From assembly GCA_963850905.1 (NCBI GenBank), contig CAWKMU010000003.1, positions 1,472,001-1,536,000 on the forward strand: DNA of 64,000 nt, given 5' to 3'. The notes beneath the pieces are model-generated. The model was not told the DNA's origin. It was given only the letters and a program-made list of their open reading frames with translations, and ran no database searches. Positions 1-64,000 of this stretch are shown in pieces. A program made the translations under genes and the position numbers. This DNA comes from an uncultured Gemmatimonadales bacterium. GTDB taxonomy: Bacteria; Gemmatimonadota; Gemmatimonadetes; Gemmatimonadales; Gemmatimonadaceae. Position 1 is the first letter of the stretch, and every line of letters starts with the position of its first letter.

Positions 1-353
1 CGCGGCCCGAGGGTGACGCCGCCAACGACAAATATCCCGGCCGCGAGGATGCCTAATGCCACCGCCTGCACTGCGGTCCGAGCAGCTGCATCGCGGTCGT
101 GCTCGCCGATGCGGCGCGCGACCATGGCGGTTGCTCCGACGGCCAGGCCGGCTGCGACCGCGTACAGCACGGCGAGCATCGACTCCGTGAGCCCGACGGT
201 CGCCACCGCGTCCGCACCGAGCCGTCCGACGAAAAACACGTCGGTGACAGCAAACACGCTTTCGAGTGCCATCTCGAGCACCATCGGGACGGCGAGCAAG
301 AGAATTGCTCGGCGCACGGACCCCTGCGTGAAGTCCTGCTGCGATCCGCGCAT
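1..353 (-). CDS. MATE family efflux transporter, N-terminal part (runs off window; start uncertain)
   Basis: Minus-strand frame not in the ORF track reads MRGSQQDFTQGSVRRAILLLAVPMVLEMALESVFAVTDVFFVGRLGADAVATVGLTES, a typical MATE N-terminus. The first ATG after an in-frame TGA is at 353. Confidence 0.85.
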   Translation of the reverse strand, partial: MRGSQQDFTQGSVRRAILLLAVPMVLEMALESVFAVTDVFFVGRLGADAVATVGLTESMLAVLYAVAAGLAVGATAMVARRIGEHDRDAAARTAVQAVALGILAAGIFVVGGVTLGP

Positions 354-426
354 CGCCTCGATGACGAGGTGCCAAAACCCGTCCGGGGCTGGGCGGTCCG
401 GCGGCGTCGCGATCTCGTTCTCTCAG

Positions 427-2187
427 CTAATGGCCGGTTCCTGATGCCGGAGCAGTCGCTTCGCCTACGTCCCACACGATTCGTCCATCCAGGATCGTGA
501 GCTCGCACTTCATGTCCTTGAGGGAATCGGTCGATACTGCGTACGGGTTGCGGTCCCAGACAGCGACATCGGCGCGCTTGCCTCGCTCCAGCGTGCCGAC
601 GCGATCCTCGAGAAACAGCAAGCGGGCCGCCCAAGAGGTATAGGATCGGAGCGCAGCGTGGACGTCCACGGATTGCACCGTGCCGAAGGGTTGTGCGCCG
701 TATGTCCCCTTGAGCGTCGTGCGTGCGATGGTGGCCCAGATCCCGTAGCGAGCGGGGAATGGCGTGACCGGATAGTCCGACCCGCCGCCCCAAGGGATGC
801 CACGCGCGAGATACGTGTGAAACGGATTGAGGCGCTGTGCGCGCGCCGGACCAAAATTCCCAGCGTATGTGTCGCCAATCCACCATATGAATGGGGCCTG
901 CGACTCGGGGTACGCCGCATCGTACCGTTTCTCGAGCGCGGCCATCGTTTCGATCGCGTGATCGGTGGGGATGTTTGCGTGGATAACGGTGTGTCTGAGA
1001 CCGCGGGTGGGTGTTTCGCGGAGCACCGCCGCGTACGTATCGACTACCCAGTCGATCGCACGATCGCCGATGGCGTGTGTCCCGACGTTGATCCCCGCGC
1101 GGTGGAACATGCGGACCATCTGTCGATATACGGCGGTATCCGTCGTTGGATATCCGTAATTGCCGGAGTCCACGGCGGTCGAGTTCTTGTGCCATGGATC
1201 GTACACCCATGCGGTACGGGCGCCACCGCTGCCGTCCATGTAGATCTTGGCGCCGCCAGCGAACAGCAGTCCGTTGCCCAGCGAGGCCGGAGGGCGGGGG
1301 AGCGCCGATAAGCGCGTCAGTACTTCCCGGGCGGATTCCACGCTCTCTCCAGCGTGCAACAGCGCGAACACTCGTTCGTGCAGGTTGCCCTCGTCGAGCA
1401 GCGAGCGGTACGCCTCCCAGAGCTCGGGCCGCGTATCCGCCTCCTTAATCGAAGTCATCCCCTCGCGGTGCAACTCGTCGATCGCCGTGAGAATGCTTCG
1501 CTTGATCTGTTCCTGCGAGAATGGTGGCACGTGGCTCTGGACGAGCGTCTGTGCCGCCTCCTTGAGCACGCCCGTGAGCTCGCCGTCCGCGGCGCGGTCA
1601 ATGGTCCCCGCCGCCGGGTTCGAGATCTGCCTGGTGATCCCGGCCAGTCGGAGGGCATAGCTGTTCGCCACACCGTAGTGACCCGTCGTGTGCTCCAACC
1701 ACACGGGATTGTTCGGAGTCGCCGCGTCGAGGTCCGTCGCGTAAATGTAACGGTGTTCGGCGAGCTTCCCCTCGTCCCACCCCTCGCCGAGCACCCATTC
1801 GCCCGGTTTGCGGGTCGCGACGGCGGCGCTGATGCGCCGCACGACCTCCTCGACGCTGGCGGCATCGCTCAGATCCACGTGGAAGAGCTGCGCGGCCCCT
1901 CCGTCCGCAAAATGGCCATGCGAGTCGATGAGTCCCGGGGTGGCTGCTCGTCCGTGAAGATCGATCACACGGGTGCCTGATCCCCGGTAGCCAAGCACCT
2001 GGTCCGTCGTTCCGATCGCCACGATCTCCTGGTGGCGGATGGCGAGCGCCTCCCTGACATGGTCCGCGGAATCCATGGTCAGGATCGCGCCGTGAACCAG
2101 AATGAGATCAGCCGGCGTAGTCGTCTGTCCCATGGCGGCGGACGCGAGCAGCAGTGCAGCGGCGCTCTCGAAGAGAATGGTGCGCAT
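427..2187 (-). CDS. Secreted metal-dependent amidohydrolase (YtcJ-like, amidohydrolase_3)
   Basis: Signal peptide; PGLIDSHGH, THAIGDRA, GGSDYPV and GTLERGKRAD motifs. Confidence 0.9.
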   Translation of the reverse strand: MRTILFESAAALLLASAAMGQTTTPADLILVHGAILTMDSADHVREALAIRHQEIVAIGTTDQVLGYRGSGTRVIDLHGRAATPGLIDSHGHFADGGAAQLFHVDLSDAASVEEVVRRISAAVATRKPGEWVLGEGWDEGKLAEHRYIYATDLDAATPNNPVWLEHTTGHYGVANSYALRLAGITRQISNPAAGTIDRAADGELTGVLKEAAQTLVQSHVPPFSQEQIKRSILTAIDELHREGMTSIKEADTRPELWEAYRSLLDEGNLHERVFALLHAGESVESAREVLTRLSALPRPPASLGNGLLFAGGAKIYMDGSGGARTAWVYDPWHKNSTAVDSGNYGYPTTDTAVYRQMVRMFHRAGINVGTHAIGDRAIDWVVDTYAAVLRETPTRGLRHTVIHANIPTDHAIETMAALEKRYDAAYPESQAPFIWWIGDTYAGNFGPARAQRLNPFHTYLARGIPWGGGSDYPVTPFPARYGIWATIARTTLKGTYGAQPFGTVQSVDVHAALRSYTSWAARLLFLEDRVGTLERGKRADVAVWDRNPYAVSTDSLKDMKCELTILDGRIVWDVGEATAPASGTGH

Positions 2188-2226
2188 GGGCTCAAGCTAG
2201 GAGCGTCGGGCGGATTGGCAACGGCA

Positions 2227-2335
2227 GGACGCTGGACGTTAGACGTTGGACGTTGGAAAACAAACCTCGGGGCCAGCAATGTTGCCGGCCCCGAGGTGTC
2301 TTCCAACGTCTAGCGTCCAGCGTCTAACGTCTAGC
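2227..2335. repeat. Heptamer-armed palindromic element, type A (RGACGYT arms), copy A1
   Basis: 4x RGACGYT, then core ACCTCGGGGCC...GGCCCCGAGGT, then 4x ARCGTCY. Confidence 0.9.
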
Positions 2336-2338
2336 CCC

Positions 2339-3250
2339 TCAATGACAACTCCCGCCCACGATGTTCCCCCGCCACAGATCGACCATGCAGGTCGTCGACG
2401 GCGCGCCAATGATCGACTCGTTGTACGTCTCGAGCGTCGCGAACTGGCTGCCCTGCCCCAATGCCGTAGTGGCGAAGGTCAGGACCAGGCGCAGGTTGTA
2501 CGTCTTCGACTCGGTCTGGTCTCCGGTCACCTCGAGGGTATCGCTCAACCAGCGAGTCCACGTCCCGCCCAGCGGAAAGCAGTTGCCGTGACCATTGCTC
2601 GCGATGGAGACATTGGTCGTGGTATCGTAGGCCAGCCATCTGTGCATCCGCTGTTCGTGTGTGCTCTTGAAGAAGACGGAGTCGAACGACGTGGCACTGC
2701 CGCTCCACATGTGCGTCGGCGCCGTAGACAGCAGCATGTTGTTGCCCGGCAGGCGCGTCCCGGCTACAGTGTCGGCTCTCGTGCCGCGGTGGCGACCAGT
2801 CCACTCATGCCAGTCATCGTTGAAATCGCCGCTGAACACCGAAGTCGTTACCACGCGATTCGTGGAATCGGTCACGTAGCGTCGTTCGCAGCCAGCTTCC
2901 GAGAAGAACTGCCACGACCGTGCATACGAGATCGTGTCGGTCGGATCCTTCGAAGGAAAGGTCCGCACGTGACCAATGGAATCGGTCGGGCAGCTGGAGT
3001 TGCTTGCCACGATACCGGGCGGGAGGCTGCCCGCAAGACCGACATCCGCTTCGCTCTGTTGATAGTCGGCGACGACAGCGCCAACCTCGTTGGCCAACAC
3101 GCTGGCCACGTCCTGCGAGATTTGGACGCCGACGGTATTGGCCGTCACCGCTGGCGCGGTTGCGTGGTCGGTCCCGACGCCATTACTGCACGCCACGAGC
3201 GCAATGGTCGCGCTCGAGGCGATTGCCAGGGTCAGAGTACGGTGCGCCAC
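2339..3250 (-). CDS. Hypothetical lipoprotein
   Basis: GGAGGAGG RBS before GTG at 3250; lipobox LVAC; Ser/Thr-rich, beta-strand-like sequence with several Cys. Confidence 0.75.
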   Translation of the reverse strand: MAHRTLTLAIASSATIALVACSNGVGTDHATAPAVTANTVGVQISQDVASVLANEVGAVVADYQQSEADVGLAGSLPPGIVASNSSCPTDSIGHVRTFPSKDPTDTISYARSWQFFSEAGCERRYVTDSTNRVVTTSVFSGDFNDDWHEWTGRHRGTRADTVAGTRLPGNNMLLSTAPTHMWSGSATSFDSVFFKSTHEQRMHRWLAYDTTTNVSIASNGHGNCFPLGGTWTRWLSDTLEVTGDQTESKTYNLRLVLTFATTALGQGSQFATLETYNESIIGAPSTTCMVDLWRGNIVGGSCH

Positions 3251-3477
3251 GAGATACCTCCTCCGTGTGCGAGCGCCAGCGGGCGCGCGTGCGTTCGGCA
3301 AACGCCGCCTCAGAGCGGCGGCAATCGTCGAGTTGACCCCTTTGCCAGCCGGTCAACTCCTGTCTATAAGACGATCTGGCGTGCCTTGGGGGCAAACTCG
3401 CGTGCGTCCGAGACAGCCGTCGCGTGAGTATCGCTGTCCAAAAGTGTGACAGCGATCTCCCGATTGCGCGCCGGCGA

Positions 3478-6372
3478 TCAGAAGTGCAGGTCGAGGTTCA
3501 GGAAGATGCTGCGCGCGGGAGGATAGGGAGCGAGCTCGACTCCGCGGACGGGGGTGAGTCCGCTGGACACGCTGACTTCGGGATCCAACCCGTTGTACGA
3601 TTTGCCATACCACGCGAGGAGATTGCGACCTTCGAGCGATAAACTCGCCCCCGAGAAGTGCACGGGTCCGGCCCACTGTGTCCACGCCTGTGGCAACTCG
3701 TAGGTCAGGCTCAACTCGCGCAGCTTGACGAAGGTGGCCGGCTGCAGATAGCTGTATGGATTCCCGGCGGTGTACGCCGCGTAACCCGTTCGAGAGGCGG
3801 TCGTGTCGGCCAATAGGCTGGGACCACCCGCAAACATGAAATCGGTCACGTTCGCGACGGTGCCGCCCCAATGCCAGTCCAGGAGGCCGTACAATCGCAA
3901 CCGCTTCCACGTGAGCTCCTGCGATCCGGTGACGACGAACGACGGCTCGTAGTCGCCGACTTGCAGTGGCCCGTTCGCCGTGGCGACTCCGGGAGCGACG
4001 ATCTGCGACATGGACCGACCCTGCTGCAGCTCGGCCTCCGTGCCCGGCCCAAAAACGTCGGGGAGGGTGGCCGGCAGCGCCGGCATCGAGTTCACGACGC
4101 TGTAGTTGCGATAGAATGTCGCACCCGACGTCCAGCTGAAGCCGTTCGACAGCTGTACGGGCGTCGCGGTCACGGCGAGCTCGACGCCGGAGTTCGTGAA
4201 CGCACCGCCATTGAACTGCGTCGTCGTCGCGCTCTTCCCGGAGCCAATGGTGCCGAGCAGCAGTGCATTCGAGATGTGCTTTTGGTATACCGTCGCCGAC
4301 AGCTGTGCGCGGGATCGCAGCATGGTGACATCGAAACCAAGCTCCGTTTCCCGCTCCGCTTCAGGCGTGAGGGTCGAAGCCGGCCCACTGCTACCGGCCG
4401 GATCGAAGGTCGGATACGGGACCGCATTTCCCGACTGGCCGTACGCGGCGCGCAGCTTGATGTCGTCGACGAGGCTGCCGAACAATGGGAGGTGATAGGA
4501 CCCGGCGAAGCGCGGGTACGTATACAGCTTGTTGATGTTGGCGTTGGCGGTCGAGCGTTCGGCAGTGAGGCCGCCCGTAACCGTGAGCTTCGAGGCGAGG
4601 GTGATGAGCTGTTCTTGGCCGTAGAACAGCTGATCCATTTGGGTCGCTTGGTACGAGTACAGGATCTGTAACTGCCCGGAAGGGGGCGCGGTCGAGACCA
4701 ATCCGCTTGTCACCTCGATCGGATTCGTCACGTTGCGATAATCCGTCGAGAGGCCCGCCAATGTGGTCAGGTCCAGGTTCGAAGAGGCGGTTATGTGGTG
4801 GACGAGGTTGACCGCGTAGTTGGAGTAGTTGCTCACGGCATGGTTGGTGACCGCGGTGCCTGGGAGCAATTGGCTCGCTTCCTCCTCCAACGTCGCGGGC
4901 GCGAGCAGGAGGTCGTGGAGATTGGAGCGATCCACGCCTCCGAGCACGCTGAGACGGAGGCTTTGGCGCTCAGTCGTCCACAGCGCATAGCTCGCGCTAC
5001 CGCCTCCGATGAACCGCGAGAGGGCTTGTGGAGTCTGAACCTGCGACGCGTCCGCAAAGGGATTGGCCGGCCCGAAGGGATTGACCGGCCAGTTGCCGTC
5101 GGGCCTCTGCTGGTCGAGGGCAAGGAACTGCGGGGTGTAGGACAAGACACCGTAGGGCGACAGCTGCGGGTTGTCGGCACCACTCACGCCCCGTCGAGTC
5201 TCGTCATGGATGTAGTTGGCGTTCAGCGAGACTGAGAGCACGGCATTCAAGCGCTGCGTGACGTTGGCACGCACTGCCTGCTTGGTGTAGCCGGTATTGA
5301 TCGTCGTGCCGTTGTCATCTTTGACGAGGCCCGACGCGTAGTACTGCGTGCCGCCCTGTGTCCCACCCACATTGAGGTCCGACTCGTACGATACTCGCCC
5401 GCTGCCGAACAGCGCGCCCTGATAGTTCTGGGGTCCAGCGAACAGCGACGCGATCTGCGCGTTGTCTGCGAGGATGGCGCTGCCGGTATCGTGCTTGACG
5501 TCCTCCGCGTACCACGTCTGCGCACTGGCCAGCGTGGGGAATGAACGGAGCGAGAGCGTATTGGCGTCGCGGAATTCGCCGACCTTCTCGGAGAGGTTCC
5601 AGCGCGGCTTGCCCGGCGTGCCCTTCTTGGTCGTGATGATGATGACGCCGGATGACGCCCGCGAGCCGTAGATCGCCGCGGACGATGCCCCCTTGAGGAC
5701 CTCGACGCTCGCGATGTCCTCGGGATTCAGATCGCTCACCCGGTTCACGCCGAGCCCGGGATCCGTCGTCTCATTGTTCACGACGACACCGTCGACAACG
5801 TAGAGCGGTGAGCCACTCGCATTGATTGAGGTGACGCCGCGGATCTGGACCTGGACCCCGCCCCCGGGGGCGCCGCCATTGTTCTGCTCGAAGAGCGCCC
5901 CCGGTACCTGACCCTGGAGCGCCGTCTCCACCGTCGGGGCCGTGGTCTCGTTCAGCTCCTGACCCGGCACGACGGCCACCGCGCTGGCGGCGCTCGCGGC
6001 ACTCACCGTGGTCGCGAGACCCGTGACCACCTGTGCCTCGAGACGGAAGACATCCTTGCGCAGGACGATGGTGTAGTCGGTCCGGTCGGCGGCGAGCAGG
6101 ATCCGCGCGGTCAGGAAACCCGTCGCGCGGACGGTGAGGATCCTGGCCGACGCGGGCCGATTGAAGGCGAACGCGCCATTGTCGGCCGTCAAGCTATTGA
6201 CCGTGTCGGCGCTCACCGCGACTGTCGCGGCGCTCACTGGCGTATCGTCTGCTTCGCTGACGACGTGTCCGGTGATTCGACCCTGGCCGTACGCCACTGT
6301 CCCATGGCTGACCAGCAGAAAGCCGGCAGCGAGCATGGGCAGGCGTGCGGCCCATCCAGTCGGATGCGCCAT
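3478..6372 (-). CDS. SusC/RagA-family TonB-dependent outer membrane receptor
   Basis: N-terminal carboxypeptidase-regulatory-like domain; plug motifs PLYVVDGV and DIASVEVLKGASSAAIYGSRASSGVIIITTKKG; C-terminal Phe. Start taken at ATG 6372 after GAGAGG. Confidence 0.92.
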   Translation of the reverse strand: MAHPTGWAARLPMLAAGFLLVSHGTVAYGQGRITGHVVSEADDTPVSAATVAVSADTVNSLTADNGAFAFNRPASARILTVRATGFLTARILLAADRTDYTIVLRKDVFRLEAQVVTGLATTVSAASAASAVAVVPGQELNETTAPTVETALQGQVPGALFEQNNGGAPGGGVQVQIRGVTSINASGSPLYVVDGVVVNNETTDPGLGVNRVSDLNPEDIASVEVLKGASSAAIYGSRASSGVIIITTKKGTPGKPRWNLSEKVGEFRDANTLSLRSFPTLASAQTWYAEDVKHDTGSAILADNAQIASLFAGPQNYQGALFGSGRVSYESDLNVGGTQGGTQYYASGLVKDDNGTTINTGYTKQAVRANVTQRLNAVLSVSLNANYIHDETRRGVSGADNPQLSPYGVLSYTPQFLALDQQRPDGNWPVNPFGPANPFADASQVQTPQALSRFIGGGSASYALWTTERQSLRLSVLGGVDRSNLHDLLLAPATLEEEASQLLPGTAVTNHAVSNYSNYAVNLVHHITASSNLDLTTLAGLSTDYRNVTNPIEVTSGLVSTAPPSGQLQILYSYQATQMDQLFYGQEQLITLASKLTVTGGLTAERSTANANINKLYTYPRFAGSYHLPLFGSLVDDIKLRAAYGQSGNAVPYPTFDPAGSSGPASTLTPEAERETELGFDVTMLRSRAQLSATVYQKHISNALLLGTIGSGKSATTTQFNGGAFTNSGVELAVTATPVQLSNGFSWTSGATFYRNYSVVNSMPALPATLPDVFGPGTEAELQQGRSMSQIVAPGVATANGPLQVGDYEPSFVVTGSQELTWKRLRLYGLLDWHWGGTVANVTDFMFAGGPSLLADTTASRTGYAAYTAGNPYSYLQPATFVKLRELSLTYELPQAWTQWAGPVHFSGASLSLEGRNLLAWYGKSYNGLDPEVSVSSGLTPVRGVELAPYPPARSIFLNLDLHF

Positions 6373-6491
6373 CGGTACACCTCTCGAGGCATGCGTCGCG
6401 CAAGAGGCGCCGACCCTCGGTGTACAGACCGCGCGCCAACGATCGGCAGTACCGGCACCGCGACATCCACCGGCCACCGAATTTTCGCTCC

Positions 6492-6519
6492 ATCATAGAG
6501 ACGGGGCGGTGGTTGTCAA
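6492..6519 (-). promoter_or_regulatory. Sigma70-type promoter for the SusC-like gene
   Basis: Minus strand TTGACA-N16-TATGAT, about 120 nt upstream of the start codon. Confidence 0.6.
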
Positions 6520-6525
6520 TTCGGG

Positions 6526-6664
6526 AGATGCTGGACGCTAGACGCTGGACGTTAAATGCTGCAGAACAAACCTCGAGGCCAGCTGGATGTACCGTGGCTG
6601 GCCCTCGAGGTTTGTCTCTAGCGTCCAACGTCCAACGTCCAGCGTCCAGCGTCTAGCGTCTAGC
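6526..6664. repeat. Heptamer-armed palindromic element, type A, copy A2
   Basis: RGACGYT-like arm, core AACAAACCTCGAGGCCAGC...GCTGGCCCTCGAGGTTTGT, then 6x ARCGTCY; abuts the stop codon at 6665. Confidence 0.9.
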
Positions 6665-7693
6665 TCAGCGCAGCGGCGCCGCCAATGGCTGTCTAGGCGT
6701 GCCGCCACCACCAATGCTCTCCGCGGAATTGTTGGTGATGACGGCGAGATACGGCGAGATTCGAAAGAGGTCGTTTCGGATATCGGTGAGCTCTGGCATT
6801 CCTGCCGCAGCGTCCTCGGCCAAGAACGCCACGTCGGACCCACCCGAGTCATTGATGTACGCACCGTAGTCCTGCAAGCAGTGCGCGAACGCCAAGCCGG
6901 CCGGTGTCAGGCCAAGCGTGGTGACATCGACCGTCGGCACGATTGCCACGAGTGCTCCGATCGGCAGGTTTCCGCCGTAGCATGACGGCGTCTGGTACGC
7001 ACACCAGTCGTCCGCCACAGCGGGCCAGACGGGACCCACTTTGAGGCGCGAGGGGGACAGCACGACCGTCGTGGCGTGCGGAATGTGCAGATTCTCGAGC
7101 TCATCGACGCGAATCAATCCACCCATACCGAGCAACATGAGATCGTGCACGGCCGACGTGCCATACAACTTGGCGCCGTCACCATAGAGATCGACCTGAT
7201 ATCCGCGGACCGCGGAGATGCTGCCGTCGGAGTTGATCGCCGCGCCATAGAGCTCGGTCGAGTAGCTGTGCGTGGGGTCGACAATCGCCAAATGCGCGTC
7301 ACTCGACGGGTCCGGTCGCATGCTCGCCAATGCGTGGATTTGCCACGGTCCCTCGTTCGGCTGTCCCTGTGCCCCTTCCTGGGTCGTGACGGTGACGACG
7401 GGATCCGAGGACGAAGCCAGATACGCCGCCTCGCTCCACATCCCGGAGTTGAGCACCGCAACTCCGGATCGTAGGTCGACGGTCATCGGGTCGGAGTCCG
7501 GGGAATACTGGGCGCCGCTGCCGATCGGCATGTTCCAGATCGACGTCCGCGTGAACGGCTGCACCCATGGGTCACGTCCGCTCGCTTCGGTCGGCGCGGT
7601 AGGGGCGCTGGCGGACGGCGGATTCGTGGCGCTGCAGCCGAGTGTCCCGCCAACCAGCACAGCAACGAGGCAACGACCCGCCGCGACTCGCAT
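6665..7693 (-). CDS. Hypothetical lipoprotein
   Basis: MRVAAGRCLVAVLVGGTLGC lipoprotein-like signal, Pro/Ala linker, then a globular domain (SIWNMPIG...LQDYGAYINDSGG). Confidence 0.75.
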   Translation of the reverse strand: MRVAAGRCLVAVLVGGTLGCSATNPPSASAPTAPTEASGRDPWVQPFTRTSIWNMPIGSGAQYSPDSDPMTVDLRSGVAVLNSGMWSEAAYLASSSDPVVTVTTQEGAQGQPNEGPWQIHALASMRPDPSSDAHLAIVDPTHSYSTELYGAAINSDGSISAVRGYQVDLYGDGAKLYGTSAVHDLMLLGMGGLIRVDELENLHIPHATTVVLSPSRLKVGPVWPAVADDWCAYQTPSCYGGNLPIGALVAIVPTVDVTTLGLTPAGLAFAHCLQDYGAYINDSGGSDVAFLAEDAAAGMPELTDIRNDLFRISPYLAVITNNSAESIGGGGTPRQPLAAPLR

Positions 7694-7864
7694 GGGATCC
7701 GATGGCAGCGGGGAAGGGTGGACGCGCCTGCCGAATATTGCCCACCACACTACCGCAACGCTACAAATGTCCCACATTTGGTTCGGTCGGGCATGGACGG
7801 GTCGTGCGAGATTCCCCTGACCGCGCAATGGTGCTCGAAACGTCTACTTCAAGCCGGAGCATTT

Positions 7865-8630
7865 GTGCCTTTATCCCTGCGGATCCGTCGAGGCCGCCTC
7901 GGAGACGCCGCGATCGTGGTGGTGGCCATCAGCATCGCAATGCCGTCCGGGGTCTTCGCTCAGTCGTTTCCGAGCTCGGGCGAGGCTGTCATCGGTGCCA
8001 TGCATCAGCGCTACGCCGATACGTGGTATGAAACGGTAGCGTTCACTGAGACGGCGACGCGCCGCACGCCCGCGGATACCATGGTGACCGAGACGTGGAA
8101 GGAGGCACTCCTCATCCCCGGTCGGCTGCGCATCAATGTCGAGGGGTCAAACCCCAAGCTCTCCTACATTTGCCGGGGAGACTCATTCTACATCGCGCAT
8201 GGCGACAGCGTCACACGACTCTCGCGCCGTAATCTCCTGCTGCTCATGGGATTCGAATGTCTATCGGCAGCCGGTCCAGGAGACAGTGGCGGCGCTCCGG
8301 GCGCTGCATTTCGCGCTGTCGTCAGTGCGTACCGATACGTGGGAGGGACGGCAAGTCTACGTGATCGGTGCGGCGAAGGGTGACCTGCACTCCAGGCAGC
8401 TCTGGATCGACCAGGATCGCCTGCTCTTCATGCGGATGCTCCAGCCCAACGACAAAGACAGCACGAAGACGGATGACGTTCGCTTCGACAATTACAAACT
8501 CGAGCCGCACGGCTGGATCTCCGAGACTGTCGTCGAAACGACGGATGGCAAGCTGACGCTCAGGGAGGAATACGCCAACGTGCACATCAACGCTCGCCTC
8601 GACCCGGCAATGTTCGTGCCGCCAACATAG
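7865..8630 (+). CDS. Secreted LolA-like/outer-membrane lipoprotein-sorting-like protein, with an apparent +1 frameshift near 8256
   Basis: GGAG RBS + GTG; signal peptide; ORF 7718-8383 (to LLLMGF) joins ORF 8136-8630 (VYRQP...QLWIDQDRLLFMRM) if one A in ttcgaatgtc is removed. Confidence 0.65.
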
Positions 8631-8654
8631 GGGCGAGTTGCGGCCACACACACC

Positions 8655-9656
8655 ATGAGGTTCGCGTGTGGTGCGATGCTCCTCCTCTCGGTCGCCTCGC
8701 CGCTCGCCGCGCAGTCGAGCGGTCCGGGCGGTCATGCTGTGCGCCGCATCCCACTCGCCGACGCCCCGATTGCCGCCCGGGTGCATCTCCCCGGGTCGCC
8801 GGACTGGATGGCGGTTGGTTTTGGCTCGCTCTGGGTCGTGAACTACAAGCCGGATCGCGTCTCGAGAGTCGATCCGGCGACGGGCACGGTGCTCGCCGAC
8901 GTGCCGCTCGGCGGCAAAGCCTGTCTCGGCATTGTCGTGACGATCGATCGCGTGTGGGTGCCGACGTGCGGCAAGGTCGTGCTCAACGCGGTCGATCCCG
9001 TGACCAATCGAGTCGTGACGCGGCGCAGTCTTCCAATCACGGTCAGCGTCGAAGGGTCGTTCGCCTTCGCGGGTGGCAGCTTCTGGCTGCCGGTGACTGG
9101 ACGGGACTCCAGTTCCAGGGCAGTCGCACGCATCGATCCACACACCGGGGCCGTCCAGCGGCTGATCTCCGTTGCGCGGGGCTCGGAAGCCCTCGTCGCT
9201 GGCTACGGAGCGGTCTGGGCAGCGAGTAGTGGCACCGACGTGGTGCTCAAGATCGATCCTGTGCGGAACCGCGTCACATCGCGCATCGCGGTCGGGCCTT
9301 CACCGAAGTTCATGGCCGTCGGCGAGGGTGCGGTGTGGGTGCAGAACCGTGGAGATGGCTCCGTGTCTCGAGTGGATCGGCACACCAACAGGGAGGTCGC
9401 CCGTATCGAGACCCATGCCCCGACCCGGTACGGCGACATCGCCGTTGGTGACGGCACGGTGTGGCTGGCTGTCGACTCGACACCCATCACGAGCATTGAT
9501 CCCCGCACCAATAGCGTGTCCTATCAGGTCGTTGGTGGCAGTGGTGCTGATGCACTTCGTGTCGGGTTCGGCGCGGTGTGGGTCGCCGACCACGCGCACG
9601 GCGAGGTATGGCGCGTCGACCTGGCAACGCTCCGCGCGCTCGCGGGGACACCGTGA
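8655..9656 (+). CDS. Secreted beta-propeller protein (Vgb/YncE-like)
   Basis: Signal peptide; repeated 'AVGxGAVWV...VSRIDP.TN' blades. Confidence 0.8.
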   Translation: MRFACGAMLLLSVASPLAAQSSGPGGHAVRRIPLADAPIAARVHLPGSPDWMAVGFGSLWVVNYKPDRVSRVDPATGTVLADVPLGGKACLGIVVTIDRVWVPTCGKVVLNAVDPVTNRVVTRRSLPITVSVEGSFAFAGGSFWLPVTGRDSSSRAVARIDPHTGAVQRLISVARGSEALVAGYGAVWAASSGTDVVLKIDPVRNRVTSRIAVGPSPKFMAVGEGAVWVQNRGDGSVSRVDRHTNREVARIETHAPTRYGDIAVGDGTVWLAVDSTPITSIDPRTNSVSYQVVGGSGADALRVGFGAVWVADHAHGEVWRVDLATLRALAGTP

Positions 9657-9769
9657 TAGACGTTGGACGTTAGACGTTAGAAAACAGACCTCAGTGGTAA
9701 GCTAGATGCACTTTGACTCGCCTCGAGGTTTGTTTTCTAACGTCCAACGTCCAGCGTCCAGCGTCTAAC
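9657..9769. repeat. Heptamer-armed palindromic element, type A, copy A3
   Basis: 3x RGACGTT, AGAAAACAGACCTC...GAGGTTTGTTTTCT, 4x ARCGTCY; fills the whole gap between TGA 9656 and ATG 9770. Confidence 0.9.
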
Positions 9770-10693
9770 ATGGACCACCCGGCAGCAGCCCCGCTTCGGA
9801 TCGGTGCGTGGGATGTAGATCCCATCGCCAGCAGCATTGCGCGTAACGGAGAGCGCGTCCGCATCGAAGCGCGGACAATGCGGCTCCTGCTGTACCTCGC
9901 GGAGCGCGCGGGCGAAGTTGTGAGCATCGATGAGCTGCTCAGAGAGGTCTGGTCTGGCGTCATCGTCACGTCGGACTCGGTCTACCAGGCCGTCACATCG
10001 CTCCGCCGTGTGCTTGGTGACGATCCCAAACAGCCCCTGTACATCGCCACGGTGCCGCGTCGCGGCTATCGACTCGTCGCCAAGGTGAACGCTCCGACCG
10101 CCGAGCCAACAGTCGTGACGGCGCCAACGGCATCCCTGCTGGCCCCCCGCGCTGTGCCGATCTCACGTGCGTACTCCTGGCGTCGGCTGGCGCTCGCGAT
10201 TGGGGTCGTGCTGTGCCTCGCGGTTGGTGCTGGGTATGCCCTTCGTGGACAGTTCGTCGCGAAAAGACCCGTGCCCCCGTCCGCGAGCGCGCTCGCGACC
10301 GCCAAGTCCATCGCTGTAGTCCCGTTCATCGACTTGACCGCCGGCATGAGTCACGAGTACTTCGCCGACGGAATGACGGAAGAGATAATCGACAAGCTGA
10401 GCAAGGTCCCGGATCTCCGGGTCGCTGCTCCCACATCGTCGTTCTACCTGAAGGGGAAGCAACTTGCGATCAGCGACATCGCGAAGGCCCTGGGCGTCAT
10501 GTATGTGTTGGACGGAAGCGTCCGCAAGTCGCGCACGACTCTGCGCGTTGCCGCGCGGCTGAGTCGTGCGGACAACGGCTACGTCGTGTGGTCCGAAATC
10601 TATGACCGCCCGGTCGGCGACATGTTGATGATCCAGGACGACATCGCCTCTGCGGTGGCGAAAGCCCTGAGGACTTCGATCGGCAGCGGCTGA
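9770..10693 (+). CDS. CadC/ToxR-like membrane-anchored regulator (OmpR-type winged helix + TM + TolB-N-like domain)
   Basis: LLLYLAERAGEVVS..ELLREVW..SLRRVLGDDPKQPLYIATVPRRGYRL; one TM helix; SIAVVPF..EYFADGMTEEII..VLDGSVRK. Confidence 0.88.
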   Translation: MDHPAAAPLRIGAWDVDPIASSIARNGERVRIEARTMRLLLYLAERAGEVVSIDELLREVWSGVIVTSDSVYQAVTSLRRVLGDDPKQPLYIATVPRRGYRLVAKVNAPTAEPTVVTAPTASLLAPRAVPISRAYSWRRLALAIGVVLCLAVGAGYALRGQFVAKRPVPPSASALATAKSIAVVPFIDLTAGMSHEYFADGMTEEIIDKLSKVPDLRVAAPTSSFYLKGKQLAISDIAKALGVMYVLDGSVRKSRTTLRVAARLSRADNGYVVWSEIYDRPVGDMLMIQDDIASAVAKALRTSIGSG

Positions 10694-10701
10694 TCCGCTG
10701 A

Positions 10702-11181
10702 TTATGCGCTGCCAGCCGGTGCGAACCGCCGCACGCTGTACGCAATCGGCAACCCGACCACGACCATGTGGACGACCAGTCCCAGAATCTCATCTTGCAG
10801 CTCGTAGGGGCCCCTGGCGTGGAGCGCCGACAGTGGCAGGACGACGAGTCGCATGACGAGCTCGACCGCCATTCCAAAGAACAAACCGCACACGAGCGGA
10901 TGGTCGGTCATGAACGGCAATCGGCGACTTGCCACGTAGTAGACGGTTGCCGCCAATGTCGCGATGAAGAAATGCAGAAGGACGCCGAGCGCGTAGGTAC
11001 CGGCGCCTCCCTGGACCGCCTGCCGGCCCAGCAGGCCGCCCGCGATTGTCAGCGGAATGTTCCATCCGAACAGGATGCAGGCCTGTGTAAGGTCCAACGT
11101 CCCGGCGACCAGGCCCCCGGCCGCGATCGCCAACACCGGGTTGTTTTTCTCCAGCGGCCGACCGATGGTGGCTCCAATCAT
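10702..11181 (-). CDS. Four-TM membrane protein of unknown function
   Basis: GAGAGG RBS; four hydrophobic segments; AGGLVAGTLD and GVLLHFFIA motifs. Confidence 0.75.
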   Translation of the reverse strand: MIGATIGRPLEKNNPVLAIAAGGLVAGTLDLTQACILFGWNIPLTIAGGLLGRQAVQGGAGTYALGVLLHFFIATLAATVYYVASRRLPFMTDHPLVCGLFFGMAVELVMRLVVLPLSALHARGPYELQDEILGLVVHMVVVGLPIAYSVRRFAPAGSA

Positions 11182-11249
11182 TGGCGCATCCTCTCTCCCC
11201 GTGTTTCGATCGACCCGCTGCAACGGTACTCGGCGAGCGCGCGGAAGTC

Positions 11250-11285
11250 CTGAATGCCCCCTGAAACACTTTGAAGAAGGCTGAA
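11250..11285. promoter_or_regulatory. Helically phased YTGAA direct repeats (candidate winged-helix operator)
   Basis: YTGAA at 11250, 11261, 11271 and 11281 in a divergent intergenic region. Confidence 0.5.
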
Positions 11286-11419
11286 ATCATCGGGTCCGCC
11301 AGGCCAGCCCCCGCGACTCTCTTTCCAAACGGCACCGCAGGCGCCATGATCTGCGGCGGTCGCGCACGGCCACTACGTCCGGTGGTGCGCGTGTCCCTCA
11401 CATGATGCGGAGCGCTGCC

Positions 11420-13492
11420 ATGCCGACCGGCCCTCGATCCGGAGTCCTCGCCCTCGTCTTGTCCATCGCAGTTGCCCAGGGGGTCGAGGGTCAATCGCCG
11501 CGGGCCATGACGTTGATCGACTTCATGAGCATCCCGACCGTTAGCGACCCGCGTCTCTCGCCCGACGGGCACGAGATTGTCTTCGTCCGGTCGGAGCCGA
11601 ACTGGAAGACCGACAGGCGGGTGGGCCACGTGTGGCGGATCAACGCTGATGGCTCCGGCCTCGTCCAAATGAGCAACGGCGCCGAGGGCGAGAGTAGTCC
11701 GCGCTGGTCACCGGACGGGAAGACGATCGCCTTCGTCGCCAAACGGGGGACGGATCGCGACAGCGTCGCCCAGGTGTTCCTGATTGCCCGTGACGGCGGG
11801 GAAGCCCAACCGCTCACCAGCCACGCGACGGCCGTCTCATCGATCACATGGTCTCCTGACGGTGCGTTGATCTACTTCCGTGCGCCGGAGCCGAAGTCGG
11901 ACCAGCAAAGGGCACGGGAGAAGGCCAAGGACGACGTGTTCATGTTCGACGAGAACTATCAGCAAGACCACCTGTGGACCGTCATCGTCGCGAGCAAGGC
12001 CGAGCGCCGTATTACCGGAGGGGACTATTCGGTGCTGTCGTATACGCTTTCCGAGGACGGGAAGCGCATCGCCCTCCATCGCGGGCCCACTCCGCTCCTA
12101 GGCGATGATGCGCTCAGCGAAGTCTGGGTCATGGACGCCGACGGCTCCAACGCCCGGCAACTCACCCATAACAATGTCCCCGAGGGTGGCGCGACGCTCT
12201 CGCCGGATGGCTCGCACATCCTCTTCCTGGCGCAGGCGAACCAGCAGTTCGAGCCGTACTACAACCGCAAGATTTTCGTCGCGTCCTTGAACGGCGGCGA
12301 CCCACGCGTGCTGATGCCTGATGTGCCCTACGAAGTCGAGCGGGCCGAATGGTCTCGCGACGGGCAGTCGATCTACTTCGTCGCGAACATGGGCGTGCAC
12401 AGCGAGCTGTTCAAAGTGGCGCTTTCCTCGGGAAAGCCCGAGCAATTGACGAAGGGAGATCACGCACTTGGCGACTGGACATGGTCCAATGCCGCCAACG
12501 CCCACGTCTTCACGTTGCACGAGATGACGAGCCCGGGAGAGGTGTGGCTGCTTCGGGCGGACGCGACGGCGCCGCAGAAAGTGACCAGCGTATTCGACTA
12601 CCTGCCACGGCAGTTCCGCCTGCCTCGCCAGGTGCGCGTCGACTGGAAAGGAGCCGACGGCGTCACGGTCGAGGGACTGTTGATGTATCCCCTGGATTAT
12701 GAGGCCGGACATCGCTACCCGCTCGTCGTCCAGACGCATGGCGGCCCGCAAGCGTCGGACAAGTTCGGGCTTGGCGGGACCCAGAACTATCTGCCGGTGC
12801 TCGCAGCCCGCGGATACGCGGTGCTGCAGCCCAACTATCGCGGTAGCACAGGCTACGGCGACGCGTTCACGCGTGACATGGTCGGGCACTACTTCAAGAA
12901 CGCGCACCTCGATGTGCTGGCCGGCGTGGACTATCTGATCAAGACGGGCGTCGCGGACTCCGCGCACCTCATCAAGATGGGATGGAGTGGTGGCGGACAC
13001 ATGACGAACAAGATCATCACCTATACCACTCGCTTCAAAGCGGCATCGTCCGGCGCGGGTGCGGCGGACTGGGTTTCGATGTACGCGCAAAGCGACGTGC
13101 GCAGCTACCGCACGCCATGGTTTGGCGGCACGCCGTGGCAGAAGGATGCGCCGATCAGTGTCTACTGGGACAATTCTCCGCTGAAGGATGTCTGGAAGGT
13201 GAAGACGCCCACGATCTTCCTCGTCGGGCAGAACGACCAGCGCGTGCCGGAGCCCCAATCGGTGGAGATGTACCGCGCCCTCAAGAGCAATGGCGTCCCG
13301 ACGCACCTGTACGTCGCTCCGCGCGAGCCACATGGGTGGGAGGAGCTCAGGCACGTTCTGTTCAAGATGAACGTGGAGCTGGACTGGTTCGAGACCCAGG
13401 CGATGCATCGTGCCTATGTCTGGGACAAAGCTCCCGGAGACAGTACATCGGACGTGACCGCCGCGGCGAAGAGGACAGCAGCTGGCGACTGA
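11420..13492 (+). CDS. S9 family peptidase (acylaminoacyl/dipeptidyl peptidase-like)
   Basis: Signal peptide; PD40 repeats (WSPDG); HGGP, NYRGSTGYG, GWSGGG, DQRVP and catalytic His in EPHG. Confidence 0.92.
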   Translation: MPTGPRSGVLALVLSIAVAQGVEGQSPRAMTLIDFMSIPTVSDPRLSPDGHEIVFVRSEPNWKTDRRVGHVWRINADGSGLVQMSNGAEGESSPRWSPDGKTIAFVAKRGTDRDSVAQVFLIARDGGEAQPLTSHATAVSSITWSPDGALIYFRAPEPKSDQQRAREKAKDDVFMFDENYQQDHLWTVIVASKAERRITGGDYSVLSYTLSEDGKRIALHRGPTPLLGDDALSEVWVMDADGSNARQLTHNNVPEGGATLSPDGSHILFLAQANQQFEPYYNRKIFVASLNGGDPRVLMPDVPYEVERAEWSRDGQSIYFVANMGVHSELFKVALSSGKPEQLTKGDHALGDWTWSNAANAHVFTLHEMTSPGEVWLLRADATAPQKVTSVFDYLPRQFRLPRQVRVDWKGADGVTVEGLLMYPLDYEAGHRYPLVVQTHGGPQASDKFGLGGTQNYLPVLAARGYAVLQPNYRGSTGYGDAFTRDMVGHYFKNAHLDVLAGVDYLIKTGVADSAHLIKMGWSGGGHMTNKIITYTTRFKAASSGAGAADWVSMYAQSDVRSYRTPWFGGTPWQKDAPISVYWDNSPLKDVWKVKTPTIFLVGQNDQRVPEPQSVEMYRALKSNGVPTHLYVAPREPHGWEELRHVLFKMNVELDWFETQAMHRAYVWDKAPGDSTSDVTAAAKRTAAGD

Positions 13493-13501
13493 AGCGTGGC
13501 C

Positions 13502-14095
13502 CTATTGAGCGCCGCGCCTCATCATCCACAACACGTCCCAGTACCTGCCGAACTTGCGGCCGACCTCGGGGAAGGTGCCGATGGCGCTGAAGCCGAACCG
13601 CTCGTGGAGAGCGTTCGATGCCGCATTGGGCTGCGCGATCCCGGCGACAATGCACCGCACGTCCTCCGCCTCGAGCAGCGGAAACAACTCTCGATAGAGC
13701 TGGGTCCCGATTCCTCTCCCGATCGCCTCGGGGCGGCAGGCGATGGTAGCCTCGACGGTCGTCTCGTAAGCTTCCTTGGGGCGAAACGGCCCGGTCCCCG
13801 CGTATCCGACGAGATGACCAGGGGCGTCTTCGGCAACGAGCAAACGGTGGCGCTGTCCATCGGCGTGGTCGTGAAACCAGGCGACCCGCTGCTCGACAGA
13901 AAAGGGGCGCACGTCGAATGTGGTGTGCGCGTTCACCACGTAGTGGTTGTAGATCTCCGTGAGCTGTGGCAGGTCCGCGAACACTGCCGGTCGGATATGG
14001 AGAGAGGGCAGAGGACCGTCCCGGTATGGGGTCGGGTAGCACGAAGCCCACAGGCCGATCTGGCGGGTCGCGCCCGGCCATAGCAGTTGGCTCAC
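13502..14095 (-). CDS. GNAT N-acetyltransferase, phosphinothricin acetyltransferase (YncA-like) family; start uncertain
   Basis: EIYNHYV, GRGIG, NAASNALHERFGF and VGRKFGRYWD motifs. Confidence 0.88.
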   Translation of the reverse strand: MSQLLWPGATRQIGLWASCYPTPYRDGPLPSLHIRPAVFADLPQLTEIYNHYVVNAHTTFDVRPFSVEQRVAWFHDHADGQRHRLLVAEDAPGHLVGYAGTGPFRPKEAYETTVEATIACRPEAIGRGIGTQLYRELFPLLEAEDVRCIVAGIAQPNAASNALHERFGFSAIGTFPEVGRKFGRYWDVLWMMRRGAQ

Positions 14096-14250
14096 CTGAT
14101 CCGGGATCTATCGGCGGCGACGTTTGGGCGCAACTTCTTGCCCGTTGGCCCGACGCGATGGCCGGTTACGGGCCGCCTGGTCGGAGTGGCTTGCGGGTGT
14201 TGTCGAGGCGGACTGGCTTGGAGAGAACGATTCACAAGGGGTGGAACCCG

Positions 14251-16446
14251 ATGGGATTCTGTATTCGTGCAACGGCGCGACCACGGTTTTTTGCGTCGGC
14301 ATTGCTAGCGGCAGCGTCGATCGGCTGTACGCGGACGTCGCACCCACCGGGGGACGTGACGTCGGCGCGGCTCGCTGCCGCGGATGAGGGCTCGGAGAAC
14401 TGGCTCACCCTCGGGCGTGACGGCCGCCAGGACTATTTCTCGCCGCTCGCGTCGATCGACAAGGGCAACGTCGGTCGTCTCGGATTTGCGTGGGCCTATG
14501 ACCTCGGCACCTCCCGCGGGCAAGAGGCGACGCCGATTGTGGTGGACGGGGTGATGTACACGTCCGGCTACGTCGGCATCGTGTACGCGATCGACGCGGC
14601 GACAGGCAAAGAGATCTGGCGGTTTGATCCTCACGTGACGGATGAGTTCATCCGCAACCCGTGCTGCGACGCCGTCAATCGCGGGGTCGCCGTCTGGCAG
14701 GGGCGCGTCTACGTCGCTTCGGTGGACGGTCGGCTGCACGCCCTCGATGCGGCAACCGGGAAAGAGGTCTGGGTGGTCGACACCTTTGTCGATCACGACC
14801 GCTCGTACTCCAGCACCGGCGCTCCAATCGTCGCTCACAACGTCGTCGTCATCGGGAACAGTGGCGGCGACATGGATCGTGGCGCCGTGCGTGGCTACGT
14901 GTCGGCGTACGACCTGGCGACCGGCGCGCTCAAGTGGCGCTTTTTCACGGTGCCTCCCGCACCCGGTAAGCCGCTCGAGCATCCAGAGCTCGCGTTGGCG
15001 GCGAAGAGCTGGGCGCCCGGGCGTAGTGCCGAGTTTGCCGGCGGTGCCACCGTTTGGGACGGGATGAGCTACGACCCCGATCTCAATCTTCTCTATTTCG
15101 GGACCGGCAACGCCGCGCCCTACGACGTGCGCAAGCTGGGCGCCGGCAACGGTGACATGCTCTTCGCGTGCTCGATCGTGGCTGTGAATCCCGATAGCGG
15201 CACGATGGCCTGGTACTATCAGGCAACGCCGGGCGACAAGTGGGACTACGACGCGTCGCAAAAGCTGACGTTGGCGGACCTCGTGATCGATGGAAAGACT
15301 CGCCAGGTGATCATGCAGGCCAACAAGAACGGCTTTTTCTACGTCCTGGACCGCAAGACGGGGGAGCTTCTCTCGGCGAAAAATTTCGCCTTCGTCAATT
15401 GGGCGTCAGGAGTCGATCGGAAAACGGGGCGGCCGACACTTACGCCCCAGGCCGAATATTACGGCAAGCCGAGTGACATCTACCCATCGGCCGTCGGCGC
15501 GCACACGTGGCAGCCGATGTCGTACGACCCGCAGACAAAGCTGGTCTACATTCCCGTCATCGACATGGGGAACCTGCTCTTCGATCTCGAGAGCAACGGT
15601 GGAAGGATGAAGTACGTGAATGGCACGTTCACGATCGGGATGATCACGCCGGACGACAGCTACGATCCCGCTTCGATCAAGTCACTCTATGGACCCCTGC
15701 CCGATCTCCAGGCGGTTCGTGCAGAGCGGCCGGGCCAGAAACTCGTGCGCGAGTTCATCCGGGCCTGGGATCCAGTGGCCCAAGCGGCCGTCTGGGAGCA
15801 CGACGTCTCCTCGGGAACGTTTCGACCCGAGGGGGGCATCCTGAGCACCGCGGGCAACCTCGTGTTTCAGGGTCACAGTACCGGGGACCTCGCCGTGTAC
15901 GGCGCGGACAGTGGCCGGGAGCTCAAGGCGATCGCGACTGGTAGCCATATCATGGCCGCGCCCATCACCTATGCGGTCAATGGAGTGCAGTATGTCGCGG
16001 TGCAGACAGGATACGGCGGGAGTGTGATGACAATGGGACCGATCCCGCCCGGCAGCGCCGAGCACACGTATAGCAACGAGAACCGAATCCTGGTGTTCAA
16101 ACTGGATGGCGGCCCCGTACCAATGCCGCCGCTTCGTCCGGCGGAGCTGTTCCCGGCACCGCCGCCAATCAAGGCGAGTCGGGCCGAGCTCGAACGCGGC
16201 GAGAGCAAGTTCATCGAGCAGTGCAGTCGGTGCCACGTGTTCGGGCCGAGCGTCACACCGGACCTCCGCAAGCTGACCCCGCCTCTCCACGCCGCCTTCA
16301 AGGACATCGTGTTGAACGGCACGCTTGCGTCGCAGGGCATGGAGAAGTTCGGCGACCTTGTCAGCCCGGCCGACGTCAATGCGATCCACGCCTACCTGGT
16401 TGACCTGCAGCGACAGGGGTACGCTGCGCAGCAGCGGTCGCAATAG
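14251..16446 (+). CDS. PQQ-dependent quinohemoprotein dehydrogenase (type II ADH-like) with C-terminal cytochrome c
   Basis: RGQEATPIVVDG, vicinal CC (NPCCDAVNRG), GTGN, WDYD, KNGFFYVLDR and heme motif CSRCH; lipobox-like SIGC. Confidence 0.93.
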   Translation: MGFCIRATARPRFFASALLAAASIGCTRTSHPPGDVTSARLAAADEGSENWLTLGRDGRQDYFSPLASIDKGNVGRLGFAWAYDLGTSRGQEATPIVVDGVMYTSGYVGIVYAIDAATGKEIWRFDPHVTDEFIRNPCCDAVNRGVAVWQGRVYVASVDGRLHALDAATGKEVWVVDTFVDHDRSYSSTGAPIVAHNVVVIGNSGGDMDRGAVRGYVSAYDLATGALKWRFFTVPPAPGKPLEHPELALAAKSWAPGRSAEFAGGATVWDGMSYDPDLNLLYFGTGNAAPYDVRKLGAGNGDMLFACSIVAVNPDSGTMAWYYQATPGDKWDYDASQKLTLADLVIDGKTRQVIMQANKNGFFYVLDRKTGELLSAKNFAFVNWASGVDRKTGRPTLTPQAEYYGKPSDIYPSAVGAHTWQPMSYDPQTKLVYIPVIDMGNLLFDLESNGGRMKYVNGTFTIGMITPDDSYDPASIKSLYGPLPDLQAVRAERPGQKLVREFIRAWDPVAQAAVWEHDVSSGTFRPEGGILSTAGNLVFQGHSTGDLAVYGADSGRELKAIATGSHIMAAPITYAVNGVQYVAVQTGYGGSVMTMGPIPPGSAEHTYSNENRILVFKLDGGPVPMPPLRPAELFPAPPPIKASRAELERGESKFIEQCSRCHVFGPSVTPDLRKLTPPLHAAFKDIVLNGTLASQGMEKFGDLVSPADVNAIHAYLVDLQRQGYAAQQRSQ

Positions 16447-16463
16447 GCGGGCGAGGAGGTCAG

Positions 16464-16862
16464 GTGTTGGAGCTGCCGTATCGCGGGCTGGATGGTCGAT
16501 TCGTGTGTCTCGAGCCATTCGCGCCGGAGCTGAAGGAAGAGGTACGATTGGCGATCGACTGCGACCCCGAGACATGGGCGATCATGCCCCACAACGGCAT
16601 GGGCGTTCACTTTGAGAGCTACTGGGCCGAGCTCTGCACCATGAGCCATTTCATGTCGTACGCCATTCGCCGCCGTGCGGACAGACGGGTGGTCGGGTCG
16701 GTCGCGAAGCTCGGTGCCGTCCGGGAGGGCGTCTTGCGACACGACCGGCGCACCTGGACCGGGTACCTGCGTGATAGTGTCGTGTTCTCGATCCTCGATC
16801 ATGACTGGCCGGCTGTCAGGGCGGCTCTGGAGCACCGACTTGCGGCACACCGTGAGTGCTAG
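16464..16862 (+). pseudogene. RimJ/RimL-type GNAT acetyltransferase with an in-frame internal deletion
   Basis: N-terminal half (..RRRADRRVVG) runs directly into the C-terminal motif (VAKLGAVREGVLR..RDSVVFSIL..DWP). The central EIG/acetyl-CoA-binding region expected for this family is absent. Confidence 0.6.
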
Positions 16863-16919
16863 TGAGCCGCATTCCGCCCCGGGTGGCCGCCATCACTCCC
16901 TCGTGAGCGTCGCTCGGTG

Positions 16920-17897
16920 ATGCACCGTGCCGCCGCGCTTCCCCTCGTCCTCTTGGCGGTCGCCTCGATCGCCGAGGGCTATCGGTCGGGACACAACGCA
17001 CGTGTCATCGCGAGAGGCCCGACACAGGACACGTCGGGTACGCCAAAGTGGTGCGCAGCGCAGCCAAGACCGCAATACGCGTCCCTCACGCGAGTCCCGG
17101 TACGCTCGACGTGGTTCGAGGTGTACCAGGTCGATCCTGGCGTGTACGCCATTTACGAGCCGCATCAGTGGGAAGAGGTCATCTCATACCTGATCGTCGG
17201 CAGCGATCGGGCGCTGCTGTTCGATACCGGTATGGGCATCGCGGATATTCGCGCGGTGGCCGAGCAGCTGACACGGCTCCCGATCGAGGTGATGAACTCG
17301 CACACGCACCCTGACCACATCGGCGGCAACTGGGAATTCGATCGGATTCTCGGGCTCGACACACAGTACACCCGGGACAACGCTGCCGGGTCCTCGCACG
17401 CGGCCGTCGCCGGCGAGGTCACTGCTGACCATTTCTGTGCTCCACCACCAGCCGGCTTCGATACGGCAAGCTACCGGACTCGCCCATTCCGCATCACGCA
17501 AACGGTTGCCGACGGCTCGGTGATCGCGCTCGGCGGCCGACAGCTCGCGGTCTTGCACATTCCTGGGCACGCGCCTGACGCCGTCGCGCTGTTCGACGCC
17601 GAGCATGGCGAGTTGTTTACCGGTGACACGTTTTACGAGGGGCCTATCTTCGTGTTTGCCCGAGGGGCCGACTTCGCGGCGTTCACGCGATCGGCAGAGC
17701 GGCTGGCGACACTCGTGCCTCGCCTGCGCAAGCTCCTCACGGCGCACAACATTGCAGTGTCCAACCCCGCGCTGCTGCTTCGCTTACGAGACGCGGTCCA
17801 TGCCATTGGACGCGGCGCCGTGACGGGCACAACCGACAACGGCATCGTGACCTACGGTTTCGGCGCCTTCTCCGTCATGGTGAGAAAGCGAGCCTAG
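16920..17897 (+). CDS. Secreted MBL-fold metallo-hydrolase
   Basis: Signal peptide; FDTG, HTHPDHIGG, PGH and FTGD motifs. Confidence 0.9.
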   Translation: MHRAAALPLVLLAVASIAEGYRSGHNARVIARGPTQDTSGTPKWCAAQPRPQYASLTRVPVRSTWFEVYQVDPGVYAIYEPHQWEEVISYLIVGSDRALLFDTGMGIADIRAVAEQLTRLPIEVMNSHTHPDHIGGNWEFDRILGLDTQYTRDNAAGSSHAAVAGEVTADHFCAPPPAGFDTASYRTRPFRITQTVADGSVIALGGRQLAVLHIPGHAPDAVALFDAEHGELFTGDTFYEGPIFVFARGADFAAFTRSAERLATLVPRLRKLLTAHNIAVSNPALLLRLRDAVHAIGRGAVTGTTDNGIVTYGFGAFSVMVRKRA

Positions 17898-17997
17898 CGG
17901 CGAATCTCGCGGCGGGACGCCGGGTAACTCGGATTGAGGTGGCGAGGCCGGACGGGCGTTGTAACAGATAACCCGTCACCAATGGTCTAATCTGTAA

Positions 17998-18585
17998 ATG
18001 CCGGCTGAGCACCTGCAGTTCGTGAAGCGATCCGACGAGCAGTTGATGGCTGCCGTCCAGGATGGGGACGGTGCTGCCCTGGGCACGCTGTTCGACCGCC
18101 ACCATCGGGCCATTCACGCAATGTGTGTCCGTCTGAGTCACGACCCCGACTTGGCCGACGACATCGTGCAGGAGGTCTTCCTGCGCGTCTGGCGCTACGC
18201 ACGGAGTTTTCGTGGTCGGTCAATGTTTCGCACCTGGCTCTATCGGTTGACGTACAACGCGTGCTCGGACTTGCAACGGCAGCACGCAAAATGGCAGCGG
18301 CATGCGGAGCTGGACACCCTCCCCTCCGAGCCGCCCTCAGAGGAGTTGGCAAACCGTCATGTCGTTCTCGAAGTGGCACTGTCTCGGCTTTCTCCTGCAC
18401 ATCGGGCGGTGTTAGTGCTCGGTCGGTTTCACGGCCTTGGATACGAAGAGATCGGCCGAATCGTTGGTTGCTCGCCCGGCGCGGCGCGAGTGCGACTCCA
18501 CCGCGCTGTTAACGAGCTTCGTCAGTTGTATTTCGCGCTCGAGGACACATGCACGTCAGCTGCGACGACGTCCGCGCGACGCTGA
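17998..18585 (+). CDS. ECF RNA polymerase sigma factor
   Basis: Region 2 (DDIVQEVFLRVW..FRTWLYR) and region 4 (GYEEIGRIVGCSPGAARVRLHRA). Confidence 0.92.
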   Translation: MPAEHLQFVKRSDEQLMAAVQDGDGAALGTLFDRHHRAIHAMCVRLSHDPDLADDIVQEVFLRVWRYARSFRGRSMFRTWLYRLTYNACSDLQRQHAKWQRHAELDTLPSEPPSEELANRHVVLEVALSRLSPAHRAVLVLGRFHGLGYEEIGRIVGCSPGAARVRLHRAVNELRQLYFALEDTCTSAATTSARR

Positions 18586-19268
18586 TCGAGGCTGTCGCCG
18601 CCGGCAGAACGCCGGCCGACGCTGCAGCGCTCGCCCACATCGAATCGTGCCCTGCCTGCCGGGCAGCGCGCGCCGATTACGAACGGCTTTGGAAGGAGAT
18701 GGGGAGCTTGACGACCCCAGAGCCTGCCCCGGACGCGCGCGCCCGGTTTCGCCGGCGACTGGCCGCTGCAGGCCTCGCCTCCTCTCGTCCGGTGTCCAGC
18801 CGCGCGCTGGCGGCGATGGTGGGGGTTGCCGCTGCAGTAGCTCTCGTTGCCGGCCTCGGTGGGTACCGCTTAGGGGCGCACCAGGCCGGCGAGGGGACGG
18901 ATGTCGCGCAGAGCGCAGCCGCGAGCCCTCAGCCCGCGTTTCTCCTGTTGCTGCATGAGGACTCATCATTCCGTCGCGGCGAGCCATACAAGTCGACGGT
19001 GGCCCTCGCTCACGAGTATTCACATTGGGCCGACGGGCTGCCAGGCGGAGCGTACATCACGTCAGCGCCGCTCATCCGCCACACCGGAATCTGGTTGGGG
19101 GCGCCCCACCAGTCGGTTGCACCAGGTGATTTCGTGGACGGGTACTTCCTGATCCACGCAAAAGACATGGCCGCCGCCCAGCAGATAGCCGAGACGTGCC
19201 CGCACCTGAAGTACGGTGGCCGGATCGAGGTTCACCAGATCGACCGCGCAATCCTGAATTCACTCTGA
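18549..19268 (+). CDS. Zinc-finger anti-sigma factor with TM helix and C-terminal YCII-like domain
   Basis: HIESCPAC (HxxxCxxC); TM segment; C-terminal FLLLL...GYFLIHAKDMAAAQQIAETCPHLKYGGRIEV resembles YCII/DGPF proteins. Confidence 0.8.
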   Translation: MHVSCDDVRATLIEAVAAGRTPADAAALAHIESCPACRAARADYERLWKEMGSLTTPEPAPDARARFRRRLAAAGLASSRPVSSRALAAMVGVAAAVALVAGLGGYRLGAHQAGEGTDVAQSAAASPQPAFLLLLHEDSSFRRGEPYKSTVALAHEYSHWADGLPGGAYITSAPLIRHTGIWLGAPHQSVAPGDFVDGYFLIHAKDMAAAQQIAETCPHLKYGGRIEVHQIDRAILNSL

Positions 19269-19288
19269 GCGCACACAGGAGATCCGCC

Positions 19289-20005
19289 ATGACGAGCCTT
19301 CGCTTCGTCGCATATGCCTTGCCGTTGGGGATTGTCGCTCTGCCAGCATCCCGCCCGGCCGTTCGCGCTGACCGCTTCGACGACGGAAGCTCGCACCACG
19401 CCCTCGCGTCCACGGCTCGCCTCTCGGATGCCGACGAGGTCGCCCTTGCCCTCAGCGCGGCTCCCGCATCCCTGACCGCTGGCGCTGCCGTCTACGCGTG
19501 GCGTGACGGTCAATTTGTGAAGGTGCGCGATGGCTCGACCGGGTGGACCTGCATGGTCTCGCGGGATACCCGCATCAATGGCGTGGCTCCGATGTGCTTT
19601 GATCCGGAGGCCGCTCGCACGTTGATGCAGGTGGAGATGCTCAGAACCCAGCTGCGCTCCCGCGGTCTCAGCAACACGGCAGTCGAACGCGAGGTGGACG
19701 CGGCATACCAGCACGGCACGCTGAAGTACCCGAACAAGTCGGCGGTGATCTACATGATGTCATCACACCAGGTGCTCACGACGTATCAGGGCGACAAAGG
19801 TCAGGCGATCGGTGCCTGGCACCCTCACCTCATGATCTACTGCCCCGGTGCATCCGTGGACCAATTCGCCCTCGGCAAGGACCAGCAGGCTGGGCCGCTG
19901 TCAATTCCGTTCACTGATGCCGGCGGGGTGCAGTTGGTGGTCGAGGTTCCGCACTGGGCGGACAGTCCGGCGATGGCGGACGCCGCGGGCGGTGGATCGC
20001 GCTGA
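19289..20005 (+). CDS. Secreted hypothetical protein
   Basis: AGGAG RBS; signal-like N-terminus; ALSAAP, GWTCMV, PMCFD, IYMMS and WHPHLM motifs. Confidence 0.75.
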   Translation: MTSLRFVAYALPLGIVALPASRPAVRADRFDDGSSHHALASTARLSDADEVALALSAAPASLTAGAAVYAWRDGQFVKVRDGSTGWTCMVSRDTRINGVAPMCFDPEAARTLMQVEMLRTQLRSRGLSNTAVEREVDAAYQHGTLKYPNKSAVIYMMSSHQVLTTYQGDKGQAIGAWHPHLMIYCPGASVDQFALGKDQQAGPLSIPFTDAGGVQLVVEVPHWADSPAMADAAGGGSR

Positions 20006-20022
20006 GCCGCCCGCAGCAACAT

Positions 20023-20046
20023 GTAGGGGCGGCCTTCAGGCCGCCC
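20023..20046 (+). repeat. GTAG-family REP-like palindrome
   Basis: GTAG followed by GGGCGGCC-TTCA-GGCCGCCC, between convergent genes. Confidence 0.7.
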
Positions 20047-20062
20047 GTTTGGGTCGTCGCCA

Positions 20063-20098
20063 GTCGTTGTTGTTCCCCAAACCCCAAACCCCAAACCC
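20063..20098. repeat. Right arm only of a type B heptamer element
   Basis: GTCGTTGTTGTT-CCCCAAA-CCCCAAA-CCCCAAA-CCC, matching the right arms at 52952-52987 and 60728-60765. Confidence 0.75.
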
Positions 20099-20106
20099 AC
20101 GTTTGT

Positions 20107-22536
20107 TCACCCGTCACCCGTCTTCTGCCCTTCCGCGCGACCCGCGAGCGCCATCAGGGCGACGAGATAACACAACCCGGCCACTTCCAAGACCGCGGTG
20201 AAGCCAAATGCCATCCCGAGGATCATCGCGGCGACTGAGCCAATCACGGTGAAGAAGCCATTCACGCCCCAAGCCCAGGGAACGATCGGGGCCGCGTCGA
20301 GAGACACGATACGGAGGCCGGTCGGAAATGGCATGCCCAGTGCGATCCCCACTGGCGCGATCAACAGGAACCCGATGACGGCGCGGACAGGCAGCGGCAA
20401 GCCCAACGCCACGGCAAAGATCGACGGAGTGAGGAGGGCAGTGGCCATCAACGTGACGATCACTCCGAGGAGGATCGGCCCGAGGGCACGTTGGGGTGAG
20501 GTCCGCGCCCGGCCGGCAAGTGCCGCCCCCACGCCGGCGAAGACCAGCAGCCCGGCCAGCACGACGGCGAGCGTGTAGACCGGCTGGCCGAGAAACAATG
20601 TGAACCGCTGTAGGAGTGCGATCTCGACGAAGATGAATCCGATTCCCAGCGCGCCGAAGTACGAGAGATAGCGCCAACGGTCCGCGACCTGGAGCCCCCG
20701 TCGCGCCAGGCCGGCCAATGGCAGCAGGATCAACACGGCCGCGACCAGCACCGACTGCGCCAACAGCACGAGCAGGGTCACTTCCGCGACCGGCCGATCT
20801 TCCAGTGCCATCCGCCCCATCTTCTTCTGGGTGAAAACGTCCCGGATAGCGCTCGCTCCGATACTGGACCAGCGCGCGTGTTGGTTGAAGAAGGGCCGAT
20901 CATCCGTCGCTGGCTCCAACTCCACCGGTGTCGCGCGGTACACCGAACGCACGTCCGGCGCCGTCAGCAACGAGTCGTAGATCGTGTTCCTGCCGATGCC
21001 GAACGGAGTGTAGAGCAGCTCCACGCCATTTGGTCCAGTCCCACCTGGCGTCGCGCGCAGCCGGCGCGCGATCTCATCGACCTCCGCTTGCGTAAACGCG
21101 GATTTCTTGAGCAGGAAGCCCGCGACGAACACTTTGCGCCCGACCTTGATGAGCTGTGGCTCGTTCGCTTGCCGAAAGGCGATGAGATGGTTCGCAACAT
21201 GGTCGAGGCCACGCTGGGCGAACAGCTCCCGCGCCGTCGCGAAGAGGCGCGGAATCTGCGCCTCCGGCCGTGTGAAGAAGATGAGCCCGTCGGGCGTGAG
21301 GTGATCGAAATAGTCCTCGAACGCCTCCAGTGTCAGCACGTAGTTCTCGGTCAGACTGAGCGCGCCCGACGCCACCGCGGCGTTGCTGATCGTGTGCTCC
21401 GAGATGAGGAGGTCGTACGAGTCGTGCGACCGCCGGACGAAACTCCGGCCCTCGCTGTTGACGAGATGCACGCCGGGCTGCGCGAAGAGGTCACCCCAGT
21501 AGTCATGCATGCGGTGCGTGACCACGTCGACAATGATCGGGTTGATCTCGACTGCCGTGATCGAGGACGCGCCATACTCCAGACCTTCCAGCACTTCCTG
21601 TCCGGCGCCCGACCCGATGATGAGGACACGCGGGTGTGACTTCCCGGCGTAAGCGAACCAGGAGTCGAAGTCGGTACTGTCCGGCGGCTGCTCCAAATAG
21701 TGGTGAATGTTTGGCCGCAAGTCATCGATCGAGGTCCCTGCCGTGCCCTGATCGAAGACGATGACTCGCTGGGTTGGCGCACGGGCCGGAGGGTGGTTGG
21801 GATACTCGTAGACATCGATACGCGAAAACGTATTCCAGGCCGTGTAGAGGGGTGCCTGCTTCGAGCTACCCTTGCTGGGCGACAGCGTAATGGGCAGCAC
21901 GCGGTCGGCAGCGGACGCCAGCACTGCGGAGGCCACGGCTCCGGTCAGGGCGATCACGGATAGTGATCGCGCCGCATCGAGGCCGAAGGCAGCCGCGGCC
22001 AGAAAGCCGCAGGACGCTGCCGCGACGACCGACCCGGACCCGCCCACGCGTGGCATGACGAGCGCGATCGCCGCGCACCCCAACCCCGCGCCGAGAAGGT
22101 CATAGGCGTAGAGGCGGTTGACGTCGTGTGTGCGCCGTGTGAGCAGCAGCGCGATGGCGAGCCCCGAGCAGAAGAATGGTGTGGCGAGGGTCAGGTAGTA
22201 GATCGGCATGTACAGGAGCTGGCGCCGGTCCGAAAACAAGGCGAACGGATCGAACGGAATCCGCTGCATCAGCCAGAAGCTGGCGAGCGTGACTACGCCG
22301 AACGCCAAGGATAGGACGGCGAGGGCGCGGCCGAGTGCGATGCGCTCCCGGAGTCGAGTCCAGGTCGCCAGCGTGACGCCGGCTGCGCCGAACCCCAGGA
22401 GTGCGGTCGAGATCACGAGAAAGCCGAAGTGGTACCAGAGTGCGACCGACAGCACGCGTGTCAGCGCGAGCTCGAGCAACAGCGTCGCGAATGACAGCAG
22501 AAAGATCCCGACCAGGGTGCCGCGCGGCGTATCCAT
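20107..22536 (-). CDS. Polytopic membrane protein with central spermidine-synthase-like SAM-binding domain
   Basis: N- and C-terminal TM blocks; LYAYDLLGAGLG, VLIIGSGAG, VEINP, EGRSFV and ATDDRPFF motifs. Confidence 0.85.
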   Translation of the reverse strand: MDTPRGTLVGIFLLSFATLLLELALTRVLSVALWYHFGFLVISTALLGFGAAGVTLATWTRLRERIALGRALAVLSLAFGVVTLASFWLMQRIPFDPFALFSDRRQLLYMPIYYLTLATPFFCSGLAIALLLTRRTHDVNRLYAYDLLGAGLGCAAIALVMPRVGGSGSVVAAASCGFLAAAAFGLDAARSLSVIALTGAVASAVLASAADRVLPITLSPSKGSSKQAPLYTAWNTFSRIDVYEYPNHPPARAPTQRVIVFDQGTAGTSIDDLRPNIHHYLEQPPDSTDFDSWFAYAGKSHPRVLIIGSGAGQEVLEGLEYGASSITAVEINPIIVDVVTHRMHDYWGDLFAQPGVHLVNSEGRSFVRRSHDSYDLLISEHTISNAAVASGALSLTENYVLTLEAFEDYFDHLTPDGLIFFTRPEAQIPRLFATARELFAQRGLDHVANHLIAFRQANEPQLIKVGRKVFVAGFLLKKSAFTQAEVDEIARRLRATPGGTGPNGVELLYTPFGIGRNTIYDSLLTAPDVRSVYRATPVELEPATDDRPFFNQHARWSSIGASAIRDVFTQKKMGRMALEDRPVAEVTLLVLLAQSVLVAAVLILLPLAGLARRGLQVADRWRYLSYFGALGIGFIFVEIALLQRFTLFLGQPVYTLAVVLAGLLVFAGVGAALAGRARTSPQRALGPILLGVIVTLMATALLTPSIFAVALGLPLPVRAVIGFLLIAPVGIALGMPFPTGLRIVSLDAAPIVPWAWGVNGFFTVIGSVAAMILGMAFGFTAVLEVAGLCYLVALMALAGRAEGQKTGDG

Positions 22537-22632
22537 CGAACCCCTCCCGTACCCGGTGCGCACAGAATGTGATGCCTTCGACCGGGGGGTGGAAGATGGG
22601 CACGGGGGTGTGCGAGGCTCCCAATGACCGTC

Positions 22633-24000
22633 TTAGTTGATGTCGACCTGTTTCGTCTCGGGCCCTGAGAGTGCCCCAACGAGCAACAGGAGGCCGCCGA
22701 GCGCGAGAAACACGATCTGCGTGTACGCGTAGGGAAAGCCGAGCGCACTCAAACCGAGCATGTATAGTGATGTAAACGCGGGGATGATCATCGCCGCGCT
22801 GTATCCGAGTCCGTAGCCGGATGCTCGGACGCCGGTCGGGAATCGCTCGTTGATGTACGAGGTCACGACCGCCCAGACAGGCGTCGCGGACAGGTTGATG
22901 AGTGCCACGAGCACGATCAGCTCAGCGGCGTTCCGGTAGCCCGACCGTACGAGCAGGTAGTACAGCGCTGGCCCCACCGTACAGCCGGCGAGTCCAATCA
23001 GCGCGAGCGTTGCCCGGCGTCCGATGCGCTGTCCCAACATTCCGACGAGAATGAACACGGGGAACAGCAGCAGGTGTGTGATGAGCTGCGCGTTGTTGAC
23101 GATGACGCTGCTCACGTTGCGAATGTTCGACAACACGCCGGGCAGAACGGAAGTCACGGCGTTGAGCGTGAACCACGCACCACTCAATGTCACGAATACT
23201 TGTGCGAGGCAGCGCAGGTCGTCGCCCCGGAGGAGCTCGCCCAGCGGGGACCTCTCGTGGCGCGCGCGGCCCCACACTGGCGACTCCGGCACCTTCTTGA
23301 CGCAGTAGTAGCAGACGGCGCCGGCGAGGATCGCGCCGACGATGAAGGGGATGCGCCATCCCCACTGGACGTACGGCGAATGCAGCGATCCCGCTGGGAG
23401 CACCCGCAACAGGCCGCTGGTGATCAGCGACATCGCCACGACCGCGAGCGGAAATCCCGAATGGATGAATGCGGCCCAGAGCCCGCGCTTGTCTTTGGGT
23501 GCGTACTCCATCGCGAGCGGATTGGCGCCCGTGTATTCACCGCCCAGGAAGATGCCGTCCAGGAACCTGAGGAACGTGAGCGCGCCGATGCTGGCGATGC
23601 CCCACGTCTCATACCCCGGCAGGAGCGCGATCAACAGCGTGACGGCCGCGAATCCGCCCATCGAGATGATGGTGACTTTGCGCCGCCCGATCTTGTCGCT
23701 GTAATGGCCGAACACCACGGCGCCCAGTGGGCGGCCGACGAGCGAGAAGGCGAACACGACATAGAACAGCGTCGATTGCAGCGCCGGGCTGAGTGTGGCT
23801 GGCTGAAAGAACGACATGGCCGGCCCGAGGGCCACGATGGGCAGGTATACGTCGAACATGTCGACGAAGAACCCGGCGAACGCGGCACGTAGCGCGCGGT
23901 GGCCGGCCTGGCGGGTCGCCACGTCGGACAGGCCCGGGGATGCACGAGGGCGACGCAATGCGTCGCCCTTATCGGTCCAGCGGCCCGTCGCTGCGGGCAC
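22633..24000 (-). CDS. MFS transporter (metabolite:H+ symporter family); start uncertain
   Basis: GRPLGAVVFGHYSDKIGRR, GGEY, WGWRIPF, ERFPTGVRASG and PETK motifs. Confidence 0.9.
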   Translation of the reverse strand: MPAATGRWTDKGDALRRPRASPGLSDVATRQAGHRALRAAFAGFFVDMFDVYLPIVALGPAMSFFQPATLSPALQSTLFYVVFAFSLVGRPLGAVVFGHYSDKIGRRKVTIISMGGFAAVTLLIALLPGYETWGIASIGALTFLRFLDGIFLGGEYTGANPLAMEYAPKDKRGLWAAFIHSGFPLAVVAMSLITSGLLRVLPAGSLHSPYVQWGWRIPFIVGAILAGAVCYYCVKKVPESPVWGRARHERSPLGELLRGDDLRCLAQVFVTLSGAWFTLNAVTSVLPGVLSNIRNVSSVIVNNAQLITHLLLFPVFILVGMLGQRIGRRATLALIGLAGCTVGPALYYLLVRSGYRNAAELIVLVALINLSATPVWAVVTSYINERFPTGVRASGYGLGYSAAMIIPAFTSLYMLGLSALGFPYAYTQIVFLALGGLLLLVGALSGPETKQVDIN

Positions 24001-24003
24001 GTG

Positions 24004-24330
24004 TCAGCCCTTCGCTCCGGGCGGCCGATAGGCGACGGCCTTCTTCGTCGCCGCGTCCATCTCCTCCGGCGTGAGCAGTACGGTACTCCGGACGGCTACG
24101 GTCCCGGTGGCTCTCACGGCCACGCTCACGGCGGTCGCCGTCGCCTGGTCAGGAAACTCCGCGATCCCGATGACGTCGTCCTTGCCGATGGCGTAATAGA
24201 AGGCATGCAGCTTGCCGCCCGCCGCCTCGACCATCTGCTTCACGCTGGCTCGACGCTTCGAGCCGCCCTCCTGGCTCAAGCCCTTCGCGCCTTCTGCGCT
24301 GTACGAGCCTTGCCATAGGTATGTGGGCAC
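24004..24330 (-). CDS. GYD domain-containing protein
   Basis: GAGGAGG RBS; YSAEGAKGL..GGSKR..GGKLHAFYYAIGKDD..YRPPG. Confidence 0.85.
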   Translation of the reverse strand: MPTYLWQGSYSAEGAKGLSQEGGSKRRASVKQMVEAAGGKLHAFYYAIGKDDVIGIAEFPDQATATAVSVAVRATGTVAVRSTVLLTPEEMDAATKKAVAYRPPGAKG

Positions 24331-24550
24331 CCGCCCTCCTCGGTGTTGATGGGGCGGACAAGGTACGACGAAAGGATGCTCGCGGTAAGCGCGTCGAGAA
24401 CGATGCGGTCGCCCGGGCTGGCACCCTCGTACGCCGTCTGTAGGAAGCCGGCCACGAATGCGTCGCTACCGCGTCTCTCTCGTGCGCTACAGGTGGAGGG
24501 TGGCGTCGCGACGTGCGCGCGGGAGTCGAGCTGAGCGGTGATGCGCGTGC

Positions 24551-25324
24551 CTAACCTGACGTCGATCCGACGCCCGGTCGGCCATGCCCCTGCTTGCGCA
24601 TCGCGGGAATCGCGACGGCTCGGGCCGGTTGTACCGGAGGTGCACTTGCGAGCGCTGGTCGCTCGATGACGAGCAAATCGTATAGGGCGAGCGACCTCGG
24701 CAGACGCGACGGGCGAGGCAGTCGCCTGATTGGAAGCGTCGAGCCCTCGAGCGCTCGTCGCACGCGCGCGCGCCCGCCTTGAAAGTTTGCTTCGGGGTCG
24801 AACCCGACCAACATGGCGTACGCCAAGTCCGCCCATCGGTGAGGCCGCGGTGTGATCGCCAGCACCGCACCCCCGTGTCGTGTGACTCGGTACGCTTCGG
24901 CGAGGGCGAGACCTGGCTCCTCGATGAACTCGAGGGCGCTCACGATGACGACAGCATCGAAGCTGTAGTCTTGGAATGGGAGGGCGACGCCGGTGCCTCT
25001 CGCCAGGGTGACATCGACGCCACAGGCCGAGAGCTCCGTGCGCGTGCGGGCCCCATTGGGGTGGATGTCGACGCCAAACAACGACTTGGCGTGGCGAGCC
25101 AACTCGGGAAAGAACACTCCGCTTCCGTACCCGACATCGAGCACGCGCGCAATCCTGCCGTACGGCAATGCGTCGCGCACCCACTTGAGGCGCTGCCGGA
25201 GAAGGGAGCCGTAGCCAATGCCGTCGTAATGCGCTACGGCATCGACGCCACTGGTGGGCGTCAATCGACCCCGCGGGGGGACATCGAGTCCGGATGATCT
25301 CGATGTTCGTGATGGACTGCGCAT
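24551..25324 (-). CDS. Class I SAM-dependent methyltransferase
   Basis: VLDVGYGSG, LPFQDYSFDAV and EAYRVTRHGG motifs. Confidence 0.85.
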   Translation of the reverse strand: MRSPSRTSRSSGLDVPPRGRLTPTSGVDAVAHYDGIGYGSLLRQRLKWVRDALPYGRIARVLDVGYGSGVFFPELARHAKSLFGVDIHPNGARTRTELSACGVDVTLARGTGVALPFQDYSFDAVVIVSALEFIEEPGLALAEAYRVTRHGGAVLAITPRPHRWADLAYAMLVGFDPEANFQGGRARVRRALEGSTLPIRRLPRPSRLPRSLALYDLLVIERPALASAPPVQPARAVAIPAMRKQGHGRPGVGSTSG

Positions 25325-25820
25325 CGGTCGTCCCTTGCGTTCGTAAGCCGAACTGACGTGGACGGACTGACGCGACGGGACGCATGTGTATCACGCACGC
25401 GTGACCACACGGAAGTCACAGACTGCTCTGCTCCATCGCGTCGAACCTTTCAGTACTGCTTTTCGTTCAACTCGCGACGAGCGCTCACCTGCCTAACCAG
25501 TCGGTTGCGTATCGGCAGGGGCTGCTTCGTTGGCGCCGGATCGCTCGCGGCCCGGCACGTTACCGCACTGATCGTGCCGTGGTCTGCCGCGCGAGATGGC
25601 CACTCGCGCCGCGCGCGGAGCGTTGTCGCGCGAGCGTTCACCGCATTTGCATCCGCGGGTGACAGAAACGTGCGGCGCGGATCCAACGCGATGTGTACGC
25701 GCGTATGCTCACGGACAATTCGCCGTGATGGATCGGCATTGGCGTCAAGGTCGGCGCGGTGTTCGTCATCGAACCAGTAATGCTTCGCTCCAACAAGCGA
25801 GCGAGCTCTACCGCATTCCG

Positions 25821-26876
25821 CTATCTCCGTTCCGCCCAGGCCAGGCCGTCCGGGTTCCCCAACGGGGCAAGCTGGCCGGCGACCGCCAGGGTCTTCAGGT
25901 CCAGCACGACCATCTTGTTGGCGCCACTGACGGCGACGAATGCGCGCGCGCCATCCGGGTCCATGAGGATGCCGGCCGCGCCCCCACCCAGCTGCAGCTG
26001 CTTGACCTCCTTGCGGCTTCTGGCATCGAGCACCGCGAGATTCGGCGCGGCGGTTGTACCGCCGCTACCCAAGCCGGAGATCAGGACGAACCGGCCATCG
26101 GGCGTAAACTTGAGCCGATTGGCTCTCGTCACCGATATGGGCATCGTCTCGATGATCTTGTGAGTCGCGAAGTCGATGATGCTGGCCGTTCCGTCCTCGG
26201 CGTTGGCCGTCCAGATCTCTTTACCGTCGGGTGAGACATCGAAACCCTCGGCACCTTTGCCGACGGGCACATTCGTCACCTCCCACACACGTTGATCCGC
26301 GGCGCGTTGCCCGCTGGCTGTACCACTCGATCCCGCCAGGAGCTCGATAATGCTCATCGTGGCGGAGCGCACGTTGGAGGTCACGATCCTGTCCAGGGTG
26401 CGCGTGACCCACACCATGTGCGTGCGGTCTTGACCCGTGCCCAGCACCCAGTCGATCCGGCCGGTCGATGGGTCGTAGCGTCCGATCGCCTTGTTGGTCT
26501 CGGCGGTGAAATACAGCTCGCCCCCCGCAAAAGCCAACCCATGCGCGCCGTGCAACGCACCGAGGTCGATTGCGGGGAGCGCTCGGTGATTCACAAGGTC
26601 AACGACCGCGATCGTATGGAGCGTGCTGCGCTCTCCTCCGTAGTTCGAGACATAAGCCACCTTCCCATCCGCCGACGCGATGACCTCATGCGGATCCTCA
26701 CCAACGGGCACCCTGGCTACAAACTGCAAGGTGGTCGGGTCGACAATGTCCAGCTGGTTGGTGCTTTTTTCCAGAACGAGCACCGTACCACCATGCGGTT
26801 GCGCGACGGCCGATACGCTCGCGAGCACGAGTGCGCTAACACACGCACCGGTCATACGCCACTTGTGACCTCGCAT
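25821..26876 (-). CDS. Secreted YncE/YVTN-type beta-propeller protein
   Basis: AGGAG RBS; signal peptide; VGEDPHE..ADGKVAYVSNYG, VSPDGKEIW and FTPDGR repeats. Confidence 0.88.
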   Translation of the reverse strand: MRGHKWRMTGACVSALVLASVSAVAQPHGGTVLVLEKSTNQLDIVDPTTLQFVARVPVGEDPHEVIASADGKVAYVSNYGGERSTLHTIAVVDLVNHRALPAIDLGALHGAHGLAFAGGELYFTAETNKAIGRYDPSTGRIDWVLGTGQDRTHMVWVTRTLDRIVTSNVRSATMSIIELLAGSSGTASGQRAADQRVWEVTNVPVGKGAEGFDVSPDGKEIWTANAEDGTASIIDFATHKIIETMPISVTRANRLKFTPDGRFVLISGLGSGGTTAAPNLAVLDARSRKEVKQLQLGGGAAGILMDPDGARAFVAVSGANKMVVLDLKTLAVAGQLAPLGNPDGLAWAERR

Positions 26877-27031
26877 CAGATCTCTCCTTGAAAGAGTGCG
26901 GCGATCGACCCGCCTCGATTAGCGTCGCCTCGTGTGATGGCATCGATTAGCTTCGTCCACTCGCTCATGGTACCTCGCGAGTCGAGTCGCACGTCGCAGC
27001 TATTTTGCTACCTTCTGCGCGGGAGGAACAG

Positions 27032-27532
27032 GTGCCGTCCAGGCGTGCGGGACCCTTCAATGTCGGCGCGGCATTGCTTCGCGCCTACGCAGCAAGCGCG
27101 CGGGTGAACGAGTACCTCGTCGAGCGACTCGACCCGGCAGTGTGGCGGGCCAAGCCGCCGGCGCCCAAGATGCGCACGATCGCGGCTCTCGTGGCTCATG
27201 TACACAACTGTGGACTCGTCTACCTGCGCCGCGCCGCGCCGGGACTCGCCGTACCACCGGATCTCGATCGGTTCCGGGTGACGCAGGCGACGGCCGTACG
27301 GGCGCTCGCCGCCAAGCGCCGCGCAACACTGGCCGTGCTGGAGCCCGCGCTCGGGCGGGGCGGCCGCGTCGGCGGTTCGTCGCACGACCCAGTGAGCTTT
27401 CTCACGTACTACATGGTGCACGACGGTCACCACCGGGGCCAAATCCTCTGGCTGGCCCGGTGGCTCGGTCATCCGGTCAGCACGGAGACAATGTCCGGGA
27501 TGTGGCAGTGGTCGGCGCGCGCCCGCGAGTGA
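27032..27532 (+). CDS. DinB family protein
   Basis: GGAGG RBS + GTG; metal-ligand His motifs AHVHN and HDGHHRGQ. Confidence 0.85.
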   Translation: MPSRRAGPFNVGAALLRAYAASARVNEYLVERLDPAVWRAKPPAPKMRTIAALVAHVHNCGLVYLRRAAPGLAVPPDLDRFRVTQATAVRALAAKRRATLAVLEPALGRGGRVGGSSHDPVSFLTYYMVHDGHHRGQILWLARWLGHPVSTETMSGMWQWSARARE

Positions 27533-27549
27533 GTCAGGACTGGAGAAGG

Positions 27550-29244
27550 TCAGGTCGCCGCGTGCGCGGCGCTCGATCGCTCGGGCGTGAGACCTTGACC
27601 GAAGCGTCCATCCGAGCGCTGGCCCTCGCGGAGCGTCACCTGACCATTCACGAGCACGGCATGGATCCCATCTGGATACTGGAACGGATCGGCGTAGGTC
27701 GCGCGGTCGATCACCGTCGCCGGATCGAACACCACCACATCGCCGGCCATCCCCGCAGCGAGGCGGCCGCGATCACCGAGCTTGACGCGGGCTGCGCTTT
27801 GCGCGGTCATCTTGTGGATGGCTTGCGACAGGGTGAGCACGTGTCGCTCGCGGACGTAGCGGCCCAGGATGCGGGGAAAGGTGCCAAGCCCACGGGGGTG
27901 GGGCTGCCCGGCGTGTGCGGGACCGTCGATCGCGAAGGCCCCCCCGTCGCTGCACACGGTACACTGCGGGTGTGCGAGGATGCGGGAGATGTCCTCTTCG
28001 CTCATCGCAAACCCGACCATGCCCACGCTGCCGTGGCTCCGTCTCAAGAGCGCGACGGCCGCCTCGTATGGGTCGGTTCCCGCCAATGCTGCGTACGTGC
28101 CGAGCCTCTGTCCCTCGACGGCGCGATCCGCGCTGTCGGCCACCGACGAGATGAGGACGCTGTTCCAGCCGGCGAGGAGGTTGATCTTTTCAAGGACTGC
28201 CGCGCGCAGCCGGGGTGTCGCCGCCGAGTCAGCGAGCCGAGCCAGGAACGCGTCGGTGCCGCCGTCTTTGCTCCATTTGGGAAAGAGATTGTCGAGGCCC
28301 GTCTGGTAGGCTTCGTACGGGTAACAGTCGAACGTCACGTCGACGCCGTTCTTCCGCGCGTCGGCCACGCGGGCGAAGACGTCATCGAGCTTCCCCCAGT
28401 TGCGCTGTCCCTCGCACTTGAGGTGTGAGATCTCGAGCGGGCAGCCCGCTCCGCGCGCGACGGCGATCGCTTCCTCGACCGACTCGATGACGTGGTCGTC
28501 CTCGTTGCGCATGTGCGTGGCGTAGGGCAGCCCGCGCGCGGCGAGCGGATGGCAGAGGGCGCTCAGTTCATCGCGCGGCGCGAAGATGCCGGGCGTGTAC
28601 TCGAGCCCCGACGACGCCCCGCAGGCGCCGCCCTCGACTGCGGCCGCGACGAGTGCGACCATGCGGCGCATCTCATCCGGGGTCGCTGGCCGGTCCGCGT
28701 CGCCGACGATCACGTGTCGCACGGTGCCGAGTCCCACCATGCTGGCGACGTTGACGGAGCTGGGCAGAGCCTGGACCTCCCGGAGGAATTCCCCAACGGT
28801 CTTGCCCGTCGCCGTACCGGGTACGGACGCGCCGTGCCGGGTCGCCTCGGCGTCAGTGCGCGTTGGCTCGTGCGATGAGCCATCCTGTCCCACGATCACG
28901 GTCGTGACGCCCTGGCGGATCACCGACTCGACGCGCGGGTCCTTGAACATCGTGCCGTCGGCGTGCGAGTGGATGTCAATGAAGCCCGGTGCCACGGCGA
29001 GCCCGCGCGCATCGATCACCACCGCAGCATCGTCGCCGAGGCGGTGGCCGATCGCGGCAATGCGTCCCGCGGAGAGTGCGACGTCACCCTCGACTCCCGG
29101 GCTGCCGGTCCCGTCGAATACGGTGCCGTTCCGGATGAGCACGTCGTAGCGCTTGCGTCCGGGGAGGTGCAGCGCCGGCGCCTTGCGGAGGGCAAGGATG
29201 GCGAGGAGGGCTCCGGACTCACCAAGAAAACCGCGGCGATTCAT
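27550..29244 (-). CDS. N-acyl-D-amino-acid deacylase, Tat-exported
   Basis: NRRGFL Tat motif; PGFIDIHSHAD, THMRNE, ISHLK and HPRGLGTFPR motifs. Confidence 0.92.
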   Translation of the reverse strand: MNRRGFLGESGALLAILALRKAPALHLPGRKRYDVLIRNGTVFDGTGSPGVEGDVALSAGRIAAIGHRLGDDAAVVIDARGLAVAPGFIDIHSHADGTMFKDPRVESVIRQGVTTVIVGQDGSSHEPTRTDAEATRHGASVPGTATGKTVGEFLREVQALPSSVNVASMVGLGTVRHVIVGDADRPATPDEMRRMVALVAAAVEGGACGASSGLEYTPGIFAPRDELSALCHPLAARGLPYATHMRNEDDHVIESVEEAIAVARGAGCPLEISHLKCEGQRNWGKLDDVFARVADARKNGVDVTFDCYPYEAYQTGLDNLFPKWSKDGGTDAFLARLADSAATPRLRAAVLEKINLLAGWNSVLISSVADSADRAVEGQRLGTYAALAGTDPYEAAVALLRRSHGSVGMVGFAMSEEDISRILAHPQCTVCSDGGAFAIDGPAHAGQPHPRGLGTFPRILGRYVRERHVLTLSQAIHKMTAQSAARVKLGDRGRLAAGMAGDVVVFDPATVIDRATYADPFQYPDGIHAVLVNGQVTLREGQRSDGRFGQGLTPERSSAAHAAT

Positions 29245-29526
29245 CTAAAGGAACAGGTAGGGGTCATTCGACGATACGAAACGAGAGGCTTGCGGGGTGT
29301 CCCCCGCTCAACGCGTCCGACTACATTCTCGCGCCGTTACCGCTCGAGCGCCACAGGCCCTGGGCCGTCGAGGGTGGACGACAGCTTATTCGGCAGGGAG
29401 ACCCTCCGTGCTTCCGACTCGGGCATGGTCAACAACCGTTCCCGCACAGCGTCTCCCCTCGTAGTTTCTTCCGCAGACCAGCGGCCAGCGGGATGGGCGA
29501 GATAGACACCAACCGGAGTATCGAGC

Positions 29527-31347
29527 GTGGCGACAAGGAGTGCATCCACAAGTCGGTGGCTGGCCGCGCTGCTCGCGTGCGGTCTGGCAACGAGCGCACT
29601 GGCGCAGCCCGAGATGCGCTTCGAGCGTCGCGAGCTCACGATCCCAATGCGCGATGGCGTGAAGCTATTCGCCGTCGCGCTCATCCCGGTCGGTACGACC
29701 ACGCCGCTGCCAGTCATGTTGATTCGCACACCGTACAGCGCTGCCCGTGCGTTTCCATCGGACACGCTGCCGGCCACATATCGGGAATTGGCTGCGGATG
29801 GCTACACCTTCGTCACTGAGGACATCCGTGGCCGCTACCGGTCGGAAGGCTTGTTCATCATGAATCGCGCGCAGCATGATCCGCGTGATCACGAGACCAA
29901 CGAGTCGACTGATACGTACGACACGGTGGACTGGCTCGTGAAGCACCTGCCGAACAACAGTGGGAAGGTCGGGGTGATGGGGATTTCGTACCCCGGCTGG
30001 CTGGCGGGTGTCGCGGCCCTGGCGGCGCATCCCGCCATCAAAGCTGTGTCGCCACAGGCACCGATGACCGACACCTGGATCGGCGACGACTTTTTCCACC
30101 AAGGCGCATTTCGCCAGTCGTTCGGCGTCGAGTACGCTGCGGCCATGGAGTTCACCAAGGATGGGACGCGTGGGGTGCCGGTCGATCGGTACGATCGCTA
30201 CGACTGGTACCTCCAATTCCCGACTCTCGACTCGATCGCCAAGGCAACCGGAATCACTGAGCTCCCATCCTGGGTCGGATTTCGGACGCATCCAGCGTGG
30301 GACGCATATTGGCAGGGGAAGGCGATGGAGCTGGCTCTCACGAAGCCTGTGGTGCCCCTGCTGTTCGTCGGTGGGTTTTGGGATCAAGAGGACATCTACG
30401 GACCACAAGGCGCCTACAAGGCCGTCATCGCGCATGATCCTGCCGGCACGACACGCATCGCGCTCGGGCCGTGGTACCATGGGGAGTGGGCCCGTCCGGG
30501 CGCCGGGGACTCGATCGGCGCCGTGCAATTCGGCAGCAAGACCTCCGACTATTTCCGCGCCCAGATTCAACGGCCGTGGTTTGCATACTATCTGCACGGT
30601 GTTGGCGACGGCAAATTCCCTGCGGCGTGGATCTTTGAAAGCGGCGAGAACGCCTGGCATACGTTCGATAGCTGGCCCCCGCACGCCGCACAGGGCCGTG
30701 CCATTTACCTCGGTGACCGGGGCACGCTCGCATTCGACAAGCCGACGACGAGCGGGTTCGACGCGTATGTCTCGGATCCGGCGCATCCCATTCCCTACAT
30801 GCCGCGCCCCATCGACGGGACGCGGTGGCATGGGTGGCTGCTCGAGGACCAGCGCTTCGTCGACCACCGCGCCAATGTGCTCACCTGGCAGACCGCCCCG
30901 CTTGCGGAGGATGCGACCATCGCCGGTGATGTGACCGCGCACATCTGCGCGTCGACAACGGGGAGTGATGCCGATTGGGTCGTGAAGCTCATCGACGTCT
31001 ACCCGGACAGCGTGGCCGCGAACCCGCGTATGGGCGGATACGAGCTCATGGTGGCGGAGGATATCATGCGCGGGCGCTACCGCTCGGGATTCGATCGGCC
31101 GGCGGCGATCCCGGCGAATACGGTGGAGGAGTTTCCCGTGGACCTACATGAGCAGCTCTACCGGTTCCTCAAGGGGCACCGGATCATGGTGCAGGTCCAG
31201 AGCTCCTGGTTTCCTCTCTACGACCGCAATCCGCAGACGTACATGCCCAACATCTTCGACGCCAAGCCGTCTGATTTTCATGTCGAGGAGCACCGGGTAT
31301 ATCACGGCGGCCCATGCGCGTCGCGCATTGAGGTCGGAGTGATGTGA
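29527..31347 (+). CDS. CocE/NonD family hydrolase (alpha-amino acid ester hydrolase/glutaryl-7-ACA acylase-like)
   Basis: IPMRDGVKL, RTPY, DIRGRYRSEG, GISYPG, GPWYHG and SSWFPLYDRNPQ motifs. Confidence 0.92.
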   Translation: MATRSASTSRWLAALLACGLATSALAQPEMRFERRELTIPMRDGVKLFAVALIPVGTTTPLPVMLIRTPYSAARAFPSDTLPATYRELAADGYTFVTEDIRGRYRSEGLFIMNRAQHDPRDHETNESTDTYDTVDWLVKHLPNNSGKVGVMGISYPGWLAGVAALAAHPAIKAVSPQAPMTDTWIGDDFFHQGAFRQSFGVEYAAAMEFTKDGTRGVPVDRYDRYDWYLQFPTLDSIAKATGITELPSWVGFRTHPAWDAYWQGKAMELALTKPVVPLLFVGGFWDQEDIYGPQGAYKAVIAHDPAGTTRIALGPWYHGEWARPGAGDSIGAVQFGSKTSDYFRAQIQRPWFAYYLHGVGDGKFPAAWIFESGENAWHTFDSWPPHAAQGRAIYLGDRGTLAFDKPTTSGFDAYVSDPAHPIPYMPRPIDGTRWHGWLLEDQRFVDHRANVLTWQTAPLAEDATIAGDVTAHICASTTGSDADWVVKLIDVYPDSVAANPRMGGYELMVAEDIMRGRYRSGFDRPAAIPANTVEEFPVDLHEQLYRFLKGHRIMVQVQSSWFPLYDRNPQTYMPNIFDAKPSDFHVEEHRVYHGGPCASRIEVGVM

Positions 31348-31667
31348 CTCACCTCGTCTCGAGACCGGGACGGATCACAGTCGATTGCACCCACGGTGTC
31401 CTCGTGGTTATGGGGTGAGTGAAGTGTCGAGAGTGCCCCTCGCCAAGGTTGTCGCGGGTGCGCTACAGCTCTGTCGAATCCCCCGTTGGTATTCGGCCCG
31501 GTGTGCCGGTCATGGCTAAGACCCGGAGAGGTTCAGATCGGCACAGAAGCTGCGATCGTCGAGCGCCGTTGGTGCGGTCTCTCCAACGCAGCCAAGGTCG
31601 CTGCGACACGTCGGAGCGCGAGATCTTGCCTCTTCCCCCGGCGCTGACACCAGCCGCGCCGTCATTC

Positions 31668-32816
31668 GTGCCATCGACCACTCAGAGCGCGCCGCACCCT
31701 GGAAGGGCGGGCGGTCGCATTCCATCGCTCGATGGGTTGCGAGCCGTGGCGATTGCATTGGTCATCATGTCACACGTCGTTTTTTTCTCCAGCTTCACTC
31801 GGCTGAGGATCATCAGCGACACGCTCGACATGGGGAATCTTGGCGTGCGCGTGTTCTTCGTCCTGTCAGGATTCCTTATCACCGGCCTTCTGCTACAGGA
31901 GGAAGAGCGGTCCGGTACGATCCGGCTTGGCCGGTTCTACCTGCGACGGACGTTTCGCATCTTCCCGGCGTACTATGTATTCGTCGCGACCGTCTTGATC
32001 GCGGCACGTCTGCATGTCGTGCGTATCGACCCCGGTGATGCCACGGCTGCACTTACGTACACGATGAATTTCCACGTCGGCCACCATCGCACGTGGCAAT
32101 TGGGTCACGGGTGGTCATTGGCGATGGAGGAACAGTTCTATCTCGTGTGGCCGGCGCTGCTGCTTCTGACCGGCAGGCGCCGGGCCTTCGGGCTAGCCGT
32201 CCTGCTCATCGCGGTGCTCCCGATTGTGCGCTTCGTCGAGCAGCAGCACGGTCTCGTGCCGGGACCTCCACGGTCGTGGGAGTCGTTCGGGGATGCGTTG
32301 GCCATCGGCGGCCTCCTCGCGGGCTTTGGCGAACGGCTCTGGAACTGGCGGCCCTACCGCGCCGTGTTGACGTCGCCCGCGGTTGCCCTGCTGCCAGTGC
32401 TTGTCCTGCTGGCCACGGCCGACCTTGGCGGCCGACCCCGTCTGCATGCAGCGGTGCAGCTCAGCGTGCTCAACGTCCTGATCGCGCTGGTCATTCATTA
32501 CTGCGTGAAGGTGCCCACATCGCCGGCGGCACGACTGCTGAACTGGCGACCCATCGCGGCGGTCGGAGTTCTCAGCTACTCCCTGTATCTGTGGCAAGAG
32601 CCCTTCATGGAGACCCCGCTGAACACCTGGTGGACGCGTTTCCCGATCAATGTCATCCTTGCGGTGATCGCGGCGTGGCTATCCTATCATCTCGTCGAGC
32701 AACCATTCCTGCGCATTCGCCAGCGCATTGACACGAGAATCAATGCCAGTCGTAGCGCTGACGACAATCGAGCGAGCGTCCCGGCAATCCCCGCGTCACC
32801 ACTCGCGGGCAATTAG
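31668..32816 (+). CDS. Acyltransferase 3 (OafA-like) membrane O-acyltransferase; start uncertain
   Basis: SLDGLRAVA, FFVLSGFLIT, FYLRRTFRIFP, WSLAMEEQFY and SYSLYLWQ motifs. Confidence 0.9.
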   Translation: MPSTTQSAPHPGRAGGRIPSLDGLRAVAIALVIMSHVVFFSSFTRLRIISDTLDMGNLGVRVFFVLSGFLITGLLLQEEERSGTIRLGRFYLRRTFRIFPAYYVFVATVLIAARLHVVRIDPGDATAALTYTMNFHVGHHRTWQLGHGWSLAMEEQFYLVWPALLLLTGRRRAFGLAVLLIAVLPIVRFVEQQHGLVPGPPRSWESFGDALAIGGLLAGFGERLWNWRPYRAVLTSPAVALLPVLVLLATADLGGRPRLHAAVQLSVLNVLIALVIHYCVKVPTSPAARLLNWRPIAAVGVLSYSLYLWQEPFMETPLNTWWTRFPINVILAVIAAWLSYHLVEQPFLRIRQRIDTRINASRSADDNRASVPAIPASPLAGN

Positions 32817-32828
32817 AGCCCGGGCGCG

Positions 32829-34319
32829 TCACCTGGTTGCCAACACCTTCAGGCGCTCGACGGCGTGAGTGTTCTTCGGGTCCCGGACGAGCGATCTCCT
32901 ATAGTTGTCGATAGCGATAGCCTCGTCAATGGGCTCGTACGCCTCCGCCAGACTGTCGTACGTGTTGGCACTTTCCGGATAGAGGCTGACGTTGAGCTTG
33001 AATACCTCGATCGCCTCCTTCCGAAGCCCCTGTTGCACCAACAGGTATCCCCACGCGTTGACATCGCTCTCATCCAACTTGAACGTTGAATCCTTTGCCT
33101 TCGCGTCCCGCGCCACGTCGATCGCATGTTGAAAGCCGCGCTTCAGGAGCTCGGCGCGGAGCGCCCTTATTGAGAGTGGCAAGCCGAATCCAGTGGACCC
33201 TCGCATGTCCGGGATGTAGTAGCCAGCTACTTCGTCAATGAACGACTCCGGCGAGCAGCCCTGCATGTTGGTCAAGATGACGATCGCCAGGTCGTCGTCC
33301 GGATACACGAAGATTGCGGAGCGGCCGCCTCCGACGGAGGCCGCGGCTCGATGTTCCACCCTGCCTACGATAGGCCACCCTACCGCATATCCATTGAGCA
33401 ATCTGCTGAATCCGCCTGTTGATCCGTTGTTGAGAACCCCCGGCTTCCACAAAGTGTCAAGGCTGCTTTTCTCCCTCAGGAGTCGGCCATTCTGCAGAGC
33501 GATGACCCAACGCGCCAGTTCTTCCGCAGTACTGTTCATTCCCGCCGCCGTTCGAAGAAACGGTGGGAACTCCTCAAACAGGTTGGCGAGCTTGTCGGTG
33601 GCGACCATCTCCAGCCCCACCTTTCGAAGGTGAGTATAGCCGCGGGCACTATGAGCCAGAACGTCGCGCGAATCTCCAAATAGGGTGAGCGGCATCCCCA
33701 CCACGCGCAGCTGCTCCTCCGCGATGAAACGGTCGAAGGGCTGTCCGCTCAACTTCTCAATGATTCTACCCAAGAGCAGGTAGTTCGTCTGGTTGTAGCT
33801 GAAGCGCTCCCCTGGGGCGAACTCCATGGGTATCGTTATCACTTTCGCCCAAGAAGCGTCATCGCCGGAGTCGGATACCATCGTTGCATTGTTGTCCATG
33901 ATGTTGGGCAATCCGGACATGTGCGTAGCCAGCTGCCGGACGGTCACCGGTCGCCACGCGACGGGCAATCCGTCGAGGTAGCGAGACACGGGTGCCGACA
34001 GATCCAACTGCCGGCGTTCTACCAGTTGCATGATGGCAACGCCGACAAACGCCTTCGTGATGGAGTTGATGGAAAAGACCGTCCGATCATCGACAGGGAC
34101 GCTGTCCTGTATGTTGGCGGTGCCGTAAGCGCCATGCAGCACGATCTCGCCATGTCGAACGACCGCTATCTGGAGTCCTGGGATCTGACGCCTTCTCATC
34201 TCCGCGCGTAGAAACGTGACAACAGCGCTCGACTGGAACGTGTGGACTCGCGCCGGCGGTGGGTGGACCGAAGGCACAATGAAGAGCAGCGATCGGAGCA
34301 CGTCGTTCAGACTTGTCAT
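32829..34319 (-). CDS. Serine hydrolase (beta-lactamase-like) with C-terminal TPR
   Basis: SITK (SxxK), LATHMSG and FSYNQTNY motifs; C-terminal TPR-like helices (NAWGY...NTYDSLAEAY). Confidence 0.9.
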   Translation of the reverse strand: MTSLNDVLRSLLFIVPSVHPPPARVHTFQSSAVVTFLRAEMRRRQIPGLQIAVVRHGEIVLHGAYGTANIQDSVPVDDRTVFSINSITKAFVGVAIMQLVERRQLDLSAPVSRYLDGLPVAWRPVTVRQLATHMSGLPNIMDNNATMVSDSGDDASWAKVITIPMEFAPGERFSYNQTNYLLLGRIIEKLSGQPFDRFIAEEQLRVVGMPLTLFGDSRDVLAHSARGYTHLRKVGLEMVATDKLANLFEEFPPFLRTAAGMNSTAEELARWVIALQNGRLLREKSSLDTLWKPGVLNNGSTGGFSRLLNGYAVGWPIVGRVEHRAAASVGGGRSAIFVYPDDDLAIVILTNMQGCSPESFIDEVAGYYIPDMRGSTGFGLPLSIRALRAELLKRGFQHAIDVARDAKAKDSTFKLDESDVNAWGYLLVQQGLRKEAIEVFKLNVSLYPESANTYDSLAEAYEPIDEAIAIDNYRRSLVRDPKNTHAVERLKVLATR

Positions 34320-34363
34320 CTAGCTCGCCTGGGGCTGTTATGTAGTTTGCTGAGAAACCAGCA

Positions 34364-34398
34364 CTGCTGAAATTTCAGCAGACAGGTGCGTTTGTCAA
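34364..34398 (-). promoter_or_regulatory. Promoter -35 plus overlapping perfect palindrome (candidate operator)
   Basis: TTGACA on the minus strand at 34398-34393; CTGCTGAAATTTCAGCAG (34364-34381) covers the expected -10 position. Confidence 0.55.
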
Positions 34399-34424
34399 GT
34401 CGGGGCGAAGCCAGACTCCGGCCC

Positions 34425-37100
34425 TCACGCTTTCAAGGTCTCGATCGGGTCGACGGCGAGCGCCCGGCGGGCGGGGAGATACGCGGCAGGTAGCGCGATG
34501 AGTGCCAACAGCGCGGTGACTTCCAGATAGGTCGGCGGATCCGCCGGACCGATGCCGAAGAGCACGGAACGCATCGCGCGTGTCGCCACGAGTGCGACGC
34601 CCAGTCCGACGAGCACACCTCCCAGTGTCAGGCCGGCGCTTTCTCTGATGACCGAGACCAGAACCTGGCGGCGGGAGGCACCAAGTGCGACGCGGAGCCC
34701 GATCTCGCGCCTGCGCTCGCTGACCGCGTAGGCGACGACGCCTGCGATCCCGAGGGCGCCGAGCAACAGCCCAAGCCCGCTGAAGGTCGCGAGGAGCACC
34801 GAGAGAAGGCGCGGCCGCGCGACTGACTGCCGGACGACATCGTCGAGCGTCTTCACGCTCGTAATCGTCTGATCCTTGTTCAGGGACCAGATCGCACGTT
34901 CGATAGCTCCAGTCATCGCCACCGGATCGCCTCGCGTCCGCACGACGAGCGTCACCGACGAGCGCATGTTCTGCGGCGCAGCCAGGTACATCGCCGGCTG
35001 GGGCGCCGCGTCGAGGCCATCTTCGTGGACGTCCCGGACCACGCCAACGATCGGCACGCGAGTCGTGTCACCGAGCACCAGCCTTCGACCCGGCACATCG
35101 GTGATCGCGCCAGGGAGATACTTGCGGGCGAACGCTTCGTTGACCACGACGACATCCTTCGTTCCAGAGGTATCGGCTCGCGTGAACTCGCGTCCGGCGA
35201 GCACCGGAGTGCCCATCGCTGCGAAGTATCCAGCGCTCACGTGGTTGACGAGTGCGACTGGTCGCTGGCTCGTAGGCACCAGGGGTTCGCCGTCGATGCC
35301 GAACCCCCAATCCTCTTCCTCGCCCTGCAAGGGTAGCAGCTTCGTGGCGCCGACGGCCAACACGCCGGGGACATCCCGCACGCGGTCGAGGACATTCCCG
35401 TAATAGCGAGCCTGCCGCGCGATGTCGCTGTCGTCGCCCGGTCCCGCGATTTGAAAATTGACGGCGAGCACATGGTTGGGATGAAAGCCGGTCTCAGTTG
35501 CCGTCAGACGGCGGAAGCTCTTCACCATGAGCACGGCGCCACATACGACCACGACGGCAACCGCGACTTCAGCCGCTACGAGTGCGTGACGTGCCCACAG
35601 TCGGTGGCGACCTGCCGTCGAGGCGCGGGTGCCGCCATCCGCATTCACGGGGTGGTCACTCGAAGCGGCGATCTTGAGCGCCGGTGGCAATCCGAGCAGA
35701 AGCCCCGTGGCGAGGGACGCGAACAACGTCAATCCCACGACGTCCCATTGGAATCGAGGTGCGAGCCGCGGCAGCTCTCCCTCCGCGAGCAGCGCGATGA
35801 CGGGCAGCGATAATCTGGCGACGAGGACACCGGCGAGACCGCCGATCAGCGCCAGCAGCATCGACTCGACCATCAGTTGGCGCACGAGGCGTCGGCGCGG
35901 GGCGCCAAGCGCCGAGCGCACGGTGAACTCCGTTTCGCGCGCCGTCGTGCGGGCGAGCAACAATGCGGCGATGTTGGTGGCCGCCATCAATAGCACGCAG
36001 CCGACACCGCCCAGCATCACGAGGAGTGCGGGTCGCACGTCGCCGACGATCGAATCAAGCAGTGGGACGACGCGAGCGCTCGTCCATCCGAAATCCCCGT
36101 CGGGGTAGGCGTCGGCCAGATGGTGCTGGAGCTGCGCGAGGCTGGCCTGCGCCCTTGTCACCGACACACCGGGGGCGAGGCGGCCGATGACGTTGAGCCA
36201 CCGGACCGCGCGGACCTTCCACGGCGTTGCGGTTTGTGCTTCATACAGCGCGGACATCCGAATGTCCGGCCCGTCTCCCGGGAATCGCATCGCGGGTGGC
36301 ATGACACCGACGACGACATGTGGCGCCCCATCGAGGTCAATAGCGCGGCCGACGATCGTCGGATCGGAGCCGAAGCGGCGATGCCAGAGCCCGTCGCTCA
36401 ACACGACGACGCGCGGGCCGTTTTCCGCCATCTCGTCGGCACGCGGAAGGCGTCCGAGCTCTGGTTTGACGTCGAGGGTCTCGAAGAACCCCGGTGTGAT
36501 CTGCGCTGCCGAAAGCCGTTCCGGCTCGCCCAGGCCCGTGAGGTCTGCACCACTCTGGCCTGGCGCGTACCAGTAGCCGCCGACGGACGCGATGTCGTGC
36601 TGACCGTGCCGCCAGTCCTCGAGATCGGGAACCGAGATTGGTCCCAGAGTCTGCCGCTTGGGTTCGACGGGCCACAGGCGGACCAGTTGGTCCTGGTGCG
36701 GGAAGGGCAGGGGCTCGAGGAGGACGTGATCGACCACGCTGCCGATCGCGGCGACACCGCCCATGCCGAGGGCCAGCGTCAGCACAGCGACCGTTGTGAA
36801 CCCCGGGCTCGAGACCAGGCGCCGCCATGCATAGCGGATGTCGTGATTGAGCCCGAACCAGGCTGCGGCCGACCGGGCGCGCGTTTCGTGCGCGGCGTCG
36901 AGCGCCGCAATCGCCGATCGAGTGCCATCGACGTCACCGAACTGCCGCAGGGCCTCTCGGCGCGCGGCTTCGGCACTCATGCCACGGCTCATCAGCTCCT
37001 CGATGCGCATGCCGAGGTGCGCCGTGATCTCGGCATCGACATCCTCGTCGATGTCCGGTTTCCGGCGCTCGAGGTGGAACAGTCGTCTCACGCCACGCAT
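34425..37100 (-). CDS. ADOP-family duplicated ABC permease (MacB/FtsX duplicated)
   Basis: Permease prefix (GMSAEAARREALRQFG), AVLTLALGMG, two periplasmic/FtsX repeats, EIGLRVALGA, C-terminal PARRALAVDP. Confidence 0.92.
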   Translation of the reverse strand: MRGVRRLFHLERRKPDIDEDVDAEITAHLGMRIEELMSRGMSAEAARREALRQFGDVDGTRSAIAALDAAHETRARSAAAWFGLNHDIRYAWRRLVSSPGFTTVAVLTLALGMGGVAAIGSVVDHVLLEPLPFPHQDQLVRLWPVEPKRQTLGPISVPDLEDWRHGQHDIASVGGYWYAPGQSGADLTGLGEPERLSAAQITPGFFETLDVKPELGRLPRADEMAENGPRVVVLSDGLWHRRFGSDPTIVGRAIDLDGAPHVVVGVMPPAMRFPGDGPDIRMSALYEAQTATPWKVRAVRWLNVIGRLAPGVSVTRAQASLAQLQHHLADAYPDGDFGWTSARVVPLLDSIVGDVRPALLVMLGGVGCVLLMAATNIAALLLARTTARETEFTVRSALGAPRRRLVRQLMVESMLLALIGGLAGVLVARLSLPVIALLAEGELPRLAPRFQWDVVGLTLFASLATGLLLGLPPALKIAASSDHPVNADGGTRASTAGRHRLWARHALVAAEVAVAVVVVCGAVLMVKSFRRLTATETGFHPNHVLAVNFQIAGPGDDSDIARQARYYGNVLDRVRDVPGVLAVGATKLLPLQGEEEDWGFGIDGEPLVPTSQRPVALVNHVSAGYFAAMGTPVLAGREFTRADTSGTKDVVVVNEAFARKYLPGAITDVPGRRLVLGDTTRVPIVGVVRDVHEDGLDAAPQPAMYLAAPQNMRSSVTLVVRTRGDPVAMTGAIERAIWSLNKDQTITSVKTLDDVVRQSVARPRLLSVLLATFSGLGLLLGALGIAGVVAYAVSERRREIGLRVALGASRRQVLVSVIRESAGLTLGGVLVGLGVALVATRAMRSVLFGIGPADPPTYLEVTALLALIALPAAYLPARRALAVDPIETLKA

Positions 37101-37109
37101 ACGATCTCC

Positions 37110-37445
37110 CTACGCGGTGCTGAGGATACGCGATACGGCGGCTGCATAGCGTTCCCAGAGGGATGTGCGAGCGCGGAGGTGCGCTCTCCCAGCCGGTGTG
37201 AGCTCGTAGTACTTGGCCGTCCGATTGGCGTCCGATCGTCCCCACTCGCTCTCGACCCATCCACGTTTGCGGAGTCGGTGGAGCGCGGTATAGAGCGCGC
37301 CATCCTCGATCACCAGCTCGTCCTGGGTGCGGTCGGCAATCCAGCGGGCGACGGCGTAGCCGTGTCGCGGGCCCCAGCTGAGCGCTTTGAGAATGAGGAG
37401 ATCCAGCGTCCCCTGTAGGAGCTCGAGCTCCTTGTCCGCGGCCAT
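37110..37445 (-). CDS. PadR family transcriptional regulator (type found with ADOP permeases)
   Basis: LLQGTLDLLILKAL..HGY..GALYTALHRL..AKYYELT. Confidence 0.93.
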   Translation of the reverse strand: MAADKELELLQGTLDLLILKALSWGPRHGYAVARWIADRTQDELVIEDGALYTALHRLRKRGWVESEWGRSDANRTAKYYELTPAGRAHLRARTSLWERYAAAVSRILSTA

Positions 37446-37454
37446 CGTGTCCGA

Positions 37455-37473
37455 CCCCTGAAGGATTCAGGGG
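37455..37473. promoter_or_regulatory. Candidate PadR operator
   Basis: CCCCTGAA-GGA-TTCAGGGG inverted repeat about 10 nt upstream of the padR start. Confidence 0.6.
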
Positions 37474-37610
37474 AAGGTGACGACACGGACCCCGCCTGTC
37501 AATTGTGTGCCGCGGTCAGTGCGGCGGACGTTTGTGTGCGGAGTCGTTCGGCTGACTCCCGGCCGGCGGCACCATGACACCCGGGCGCCGGCGCCATCGA
37601 GAAGATTGGC

Positions 37611-38024
37611 TCAATACCCTCCGCCGAACACGAGCACGTAGCCGTTTGGGTCGCGCACTTCGAACTCCCAGTTTTCGTAGGGCTGATGGGTGAGCGGCAT
37701 CTGGACGAACGGCTGCCCTTGTACACTCTCGTAGAGGGCGTGGACGCCATCAGCACGGATATAGGCGTCCCACAACCCGCTCGGCCGACGATCGCGCAGA
37801 TCGGGCTTCTCGTAACCGGCGAGGCCCAGCAGCATGATCTCGGCCGGTCCACGATGCAGGCTGGCGTACACGTACGGCTCGTGTTTCGGTACCGCGCCGG
37901 CGAGCTCGAATCCGAGATTGTCGACGTACCAGCGGACGGTGTTGGCCACATCGGCGACCAAGAAGGTCGGTACAGCGGATCGAATGGTGACGTCGCTCTG
38001 TGTGGGGGTGGACGCGTGGGTCAT
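37611..38024 (-). CDS. VOC/glyoxalase (bleomycin-resistance-like) protein
   Basis: VADVANTVRWYVDNLGF and EFEVRDPNGYVLVFG motifs. Confidence 0.88.
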   Translation of the reverse strand: MTHASTPTQSDVTIRSAVPTFLVADVANTVRWYVDNLGFELAGAVPKHEPYVYASLHRGPAEIMLLGLAGYEKPDLRDRRPSGLWDAYIRADGVHALYESVQGQPFVQMPLTHQPYENWEFEVRDPNGYVLVFGGGY

Positions 38025-38641
38025 CTCCAGCACCTCATTGGAAACGAATCAGTCGTTGGTGTGCGCGTAGCGCGACATGTCGCCTCCGCCGTTGGTCGTC
38101 CCGTGATCACCTCCTGAAATATTATGGGCGCGACCAGGCACTCGGGAACGTCGCGAGCGAACCCCTATGCCCGGACCTTCGCTGTCGAGGTTCGAGAGCG
38201 CTCGATCGCGTCCTGGATCGTCCGACAGGTCGCGGGGCTAAGGCCTTCACCGAACCCATAGGTCTTTTACGGACAGGCCCTCCGAGCCCGTCACCATGAT
38301 GGCTGATCGGACGGCGATTGCTGGCTCGTCTCGATCGATCGGCCCGCCTCAGTCATGGCTCGCCACCCCTCGTCGTCCCACGTCGGCTCGCGCGCCCACT
38401 GCGGCGCGCGCCACAATCAGAACAAGAGTCTCTACGGAGTTGCACGCATCGGGGCGTGATTCTGGCTCACTCGCTAGCCGTCGGCCCGCCGTAGACATAC
38501 TATCAGAACCACACCTTCCCACTGACGGCAGCCGTCGTGGCGACGTCGGACGTAGAGGACCCTGCTCCAAGCCGCACTCCGCCAGCGTGCACCTGTGGGA
38601 ATCCCCTCATCCCTTACCTACTGAACGCGATCTGAGGACGG

Positions 38642-39724
38642 ATGGGCCACATCGAGAACGAGCCTGTCAGAGGATCCATCGGCGACCTGCGGGCGTTTCA
38701 GAAGCCGGGACTGCAAACGCTCCGCCGCTACATCCGGGGCGAGCTGGCCGCACCGCCCATCGCGCGACTCCTCGGCATGCGCCCGACCGATGCGGGACTC
38801 GGCAGAACGACATTCACGATGCCTGTCACGCGCTGGTTGGAGGACGGGTTTGGTCTGTATTGGGGCGGCGTCTACGCGCTCTTTGCCGACGCGCCACTGG
38901 CGTCGGCGATCTGGACAACGTTGCCCGCCGGGAAAGCAGTCACCACATCCGAGCTCAGTCTGTCGTTCGTACGGCCGATGAGCAGAAAGACGACGAACAT
39001 GATTGGACGGGCCGAGACGATTCATGCGGGCAGTCAGGTCGGTCTGTCGATGATTCAGATTACCGACCACGAAGGGCGCCTGCTCGCATTCGGCAGCACG
39101 CGCTGCCTGATCGCCGACGTGCCGGTCGACCTCCAGGCGGAGTATCCACCGCCGAACCCTGGCCCTTCCGATTCGCCCGATCCGTATCTCCGAGCGCCCC
39201 CCGAGACGGGCTACTTCAGTCTGGATCAGGTCCTGAACGGCACCCCCATCGATTTGCAACGGCGCACCATCGCGGGCGAGAAGATCTTCCCGGTCTGGCA
39301 ATTGACCGGGTATCGACCGACGTCGGTCGATGACGGCCACATCAAGGGCGTGCTGCCGTCGTCGCCATGGTTCTCGAATGGCGGGCCGTCGATCTACGGC
39401 GGCCTGCTCGCATGGGCAGCGGAGTTCACGATGGGTGCAGCGGTGTATTCCACGCTATCCGCGGGCGACGTGTTCGCCACGTTGGATATGCACATTCGCT
39501 TCACGAGACCAGCGGTCATCAACTCAGGGCCTTTCACCCTTGACGGCTCCGTGAATCACCGCGGCAGATTGCTGCGCGTCAGCTCCTGCAACGTCGATAA
39601 CGCGGAAGGCAAGCGCGTCGCGATGGCGACGTCGTCGGCCCTCGTGGTCGAGGGCGGCGCTCGCGAGCTGCGCAAAGGACGGCTCCCGGAAGAGATCCTG
39701 GTGGAAGCCTCGAGTGGAAGCTGA
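38642..39724 (+). CDS. Double hotdog-fold PaaI-family thioesterase
   Basis: Two PaaI-like halves (GGVYALFAD..ELSLSFVRP; YGGLLAWAAE..DMHIRFTRP). Confidence 0.82.
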   Translation: MGHIENEPVRGSIGDLRAFQKPGLQTLRRYIRGELAAPPIARLLGMRPTDAGLGRTTFTMPVTRWLEDGFGLYWGGVYALFADAPLASAIWTTLPAGKAVTTSELSLSFVRPMSRKTTNMIGRAETIHAGSQVGLSMIQITDHEGRLLAFGSTRCLIADVPVDLQAEYPPPNPGPSDSPDPYLRAPPETGYFSLDQVLNGTPIDLQRRTIAGEKIFPVWQLTGYRPTSVDDGHIKGVLPSSPWFSNGGPSIYGGLLAWAAEFTMGAAVYSTLSAGDVFATLDMHIRFTRPAVINSGPFTLDGSVNHRGRLLRVSSCNVDNAEGKRVAMATSSALVVEGGARELRKGRLPEEILVEASSGS

Positions 39725-39855
39725 GCGTTGGCTCGGTACGCATTACATACCTCATGCTCGGTGCCCTGGCATAGACTGTCGTCCAGCCCCCAGAAGAAGA
39801 AATTGCGGTACGCCCGCACTCTCGTGGATGCCACTTCTGCAATTGGAGTCCTCCA

Positions 39856-40308
39856 GTGAATACCGTACCGGTCGAGCAGCACAGGTACCAGATGCCACCG
39901 CAAGAGGGAATTACGATCGCGCATTTCTTGACCGTAGCCGACGTCGAGCGATCAGCTCAATTCTACGAGACCGTCTTCGGCGGCCGGATCGTGCGCAAAG
40001 CGGAGCGCAAAGGCGAGCCGGCGTACATCCAGATCGCGAACACCTGGCTCATCGTCAACATTGGAGGCGGTCCGACACCCGACAAACCGACCGTGACACT
40101 GCGACCGCCAGCCGATCTAGATGAGGTCAGTAGCTTCATGAATATTCGCGTCGCTGACATTCAAGCGTGCTACCGGCTATGGCGAAGTCGAGGAGCGCAG
40201 TTCCTCACCGAGCCGAAGGACAAGTCTGGCGAGACACGCTGCTATATCCGTGATCCGGACGGCTACATCATCGAAGTCGGGGAGAGCAAACCGGAAGCAT
40301 GGGGATGA
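39856..40308 (+). CDS. VOC/glyoxalase family protein
   Basis: VADVERSAQFYETVFGG, GGGPTPDKP and CYIRDPDGYIIEVG motifs. Confidence 0.88.
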   Translation: MNTVPVEQHRYQMPPQEGITIAHFLTVADVERSAQFYETVFGGRIVRKAERKGEPAYIQIANTWLIVNIGGGPTPDKPTVTLRPPADLDEVSSFMNIRVADIQACYRLWRSRGAQFLTEPKDKSGETRCYIRDPDGYIIEVGESKPEAWG

Positions 40309-40394
40309 CGCTCCTTCGGTTCCGCGAACCGCACATGGGTGTCAACCCAACTGAGTGCGCCCACAAGCCGCGGATCGAGGTTTGACCCTGCATC

Positions 40395-42791
40395 TCAGGC
40401 AATGGAGTCGGCGGCGATCCCCGGGGAGGATACGAGTGGGGCCTGGGGTACGTGTGGCTGCAACCGGGCGACCTTCAGAGCTCGCAGAATGGGCAGGTCC
40501 CAGACGAATGCGGCCGCATAGAGGCCCATCGCGATCAAGTACAGTGCCCTGAACCCCAGGTACATCGAGTTGTACTCCAGCAAGCCCCCGCACATGGCAC
40601 CCAGCAGGTTGACCGCCATGACGCCGGCTATCTCTCCGCCAGAACCGAGCAACGTCGAGAATACAATGCCCGAGGACAACATCGGTATCGTAAGAACAAG
40701 CGCTGTCTCGAGCCGCCCCAACGGCGTGGACGGCAGGCCGCCATTCCGGGCGATGAGCCACCCCAAGCCCAAGCTCGCGAACAGCAGCACGTACGGAACA
40801 GTGGGTCGTTGGATGCGGAGCCATTGGACGATGCAATTGCCAAGGAACGCCATCACGAGTAAGCCAACAATGATGACACCGATGACCTGCCACGAATTGC
40901 CAAACGTCAGGCCCAGTTCCGTAATGCCCTTGGTTTCGACCAACATGAAGCCGGCACCGAGGAAGAAAAACGGGAGGTGGCTGAACTGCGGACGCTCGGC
41001 CACGAAGTTGACGGTGACCAAGAACGACAGCACCACGATCAGGAGGACCACGACCAAGTACGAGAGGGGATACACTCGTCGCGGCATGTAGAAAAACGGC
41101 CAGTCGTCGGTGGAGACATCGGCTCGCAGCGTGGGATCTGCGTACAACGCCGTCTGGTCGTGGAATCCGGTTTGCTGCAGCAATTGATTGGGAAGGCTCA
41201 GATCCCTGTCCTTTGCCTCGAGAAAGATGGTTGACCCATCGTAATCCGTCTTGACACATACCGGAGGATGCCCGTCGAAGGCCTGCTGCATCATCAGGTA
41301 GATCTTTCGGCCCAGCTCGGTGTTGATGACCGCAAACGAGAGCGAGATGATGCCACCGGCCCTGAGGCGCGCTCGTGCGTCGCGCAAGCCTTCGACCGTA
41401 TAGACAAACGAGTCCAGCCGCACGCTCAATGCATGACTGAGCAGCGTGTGAGAATCCAGCAGGCCGTAGATGATCATGTCATACATCTGGTCGGTCGTCC
41501 GCAGGAATGAGCGGGCATCGTTCACAATCGCGCGCACTCGCCGATCCCCGTACGGGTGCTCGGGATGGCTGGTCCTACCGACCATGAGAATCGCAGGGTC
41601 GATCTCAATCGCATCCACGTGTGTTGCGCCCGACCGCAGCGCCGCTGCGACGTCATTGCCCGTCCCCGCGCCCACGACCGCCACGTCGCCGGGGTTCCCA
41701 TAGATCCTGTACGGCAACTCGTAGTAGTCACGGATGCGCTTGAGGTCGGGATCGGAATCGACCGTGCGGTTGGACCGGGCAAGGTCGTGGATGCGCTGGT
41801 AGTACTGCCCGGCGGCGCGCACCACCACCAAGCCTTTTGGTCCCGAGGACAACGCCAGTTCCTGATACGGAGAGTAGATCTTGGCCTGCAAGGGGTCCAC
41901 AGGCCATGCCAGAATCGTGAGCGCCACGAGGGCGGCGCCACCTCCCAGCAGCATGGAAGACGGCTTTCTCACGTAGAACAGCAGTATGCCGAGGAAGCAG
42001 AGCGCGAACCAGACGAGCGGAGGAGTCCACAACCAACTGAGTGCAAGCATCAGCACGACACCGACGAGACTACCCAGCAGGTTCAATCCATAGGCGGCGA
42101 GCGTCTCGCGTCGCCGCATGAGACGACCGCACAACTGCCCGATGGGGATGAAGACGAGCACCGTCAAGAGGAAGATGACGGACAAGAAGAAGTAAATCGC
42201 TGCCCCTTCCGCGACATGGCGCACAGCGGGAGTGCCCATGTTCAGCTGCTCGCGGAATGGCAGGATTCTGAGACTCTGTAACTGGTCGTCATCCATGCCG
42301 AAACGGAGAGCGAACATCAGTCCGAACTGCCATCCAAGCAGGGGGATCACCATGCCGAGAGGAATGCGACGACGGTCAGCCAAGGCATAACCCAGACCCA
42401 GCCCTGCAAAACAGCTGAGCAACGAGACGTTCTTGTAGAAGGCAAAGAACTCGAATATGGTGCCTTGCCAGCGAATGACGGCGAGCTCGAGAAACAGGCT
42501 CAGTGCCGCCGCGCCAACGATTGCAATGCCCGCGTACTTCGGCGAACACGTTTCGAGGAACTCGTCTTGTTCTCGGGCATTCGCGTCGAGACGATCGTGC
42601 AGCCGCTGGACCAGGGCGTCAAATCCGGCTGTGATGACCACCAGCGCCAGAACGACGCACGCCGCCGTGACGACAGGGTTCGAATTGGCGAACGGGCCGA
42701 TACTCTGCCCGCTCCACAACAGCGTCAGCAACGGAACCAGACCGCTTCCCAGAAATGCCCACACCACCAGTCGCGTGAATGACTTCGTCAT
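40395..42791 (-). CDS. Polytopic membrane protein with spermidine-synthase-like SAM-binding domain
   Basis: LFLELAVIRW, AYGLNLLGSL, VAVVGAGTGND, IEIDP, DARSFL and TDDWPF motifs. Confidence 0.85.
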   Translation of the reverse strand: MTKSFTRLVVWAFLGSGLVPLLTLLWSGQSIGPFANSNPVVTAACVVLALVVITAGFDALVQRLHDRLDANAREQDEFLETCSPKYAGIAIVGAAALSLFLELAVIRWQGTIFEFFAFYKNVSLLSCFAGLGLGYALADRRRIPLGMVIPLLGWQFGLMFALRFGMDDDQLQSLRILPFREQLNMGTPAVRHVAEGAAIYFFLSVIFLLTVLVFIPIGQLCGRLMRRRETLAAYGLNLLGSLVGVVLMLALSWLWTPPLVWFALCFLGILLFYVRKPSSMLLGGGAALVALTILAWPVDPLQAKIYSPYQELALSSGPKGLVVVRAAGQYYQRIHDLARSNRTVDSDPDLKRIRDYYELPYRIYGNPGDVAVVGAGTGNDVAAALRSGATHVDAIEIDPAILMVGRTSHPEHPYGDRRVRAIVNDARSFLRTTDQMYDMIIYGLLDSHTLLSHALSVRLDSFVYTVEGLRDARARLRAGGIISLSFAVINTELGRKIYLMMQQAFDGHPPVCVKTDYDGSTIFLEAKDRDLSLPNQLLQQTGFHDQTALYADPTLRADVSTDDWPFFYMPRRVYPLSYLVVVLLIVVLSFLVTVNFVAERPQFSHLPFFFLGAGFMLVETKGITELGLTFGNSWQVIGVIIVGLLVMAFLGNCIVQWLRIQRPTVPYVLLFASLGLGWLIARNGGLPSTPLGRLETALVLTIPMLSSGIVFSTLLGSGGEIAGVMAVNLLGAMCGGLLEYNSMYLGFRALYLIAMGLYAAAFVWDLPILRALKVARLQPHVPQAPLVSSPGIAADSIA

Positions 42792-43064
42792 TGTTATCCG
42801 CGCACCTCACAGGATGGGACAGCCGTCCACGGCCGCCCGGCCGGGCACCTTGCAGCTGCACGGAGCAGACGGTTGCTGGCCCTACGACGAGCGGGTGCTG
42901 GCGTGGGTCAAACGTCGGATGCGTTTCAGCTAGTGCGGTCGGCCGTGGTCCCCACGACGCGCGACCCAACGCCGGACCACTACCCCGAGAGGACAGCCCG
43001 GAGGGAACGGCGGCGAAGGTCGAGGCAGTATGGAGCGAAACGTGGTCTCGCCAGCAGTTCTGGA

Positions 43065-44115
43065 TTACGTGATTCCCAAACTGCGCATATCGCTGCGCAG
43101 CGCATTCAGGAATCCCGCAGGGTTGGTGAAGCACGCGAAATGACCGCCTTCGATGGTGGTGTAAAGTTTCGCTGGCGCACGCACTTGGTTCACGAATGCA
43201 CGCGCCGCCTCGGGCGGGGTTCTGGTGTCATCGCGTCCCTGAATGACAAAGAACGGAACCGGGAAATCGTAGCCGGCCGCCGCGGCGTCGAACTCAAAGA
43301 CAAACCGCATGAGTTTGGTAAGGCAGGCCGGATGGGCCGCCGGATCTGCAGGGTCGGGATTGGAGGCATAAAAATTGGCTGCCGCGGTACTGGCGGGCTT
43401 GTCGGGCGAACCCAATAACGCGCCTCGCCTGATGAGAAAGTCGAGATCCCGATCGGGAAAGGGTGCGTTCCACTTAAACAGGGTGCGGAGCTTGGCCTTG
43501 TCCGCAAGATCAGGCTCACCGAGAGCCGTTAGCTCTGCGACGGATTGGACGTCTCCGGCCGCCTGCGCCCGAGCAACAGCGGACGATCGCATATGTTCGA
43601 TGATGGCTCTGCCATTGACGGGTTGACCCGTACCCACAAAGGCATGGTACAGCTCTGGCCGCAGGCGGGTCACGCTGAGACCCAACATTGCGCCCCAGGA
43701 ATGCCCGACCAGAATTAGCTTGTCCGCCTTCAGACGGCCCAGGATGTATTGAGTGACTTGGACGGCGTCTTGTGCCATCTGCTCCAGGGTCATGTTGGGT
43801 GTCGAGGGCCCATTTTTTCCGAACGTTCTGCCCGAGCCCCGCTGATCCCACTGCGCACACGACGTAGCGTTCCTCCCACGGTGCGAACAACGACAGAAAA
43901 GGCGATTGCGCTTCGCAGGGACCGCCATGCAAAAACAACAGGGCCGTACGGGATCGGTTGCGGCCGCGAATGGCGATCCACTGCTCGATTCCACCGATAG
44001 GCACAAAGCGGTCGTCTGCAATCGGCTCCGGCGCAGCCCAGGCGGCTGGGTCAACAGCGATCGAAGCCAGAACGGCGGTGAGACTGAGGAAACGACGACG
44101 CGTTAGTACGAACAC
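43065..44115 (-). CDS. Tat-exported alpha/beta hydrolase (proline iminopeptidase-like), apparent +1 frameshift near 43858
   Basis: TRRRFL signal and FLHGGP in ORF 43516-44115; WDQRGSG, GHSWG, QGRDD and GGH in ORF 43065-44054. Confidence 0.82.
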
Positions 44116-44434
44116 GTGAGCCCCTGAATTTGGTGGAATGTCTGCTCAGACTATTCGATGCCTTTGCGCCCCGTATGCATAGTCCTTCGACATTGGTGGC
44201 CCAGCAATTCATCAATCCTTAGGATTATCAAGCCTTAGATGGAAGGAGGCCTCCAAGCGTTTCAATGACTGGCGCTCCTTGAGGCCAATTTGCCGAAGCC
44301 GACAGCATCAATGCGGCGTCGAATGCCGAAAAGGGTGGTGACCAGTGCCGCGTACAATGCCTCTGGGCTTAGACGACGAGCATTCGCCAATGCGGAGTGG
44401 AATCTGGTACGCCATCTGGAACTAGGAGACGACA

Positions 44435-45043
44435 ATGCGACAGATCATTGCGATTGCATTTGTTTCGCTCGACGGTGTCATGCAAGCGCCTGGCGGCGCA
44501 ACAGAAGATCCGAGCGGGGGGTTCGATCTTGGTGGATGGATCGTGAAATACTCGGATGAGAAATCCGCTGGCGCCGTAATGCGGATGGTCGGCACCCTCG
44601 CCAAGCCGAATGACGTGCTGCTCGGGCGCAAGACATACGACATCTGGGCCGGCCATTGGCCGGATGTCCCCGCGGACACTCCCATCGGGCCTGTGTTCAC
44701 AAAGGCCAACAAGTATGTGATGACAAGCGGCACGAGCACCTTAGGCTGGGCCAATAGCCACCAGCTGCGCAGCATCGACGAACTGAAGAAGGTCAAAGCT
44801 GGTACCGGCGCCGACATTGTCCTGTGGGGCAGTTCGACCCTGCATCCGCAGCTGATGGAGGCCAATCTCATCGACCGCCTTCTGCTGCTGACATTTCCCT
44901 TGACGCTCGGAAAGGGCAAAAGGCTCTTCGGAAACACCACGCATCCAGTCACGATGCAGCTTATGGCGAGCGAAGTGACGTCGACTGGCGTCATCATCGC
45001 GACGTACGACTTGGCGCTTCCCACGTTTTTCAATATGCGCTAG
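44435..45043 (+). CDS. Dihydrofolate reductase family (RibD C-terminal-like) protein
   Basis: AGGAG RBS; VSLDGVMQAPG, LLGRKTY and LGKGKRLF motifs. Confidence 0.9.
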   Translation: MRQIIAIAFVSLDGVMQAPGGATEDPSGGFDLGGWIVKYSDEKSAGAVMRMVGTLAKPNDVLLGRKTYDIWAGHWPDVPADTPIGPVFTKANKYVMTSGTSTLGWANSHQLRSIDELKKVKAGTGADIVLWGSSTLHPQLMEANLIDRLLLLTFPLTLGKGKRLFGNTTHPVTMQLMASEVTSTGVIIATYDLALPTFFNMR

Positions 45044-45148
45044 ACATTCGCGCGCGCGCCCAGCGGTATGCAATGTCTCCTGTTAAATAGCTCGCGCGCG
45101 GCCCCGCGGTTGAGCGCATACCAATGATTCACAGCCTTGTACATCAGA

Positions 45149-45733
45149 TCAGGCAGGGACGTACGTCAGCCTAACCGTGTCCTCGGCGACGGGGACGGTC
45201 GCGACAAGGCGGAGCGGCGGTCGGGCACGGGCGAAGTACGGCTTGCCGCGGCCAAGGACGAACGGACGCATGTAGAGACGGTACTCGTCGATAAGACCGA
45301 GGTCGGTGAGGCTCGCCGCCAGATCCGGACCCGCGACGTCGATCTCGCCTTCGATGTCCGCTTTCAGCCGGCGCACGAAGGCTTCGACACCGTCACTCAC
45401 CAGCGTGGCGTTTGGGCCGACCGACTTAAGCGAGCGTGACACGACCCATTTGGGTCGCGCCCGCCACACCTGAGCGAAGTCGCGCTCGACGGCGTCGAAC
45501 TCGGGCCGATCCTCGTCCCAATAGCGCATGATCCCATACATGCGACGTCCATACAACATGCCGGCCAGGCCGCGAACGTGATCGTTGAAGTGACTATGGA
45601 GCCCTTCGCCGGGCGGCGGCAATTCCGTGCCGCCCGCAACAGCGGCGATGTAGCCATCGGACCCCGGGCCGCCCGCAACACCGGCGATGTAGCCATCGAG
45701 CGACTGCATCATTCCGAACACGAGCTTTGCCAT
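45149..45733 (-). CDS. Dihydrofolate reductase family (RibD C-terminal-like) protein
   Basis: MMQSLDGYI, YGRRMY, LIDEYRLY and VLGRGKPYF motifs; the real gene is the 3' part of ORF 45149-46756. Confidence 0.88.
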   Translation of the reverse strand: MAKLVFGMMQSLDGYIAGVAGGPGSDGYIAAVAGGTELPPPGEGLHSHFNDHVRGLAGMLYGRRMYGIMRYWDEDRPEFDAVERDFAQVWRARPKWVVSRSLKSVGPNATLVSDGVEAFVRRLKADIEGEIDVAGPDLAASLTDLGLIDEYRLYMRPFVLGRGKPYFARARPPLRLVATVPVAEDTVRLTYVPA

Positions 45734-45822
45734 ACTTCCGCACCCCGCTGGTGGTTCGGAATTGGACCCCGGGTACCCACCAGGCCCGGCGTGACACTTA
45801 GCCCTGCTGTCACCTATCCCTG

Positions 45823-47142
45823 CTACACCGCGCCGCGCCCCTTGAGCTCCAGGTACCGATTCACCACTGCGGCCGTCATCGCCTGCGGCCGTACGTCGAT
45901 CACCGACACGCCGGCCTGACGCATCCGCTCCAACGCTTCCTCGCGCGCCGACAACAGCTCTTCCGCAGCCGCACGCTCGTACACGGCGAGCTGTTTCGTC
46001 GCCCCCGAGTGTGACGCCGCCGTCACCAGCGCCTCGTTGCGCAGCGCCACCACGACCGGAAGGTGATGCCGCGCGCCTCGCGTCGTGTGCGCGATCAGCG
46101 AATACGACGCCCGCGGGTCGATCACATCCGTGTAGAACACGATGAGCGAGCGCTTCCGCTGCCGGCTGTCCAGCGTCCGGAACGCCGTCGCATAGTCGGG
46201 CTCCGTCATCGTCGCCCTGAGCGGAATGAGCGCGGACCGCAGTGCGACGAGCGCGCCCCGACCGCGTTCCGGTGGCACCCACGCGCGGACCTCGTCGTCG
46301 AATGCCAACAACCCCACATGGTCGCCAGACTCGCGCGCGATGTCCGCTAACACCAGTGCCGATGACAACGCGTACTCGAAGCGCGGCAGATCGTCCGCCA
46401 GCTGGGTCATGAGCCGCCCACAGTCGATCACGATCATCACCGTCTGCCCCTGCTCGACGGAGAACTCGCGCGAGATCAGCGTCTGCCGCTTCGCCGATGC
46501 TTTCCAGTCGATGAGCCGCGGATCGTCGCCCAGGGCGTACTCGCGAAGGCCCGCGAAACTCGTCCCCTCGCCACGCCGGCGCATCACCCGCACGCCCGCG
46601 TCTCGCAGCCAATGCTGCATGGCCAGCAGCCGATACCGCCGTACGTTCGCGATCGACGGCGCCACCAAGACATGCTCCTGCGGCCGCCAGCGATAGGTGC
46701 GCGCCATGAGCCCCAACGGCCCGCGCAGCCGTACCGCTATGCGGCCCAGCGGCCACTCCCCACGCTCTCGTCCCTGGAGATCGACCGCCAACGTGGCCGG
46801 CGTCGCGCGGCGCACCACGAACTCCTGTGGCATCGGCGTCTCGCGCCGCACACCCCGCGGCATCTCGTCATACACGGCTCCGTGCACCGCTCCCGGCCAC
46901 TCGATCGTGATGCGGTACGTCGCGCGCACGACATCCCCCACGCCGATCGAAGGCGGTATGTCGCGCGTGACCTCGACCCGCCGGCGACTCGGCAGCGCCG
47001 CCACATCCGCCGTCGCGACCACCAGCACCAACGCCACCACACCGATGCCCGCGACCTGCGGCACCCCCAGCAGCATCGCCAGTACCCAGACCGGGGACAA
47101 CAGCATGAACAGCCAGGCCAGACGGGCGGTCGGCAGTGGCAT
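45823..47142 (-). CDS. DUF58 domain protein
   Basis: FAGLREYALGDDPRLIDWKASA and IDCGRLM motifs; adjacent to MoxR. Confidence 0.92.
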   Translation of the reverse strand: MPLPTARLAWLFMLLSPVWVLAMLLGVPQVAGIGVVALVLVVATADVAALPSRRRVEVTRDIPPSIGVGDVVRATYRITIEWPGAVHGAVYDEMPRGVRRETPMPQEFVVRRATPATLAVDLQGRERGEWPLGRIAVRLRGPLGLMARTYRWRPQEHVLVAPSIANVRRYRLLAMQHWLRDAGVRVMRRRGEGTSFAGLREYALGDDPRLIDWKASAKRQTLISREFSVEQGQTVMIVIDCGRLMTQLADDLPRFEYALSSALVLADIARESGDHVGLLAFDDEVRAWVPPERGRGALVALRSALIPLRATMTEPDYATAFRTLDSRQRKRSLIVFYTDVIDPRASYSLIAHTTRGARHHLPVVVALRNEALVTAASHSGATKQLAVYERAAAEELLSAREEALERMRQAGVSVIDVRPQAMTAAVVNRYLELKGRGAV

Positions 47143-47150
47143 GAACTACC

Positions 47151-47187
47151 GGGTGACGGGTGACGGGTGACGGGTAACGGGTAACGG
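47151..47187. repeat. Heptamer tandem repeat (GGGTRAC)x5
   Basis: GGGTGAC x3 + GGGTAAC x2 in the moxR-DUF58 spacer. Confidence 0.85.
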
Positions 47188-47222
47188 CACCTGCACGACC
47201 ACTGTCATTGGTTTACCCACCT

Positions 47223-48338
47223 TCACTGCGGCGCGGGGACGCGCGACAGGATGCCCTGCAAGACGTCGTCCGCGCTCCGACCCTCGACCTCGAGCTCGGG
47301 CGCGACCACCACGCGGTGGCGCAGCACGGCGAGGGCGTAGTCCTTCACGTCATCGGGCGTCACGAAGTCGCGGCCTGCCAACAACGCCGCGCCTCGCGCG
47401 GCGCGAAACAGCATCACGCTGGCGCGTGGTGAGCCGCCAAGGGTCAGGCCAGTGTCCTCGCGAGTCGCACGCACGATGTCCGTCACGTACGCCTGCACTT
47501 CGGGTGCGACTTTCACCATGTCGACCGCCCCTCGCAGCGCGCGGCACCCCTCGGCGTCCAGCAACGGCGCGATCGGATGCTGCGTGAGCCGGTCGGGATC
47601 GAAGCCCGCGGCCTGTCGCGAGAGTATCTCCAGCTCGGACGCCCGGGTCGGATAGCCGACTTTGATCTTCAGGAGGAACCGGTCGAGCTGGGCCTCCGGC
47701 AACGGATATGTCCCCTCGTACTCCACCGGGTTCTGCGTCGCCAGCACGGTGAATAGCTCGCCAAGCGAGCGCCCCACCCCGTCGGTGGTCACCTGACGTT
47801 CCTGCATCGCCTCGAGCAAGGCTGCCTGCGTCTTGGCCGGTGCGCGGTTGATCTCGTCGGCGAGCAACAGGTCGGTGAACACGGGCCCGGGATGAAACTC
47901 GAACTCACGAGTCGTCGCTTGCAGGACGCTCACGCCAGTGATATCCGACGGCATGAGATCAGGCGTGAACTGGATCCGCCCGAATCGCGCGCCCAGGACC
48001 TCGGCGAGCGTGCGCACGAGCAATGTCTTGGCCGTCCCGGGAACGCCCTCGAGCAGGACGTGCCCGCGCGCGATGAACGCGACGAGCGTCTCCTCAATGA
48101 CCTCGTCCTGTCCCACGATCCGTGATGCCACCGCATCCCGAATGCGCTGGAGTGTCAGCGCCAGGCGCTCGATCGCGTCGCGCGTCGCCGGGTCGGACAC
48201 CGCCCAACTGGGCAGAGGCGACGGCGTTCCGGTCGAGCCCGGGCCCCCCGGCGATTCGACTGCGGGCGCCGCGGCCGAGCTGGGTGTGCCATCTGTTGGT
48301 GAGGGGAGCCCGGAGGCAGGAATGGGTGCGTCGGCCAC
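47223..48338 (-). CDS. MoxR family AAA+ ATPase
   Basis: GHVLLEGVPGTAKT, RIQFTPDLMPSD, LADEINRA and LPEAQLDRF motifs. Confidence 0.95.
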   Translation of the reverse strand: MADAPIPASGLPSPTDGTPSSAAAPAVESPGGPGSTGTPSPLPSWAVSDPATRDAIERLALTLQRIRDAVASRIVGQDEVIEETLVAFIARGHVLLEGVPGTAKTLLVRTLAEVLGARFGRIQFTPDLMPSDITGVSVLQATTREFEFHPGPVFTDLLLADEINRAPAKTQAALLEAMQERQVTTDGVGRSLGELFTVLATQNPVEYEGTYPLPEAQLDRFLLKIKVGYPTRASELEILSRQAAGFDPDRLTQHPIAPLLDAEGCRALRGAVDMVKVAPEVQAYVTDIVRATREDTGLTLGGSPRASVMLFRAARGAALLAGRDFVTPDDVKDYALAVLRHRVVVAPELEVEGRSADDVLQGILSRVPAPQ

Positions 48339-48347
48339 GGCCGATCC

Positions 48348-49718
48348 TCAGTACGGTTTGGAGTGATGGTTGCGATCCCTGCTGCTCGGGAACGCCTTGT
48401 CGATCCGGTCGATGGCCGCGGCCACTTCCAGTAGCTCGCTCGCCTCGATGGTCGTACGCTCAGCCGCCTCGACGCGCTTCACGTCGGATGCAAGCCGAGG
48501 ATGACTGGCCGCGACGGCGGTCAGAAATCGATCGTTCGCGTCCTCGATCCCCGGCCGGCCGGCAGCCCGTGACGACCAACCACCACGGTCATGCCGGCGC
48601 CTAAGTCCTCGCACGAGCCGAGTGACCGCTGTGCGCGTTGCATGGATCCGTTCATAGGCGAGCGCCAATGCATCGACGTGCTCGAGTGCCGACCGACGCT
48701 CGATACCGGGCATGCTGCGAGGTGGAAGCGCCCGTGCGCCCAGAGCCAGCATCAGCACGAGTCCCCCGATGAGGAGTTGCAAGATCGTGTGTCCGACCGG
48801 ATGCGCACCGAGAAAGGCAATGGCAGTCGAAGACGGGTTCGCTTCGTCACCGGCGGATTGGTGGTACTCGTCGAACACGAGCGGTGGCCGGTGCCCATGT
48901 GATGCATACTCGATTGCCGCCACCAGCCGTGGCCCCACGCCCGCACGACAGACGCGCACGACGTCATTGCGCAATGCGTCCGGGTCCGACACCGCGACCA
49001 CGCGCCCGCGACCGAGCGGGTATCCAACGACCGCTGGCAACGTGCCCCCCGAATCACCTGCCGACTCCTGTCCATCCCGCGTCACCGACAGAAAAACCGA
49101 GGTGTCGACGGGCAGGCGCTCATGACTCGATAAGACCGATAGCGAGTCGACGAGATAGTAGAGGTGCACGCCGGCACCGAGCCAGAGCAGAGTGTTCTGG
49201 AGCGTCTGAGGCCTGCACCTCGACGAATCGGCGACCGTCACTGCCAGCGACCCGCCCGCCGAGGAATGGCGCAGCACGAGCGAGTCAGTCAGCGGCCGAT
49301 CCTCGACGACGTAGACGAGCCCAGCGCCGCGTCGGACCGCCTCCAGGAGGACGTGTACTTCGGCGGCCGTCATCCGCCTCGGTCCGCCGAACACCGCATA
49401 CACGGCGTCGCTGTCCAGTGGTTCCCGGAATGGTGTCTCACGGCGGCTGGTCGGCCACCCGAGGCGGCTCGCAACCTCGTACAGACCCTTTGCACCAGCG
49501 GGCCCGGCGGACGTCGTCGTCAGCCGAAGATCCAGGTTGGCGCTGGGCGACTCCGGCGTGAAGAGGATCGCGATGACCATCACCCCGGCAAGAAGCGGCA
49601 ACACGACCCGCGGCCGCAGCACCGTCGCGAGCCAGTCGTCCTGCGGCCCTCCCGGGCTCGCGGCCGCCAATGTGCCACCCGCGGCCGTGTTGGTCCCTCC
49701 GATGGGCGGTGTGGTCAT
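48348..49718 (-). CDS. DUF4350-like domain membrane protein
   Basis: N-terminal TM; GAKGLYE, GRGRVVAVSD and VFDEYH motifs; ATGA overlap with the upstream gene; MoxR operon context. Confidence 0.75.
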   Translation of the reverse strand: MTTPPIGGTNTAAGGTLAAASPGGPQDDWLATVLRPRVVLPLLAGVMVIAILFTPESPSANLDLRLTTTSAGPAGAKGLYEVASRLGWPTSRRETPFREPLDSDAVYAVFGGPRRMTAAEVHVLLEAVRRGAGLVYVVEDRPLTDSLVLRHSSAGGSLAVTVADSSRCRPQTLQNTLLWLGAGVHLYYLVDSLSVLSSHERLPVDTSVFLSVTRDGQESAGDSGGTLPAVVGYPLGRGRVVAVSDPDALRNDVVRVCRAGVGPRLVAAIEYASHGHRPPLVFDEYHQSAGDEANPSSTAIAFLGAHPVGHTILQLLIGGLVLMLALGARALPPRSMPGIERRSALEHVDALALAYERIHATRTAVTRLVRGLRRRHDRGGWSSRAAGRPGIEDANDRFLTAVAASHPRLASDVKRVEAAERTTIEASELLEVAAAIDRIDKAFPSSRDRNHHSKPY

Positions 49719-50311
49719 GCCACGGGCGTCAACATGCCGCTGGCCAGCGCATAGAGTCGCTCGTAGCGCTCCTGGTCGCAGATCCCCAACCCATACACGA
49801 CGACCTCGTACAGCCGCGCGAAGTCGCGGAAGCTGGGCACAAGGGCAGACGAGCGCCACCGCAGCTCACGCAGGTAGTCGCCCACCGTCTTGGAGGGATG
49901 CAACCGGAGATCTTCGCGCTGCGCGACGCTCTCCAACAGCGCCGCGTAGAGGGCGTGCGCGGCGTCGGTGTATCGATGCTCCGCTGCGAGCCGTTGCGCC
50001 TCGAGCCACGGGTCGCCCCTGCGCCGCAGGAACCGACGGGTTCCGCTTGCCGATCCCGCGAATTCCGCGGACCGGATGGCGATCACGATGCGCACAATGG
50101 CGAGCACCGCCAGGAGCGCGAGCACTGCGAGCGCGACGGGCCGTGTCGCCGATGACTTCGTGATCGCGCTCAGGACTCGACTGAGCTGCTCCCACAAGTA
50201 GAACATGAGGCGATCCCACAACGACGCGGCGATTGTCCGGTCGTATGCCCGCTGGGCGAACACGGCAGCAACGGTGTCGCGCGCGGCGGTGGTGGCGACC
50301 TGTTGGATCAC
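49715..50311 (-). CDS. DUF4129 domain protein
   Basis: TM helix; SKTVGDYLREL and YEVVVYG motifs; MoxR operon context. Confidence 0.75.
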   Translation of the reverse strand: MIQQVATTAARDTVAAVFAQRAYDRTIAASLWDRLMFYLWEQLSRVLSAITKSSATRPVALAVLALLAVLAIVRIVIAIRSAEFAGSASGTRRFLRRRGDPWLEAQRLAAEHRYTDAAHALYAALLESVAQREDLRLHPSKTVGDYLRELRWRSSALVPSFRDFARLYEVVVYGLGICDQERYERLYALASGMLTPVA

Positions 50312-51186
50312 GCGACCTGCGGCGCCGCGGAGGCCTCGAGCGCTCCAGCCATCACTTCGATGTCATACCCTTCTTTGCGGACGCGAAGGTCGTAGTACAG
50401 CAGCAGGAAGGGGATTTGAACGAACGGAAACAACGTGACGATCACGGTCGCCGATCCGATGCGATTCAGGATCGGATGGCCCATGAGCCTGAGCACTGCG
50501 CCGACGCCGAAGTACAAACCCAGATAGAACAGGTAGGCGAGACCAATGAGTCCCACGACGTGCGCACGCAGGCCTTTCGTGAGCTGCAAGGACCGGCGCA
50601 GCGACGCACGTGCCCCCACTTGCTCGAGGACGAGAACCGGCAGGGCAGCGACGAGCGCCGCCATCGTGTAGGCGAATATGCCGATGGCCAACACCACTGG
50701 GACAGCCACGATCGTCACGCGTGAGATCGCCGGTGGAAGGAGTTGCAACCCCAACGCTACAAAGACGACGCTCGGCAACGCCCAGCACAGTGCGGCGAGC
50801 AGGAAAACGCAGAGCTCCAATACGGAAAGGACGAGGACGGCGGGGAGGCGCTGCACCATGCCGCGCAGCGACGCCGGTAATTGGACGTCGCCGCCACCGT
50901 ACGCGTCGGCCCCCGCCAGTGTGAGCGCGACCCCGAGTGTGGCGTGATACCAGACGACCGACAATGCGGTCCATGCGGTGATCGCGGCCAGTGACATTGG
51001 CGCGACTCGACCGGGCTGCCCGAAGGGGACGAGCGACGGGACGGCAACGGTCTGTACGGCGGCGAAGGGGACGTAAAACAGGGCCGTGAGCGCGACCAGC
51101 GGCCCGTAGTGGCGGCGGACCAGTCGCACGGAGGCGTCAAATATCTCGGTAGCCGAACGGGGCCGAGGGACGCCAGGACTCGACAT
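50308..51186 (-). CDS. Integral membrane protein of the MoxR operon
   Basis: PRSATEIFDASVRLVRRH, SLRRSLQLTKG and LLYYDLRVRKEGYD motifs. Confidence 0.8.
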   Translation of the reverse strand: MSSPGVPRPRSATEIFDASVRLVRRHYGPLVALTALFYVPFAAVQTVAVPSLVPFGQPGRVAPMSLAAITAWTALSVVWYHATLGVALTLAGADAYGGGDVQLPASLRGMVQRLPAVLVLSVLELCVFLLAALCWALPSVVFVALGLQLLPPAISRVTIVAVPVVLAIGIFAYTMAALVAALPVLVLEQVGARASLRRSLQLTKGLRAHVVGLIGLAYLFYLGLYFGVGAVLRLMGHPILNRIGSATVIVTLFPFVQIPFLLLYYDLRVRKEGYDIEVMAGALEASAAPQVA

Positions 51187-51279
51187 CGGTTGGGTAGGCG
51201 ACGCGGGAGAGGAGTTCAGAGACACGGAGCCGAACAACTTCGCACGCGCCGTGCGACTTGGCGAGCGCCGGGTGCTGGG

Positions 51280-51627
51280 CTACGCTCCGAACCGCGCCTC
51301 GCAGTAGTCCCACAGCCAGGAGCCCAGAAGATACCCGACCAGGCCGCACACCACGAAGAGCGCTACGATGCTGAGCCACAGCGGACGGACGCCGGCGACG
51401 GACAGGGGCATCCCCGGCGTCGAGGCACGCACGCGCAGGATGCGGTATGCGGTGGCGAGCGCGCCCGCGGGCAGCCCCCACCCGGCGACTCCGTAGCGCC
51501 ATACGAAGGCGCGGCGTCCCGTCAAGCGCGTCCGCGCCCACCGCGCCTGCGAGTGGGCCAGCGCCTCGGCTACCGGCTTGGTTGTCATCACGCGACCGTC
51601 ACCGTTCCCGTCACTGCTGTTCAACAT
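51280..51627 (-). CDS. Small two-TM hypothetical protein
   Basis: GGGAG RBS; FVWRYGVAGWG motif; two hydrophobic segments. Confidence 0.65.
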   Translation of the reverse strand: MLNSSDGNGDGRVMTTKPVAEALAHSQARWARTRLTGRRAFVWRYGVAGWGLPAGALATAYRILRVRASTPGMPLSVAGVRPLWLSIVALFVVCGLVGYLLGSWLWDYCEARFGA

Positions 51628-51646
51628 CGTCTCCCGCCAGCTGACC

Positions 51647-52825
51647 TCACCGCAGCAACGCTTTGGCGATCGTCTGCAGCTGCATGTTGGACGTACCCTC
51701 GTAGATCGTCCCGATCTTCGCATCGCGATAGAACTTCTCGACCGGGTAGTCGGTGGTGTACCCGTAGCCGCCAAACAACTCGAGACAGACCGACGTCACA
51801 CGCTCACACACCTGCGACGCAAAGAGCTTGGCCATGGCGCCTTCTCGCACGATATCCTGGCCCGCGTCCTTGAGTCGCGCGGCGTTGTAGACCATGAGTC
51901 GCGCTGCCTCGAGCTCGGTAGCCGCTTGGGCGAGCTGGAACTGCACACCCTGAAACTCCGACAGTGCCTTGCCGAACTGCTTACGCTCTTTGATGTACGA
52001 GGTGGCCGCGGCAAGCGCGCCACCCGCGACGCCGATCATCTGAGCGCCGATCCCGATGCGTCCCTCGTTCAGGGTCTCGATCGCGATCTTGTAGCCTTGC
52101 CCGACGGGCCCCAACACGTTCGTGGCGGGGACTTCACACGAGTCCAGAATCAACTCGACGGTGCTCGAGGCCCGGATCCCGAGCTTGTCCTCCTTCTTGC
52201 CGACTCGGAATCCGGGAAACCCTCGCTCAATGACGAACGCCGTGATGCCTTTATAACCGGCGTCAGGGTTGGCGTTGGCAAAGAGCACGAAGATGTCGGC
52301 CTCGGCCCCATTCGTGATCCACATCTTGCGTCCGTTGAGGACGTAGTGGTCGCCGGCGCGCACGGCGGTCGTCTGCATGCCAAACGCATCCGACCCCGAG
52401 CCCGTCTCCGACAAGGCGTACGCACCGACCGTATCGCCCGTCAGCCGCGGCAGATACCGCGCTTTGACGTCATCGCTCCCGTATCGCAGGATCGGGTAGT
52501 TGACGAGCGTGTTCTGCACATCGACCACGATCGCTGCCGACGCGTCGACCCGACTGACAGTCTCGACGGCAAGCGCCACCATCATGAGCGACCCACCCGA
52601 GCCGCCATACTGCTCCGGCACTTCGATCCCCATGAGGCCCAGGGAGTAGAAGTGTGGGATCAGTGTTGGGTCGATCCGGCCCGCACGCTCCATCTCCTTC
52701 ACCCGCGGTCGCACTTCATGCTCCGCGAAATCGGCTATCGCATCGCGAAACAGGGACTCTTCGTCGGAGAGCGCGGTGAGCGGGCCTGGGCGGCTGTTCA
52801 CAACGGCGGCGATCTCGGAGGACAT
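51647..52825 (-). CDS. Acyl-CoA dehydrogenase (short/branched-chain-like)
   Basis: ALSETGSGSDA, LNGRKMWITN, EDKLGIRASST and IYEGTSNMQ motifs. Confidence 0.95.
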   Translation of the reverse strand: MSSEIAAVVNSRPGPLTALSDEESLFRDAIADFAEHEVRPRVKEMERAGRIDPTLIPHFYSLGLMGIEVPEQYGGSGGSLMMVALAVETVSRVDASAAIVVDVQNTLVNYPILRYGSDDVKARYLPRLTGDTVGAYALSETGSGSDAFGMQTTAVRAGDHYVLNGRKMWITNGAEADIFVLFANANPDAGYKGITAFVIERGFPGFRVGKKEDKLGIRASSTVELILDSCEVPATNVLGPVGQGYKIAIETLNEGRIGIGAQMIGVAGGALAAATSYIKERKQFGKALSEFQGVQFQLAQAATELEAARLMVYNAARLKDAGQDIVREGAMAKLFASQVCERVTSVCLELFGGYGYTTDYPVEKFYRDAKIGTIYEGTSNMQLQTIAKALLR

Positions 52826-52866
52826 GGGGGGGAATCTAACGGTGCCACTCGGGGGGTTATACAGCG

Positions 52867-52987
52867 GGGGTCTGGGGTTTGGGGTCTGGGGTTCGGGGTA
52901 CCAGCAACAAAACCGAGGGCCACTCACTGTGCGCTGTGAGTGGCCCTCGTGTCGTTGTCGTTACCCCAGACCCCAAACCCCAGACCC
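52867..52987. repeat. Heptamer-armed palindromic element, type B (GGGGTYT arms), copy B1
   Basis: 4x GGGGTYY, core CGAGGGCCACTCAC-N8-GTGAGTGGCCCTCG, then ARACCCC arm. Confidence 0.9.
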
Positions 52988-52998
52988 GTCGTAGGCCC

Positions 52999-53541
52999 CT
53001 ACTTCGCCCAATCTACCGACTGCACGGACGCGTCGATGCGGTCTTCGAGGACCGAGAGCGCAGCGGGCGGGAAGGGAGAACCCTCTTCGTGCGTGACCGT
53101 CTTGAGCTTTTCGCCCAGGCGGAACGTTGTCGTCGCGATCGGACTCGCGCTCAGACCCGGCGGATACTTGGGCGAGAGCGAGTCGTACCCAATGCGGCGA
53201 AACTCGGCCACGAGACCATCCACGGTCGAGCGCGGGAGATGGGCGTACCAACGACCGGCCTTGCTGACATTGGCCACACCGTCGTACACCACCTGGCCGT
53301 CTTCAAAGAATGAAAGCTTGTACTCCGCGCACTGGCCATGACAGGCCGATCGCTCGAGCGTGATCACCGGCTGCACGGGCGGATCACCCGCGGCAGTCCG
53401 GCCATTGGACCCCGTCGAGGCGTGATGCGCCTGCGCGTACGCCACGCCGGGCATCGCGAGTATCGCGACGCATGCGCACATGACCACTCCGCCCAGCAAC
53501 CCGCCGGCGAGGGTCGCCATCCATCTCGCACCACGTACCAT
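52999..53541 (-). CDS. Secreted DUF6438-like protein
   Basis: Signal peptide; ITLERSACHGQCAEYKLSFFEDGQVVYDG motif. Confidence 0.7.
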   Translation of the reverse strand: MVRGARWMATLAGGLLGGVVMCACVAILAMPGVAYAQAHHASTGSNGRTAAGDPPVQPVITLERSACHGQCAEYKLSFFEDGQVVYDGVANVSKAGRWYAHLPRSTVDGLVAEFRRIGYDSLSPKYPPGLSASPIATTTFRLGEKLKTVTHEEGSPFPPAALSVLEDRIDASVQSVDWAK

Positions 53542-53593
53542 CCTGAGCTCTCCGAAGGCTCCGAGGACGGGGGGACCCACCGGTCCCCCTCCG

Positions 53594-54109
53594 TCATTCT
53601 GACGAAGACCCCGGGCTGGAGATAACGGCCGAGCCCGCATCGGCTTCCCGTGCCGGGCACGCATCCCCGCAGCGGCAGTCGGGCATCCCCCCGTCTCCGG
53701 CCTCGCCCCAGCAGGCGGAGCCGCCGTCAGCGGCAGGCGGCCGGGCAGGCGCGAGCCCAGCTCGGCTCAAGACGACCGCCGCCAGCATCTCATGGACCCC
53801 AAACGCCGGTGTGACCCGGAACCGCACCCCCGGGTGTGCCGCCGCTGCCTCCCCAATCATGCGCGGGATGTCCCGCGTCGAGTGCCGACCCGGCGACAGC
53901 ATATAAGGAAACGCGATCACCTCGTCCGCCCCGGCCGCGACACAGTCCGCGAAGCCCCGGGCGATCGACGGCTCAGCCAACTCCATGTGCGCGTGCCGCA
54001 CGATAACCCCGCCCCCCACCATGTCCTGCACCAGGTTGGTGACGCAGGCCAGCATGTCGTTGGCGGTGTCGAGCTTGGAGCCGTGGTCGATGAGGAGGAG
54101 GGAAAGCAC
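53594..54109 (-). CDS. cbiX: CbiX/SirB-family chelatase (short form)
   Basis: LLIDHGS, AHMELAEPSI and PYMLSPGRHSTRDIP motifs. Confidence 0.82.
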   Translation of the reverse strand: MLSLLLIDHGSKLDTANDMLACVTNLVQDMVGGGVIVRHAHMELAEPSIARGFADCVAAGADEVIAFPYMLSPGRHSTRDIPRMIGEAAAAHPGVRFRVTPAFGVHEMLAAVVLSRAGLAPARPPAADGGSACWGEAGDGGMPDCRCGDACPAREADAGSAVISSPGSSSE

Positions 54110-54117
54110 GAAACGGC

Positions 54118-54223
54118 GGGATCAGGGGTCAGGGATCAGGGGTCAGGGGACCACAACGACCAACTTACCGGGGGTGTAGCGGTCGTTGCAGTTCCCGACC
54201 CCTGACCCCCGACCCCTGATCCC
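54118..54223. repeat. Heptamer-armed palindromic element, type C (GGGRTCA arms), copy C1
   Basis: 4x GGGRTCA, CAACGACC...GGTCGTTG, then a TGAYCCC-like arm; fills the yitJ-cbiX spacer. Confidence 0.88.
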
Positions 54224-54227
54224 GCCC

Positions 54228-56281
54228 TTAAGCCCCCACCCCAATCGTCTGCAACGCCAACTCGACCTTGCCGAACGGCGCCGACACCTGCACTCCCTGC
54301 ACCGAGGCGCGCACCCGTTCCAGCATCTCGCGGGCGATCGCGATACCTTCGGCCACGGCGTGCTCCTTGGAGCGGTCGTTGGCGCGACGCATGCGCTCGA
54401 TCACACTGCGTCGGAACGGCCACACCGGGCACCTCGTTGGCCAGGAACTCCGCGTTTCGCACCGAGACCAGAGGCCAGATCCCCGCCACGATCGGGATGT
54501 GGACGTCCAGCGACATCTCGAGGAACCGTTCCAGTTGCGCCACGTCGAACACCGGCTGGGTCACCGCGAACTCGGCCCCCGCTTCCACCTTCCACTCGAA
54601 CCGGCGAAGCTCGTGGGCGCGGTCCACGGCAGCGGGATTGACGCCGACGCCCGATGACGAAGCGTGTCGGCGCGCCGATCTCGTTGCCGCCGGGATCCAG
54701 GCCGTGATTGAGCCGCGACACGAGATTCGTGAGACCGATCGCGTCGATGTCGAAGACCGCCGTCGCGTCGGGATAGGGGCCCATCTTGGGTGGGTCGCCC
54801 GTCACGAGCAACAGATTCCGCAGCCCCATCGCGGACGCGCCGAGCAGATCGCTCAGCATCCCCAGGAGATTGCGGTCGCGGCAGCAATAGTGCGTCACGG
54901 TCTCGATCCCGACCTGTTGCTGAATGAGGATGCTGACGAGCACCGCGCTCATCCGGCTCTGCGCCCGGGGTCCGTCGGGCACGTTGACCGCGTCGACGCC
55001 GGCCCGGCGCAATGCGGTCACCTCCTGCACCATGCGCACGGGATCCACGCCACGCGGGGGCACGATTTCCACCGACGTCACGAATTCGCCAGCGGCCAGC
55101 TTCGCCGCCCACCTCGAGCGCTCGGCGAACGCGACGGGCGCCACGCCCGGCTGTGCGACGGAGATGCCGCCATCCGTGCCGGTTGCGGTGCGCGCATGCA
55201 CGCGCGAGAGGCGCCCGCCGCCGGCAGATTGCAACACGGTCGCATGCGTCGTCGCGTCGGCGGCCCCGTCGGAGTCTGGCACCCCATGATGCCGGGGGGC
55301 GAGGGGACGCACGCCGGCCGCCATCGCGTGGATGTGCTCGGGCGTCGTCCCGCAGCATCCGCCGACGATCTTGGCGCCCGCTTGCACGAGGTGCCGAGCG
55401 TACGTCGCCATGTACTCGGGGCTCGCCATGTACATGCTGCGGCCGCCGACTTCGCGCGGCATTCCAGCATTCGGCTGAGCGGACAGCTTGCGCCGGGTCT
55501 CCGGGACCATGCGCTCGATCGCGTCGAGAATCGCTTGGGGACCCACGGAGCAATTGAGTCCAATGACATCGGCGCCGAATCGGTCGAGTGCGCGCGCGAC
55601 CTCCTCGGGTGGCACGCCGTACGGCGTTCGGCCATCGACCCCGATCGTCATTTGCGCGATGACCGGCATTGCCGGATCGACGTCGCGGGCTGCACGAATG
55701 GCCTGCTCCATCTCGTCCAGATCGGCGAACGTCTCGATGACGAAGCAATCGGCGCCGCCGTCTGCCAGCGCCTGCATCTGCTCGCGAAACATCGCCCGCG
55801 CCTCGTCTCGGCTCGTGGGACCGTAGGGCTCGATCCGAATCCCGAGTGGACCGACGGCGCCCGCGACGAGCCGCCGGTCACCGGCCGCTGCGCGTGCGAT
55901 CTGCGCCGCGCGTCGATTGAGCTCGACGACCTGCGATTCGAGGCCGTACTGTGTGAGCTTGACGCGGTTCGCGCCGAAGCTGTTGGTCTCCAACACCTCG
56001 GCGCCGGCGCGCGCGTAGGCATCATGCACCGCTCGCACCAGCTCGGGCGATCGGGCATTCAGCTCGTCGTAGCACTGGTTGATGAACACGCCCTTGGCAT
56101 AGAGCATGGTCCCCATCGCGCCGTCGAAGACGATGACGCGCTCGGGGTCGACCAGCCGTGCTAGCAGGTCCGCGCGAACGCGCGACGCAAGCGTCGTCCC
56201 TACAGTCGATGCGCCAGTTCCGGGGGTAGTCCCGATCTGCGCGTCGGCGGGCGACGCTTGCGCCGCCTCTACAGAGGTCAT
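54228..56281 (-). CDS. yitJ: Bifunctional homocysteine S-methyltransferase/5,10-methylenetetrahydrofolate reductase (YitJ-like); apparent +1 frameshifts near 54651 and 54410
   Basis: DGAMGT, GLNCSVGP and GGCCGTTPEHI motifs; HYCCRDRNL and VTGDPPK; continues in ORF 54136-54627 (KVEAGAEFAVTQPVFD) and 54228-54425 (GVQVSAPFG). Confidence 0.9.
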
Positions 56282-59200
56282 GCGGCCGCCTCCACGCCCC
56301 CGGCTTCACCGCGCACCGCGTAGTACTTGGCGTCCGGGTGGTGCACGATGATCGCCGCGGTCGACTGCTCGGGCACGAGCTGTCCAGCACTGGTCAGCGA
56401 CATGCCCAGGGCGTCCGCGACGGGTAGCAGGCGAAAGACCGTGGTGTGGTCGTCGAGATCGGGGCACGCGCCGTACCCCCACGAGTAGCGCTTCCCCTGC
56501 CGATGGGGCGAGCCCCCATTCGCGACGGATTCGACGATGCATCCATTCCGCGACCGCTTCAGCCGCCTCGACCGCCAGGCCGTGCACGTAGTACGCCTCC
56601 GTGTACTCGCCAGCATGCTGCAGCACGTCGAACCGCGCGGCAGCTGCATCGCCGACAGTCACGACCTGCAGCGCGACGACATCGACCTCGCCCGAATCCG
56701 ACCGATCGGAAGTAGTCCGCGATGCACAGACCGCTCGCGACCGACCTGGCGGGGAAAGTGGAAGCGGGCGATCTCGCGCAGGGCGCCGCCGTCGCTCTCG
56801 TATGCCGCCGGATCGTAGACGACCAGGTCGTTGCCCTGCGACTGCACGGGGAACGCCCCGTAGACGGCTTGCGGCACGAGCCAGCGGTCGCGCGCGGCTT
56901 CGGCGCTGAGCCGGCGCGAGCGTCGGGCTGAACTCCTCCTGCACGGTGCGGTCGAATGCGGGCCCAGAGCCACGGCCGCCCCATTGCAGACGGAACAACT
57001 CGTCGAGGTCGAGGAGTGAGAGCACCTCGTCGAGCGGGATGTCGCGGAGGACGCGCGCGCCGAAGAAGGGGGCGCGGGGCACGGGGACGTCGGTGCGCAC
57101 GCCGCTGCGTTCTCCGCCGGCGATGCCCGCGGCGACGTCCTTGCCGACGGTCGCGTGCAGGAACACGTCGCGCCGTGCGGCATCGATCGCGTCCGCGAGA
57201 ACCCCCGCCCGACGGTCGGGATCCATGAGCTGGTCCATCATGGCCAGCCCTTCGAACGCGTCCTTGCAGTAGAACACACCCGCGGCGTACGGCACGCTCG
57301 CCGTCGACGAACAGCGCCCGCCGGCCAAAGCGACGGTTGATCGCGGCGCCGCCGATGAGGACCGGATATGCCAGTCCCCGCTTGTCGAGCTCCTGAACGC
57401 AGAGCGGCATCTGCTTCGACGTCGACACGAGTAGCGCCGACAGCCCGATCGCGTCGGCACCAACCTCTTCGGCTTTCTCGATGATCGTGTTGACCGGCAC
57501 CTGCTTGCCGAGGTCGTACACCGTATAGCCGTTGTTCGCGAGAATCGTGTTGACGAGCGACTTCCCGATGTCGTGGACGTCGCCGTACACGGTCGCCAGA
57601 ACGACCTTGCCCTTGGTGTAATCCGCCGACCGCTCGAGGAACTGCTCCAGATGCCGCACGGCGCGCTTCATGACTTCGGCGCTCTGCAGCACAAATGGCA
57701 GGATGAGCTCACCCGCGCCGAACTTGTCGCCCACCTCTTTCATCGCGGGCAGCAGCACGTCGTTGAGCACCCGAACCGGCTGCTCGCGAACGCCGGCTGC
57801 GTCCAGCAGCGCCTCGATGCCTTCTTTCTTGCGGTGCACGACCGCCCAGTGGATGCGCTGGTCCGCGGTCATGCCCGCCGTCGGATCGGCGGCGCCGTCG
57901 CCGGTCGCGCCGCGCCGGCTCTCGGTCCCCGCGCTGGCGAAGTGCTCGATGAAGCGCTGCAGCGCATCGGCCCTCCGGTTGAAGACCAGGTCGTCGGCCA
58001 GGGCGCGCTCGGTCGCATCGACTTCGGCGTACGGACGGATGTGGGCGGGATTGACGATCGCCGCGTCCAGTCCGGCGGAGACGCAGTGGTGCAGGAAGAC
58101 CGAGTTGAGGACCGCGCGGGCCTCGCTCGTGAGGCCGAAGCTCACATTCGAGACGCCGAGGATCGTGAACACACCAGGGAGCTCGCGCTTGATCAGGCGG
58201 ATCCCTTCGATCGTCTCAGTGGCCGAGTCGATCCACTCGGCCTCGCCGGTCGCGAGGGTGAAGGTGAGCGCGTCGAAGATGAGGTCGGACGAGGTCAGGC
58301 CGAACTCGTGGGTCGCGATGTCATGGATGCGGCGGGCGATCTCGAGCTTGCGGTCGCGGGTGCGAGCCATCCCTTGCTCATCGATCGTGAGCGCGACGAC
58401 GGCTGCGCCATGCCGGCGAACGAGCGGCAGCACGTCCTCGATCCGCTTGCGGCCATTCTCCATGTTGATGGAGTTGACGATGCCGCGGCCCGGCAGGTGG
58501 GCGAGCGCGGCCGCGATGACGGACGGCTCGGTCGAGTCAATGACGAGCGGCGTGTCGACGCTCATCGACAGCAACTTCACGACACGCGCCATCTGCTCGG
58601 CTTCGTCCCCACGCTCCGTGAGCGCGACGCACACATCCAGCACATGCGCGCCCGATTCGGCTTGCTCGCGGGCGACCCGTACGATGCCATCGTAGTCATC
58701 CGCGAGCAGGAGCCGTTTGACCGCGCGCGAGCCCTGTGCGTTGACACGCTCACCGACGAGGAGCGGCGGTGGGTCCTGGTGCAGCGTGATGGCGCGCATC
58801 GCGCTCGAGACACGGGCGACACTCGTCGCACGCCGGCGATCCATGGCGACCGCGCGAGCGCCATTGCCCAGGGGGCGGATGGCCTGCACGACCGCCTGGA
58901 GGTGCTCGGGCGTGGTGCCACAACAGCCGCCGACGATGCGCACGCCGAAGTCGCGCACGAACTCGGAGAGCGCCGTAGCGAGTGGCGCCGGCTCGAGCGG
59001 ATAGACCGCGTCGCCCGTCCCCGTGTTGAGCGGGAGTCCCGCATTGGGGATCACGGAGATGGGACGCGTCGCGTGTTCCGTCAGATAGCGGACTGGTTCC
59101 CGCATGTGCTCGGGCCCCGTCGAGCAGTTGAGGCCGACGATGTCGACGCGAAGCCCCTCGAGCGTCGTGAGCGCACTGGCGACATCGGTGCCGAGCAGCA

Positions 59201-59813
59201 TGCGGCCGCTCGTGTCCAGCGTCACCTGTGCTTGCACGGGCACACGATGCCCGAGCTCGGCGAAGAGGCGCTCGAATCCCGCGATCGCCGCCTTCACCTC
59301 GAGAATGTCCTGCGCCGTTTCCACGAGGAGGACGTCGACGCCCCCTTCGACGAGCGCTTTGGCCTGGGCGTAGAAGTTGTCAGCGAGTGCGTCAAACGTG
59401 ATGGCGCCGAGCACCGGGTCATCGCTCGACGGCAGCATCCCGGTTGGGCCGATCGAGCCTGCGACGAATCGCGGGTGGTCGCTCGAGGCGTGCGCGTCGC
59501 ACGCGGCGCGCGCGAGCCGGGCCGCGGCGACATTGAGCTCGTGTATCCGGTCGCCGATGCCCCATTCGGCCAGCCGCCTCGGAGTGGATTGGAAGGTGCA
59601 CGTTTCGACGACATCGCAGCCGACCGCGAGAAACGACTCATGGATGCCGCGGATGACGTCTGGCCGCGTCAGGACCAGATGGTCGTTACACCCCTCGAGC
59701 GACTTGCCGCCGAAATCGGCTGCCGAGAGGTGGTGGCGTTGGATGTTGGTTCCCATGGCGCCGTCGTAGATGAGGACGCGATCGGCGAGGGCTTCGAGAT
59801 AGGCGGACGTCAC
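56278..59813 (-). CDS. metH: Cobalamin-dependent methionine synthase; five apparent +1 frameshifts between about 56500 and 57300
   Basis: DGAMGT, GGCCGTT, GERVNAQGS, LGVSNVSFG and B12 motif DVHDIGK; activation domain RYSWGYGACPDL and PEQSTAA, pieced across three frames. Confidence 0.95.
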
Positions 59814-59904
59814 GTCGGCTACACTGCGGGGGTCAGGGGACCACACACGAACGGATTCGGGACTCCGGAACTGCCACAACGAGCGCCAAACACAGCAACG
59901 GCTC

Positions 59905-59939
59905 AAAACAAAAACGCCCGGACGGTCATCCCGCCGGGC
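59905..59939 (-). terminator. Intrinsic terminator (riboswitch expression platform)
   Basis: Minus strand GCCCGG-CGG-GATGA-CCG-T-CCGGGC followed by GTTTTTGTTTT. Confidence 0.8.
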
Positions 59940-59944
59940 TCTGG

Positions 59945-59996
59945 CGGTTTAGCGGAATGTTTTACGTGGCCGCAAGTTGCCGTAAATCGCCACGAG
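59945..59996 (-). ncRNA. SAM-II (SAM_alpha-like) riboswitch
   Basis: Minus strand CGTGGCGATTTACGGCAACTTGCGGCCACGTAAAACATTCCGCTAAACCG has the SAM-II pattern (P1 CGUGG/CCACG, GAUUU, UUGC, GCUAAA) and lies upstream of metH. Confidence 0.85.
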
Positions 59997-60057
59997 TACA
60001 GTTGTGTCTCACAATCTAGCGCCGCGTCAGCCAGCACTCAACGGCGGATCGAAAGGC

Positions 60058-60156
60058 GGGGTCAGGGATCAGGGGAACAAACTGTAAGCCGGATCTACGT
60101 CACAATGCCTCTCGCGGGCAGTGAGTTCCCTGGTCCCTAGCCCCTGATCCCTGACC
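60058..60156. repeat. Heptamer-armed palindromic element, type C, copy C2
   Basis: GGGGTCA GGGATCA GGGGAAC...GTTCCC TGGTCCC TAGCCCC TGATCCC TGACC. Confidence 0.82.
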
Positions 60157-60397
60157 ACGCCTTTTTGTCCTACCTCGGACTCGCCGCCTAGCGCTGTCTG
60201 ATATCTGCCCTGGCAGCCTCTACCGTACGGGTGTACGCTGGGTTCGACGGCGTGGGCGGCGGGGGACCGAGTGACTCGGCTGGCGCCCGGAACGCTGGTG
60301 CCGAGCAAGCTCGGCTCCCGACCGCGCCGTCAATCGTCTGCTGTGTAGGAGTGGGGCGTGCCTCGCCCCGTGTCTCGCGTGGCCCTCCGTTCGGGGC

Positions 60398-60497
60398 TGC
60401 GATAAAGGCAAACCCGGCGAAAGCCGGCGACGCAAAGCTACGAGGCTACCGTGTGTGCCTGGTCGACGCGCACACCATGCCAGTCGAGCCGCCGAAC
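60398..60497 (+). ncRNA. c-di-GMP-I (GEMM) riboswitch
   Basis: GGCAAACCCGGC-GAAA-GCCGGCGACGCAAAGC P2 signature; P3 with tetraloop-receptor-like GGCTAC...ATGCC; 3' GCCGCCG. Confidence 0.92.
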
Positions 60498-60513
60498 AGT
60501 TCGAGGAGGGCCA

Positions 60514-60639
60514 ATGCGAACGACAGCGAGTCGTCTGGCGTGGGTGCTGTGCGCGTTGCTGGCAGTTTCTGTCGCCGCGTGCGCGCAGCAGGGAGTGACG
60601 GATCCTCCAGTGGTGGTGACGCAGGTGAACGGCGGATGA
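60514..60639 (+). CDS. 41-aa putative micro-lipoprotein
   Basis: GAGGAGG RBS; MRTTASRLAWVLCALLAVSVAAC signal with lipobox VAAC; directly downstream of the riboswitch. Confidence 0.7.
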   Translation: MRTTASRLAWVLCALLAVSVAACAQQGVTDPPVVVTQVNGG

Positions 60640-60643
60640 AAAC

Positions 60644-60765
60644 GGGTCTAGGGTTTGGGGTTTGGGGTCCGAGGTAACGACGACAACAGGGAGGGCCAGT
60701 CGCTGCGTACCGTGACTGGCCCTCGCGTTTTGTTGTAGTTACCCCAAACCCCAGACCCCAAACCC
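60644..60765. repeat. Heptamer-armed palindromic element, type B, copy B2 (inverted relative to B1)
   Basis: RGGGTYT arm, core GAGGGCCAGTCGC-N8-GTGACTGGCCCTC, then ARACCCC arm. Confidence 0.9.
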
Positions 60766-60778
60766 GCCGTTTTCGCTG

Positions 60779-61183
60779 CTACCTCGTTCTCTCCTCCGGA
60801 CCGACATCGCCGTGCCCCCGCGATCGCGCCCGGGCCGTGACGGATTGGACCAGCGCGACGAGACGTTGACGTTCGAGCGGCAGAGTGAGATCTGCGAGCG
60901 TGAGGCGCTGCAGCGAAGCGGGCAGCGGCAGCGGCGCATCGTCGGTGCCGTGGTACAACACAATCGATCCCCCTGGAGCGAGCCCGTGGAGGCCAATGTC
61001 ACGAGCGGATTGGATAGCCGTCGCTCGATCGACCACCACGACGAGCGGTGGGTCGCCGGCGGTCTGGACGGTGGCCTCGTGCAAACTATCTGCGAGTGTG
61101 ACGCGATAGCCAGCGGCCGCGAGTGTTTGCGCAAGCCCCTCGAGCAAGGCGTGATCAGAGCCGATCAACACCGTACCAAACAT
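60779..61183 (-). CDS. Atypical single-domain receiver (CheY-like) protein
   Basis: GAGG RBS; receiver-like pattern (LAQTLAAAGYRV..PLVVVVD..ADLTLPLE) with the acidic pocket and conserved Lys degenerate. Confidence 0.6.
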   Translation of the reverse strand: MFGTVLIGSDHALLEGLAQTLAAAGYRVTLADSLHEATVQTAGDPPLVVVVDRATAIQSARDIGLHGLAPGGSIVLYHGTDDAPLPLPASLQRLTLADLTLPLERQRLVALVQSVTARARSRGHGDVGPEERTR

Positions 61184-61298
61184 GAGTACCTCGGATACCT
61201 CTTGCGGTCAGCATTGGAACTCACAGTGGCGATCATGTATCGAGACCTGCCTCGATACCCTCACGCCGCCGCTGGCCGCTGCCGCCACGGAGTATCTC

Positions 61299-61907
61299 CT
61301 AGCCGCCCCGCGCGAGCAAGCTCAGCAAATAACCGACAAACGGCTCGATGACGTACGCGAGCAGAATCCATGCGATGAGCGGCGACAGATCGAACATCGC
61401 GACCGGCGGGATGAGGCGGCGGATCGGGCGGATCATCCATTCGGTGAGGCTGAAGGCCCACCGCACCCACCCGGAGTAGCGCGAGAGATTGATCCACGAC
61501 GTGACCACGCGGACGATGAGCGCGATCTCCAGCAAGAGGAAGGTCCACCGGATCAGCACGCGCGCCACGCCGTAGACGCCCAACGCCCCGGCGAGCTCAC
61601 CGGCCATGCCCCGGATGTACGTCAGCACCTCGAGCAACACGATCCCACCAATCACCACGACGGCGAGCGCCCACCACGGCGCGCTGGAGGGCAAACCACC
61701 CGCGCGCACGACGCGCCGCTCGATGGGCGCGAGGAGGGGATCAACCGTGCTCCGGAAGAAGCGCGCGATCGGGCCGAAGGGACTGACACGTCGCGTGCGC
61801 ACGAGCCAGTCGATGGCCAGGACCAGCGTGACCACGCCCGCGAGCGCGGCGAGCGTCGGTCGCAAGAACTCCAGGATCACGTCGAAGACGCCCAACGTTC
61901 CGCTCAT
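61299..61907 (-). CDS. yggT: YggT family protein
   Basis: Two YggT-like halves; LTEWMIRPIRRLIPPVAMFDLSPLIA motif. Confidence 0.85.
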   Translation of the reverse strand: MSGTLGVFDVILEFLRPTLAALAGVVTLVLAIDWLVRTRRVSPFGPIARFFRSTVDPLLAPIERRVVRAGGLPSSAPWWALAVVVIGGIVLLEVLTYIRGMAGELAGALGVYGVARVLIRWTFLLLEIALIVRVVTSWINLSRYSGWVRWAFSLTEWMIRPIRRLIPPVAMFDLSPLIAWILLAYVIEPFVGYLLSLLARGG

Positions 61908-61920
61908 TGCCTCCCCGTGG

Positions 61921-63252
61921 TCAACCTACGGCCCACCGACCAATCCCCCATGTGATTACGGTGACACCGAGCCCTGCTGCCCAGACGGGCAATGGAGCGG
62001 GTGGTGCACCCGCTGCCAACGGGATGATAGCAAAGGACGCTACTACGGGCAGCGCGATCGTCATGGCCGACAGCAAGATCCCTTCACGTCGCGCAGCGCG
62101 GCCAGCCCAGTACGCGAGGGGCGCGAAAAGCACGCAGAGCCACGCAACCATGATCCATTGGGCAAAGTGTGCCCATCGGCCAATGTCGGGGATGAAGAGC
62201 CGCCACGCTTGCCACACGCCGTCGCCGATCCGTCGGTGCAGCGCGGGCGGCGGCGCACCGCCGCGGTGCGCGACGTCGAACGCGGTCGAGCCGGTCGTGG
62301 TGATGGCGCGCACGACCATGGTGTCGACTGCGGAGGCACGTGCGGCAAACGCGTCCGTCACGATCCAGGACGGCGCGTGGAAGCCCAGCGCGTCTGATCG
62401 CCGGCGGATGCGAAAGATCAGATCGTCTCCTCCCCGGCCGAGCAGGAAGATCTCCTTTCGCCACTGATCGTGAACGTCGACGATTGGCGCCAGGGAGGGG
62501 CGAGTAGTCCCTGGCTGCATGGTGACGGCGATCACCGCGCCGTCGGCCAACAGCGAGTCACGCATGGCTTCGCTCGCGGAAGCGGACATGCGGCCGATGC
62601 CGATATCAACCCCGTTGAACGTCGCGTCGACCACGACGCCATCGAGCAGCGAGTAGCCGGGGAGGTCGGGCGCGACCTGTGGATAGTAGATGCTGTGCGG
62701 AAGCGCCGGCATCAGCGCCCACTGCACGAACGCGGCGACGATACAAACGACGAGCGCGGCGAGGCCGCTCAGCCGCCCGGCGAGGTGTCCCGGTGGTGTC
62801 AGCCATACGCGGCGCATGTCGACGGCGGCGACACCGATCACCGCGCCCGTGGTGTTGGCCACGATATCACCCAGATCCGAGTCGCGTCCCGGGACGACAT
62901 AGAACTGCAGCGCCTCGATGGAGCTGGTCAGCAACAGCGCGAGTGTCCATGCGGTCCAGCGCCGCATCCCGCTCAGCCGCAGCCCGATGCCAAGCGGGAC
63001 GAAAAGACCGATGTTGAGAAGGAAGTTGGCTGTGCCAGTGCTGCCGCAGAGGAGACACACATCGAAATGCGTGGGGAGACTATCCCCCAGCGGACGAAGG
63101 GTCAGCCGCGCAATGACGATCAGGCTGAGGATGGTCGTAGCAATACCGAGCGCCTTTTGTGGCGTCCGTGCTACATCTCGGGCCCAGCTTATCAGGTCAA
63201 CCCCGGCGCGTGGTGGGTCCGAAACCACGTTGCGGCGTCTCGCAGTGGGCAA
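61921..63252 (-). CDS. VanZ family membrane protein
   Basis: NIGLFVPLG, IEALQFYVVPGR and DIVANTTG motifs, plus an extracytoplasmic domain. Confidence 0.8.
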   Translation of the reverse strand: MPTARRRNVVSDPPRAGVDLISWARDVARTPQKALGIATTILSLIVIARLTLRPLGDSLPTHFDVCLLCGSTGTANFLLNIGLFVPLGIGLRLSGMRRWTAWTLALLLTSSIEALQFYVVPGRDSDLGDIVANTTGAVIGVAAVDMRRVWLTPPGHLAGRLSGLAALVVCIVAAFVQWALMPALPHSIYYPQVAPDLPGYSLLDGVVVDATFNGVDIGIGRMSASASEAMRDSLLADGAVIAVTMQPGTTRPSLAPIVDVHDQWRKEIFLLGRGGDDLIFRIRRRSDALGFHAPSWIVTDAFAARASAVDTMVVRAITTTGSTAFDVAHRGGAPPPALHRRIGDGVWQAWRLFIPDIGRWAHFAQWIMVAWLCVLFAPLAYWAGRAARREGILLSAMTIALPVVASFAIIPLAAGAPPAPLPVWAAGLGVTVITWGIGRWAVG

Positions 63253-63349
63253 AACGACGGGGTATTGCTCGTGGGTAACCGGGTGGCATTATCTGGCATC
63301 GTAACTGCGAATGTATCTGCGCTGAAAGACCCACGGCTCACATTGTGTG

Positions 63350-64000
63350 ATGTCCGTCACTAAGCTGTTGGGCGAGCCAGAACTCGACGAGTTGGCTTTC
63401 GTGACCCAAGCGCTCCGACATTTCTTTACCGTCGACGTGGAAGAGTACTTCCAGGTCAACGCATTCGACGAATTCATCACGCGCGAGAGCTGGCCGACGT
63501 ATCCGAGCCGTGTGGCGGAGAACGTCGACCGGTTGCTCGACATGTTGGCGTGCCACCGCGTCACGGGCACGTTCTTCACGCTGGGCTGGATCGCCAAGCG
63601 ACACCCGCGCGTGGTCAAGCGCATCGCGCAAGCTGGGCACGAGATCGCATCGCACGGCTGGTGGCATCGAAAAGTGACTGCGCTGACAGCATCCGAGTTC
63701 CGAGAGGATGTCCGGCTGTCGAAGGAGGTGCTGGAAGACATCACGGGCATTCGGGTGCTCGGATTCCGCGCCCCCAGCTTTTCGATCGTGCCGGGCCGGG
63801 AGTGGGCAATTGACGTGCTCATCGAAGAACAGTACGCGTATGACTCGAGCATGTTTCCGGTGCGCCGCCCCGAGTATGGATATCCTGATGCACCACCGAT
63901 CGCACACGTCATCGAGCGGCCGGCTGGGCGGTTGTGCGAATTTCCGTTGGCCACGACGGTCTGGAACGGCGTGCGGATCCCGGCCGCGGGTGGCGGCTAT
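63350..64000 (+). CDS. Polysaccharide deacetylase, XrtA/PEP-CTERM-system type (runs off window; start uncertain)
   Basis: FTVDVEEYFQV, TFFTLGWIA, HEIASHG, GFRAPSFSI and YDSS motifs. Confidence 0.9.
   Translation, partial: MSVTKLLGEPELDELAFVTQALRHFFTVDVEEYFQVNAFDEFITRESWPTYPSRVAENVDRLLDMLACHRVTGTFFTLGWIAKRHPRVVKRIAQAGHEIASHGWWHRKVTALTASEFREDVRLSKEVLEDITGIRVLGFRAPSFSIVPGREWAIDVLIEEQYAYDSSMFPVRRPEYGYPDAPPIAHVIERPAGRLCEFPLATTVWNGVRIPAAGGGY

Follow-up and report, generated by a model that had tools for sequence, protein, structure and literature searches.

The window, the whole 64,000-nucleotide stretch of DNA analysed here, carries a compact plus-strand unit that is supported by genome comparison as a monocistronic, c-di-GMP-riboswitch-led gene for a conserved micro-lipoprotein. 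Its 41-codon ORF (ATG at 60514 to TGA at 60639) is confirmed by its substitution pattern as a real gene under purifying selection, and the aptamer ahead of it (60397–60499, with P1 closing at 60499) is confirmed by covariance-model matching as a canonical c-di-GMP-I (GEMM-I) riboswitch, RF01051. The source assembly (G000; congeneric genomes are G001 to G009) is 4.49 Mb in size and 82% complete.

The unit is flanked by a minus-strand metH gene with a SAM-II leader and by a convergent gene for a 134-aa protein, called receiver-like from sub-threshold NCBIfam matches; YggT and VanZ-like genes also lie near the micro-ORF. An EPS locus containing deacetylase, glycosyltransferase and O-antigen-ligase-family genes begins just beyond the unit. 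As the first-pass annotation had described, the micro-ORF is the lone gene downstream of the aptamer and is followed by a palindromic intergenic repeat, B2 (about 60644–60765), and by the convergent gene, whose end at 60779 is 140 nt from the micro-ORF. B2 starts 5 nt past the stop codon, outside the gene, and is a genome-wide repeat with 49 merged loci at E<1e-5. It surrounds an intrinsic-terminator-like hairpin with a T run (60691–60724, plus strand; terminator scan), and a hairpin core resembling it is also present 3' of the ORF in G004 and in the metagenome locus L217. A second family of palindromic intergenic repeats, with 8 loci genome-wide, is found at 60055–60161, and congeners carry other types at these places. 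The riboswitch leading metH (SAM-II, SAM_alpha, RF00521, 42 bits) occupies 59929–60003 on the minus strand, and a SAM-II leader is near the convergent neighbour gene in 17 of 27 related loci. metH and an adjacent methyltransferase/reductase-like gene (54401–59906, minus strand) appear split across frames, probably by assembly frameshifts.

Aptamer, leader and proposed switching

The RF01051 match at 60397–60496 covers the whole model (positions 1–87) and scores 70.7 bits (E 1.3e-13; gathering threshold 35), which bears out the GEMM-I assignment made in the first pass. The Shine-Dalgarno (SD) sequence GAGGAGG (60503–60509) is 5 nt past the Rfam end at 60497, agreeing with the spacing given there. 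In a whole-library Rfam scan, the top label on the aptamer bases was RF03167 (c-di-GMP-I-GGC), with 61.6 bits against a gathering score of 59. The consensus of this variant has G at the position equivalent to A47 of Vc2, the region reading GACGCGAA in the consensus and GACGCAAA in the window aptamer, where we take A60434 to be the A47 equivalent. It is presumably the base at this position that names the variant; because the consensus G is replaced here by the usual A47, the aptamer was filed as canonical c-di-GMP-I and the RF03167 label was rejected in spite of its score above gathering.

The equivalents of Vc2 G20 and C92 are G60407 and C60492, respectively, and position 20 is G in six of six orthologous loci, confirming the earlier call of G at this position, which favours c-di-GMP over cGAMP. 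According to PMC6140456, G20 and C92 are ligand contacts, switches with G20 respond to c-di-GMP and those with A20 to cGAMP, and wild-type Vc2 binds cGAMP at only 10 uM. A cGAMP (GEMM-Ib) riboswitch requires A at position 20 and was rejected on finding G60407. The ligand is very probably c-di-GMP. A pattern search revealed six canonical GGDEF motifs in the source genome. One GGDEF-like motif, on contig C2 of G000, has Ser where the others have Asp, a replacement that marks cGAMP-making Hypr enzymes.

Upstream of the aptamer, a promoter-like TGGCAG/TACGCT site with a 17-nt spacer is located at 60211–60239. It was not picked up by a generic sigma-70 scan; motif and spacing are the same in six of six orthologous loci and recur within the genus in 22 paralogous cassettes that have a riboswitch, and we infer a promoter role for it. 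A rod-shaped 5' hairpin at the presumed transcript start (60246–60331, plus strand) has an MFE of -59.5 kcal/mol (z -2.37) and shows compensatory change at 6 of 33 consensus pairs in five sequences. Its CCCGGAA loop is invariant in five loci, and the rod sequence differs in G003. The rod matches no Rfam family, and a covariance model of it (R1) has matches in 4 of 61 genomes, at the micro-gene locus only. Because R1 finds just the loci from which it was built and Rfam gives no match, we read the rod as a locus-specific hairpin, and the candidates of a tandem second riboswitch or a known ncRNA were set aside. The rod may serve to stabilise the transcript. A look-up of RNA runs over 59900–61300 listed none, which has no bearing on expression.

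A plus-strand element at 60375–60397 consists of a strand (60375–60388) complementary to the SD and AUG and an overlapping local hairpin (60382–60397). The complementary strand pairs with both SD and AUG in constrained and in free folds, the anti-SD/SD duplex amounts to -29.7 kcal/mol and G001 has matching changes on both sides; a purine-rich SD precedes the ATG in all six orthologous loci. In all six micro-genes, constraining P1 and P2 while leaving the pocket open adds 1.1–3.0 kcal/mol to the energy needed to free the SD, and holding P1 makes SD opening costlier in 14 of 15 cassettes scored (20 were given and 5 were missed by the pattern). Of 26 related cassettes, only 19 have a cognate anti-SD/SD pairing that is stronger than the median of non-cognate combinations. 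In the mechanism that we propose, the ligand would clamp P1, which would extend into the helix that buries SD and AUG. The first-pass annotation had left the direction of control unstated; folding favours repression, and high c-di-GMP probably turns translation OFF through the extended P1. Equilibrium folding fails to explain the ON state, because freeing the SD of G000 takes 15 kcal/mol even when no ligand is present (burial of SD and AUG is worth 15–18 kcal/mol in G000 and G004), and the ON state would need co-transcriptional trapping of the local hairpin 60382–60397.

A family of short lipoprotein genes under selection

Compared with its relatives, the gene proposed in the first pass proved to be conserved. 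It occupies the same site in five of ten congeneric genomes (G000–G004), the syntenic copies encoding 41 aa in G004 and G001, 38 aa in G002 and 48 aa in G003, and the metagenome locus L217 contains a copy of 46 aa; it was not found in G005–G009 (66–98% complete, two above 90%). Nei-Gojobori dN/dS for the three close pairs among G000, G004 and G001 is 0.20, 0.17 and 0.13, with Fisher p of 0.05, 1.5e-4 and 1e-5, respectively. In the two G001 pairs, constraint on the mature part (0.10–0.11) is no weaker than that on the signal part (0.15–0.24). The other 12 of 15 pairs, which are deeper and whose tails align poorly, range from 0.28 to 0.69, above the neighbouring gene (0.10–0.28 in 6 pairs). Random placement of substitutions predicts 14–15 amino-acid changes against 7 seen (reached in at most 2 of 20000 trials), a deficit with P about 1e-4 or less, and 0.027 for the closest pair. 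Substitutions fall chiefly at third codon positions (14/22 and 16/25). One antisense frame shares these third positions and shows a similar pattern; no start-led antisense ORF of at least 35 aa covers the micro-ORF. The ORF remains intact across dS near 1.

These three copies stop at one shared codon, which is TGA in G000, TAG in G004 and TAA in G001, and different repeats follow, those of G001 and G004 being of other kinds than B2. The possibility that B2 had truncated a longer gene, raised in the first pass, is rejected on this common stop position in three genomes, and also because a promoter-like site, a 5' hairpin and a terminator belong to the gene itself.

The encoded protein has a VAAC lipobox at residues 20–23, preceded by a basic n-region and a hydrophobic h-region, and the Cys is invariant in 19 of 19 aligned sequences, the lipoprotein call coming from a rule-based scan. 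A lipobox consensus with invariant Cys is the hallmark of Sec/SPII lipoproteins. The source genome has two Lgt (PF01790) and three LspA (PF01252) matches over cut-off. Very probably, the product is lipidated at Cys23 (codon at 60580) and cut by signal peptidase II, which would remove the signal peptide encoded at 60514–60579. The 19-residue mature product suggested at first agrees with this position of the Cys; the terminal GG suggested along with it is kept in only 4 of 23 family members, namely the four closest sequences, while 10 of 23 end in G and tails vary from 16 to 39 residues.

Searching 1.84 billion representatives with a profile yielded ten matches at E<=1e-3, of which nine are true members with real lengths of 41–59 aa; the tenth, P0018 (E 3.8e-4), is repetitive and was discarded as a chance match. 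The 118 aa listed for P0014 result from a gene caller that read through the leader, the true ORF being 59 aa, and the leader part is identical to the translated window aptamer at 15 of 15 residues. Altogether the family comprises 23 distinct sequences, all of 36–61 aa, and an upstream riboswitch could be shown for seven of them. Contrary to the expectation that annotation would miss the ORF, the identical protein and relatives named 'hypothetical protein' are present in the protein collection. Long homologues were found neither at E<=1e-3 in the profile search nor at E<=10 in a longer-homologue search (weak evidence), and with all members at most 61 aa, the earlier concern that the homologues might be N-termini of longer proteins is not borne out. 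Scans of family members against Pfam, NCBIfam and PDB sequences gave nothing above cut-off, and the ESM Atlas value of 0.78 for the window protein is a lead only. Strong matches (at least 64 bits) occur in 5 of 401 genomes of the taxonomic family, all from this genus, and in 3 of 401 genomes of the phylum, which are among those same ones; the DNA of one family member (L147) lies in a Gemmatimonadales record. P0025 (E 0.32), a lipoprotein of 41 aa that contains TDP and has another signal peptide, resembles the family and was left out; its ESM Atlas neighbours are larger unnamed small-protein clusters.

Three motifs distinguish the members from 80 other lipoprotein-like ORFs of the genome, with counts that are partly circular because members were gathered by similarity: TDP (23/23 vs 0/80), C-x-Q (22/23 vs 2/80) and, in the signal peptide, R-x-x-W (22/23 vs 4/80). 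R7 is invariant and W10 nearly so at 33–95% identity, and the h-region varies freely. A looser motif, S/T-x-P within about 10 residues past the lipobox Cys, is seen in 37 of the genome's 81 lipoprotein-like ORFs against a 9% background, and soon after the lipobox in 47 of 73 other riboswitch-led lipobox ORFs. Such S/T-x-P is generic in the lipoproteins of this organism and is a candidate routing or glycosylation signal. Nearly identical tethers also stand at the start of long, unrelated proteins that no riboswitch precedes (17 of 17 weak matches examined). For both reasons the mature motif may be a mere routing signal, and the micro-protein can therefore be described as a signal peptide plus tether without cargo.

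The shared cassette and the origin of the micro-gene

Ten genomes of the genus contain 55 RF01051 matches: the micro-gene follows in 5 cases, an ORF of at least 100 aa in 48, and a short, frameshifted-looking ORF in the remaining 2. Among the 48 longer ORFs, 38 match the lipobox loosely, including a few false cases. Four such paralogous genes in the source genome encode Big_2, weak lyase-like or beta-helix domains. A pattern scan of GTDB located the aptamer in 76 of 124 stretches among the matches listed, mostly Gemmatimonadota records; from these and the Gemmatimonadales record of L147 we take the source organism to be one of the Gemmatimonadota. With all loci pooled, not one of the 73 other riboswitch-led ORFs with a lipobox closes below 100 aa among the matches listed (the pool includes one row from the unpublished G016). 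The promoter-like site, here as TGGC-N-TAnnnT, the anti-SD hairpin and the aptamer are common to 28 cassettes, 6 of the micro-gene and 22 others. The riboswitch is thus dedicated to the micro-gene locally, as first claimed, and is at the same time a copy of a cassette found across the genus, which mostly heads long lipoproteins. Membership of the micro-gene in a c-di-GMP regulon of surface lipoproteins would be the best explanation of this arrangement.

Three tandem riboswitch-led genes for Big_2 and lyase-like lipoproteins are present inside the EPS locus (L090 4125–10008, G000:C3:1556043–1562007), two of them with a promoter-like region unlike that of the micro-gene cassette. In five congeners, a separate c-di-GMP-I riboswitch heads a conserved protein of 116–126 aa without lipobox (L224, L225, L226, L266 and L267).

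In 17 loci of other genera that hold the neighbouring gene, no aptamer was found; a SAM-II leader is nearby in 12 (one being G016), at a distance of 82–131 nt in 9 of those 12, which represent empty sites, and 2 of the 17 end at a contig edge. The empty sites in other genera therefore show that the unit was inserted between the metH leader and the convergent gene. Concerning its source, the tethers closest to that of the micro-protein after the Cys belong to long riboswitch-led lipoproteins, about 2.5 SD above the mean of 73. In a weak cassette tree, the micro cassette of G003 groups with its own long paralogue, and a single micro clade is neither favoured nor rejected (p-AU 0.20); the species tree of the neighbouring gene (7 rows) has no supported branch. 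It seems reasonably likely that the micro-gene arose as a cassette that was copied, cut just after the post-Cys tether and then kept. This truncation origin is argued from the shared cassette and the weak tree, because no long protein scores as a true homologue. At L250/L246 (G003:C23), the P3 sequence of the micro-gene aptamer is that of the aptamer of a long paralogue 10 kb off, which suggests gene conversion between cassettes.

A comparable birth has been proposed for E. coli MntS, a small protein thought to originate from the 5' end of a secreted-protein gene with inherited regulation (10.1101/2023.06.02.543501). Like MntS, the micro-gene shares its regulatory region (promoter motif, anti-SD hairpin and aptamer) with relatives, here the 22 paralogous cassettes. 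In contrast to MntS, it has kept a lipobox Cys and a selected mature tether and is under c-di-GMP riboswitch control, and as to the specific homology to the N-terminus of one longer protein subfamily that would be expected of an MntS-type remnant, there is the tether similarity described above and no long match.

Possible function and comparison with known systems

An envelope or biofilm role of the micro-lipoprotein is plausible. In the reading that we favour, the lipid and the C-x-Q-x(2-3)-T-D-P motif of the mature lipopeptide would form a short docking ligand on envelope machinery, either that for the lipoproteins of the regulon or the neighbouring EPS system, and the variable tail would be dispensable. 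The model for such docking is LptM (YifL), whose conserved and essential part is a few residues past the lipidated Cys and which acts on LptD (10.1101/2025.01.03.631273). The micro-protein is likewise a small lipoprotein with conserved residues after the Cys. Membership in LptM/YifL was rejected: NF047847 scores 15.0–15.9 bits against 27.7 (P0003 and P0013), over the signal peptide only, and CGLKGPLYF is absent. We know of no riboswitch for LptM. Docking in the manner of LptM on LptD is a tentative proposal, which we put slightly below even chances; post-Cys export signals exist in Bacteroides (PMC13692018).

The T/S-x-P tether after the Cys might be a real sorting or modification signal of Gemmatimonadota, with the micro-gene as its cargo-free form. 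We regard this as unlikely. If true, the product would be a c-di-GMP-gated decoy or clamp that, by competing, tunes how the cell's adhesin- and lyase-like surface lipoproteins are exported or glycosylated; a second messenger would then control a secretion pathway by way of a minimal mimic of its substrates, and the lipoprotein routing code of the phylum would be defined by this peptide. To a similar degree we doubt that the signal peptide is the working part, with an MntS-like second function or as a released peptide signal, and that the tether serves only for processing. R-x-x-W, with its invariant R7 and nearly invariant W10, and the precedents of MntS and of signals derived from lipoprotein signal peptides (10.1101/2023.06.02.543501) speak for such a role, but the mature part is no less constrained in the G001 pairs, TDP is invariant and the h-region varies freely, the circularity of the motif counts applying here too. 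That an abundant surface lipopeptide acts physically, either through an O-glycan on the invariant Thr anchoring polysaccharide or through an entericidin-type change in adhesion, is distinctly unlikely. The invariant T-D-P on a lipid anchor, the adjoining EPS locus and a 5' hairpin suggestive of a stable transcript would suit it, and overproduction of Atu8019, a very small lipoprotein of the entericidin type in Agrobacterium, causes aggregation (PMC7296081). The mature sequence differs from that of Atu8019, however, no entericidin EcnA/B match was found in Pfam or NCBIfam among the members scanned, and five congeners have riboswitch-led long lipoprotein genes without the micro-gene.

It is improbable that the RNA itself is the product, a stable c-di-GMP sponge with a token ORF. 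The unit is compact, with its own promoter-like site, a covarying 5' rod, a terminator and an SD and AUG that are strongly buried in G000 and G004, and it resembles Bdellovibrio merRNA, a short stand-alone transcript around a c-di-GMP aptamer that has no conserved ORF (PMC3627812). The bias of substitutions to third positions and motifs that persist across 23 sequences point to a selected ORF in the present case, so that merRNA-type membership, which requires the absence of one, was rejected. That the micro-gene is a dead remnant of a long lipoprotein gene, severed by B2 or by assembly error, is very improbable and already largely refuted. The closeness of B2 to the stop, the apparent frameshifts in metH nearby and the narrow distribution would fit a relic, yet three genomes share the stop position ahead of different repeats, only 140 nt remain before the convergent gene, simulation of neutral change for just one pair introduced a stop in 40% of trials while the real ORF persists to dS near 1, and there are 23 short members and no long one. 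The chance that the peptide is a precursor modified at a C-terminal GG, as the first-pass annotation had considered, is close to negligible: the four closest sequences end in GG and ten in G, but 19 of 23 lack the GG end, tails differ widely in length, and the neighbours (metH, receiver-like, YggT and VanZ-like) include no modifying enzyme.

Returning to the riboswitch, the arrangement is similar to Vc2 of Vibrio cholerae (RF01051) in its score above gathering, its G20, A47 and C92 equivalents and its location directly over the ribosome-binding site. It differs from Vc2 in its target, a 41-aa lipoprotein, and in an anti-SD strand located 5' of the aptamer, which would extend P1. In Clostridioides difficile, class I c-di-GMP riboswitches sit over 58-aa domainless proteins and act OFF, described as transcriptional; the combination of such a riboswitch with a small protein without known domain is common to both cases, but the product here is predicted to be a lipoprotein, a term not applied to the C. 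difficile proteins in the relevant passage of PMC11477304.

Searches of full-text literature, which reached few subscription papers and no supplements (riboswitch survey tables could list these loci), turned up neither the family nor any riboswitch-led micro-lipoprotein of such kind in Gemmatimonadota. Each component has precedent, and among the genomes searched the family occurs in only some members of one genus. With this locus come an unnamed family of 36–61-aa lipoproteins under selection and one of the rare instances in which a riboswitch for a second messenger heads a micro-lipoprotein gene. It looks like a recent case of a small protein that split off from the 5' end of a larger gene and retained that gene's regulation, for which the empty sites and paralogous cassettes are still visible. 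Judged by its sequence, the micro-protein corresponds to just the secretion signal and the short anchoring segment of the bigger surface proteins usually found under these switches, and because it is a cargo-free signal peptide and tether, it may offer a natural minimal probe of surface-lipoprotein routing in Gemmatimonadota.
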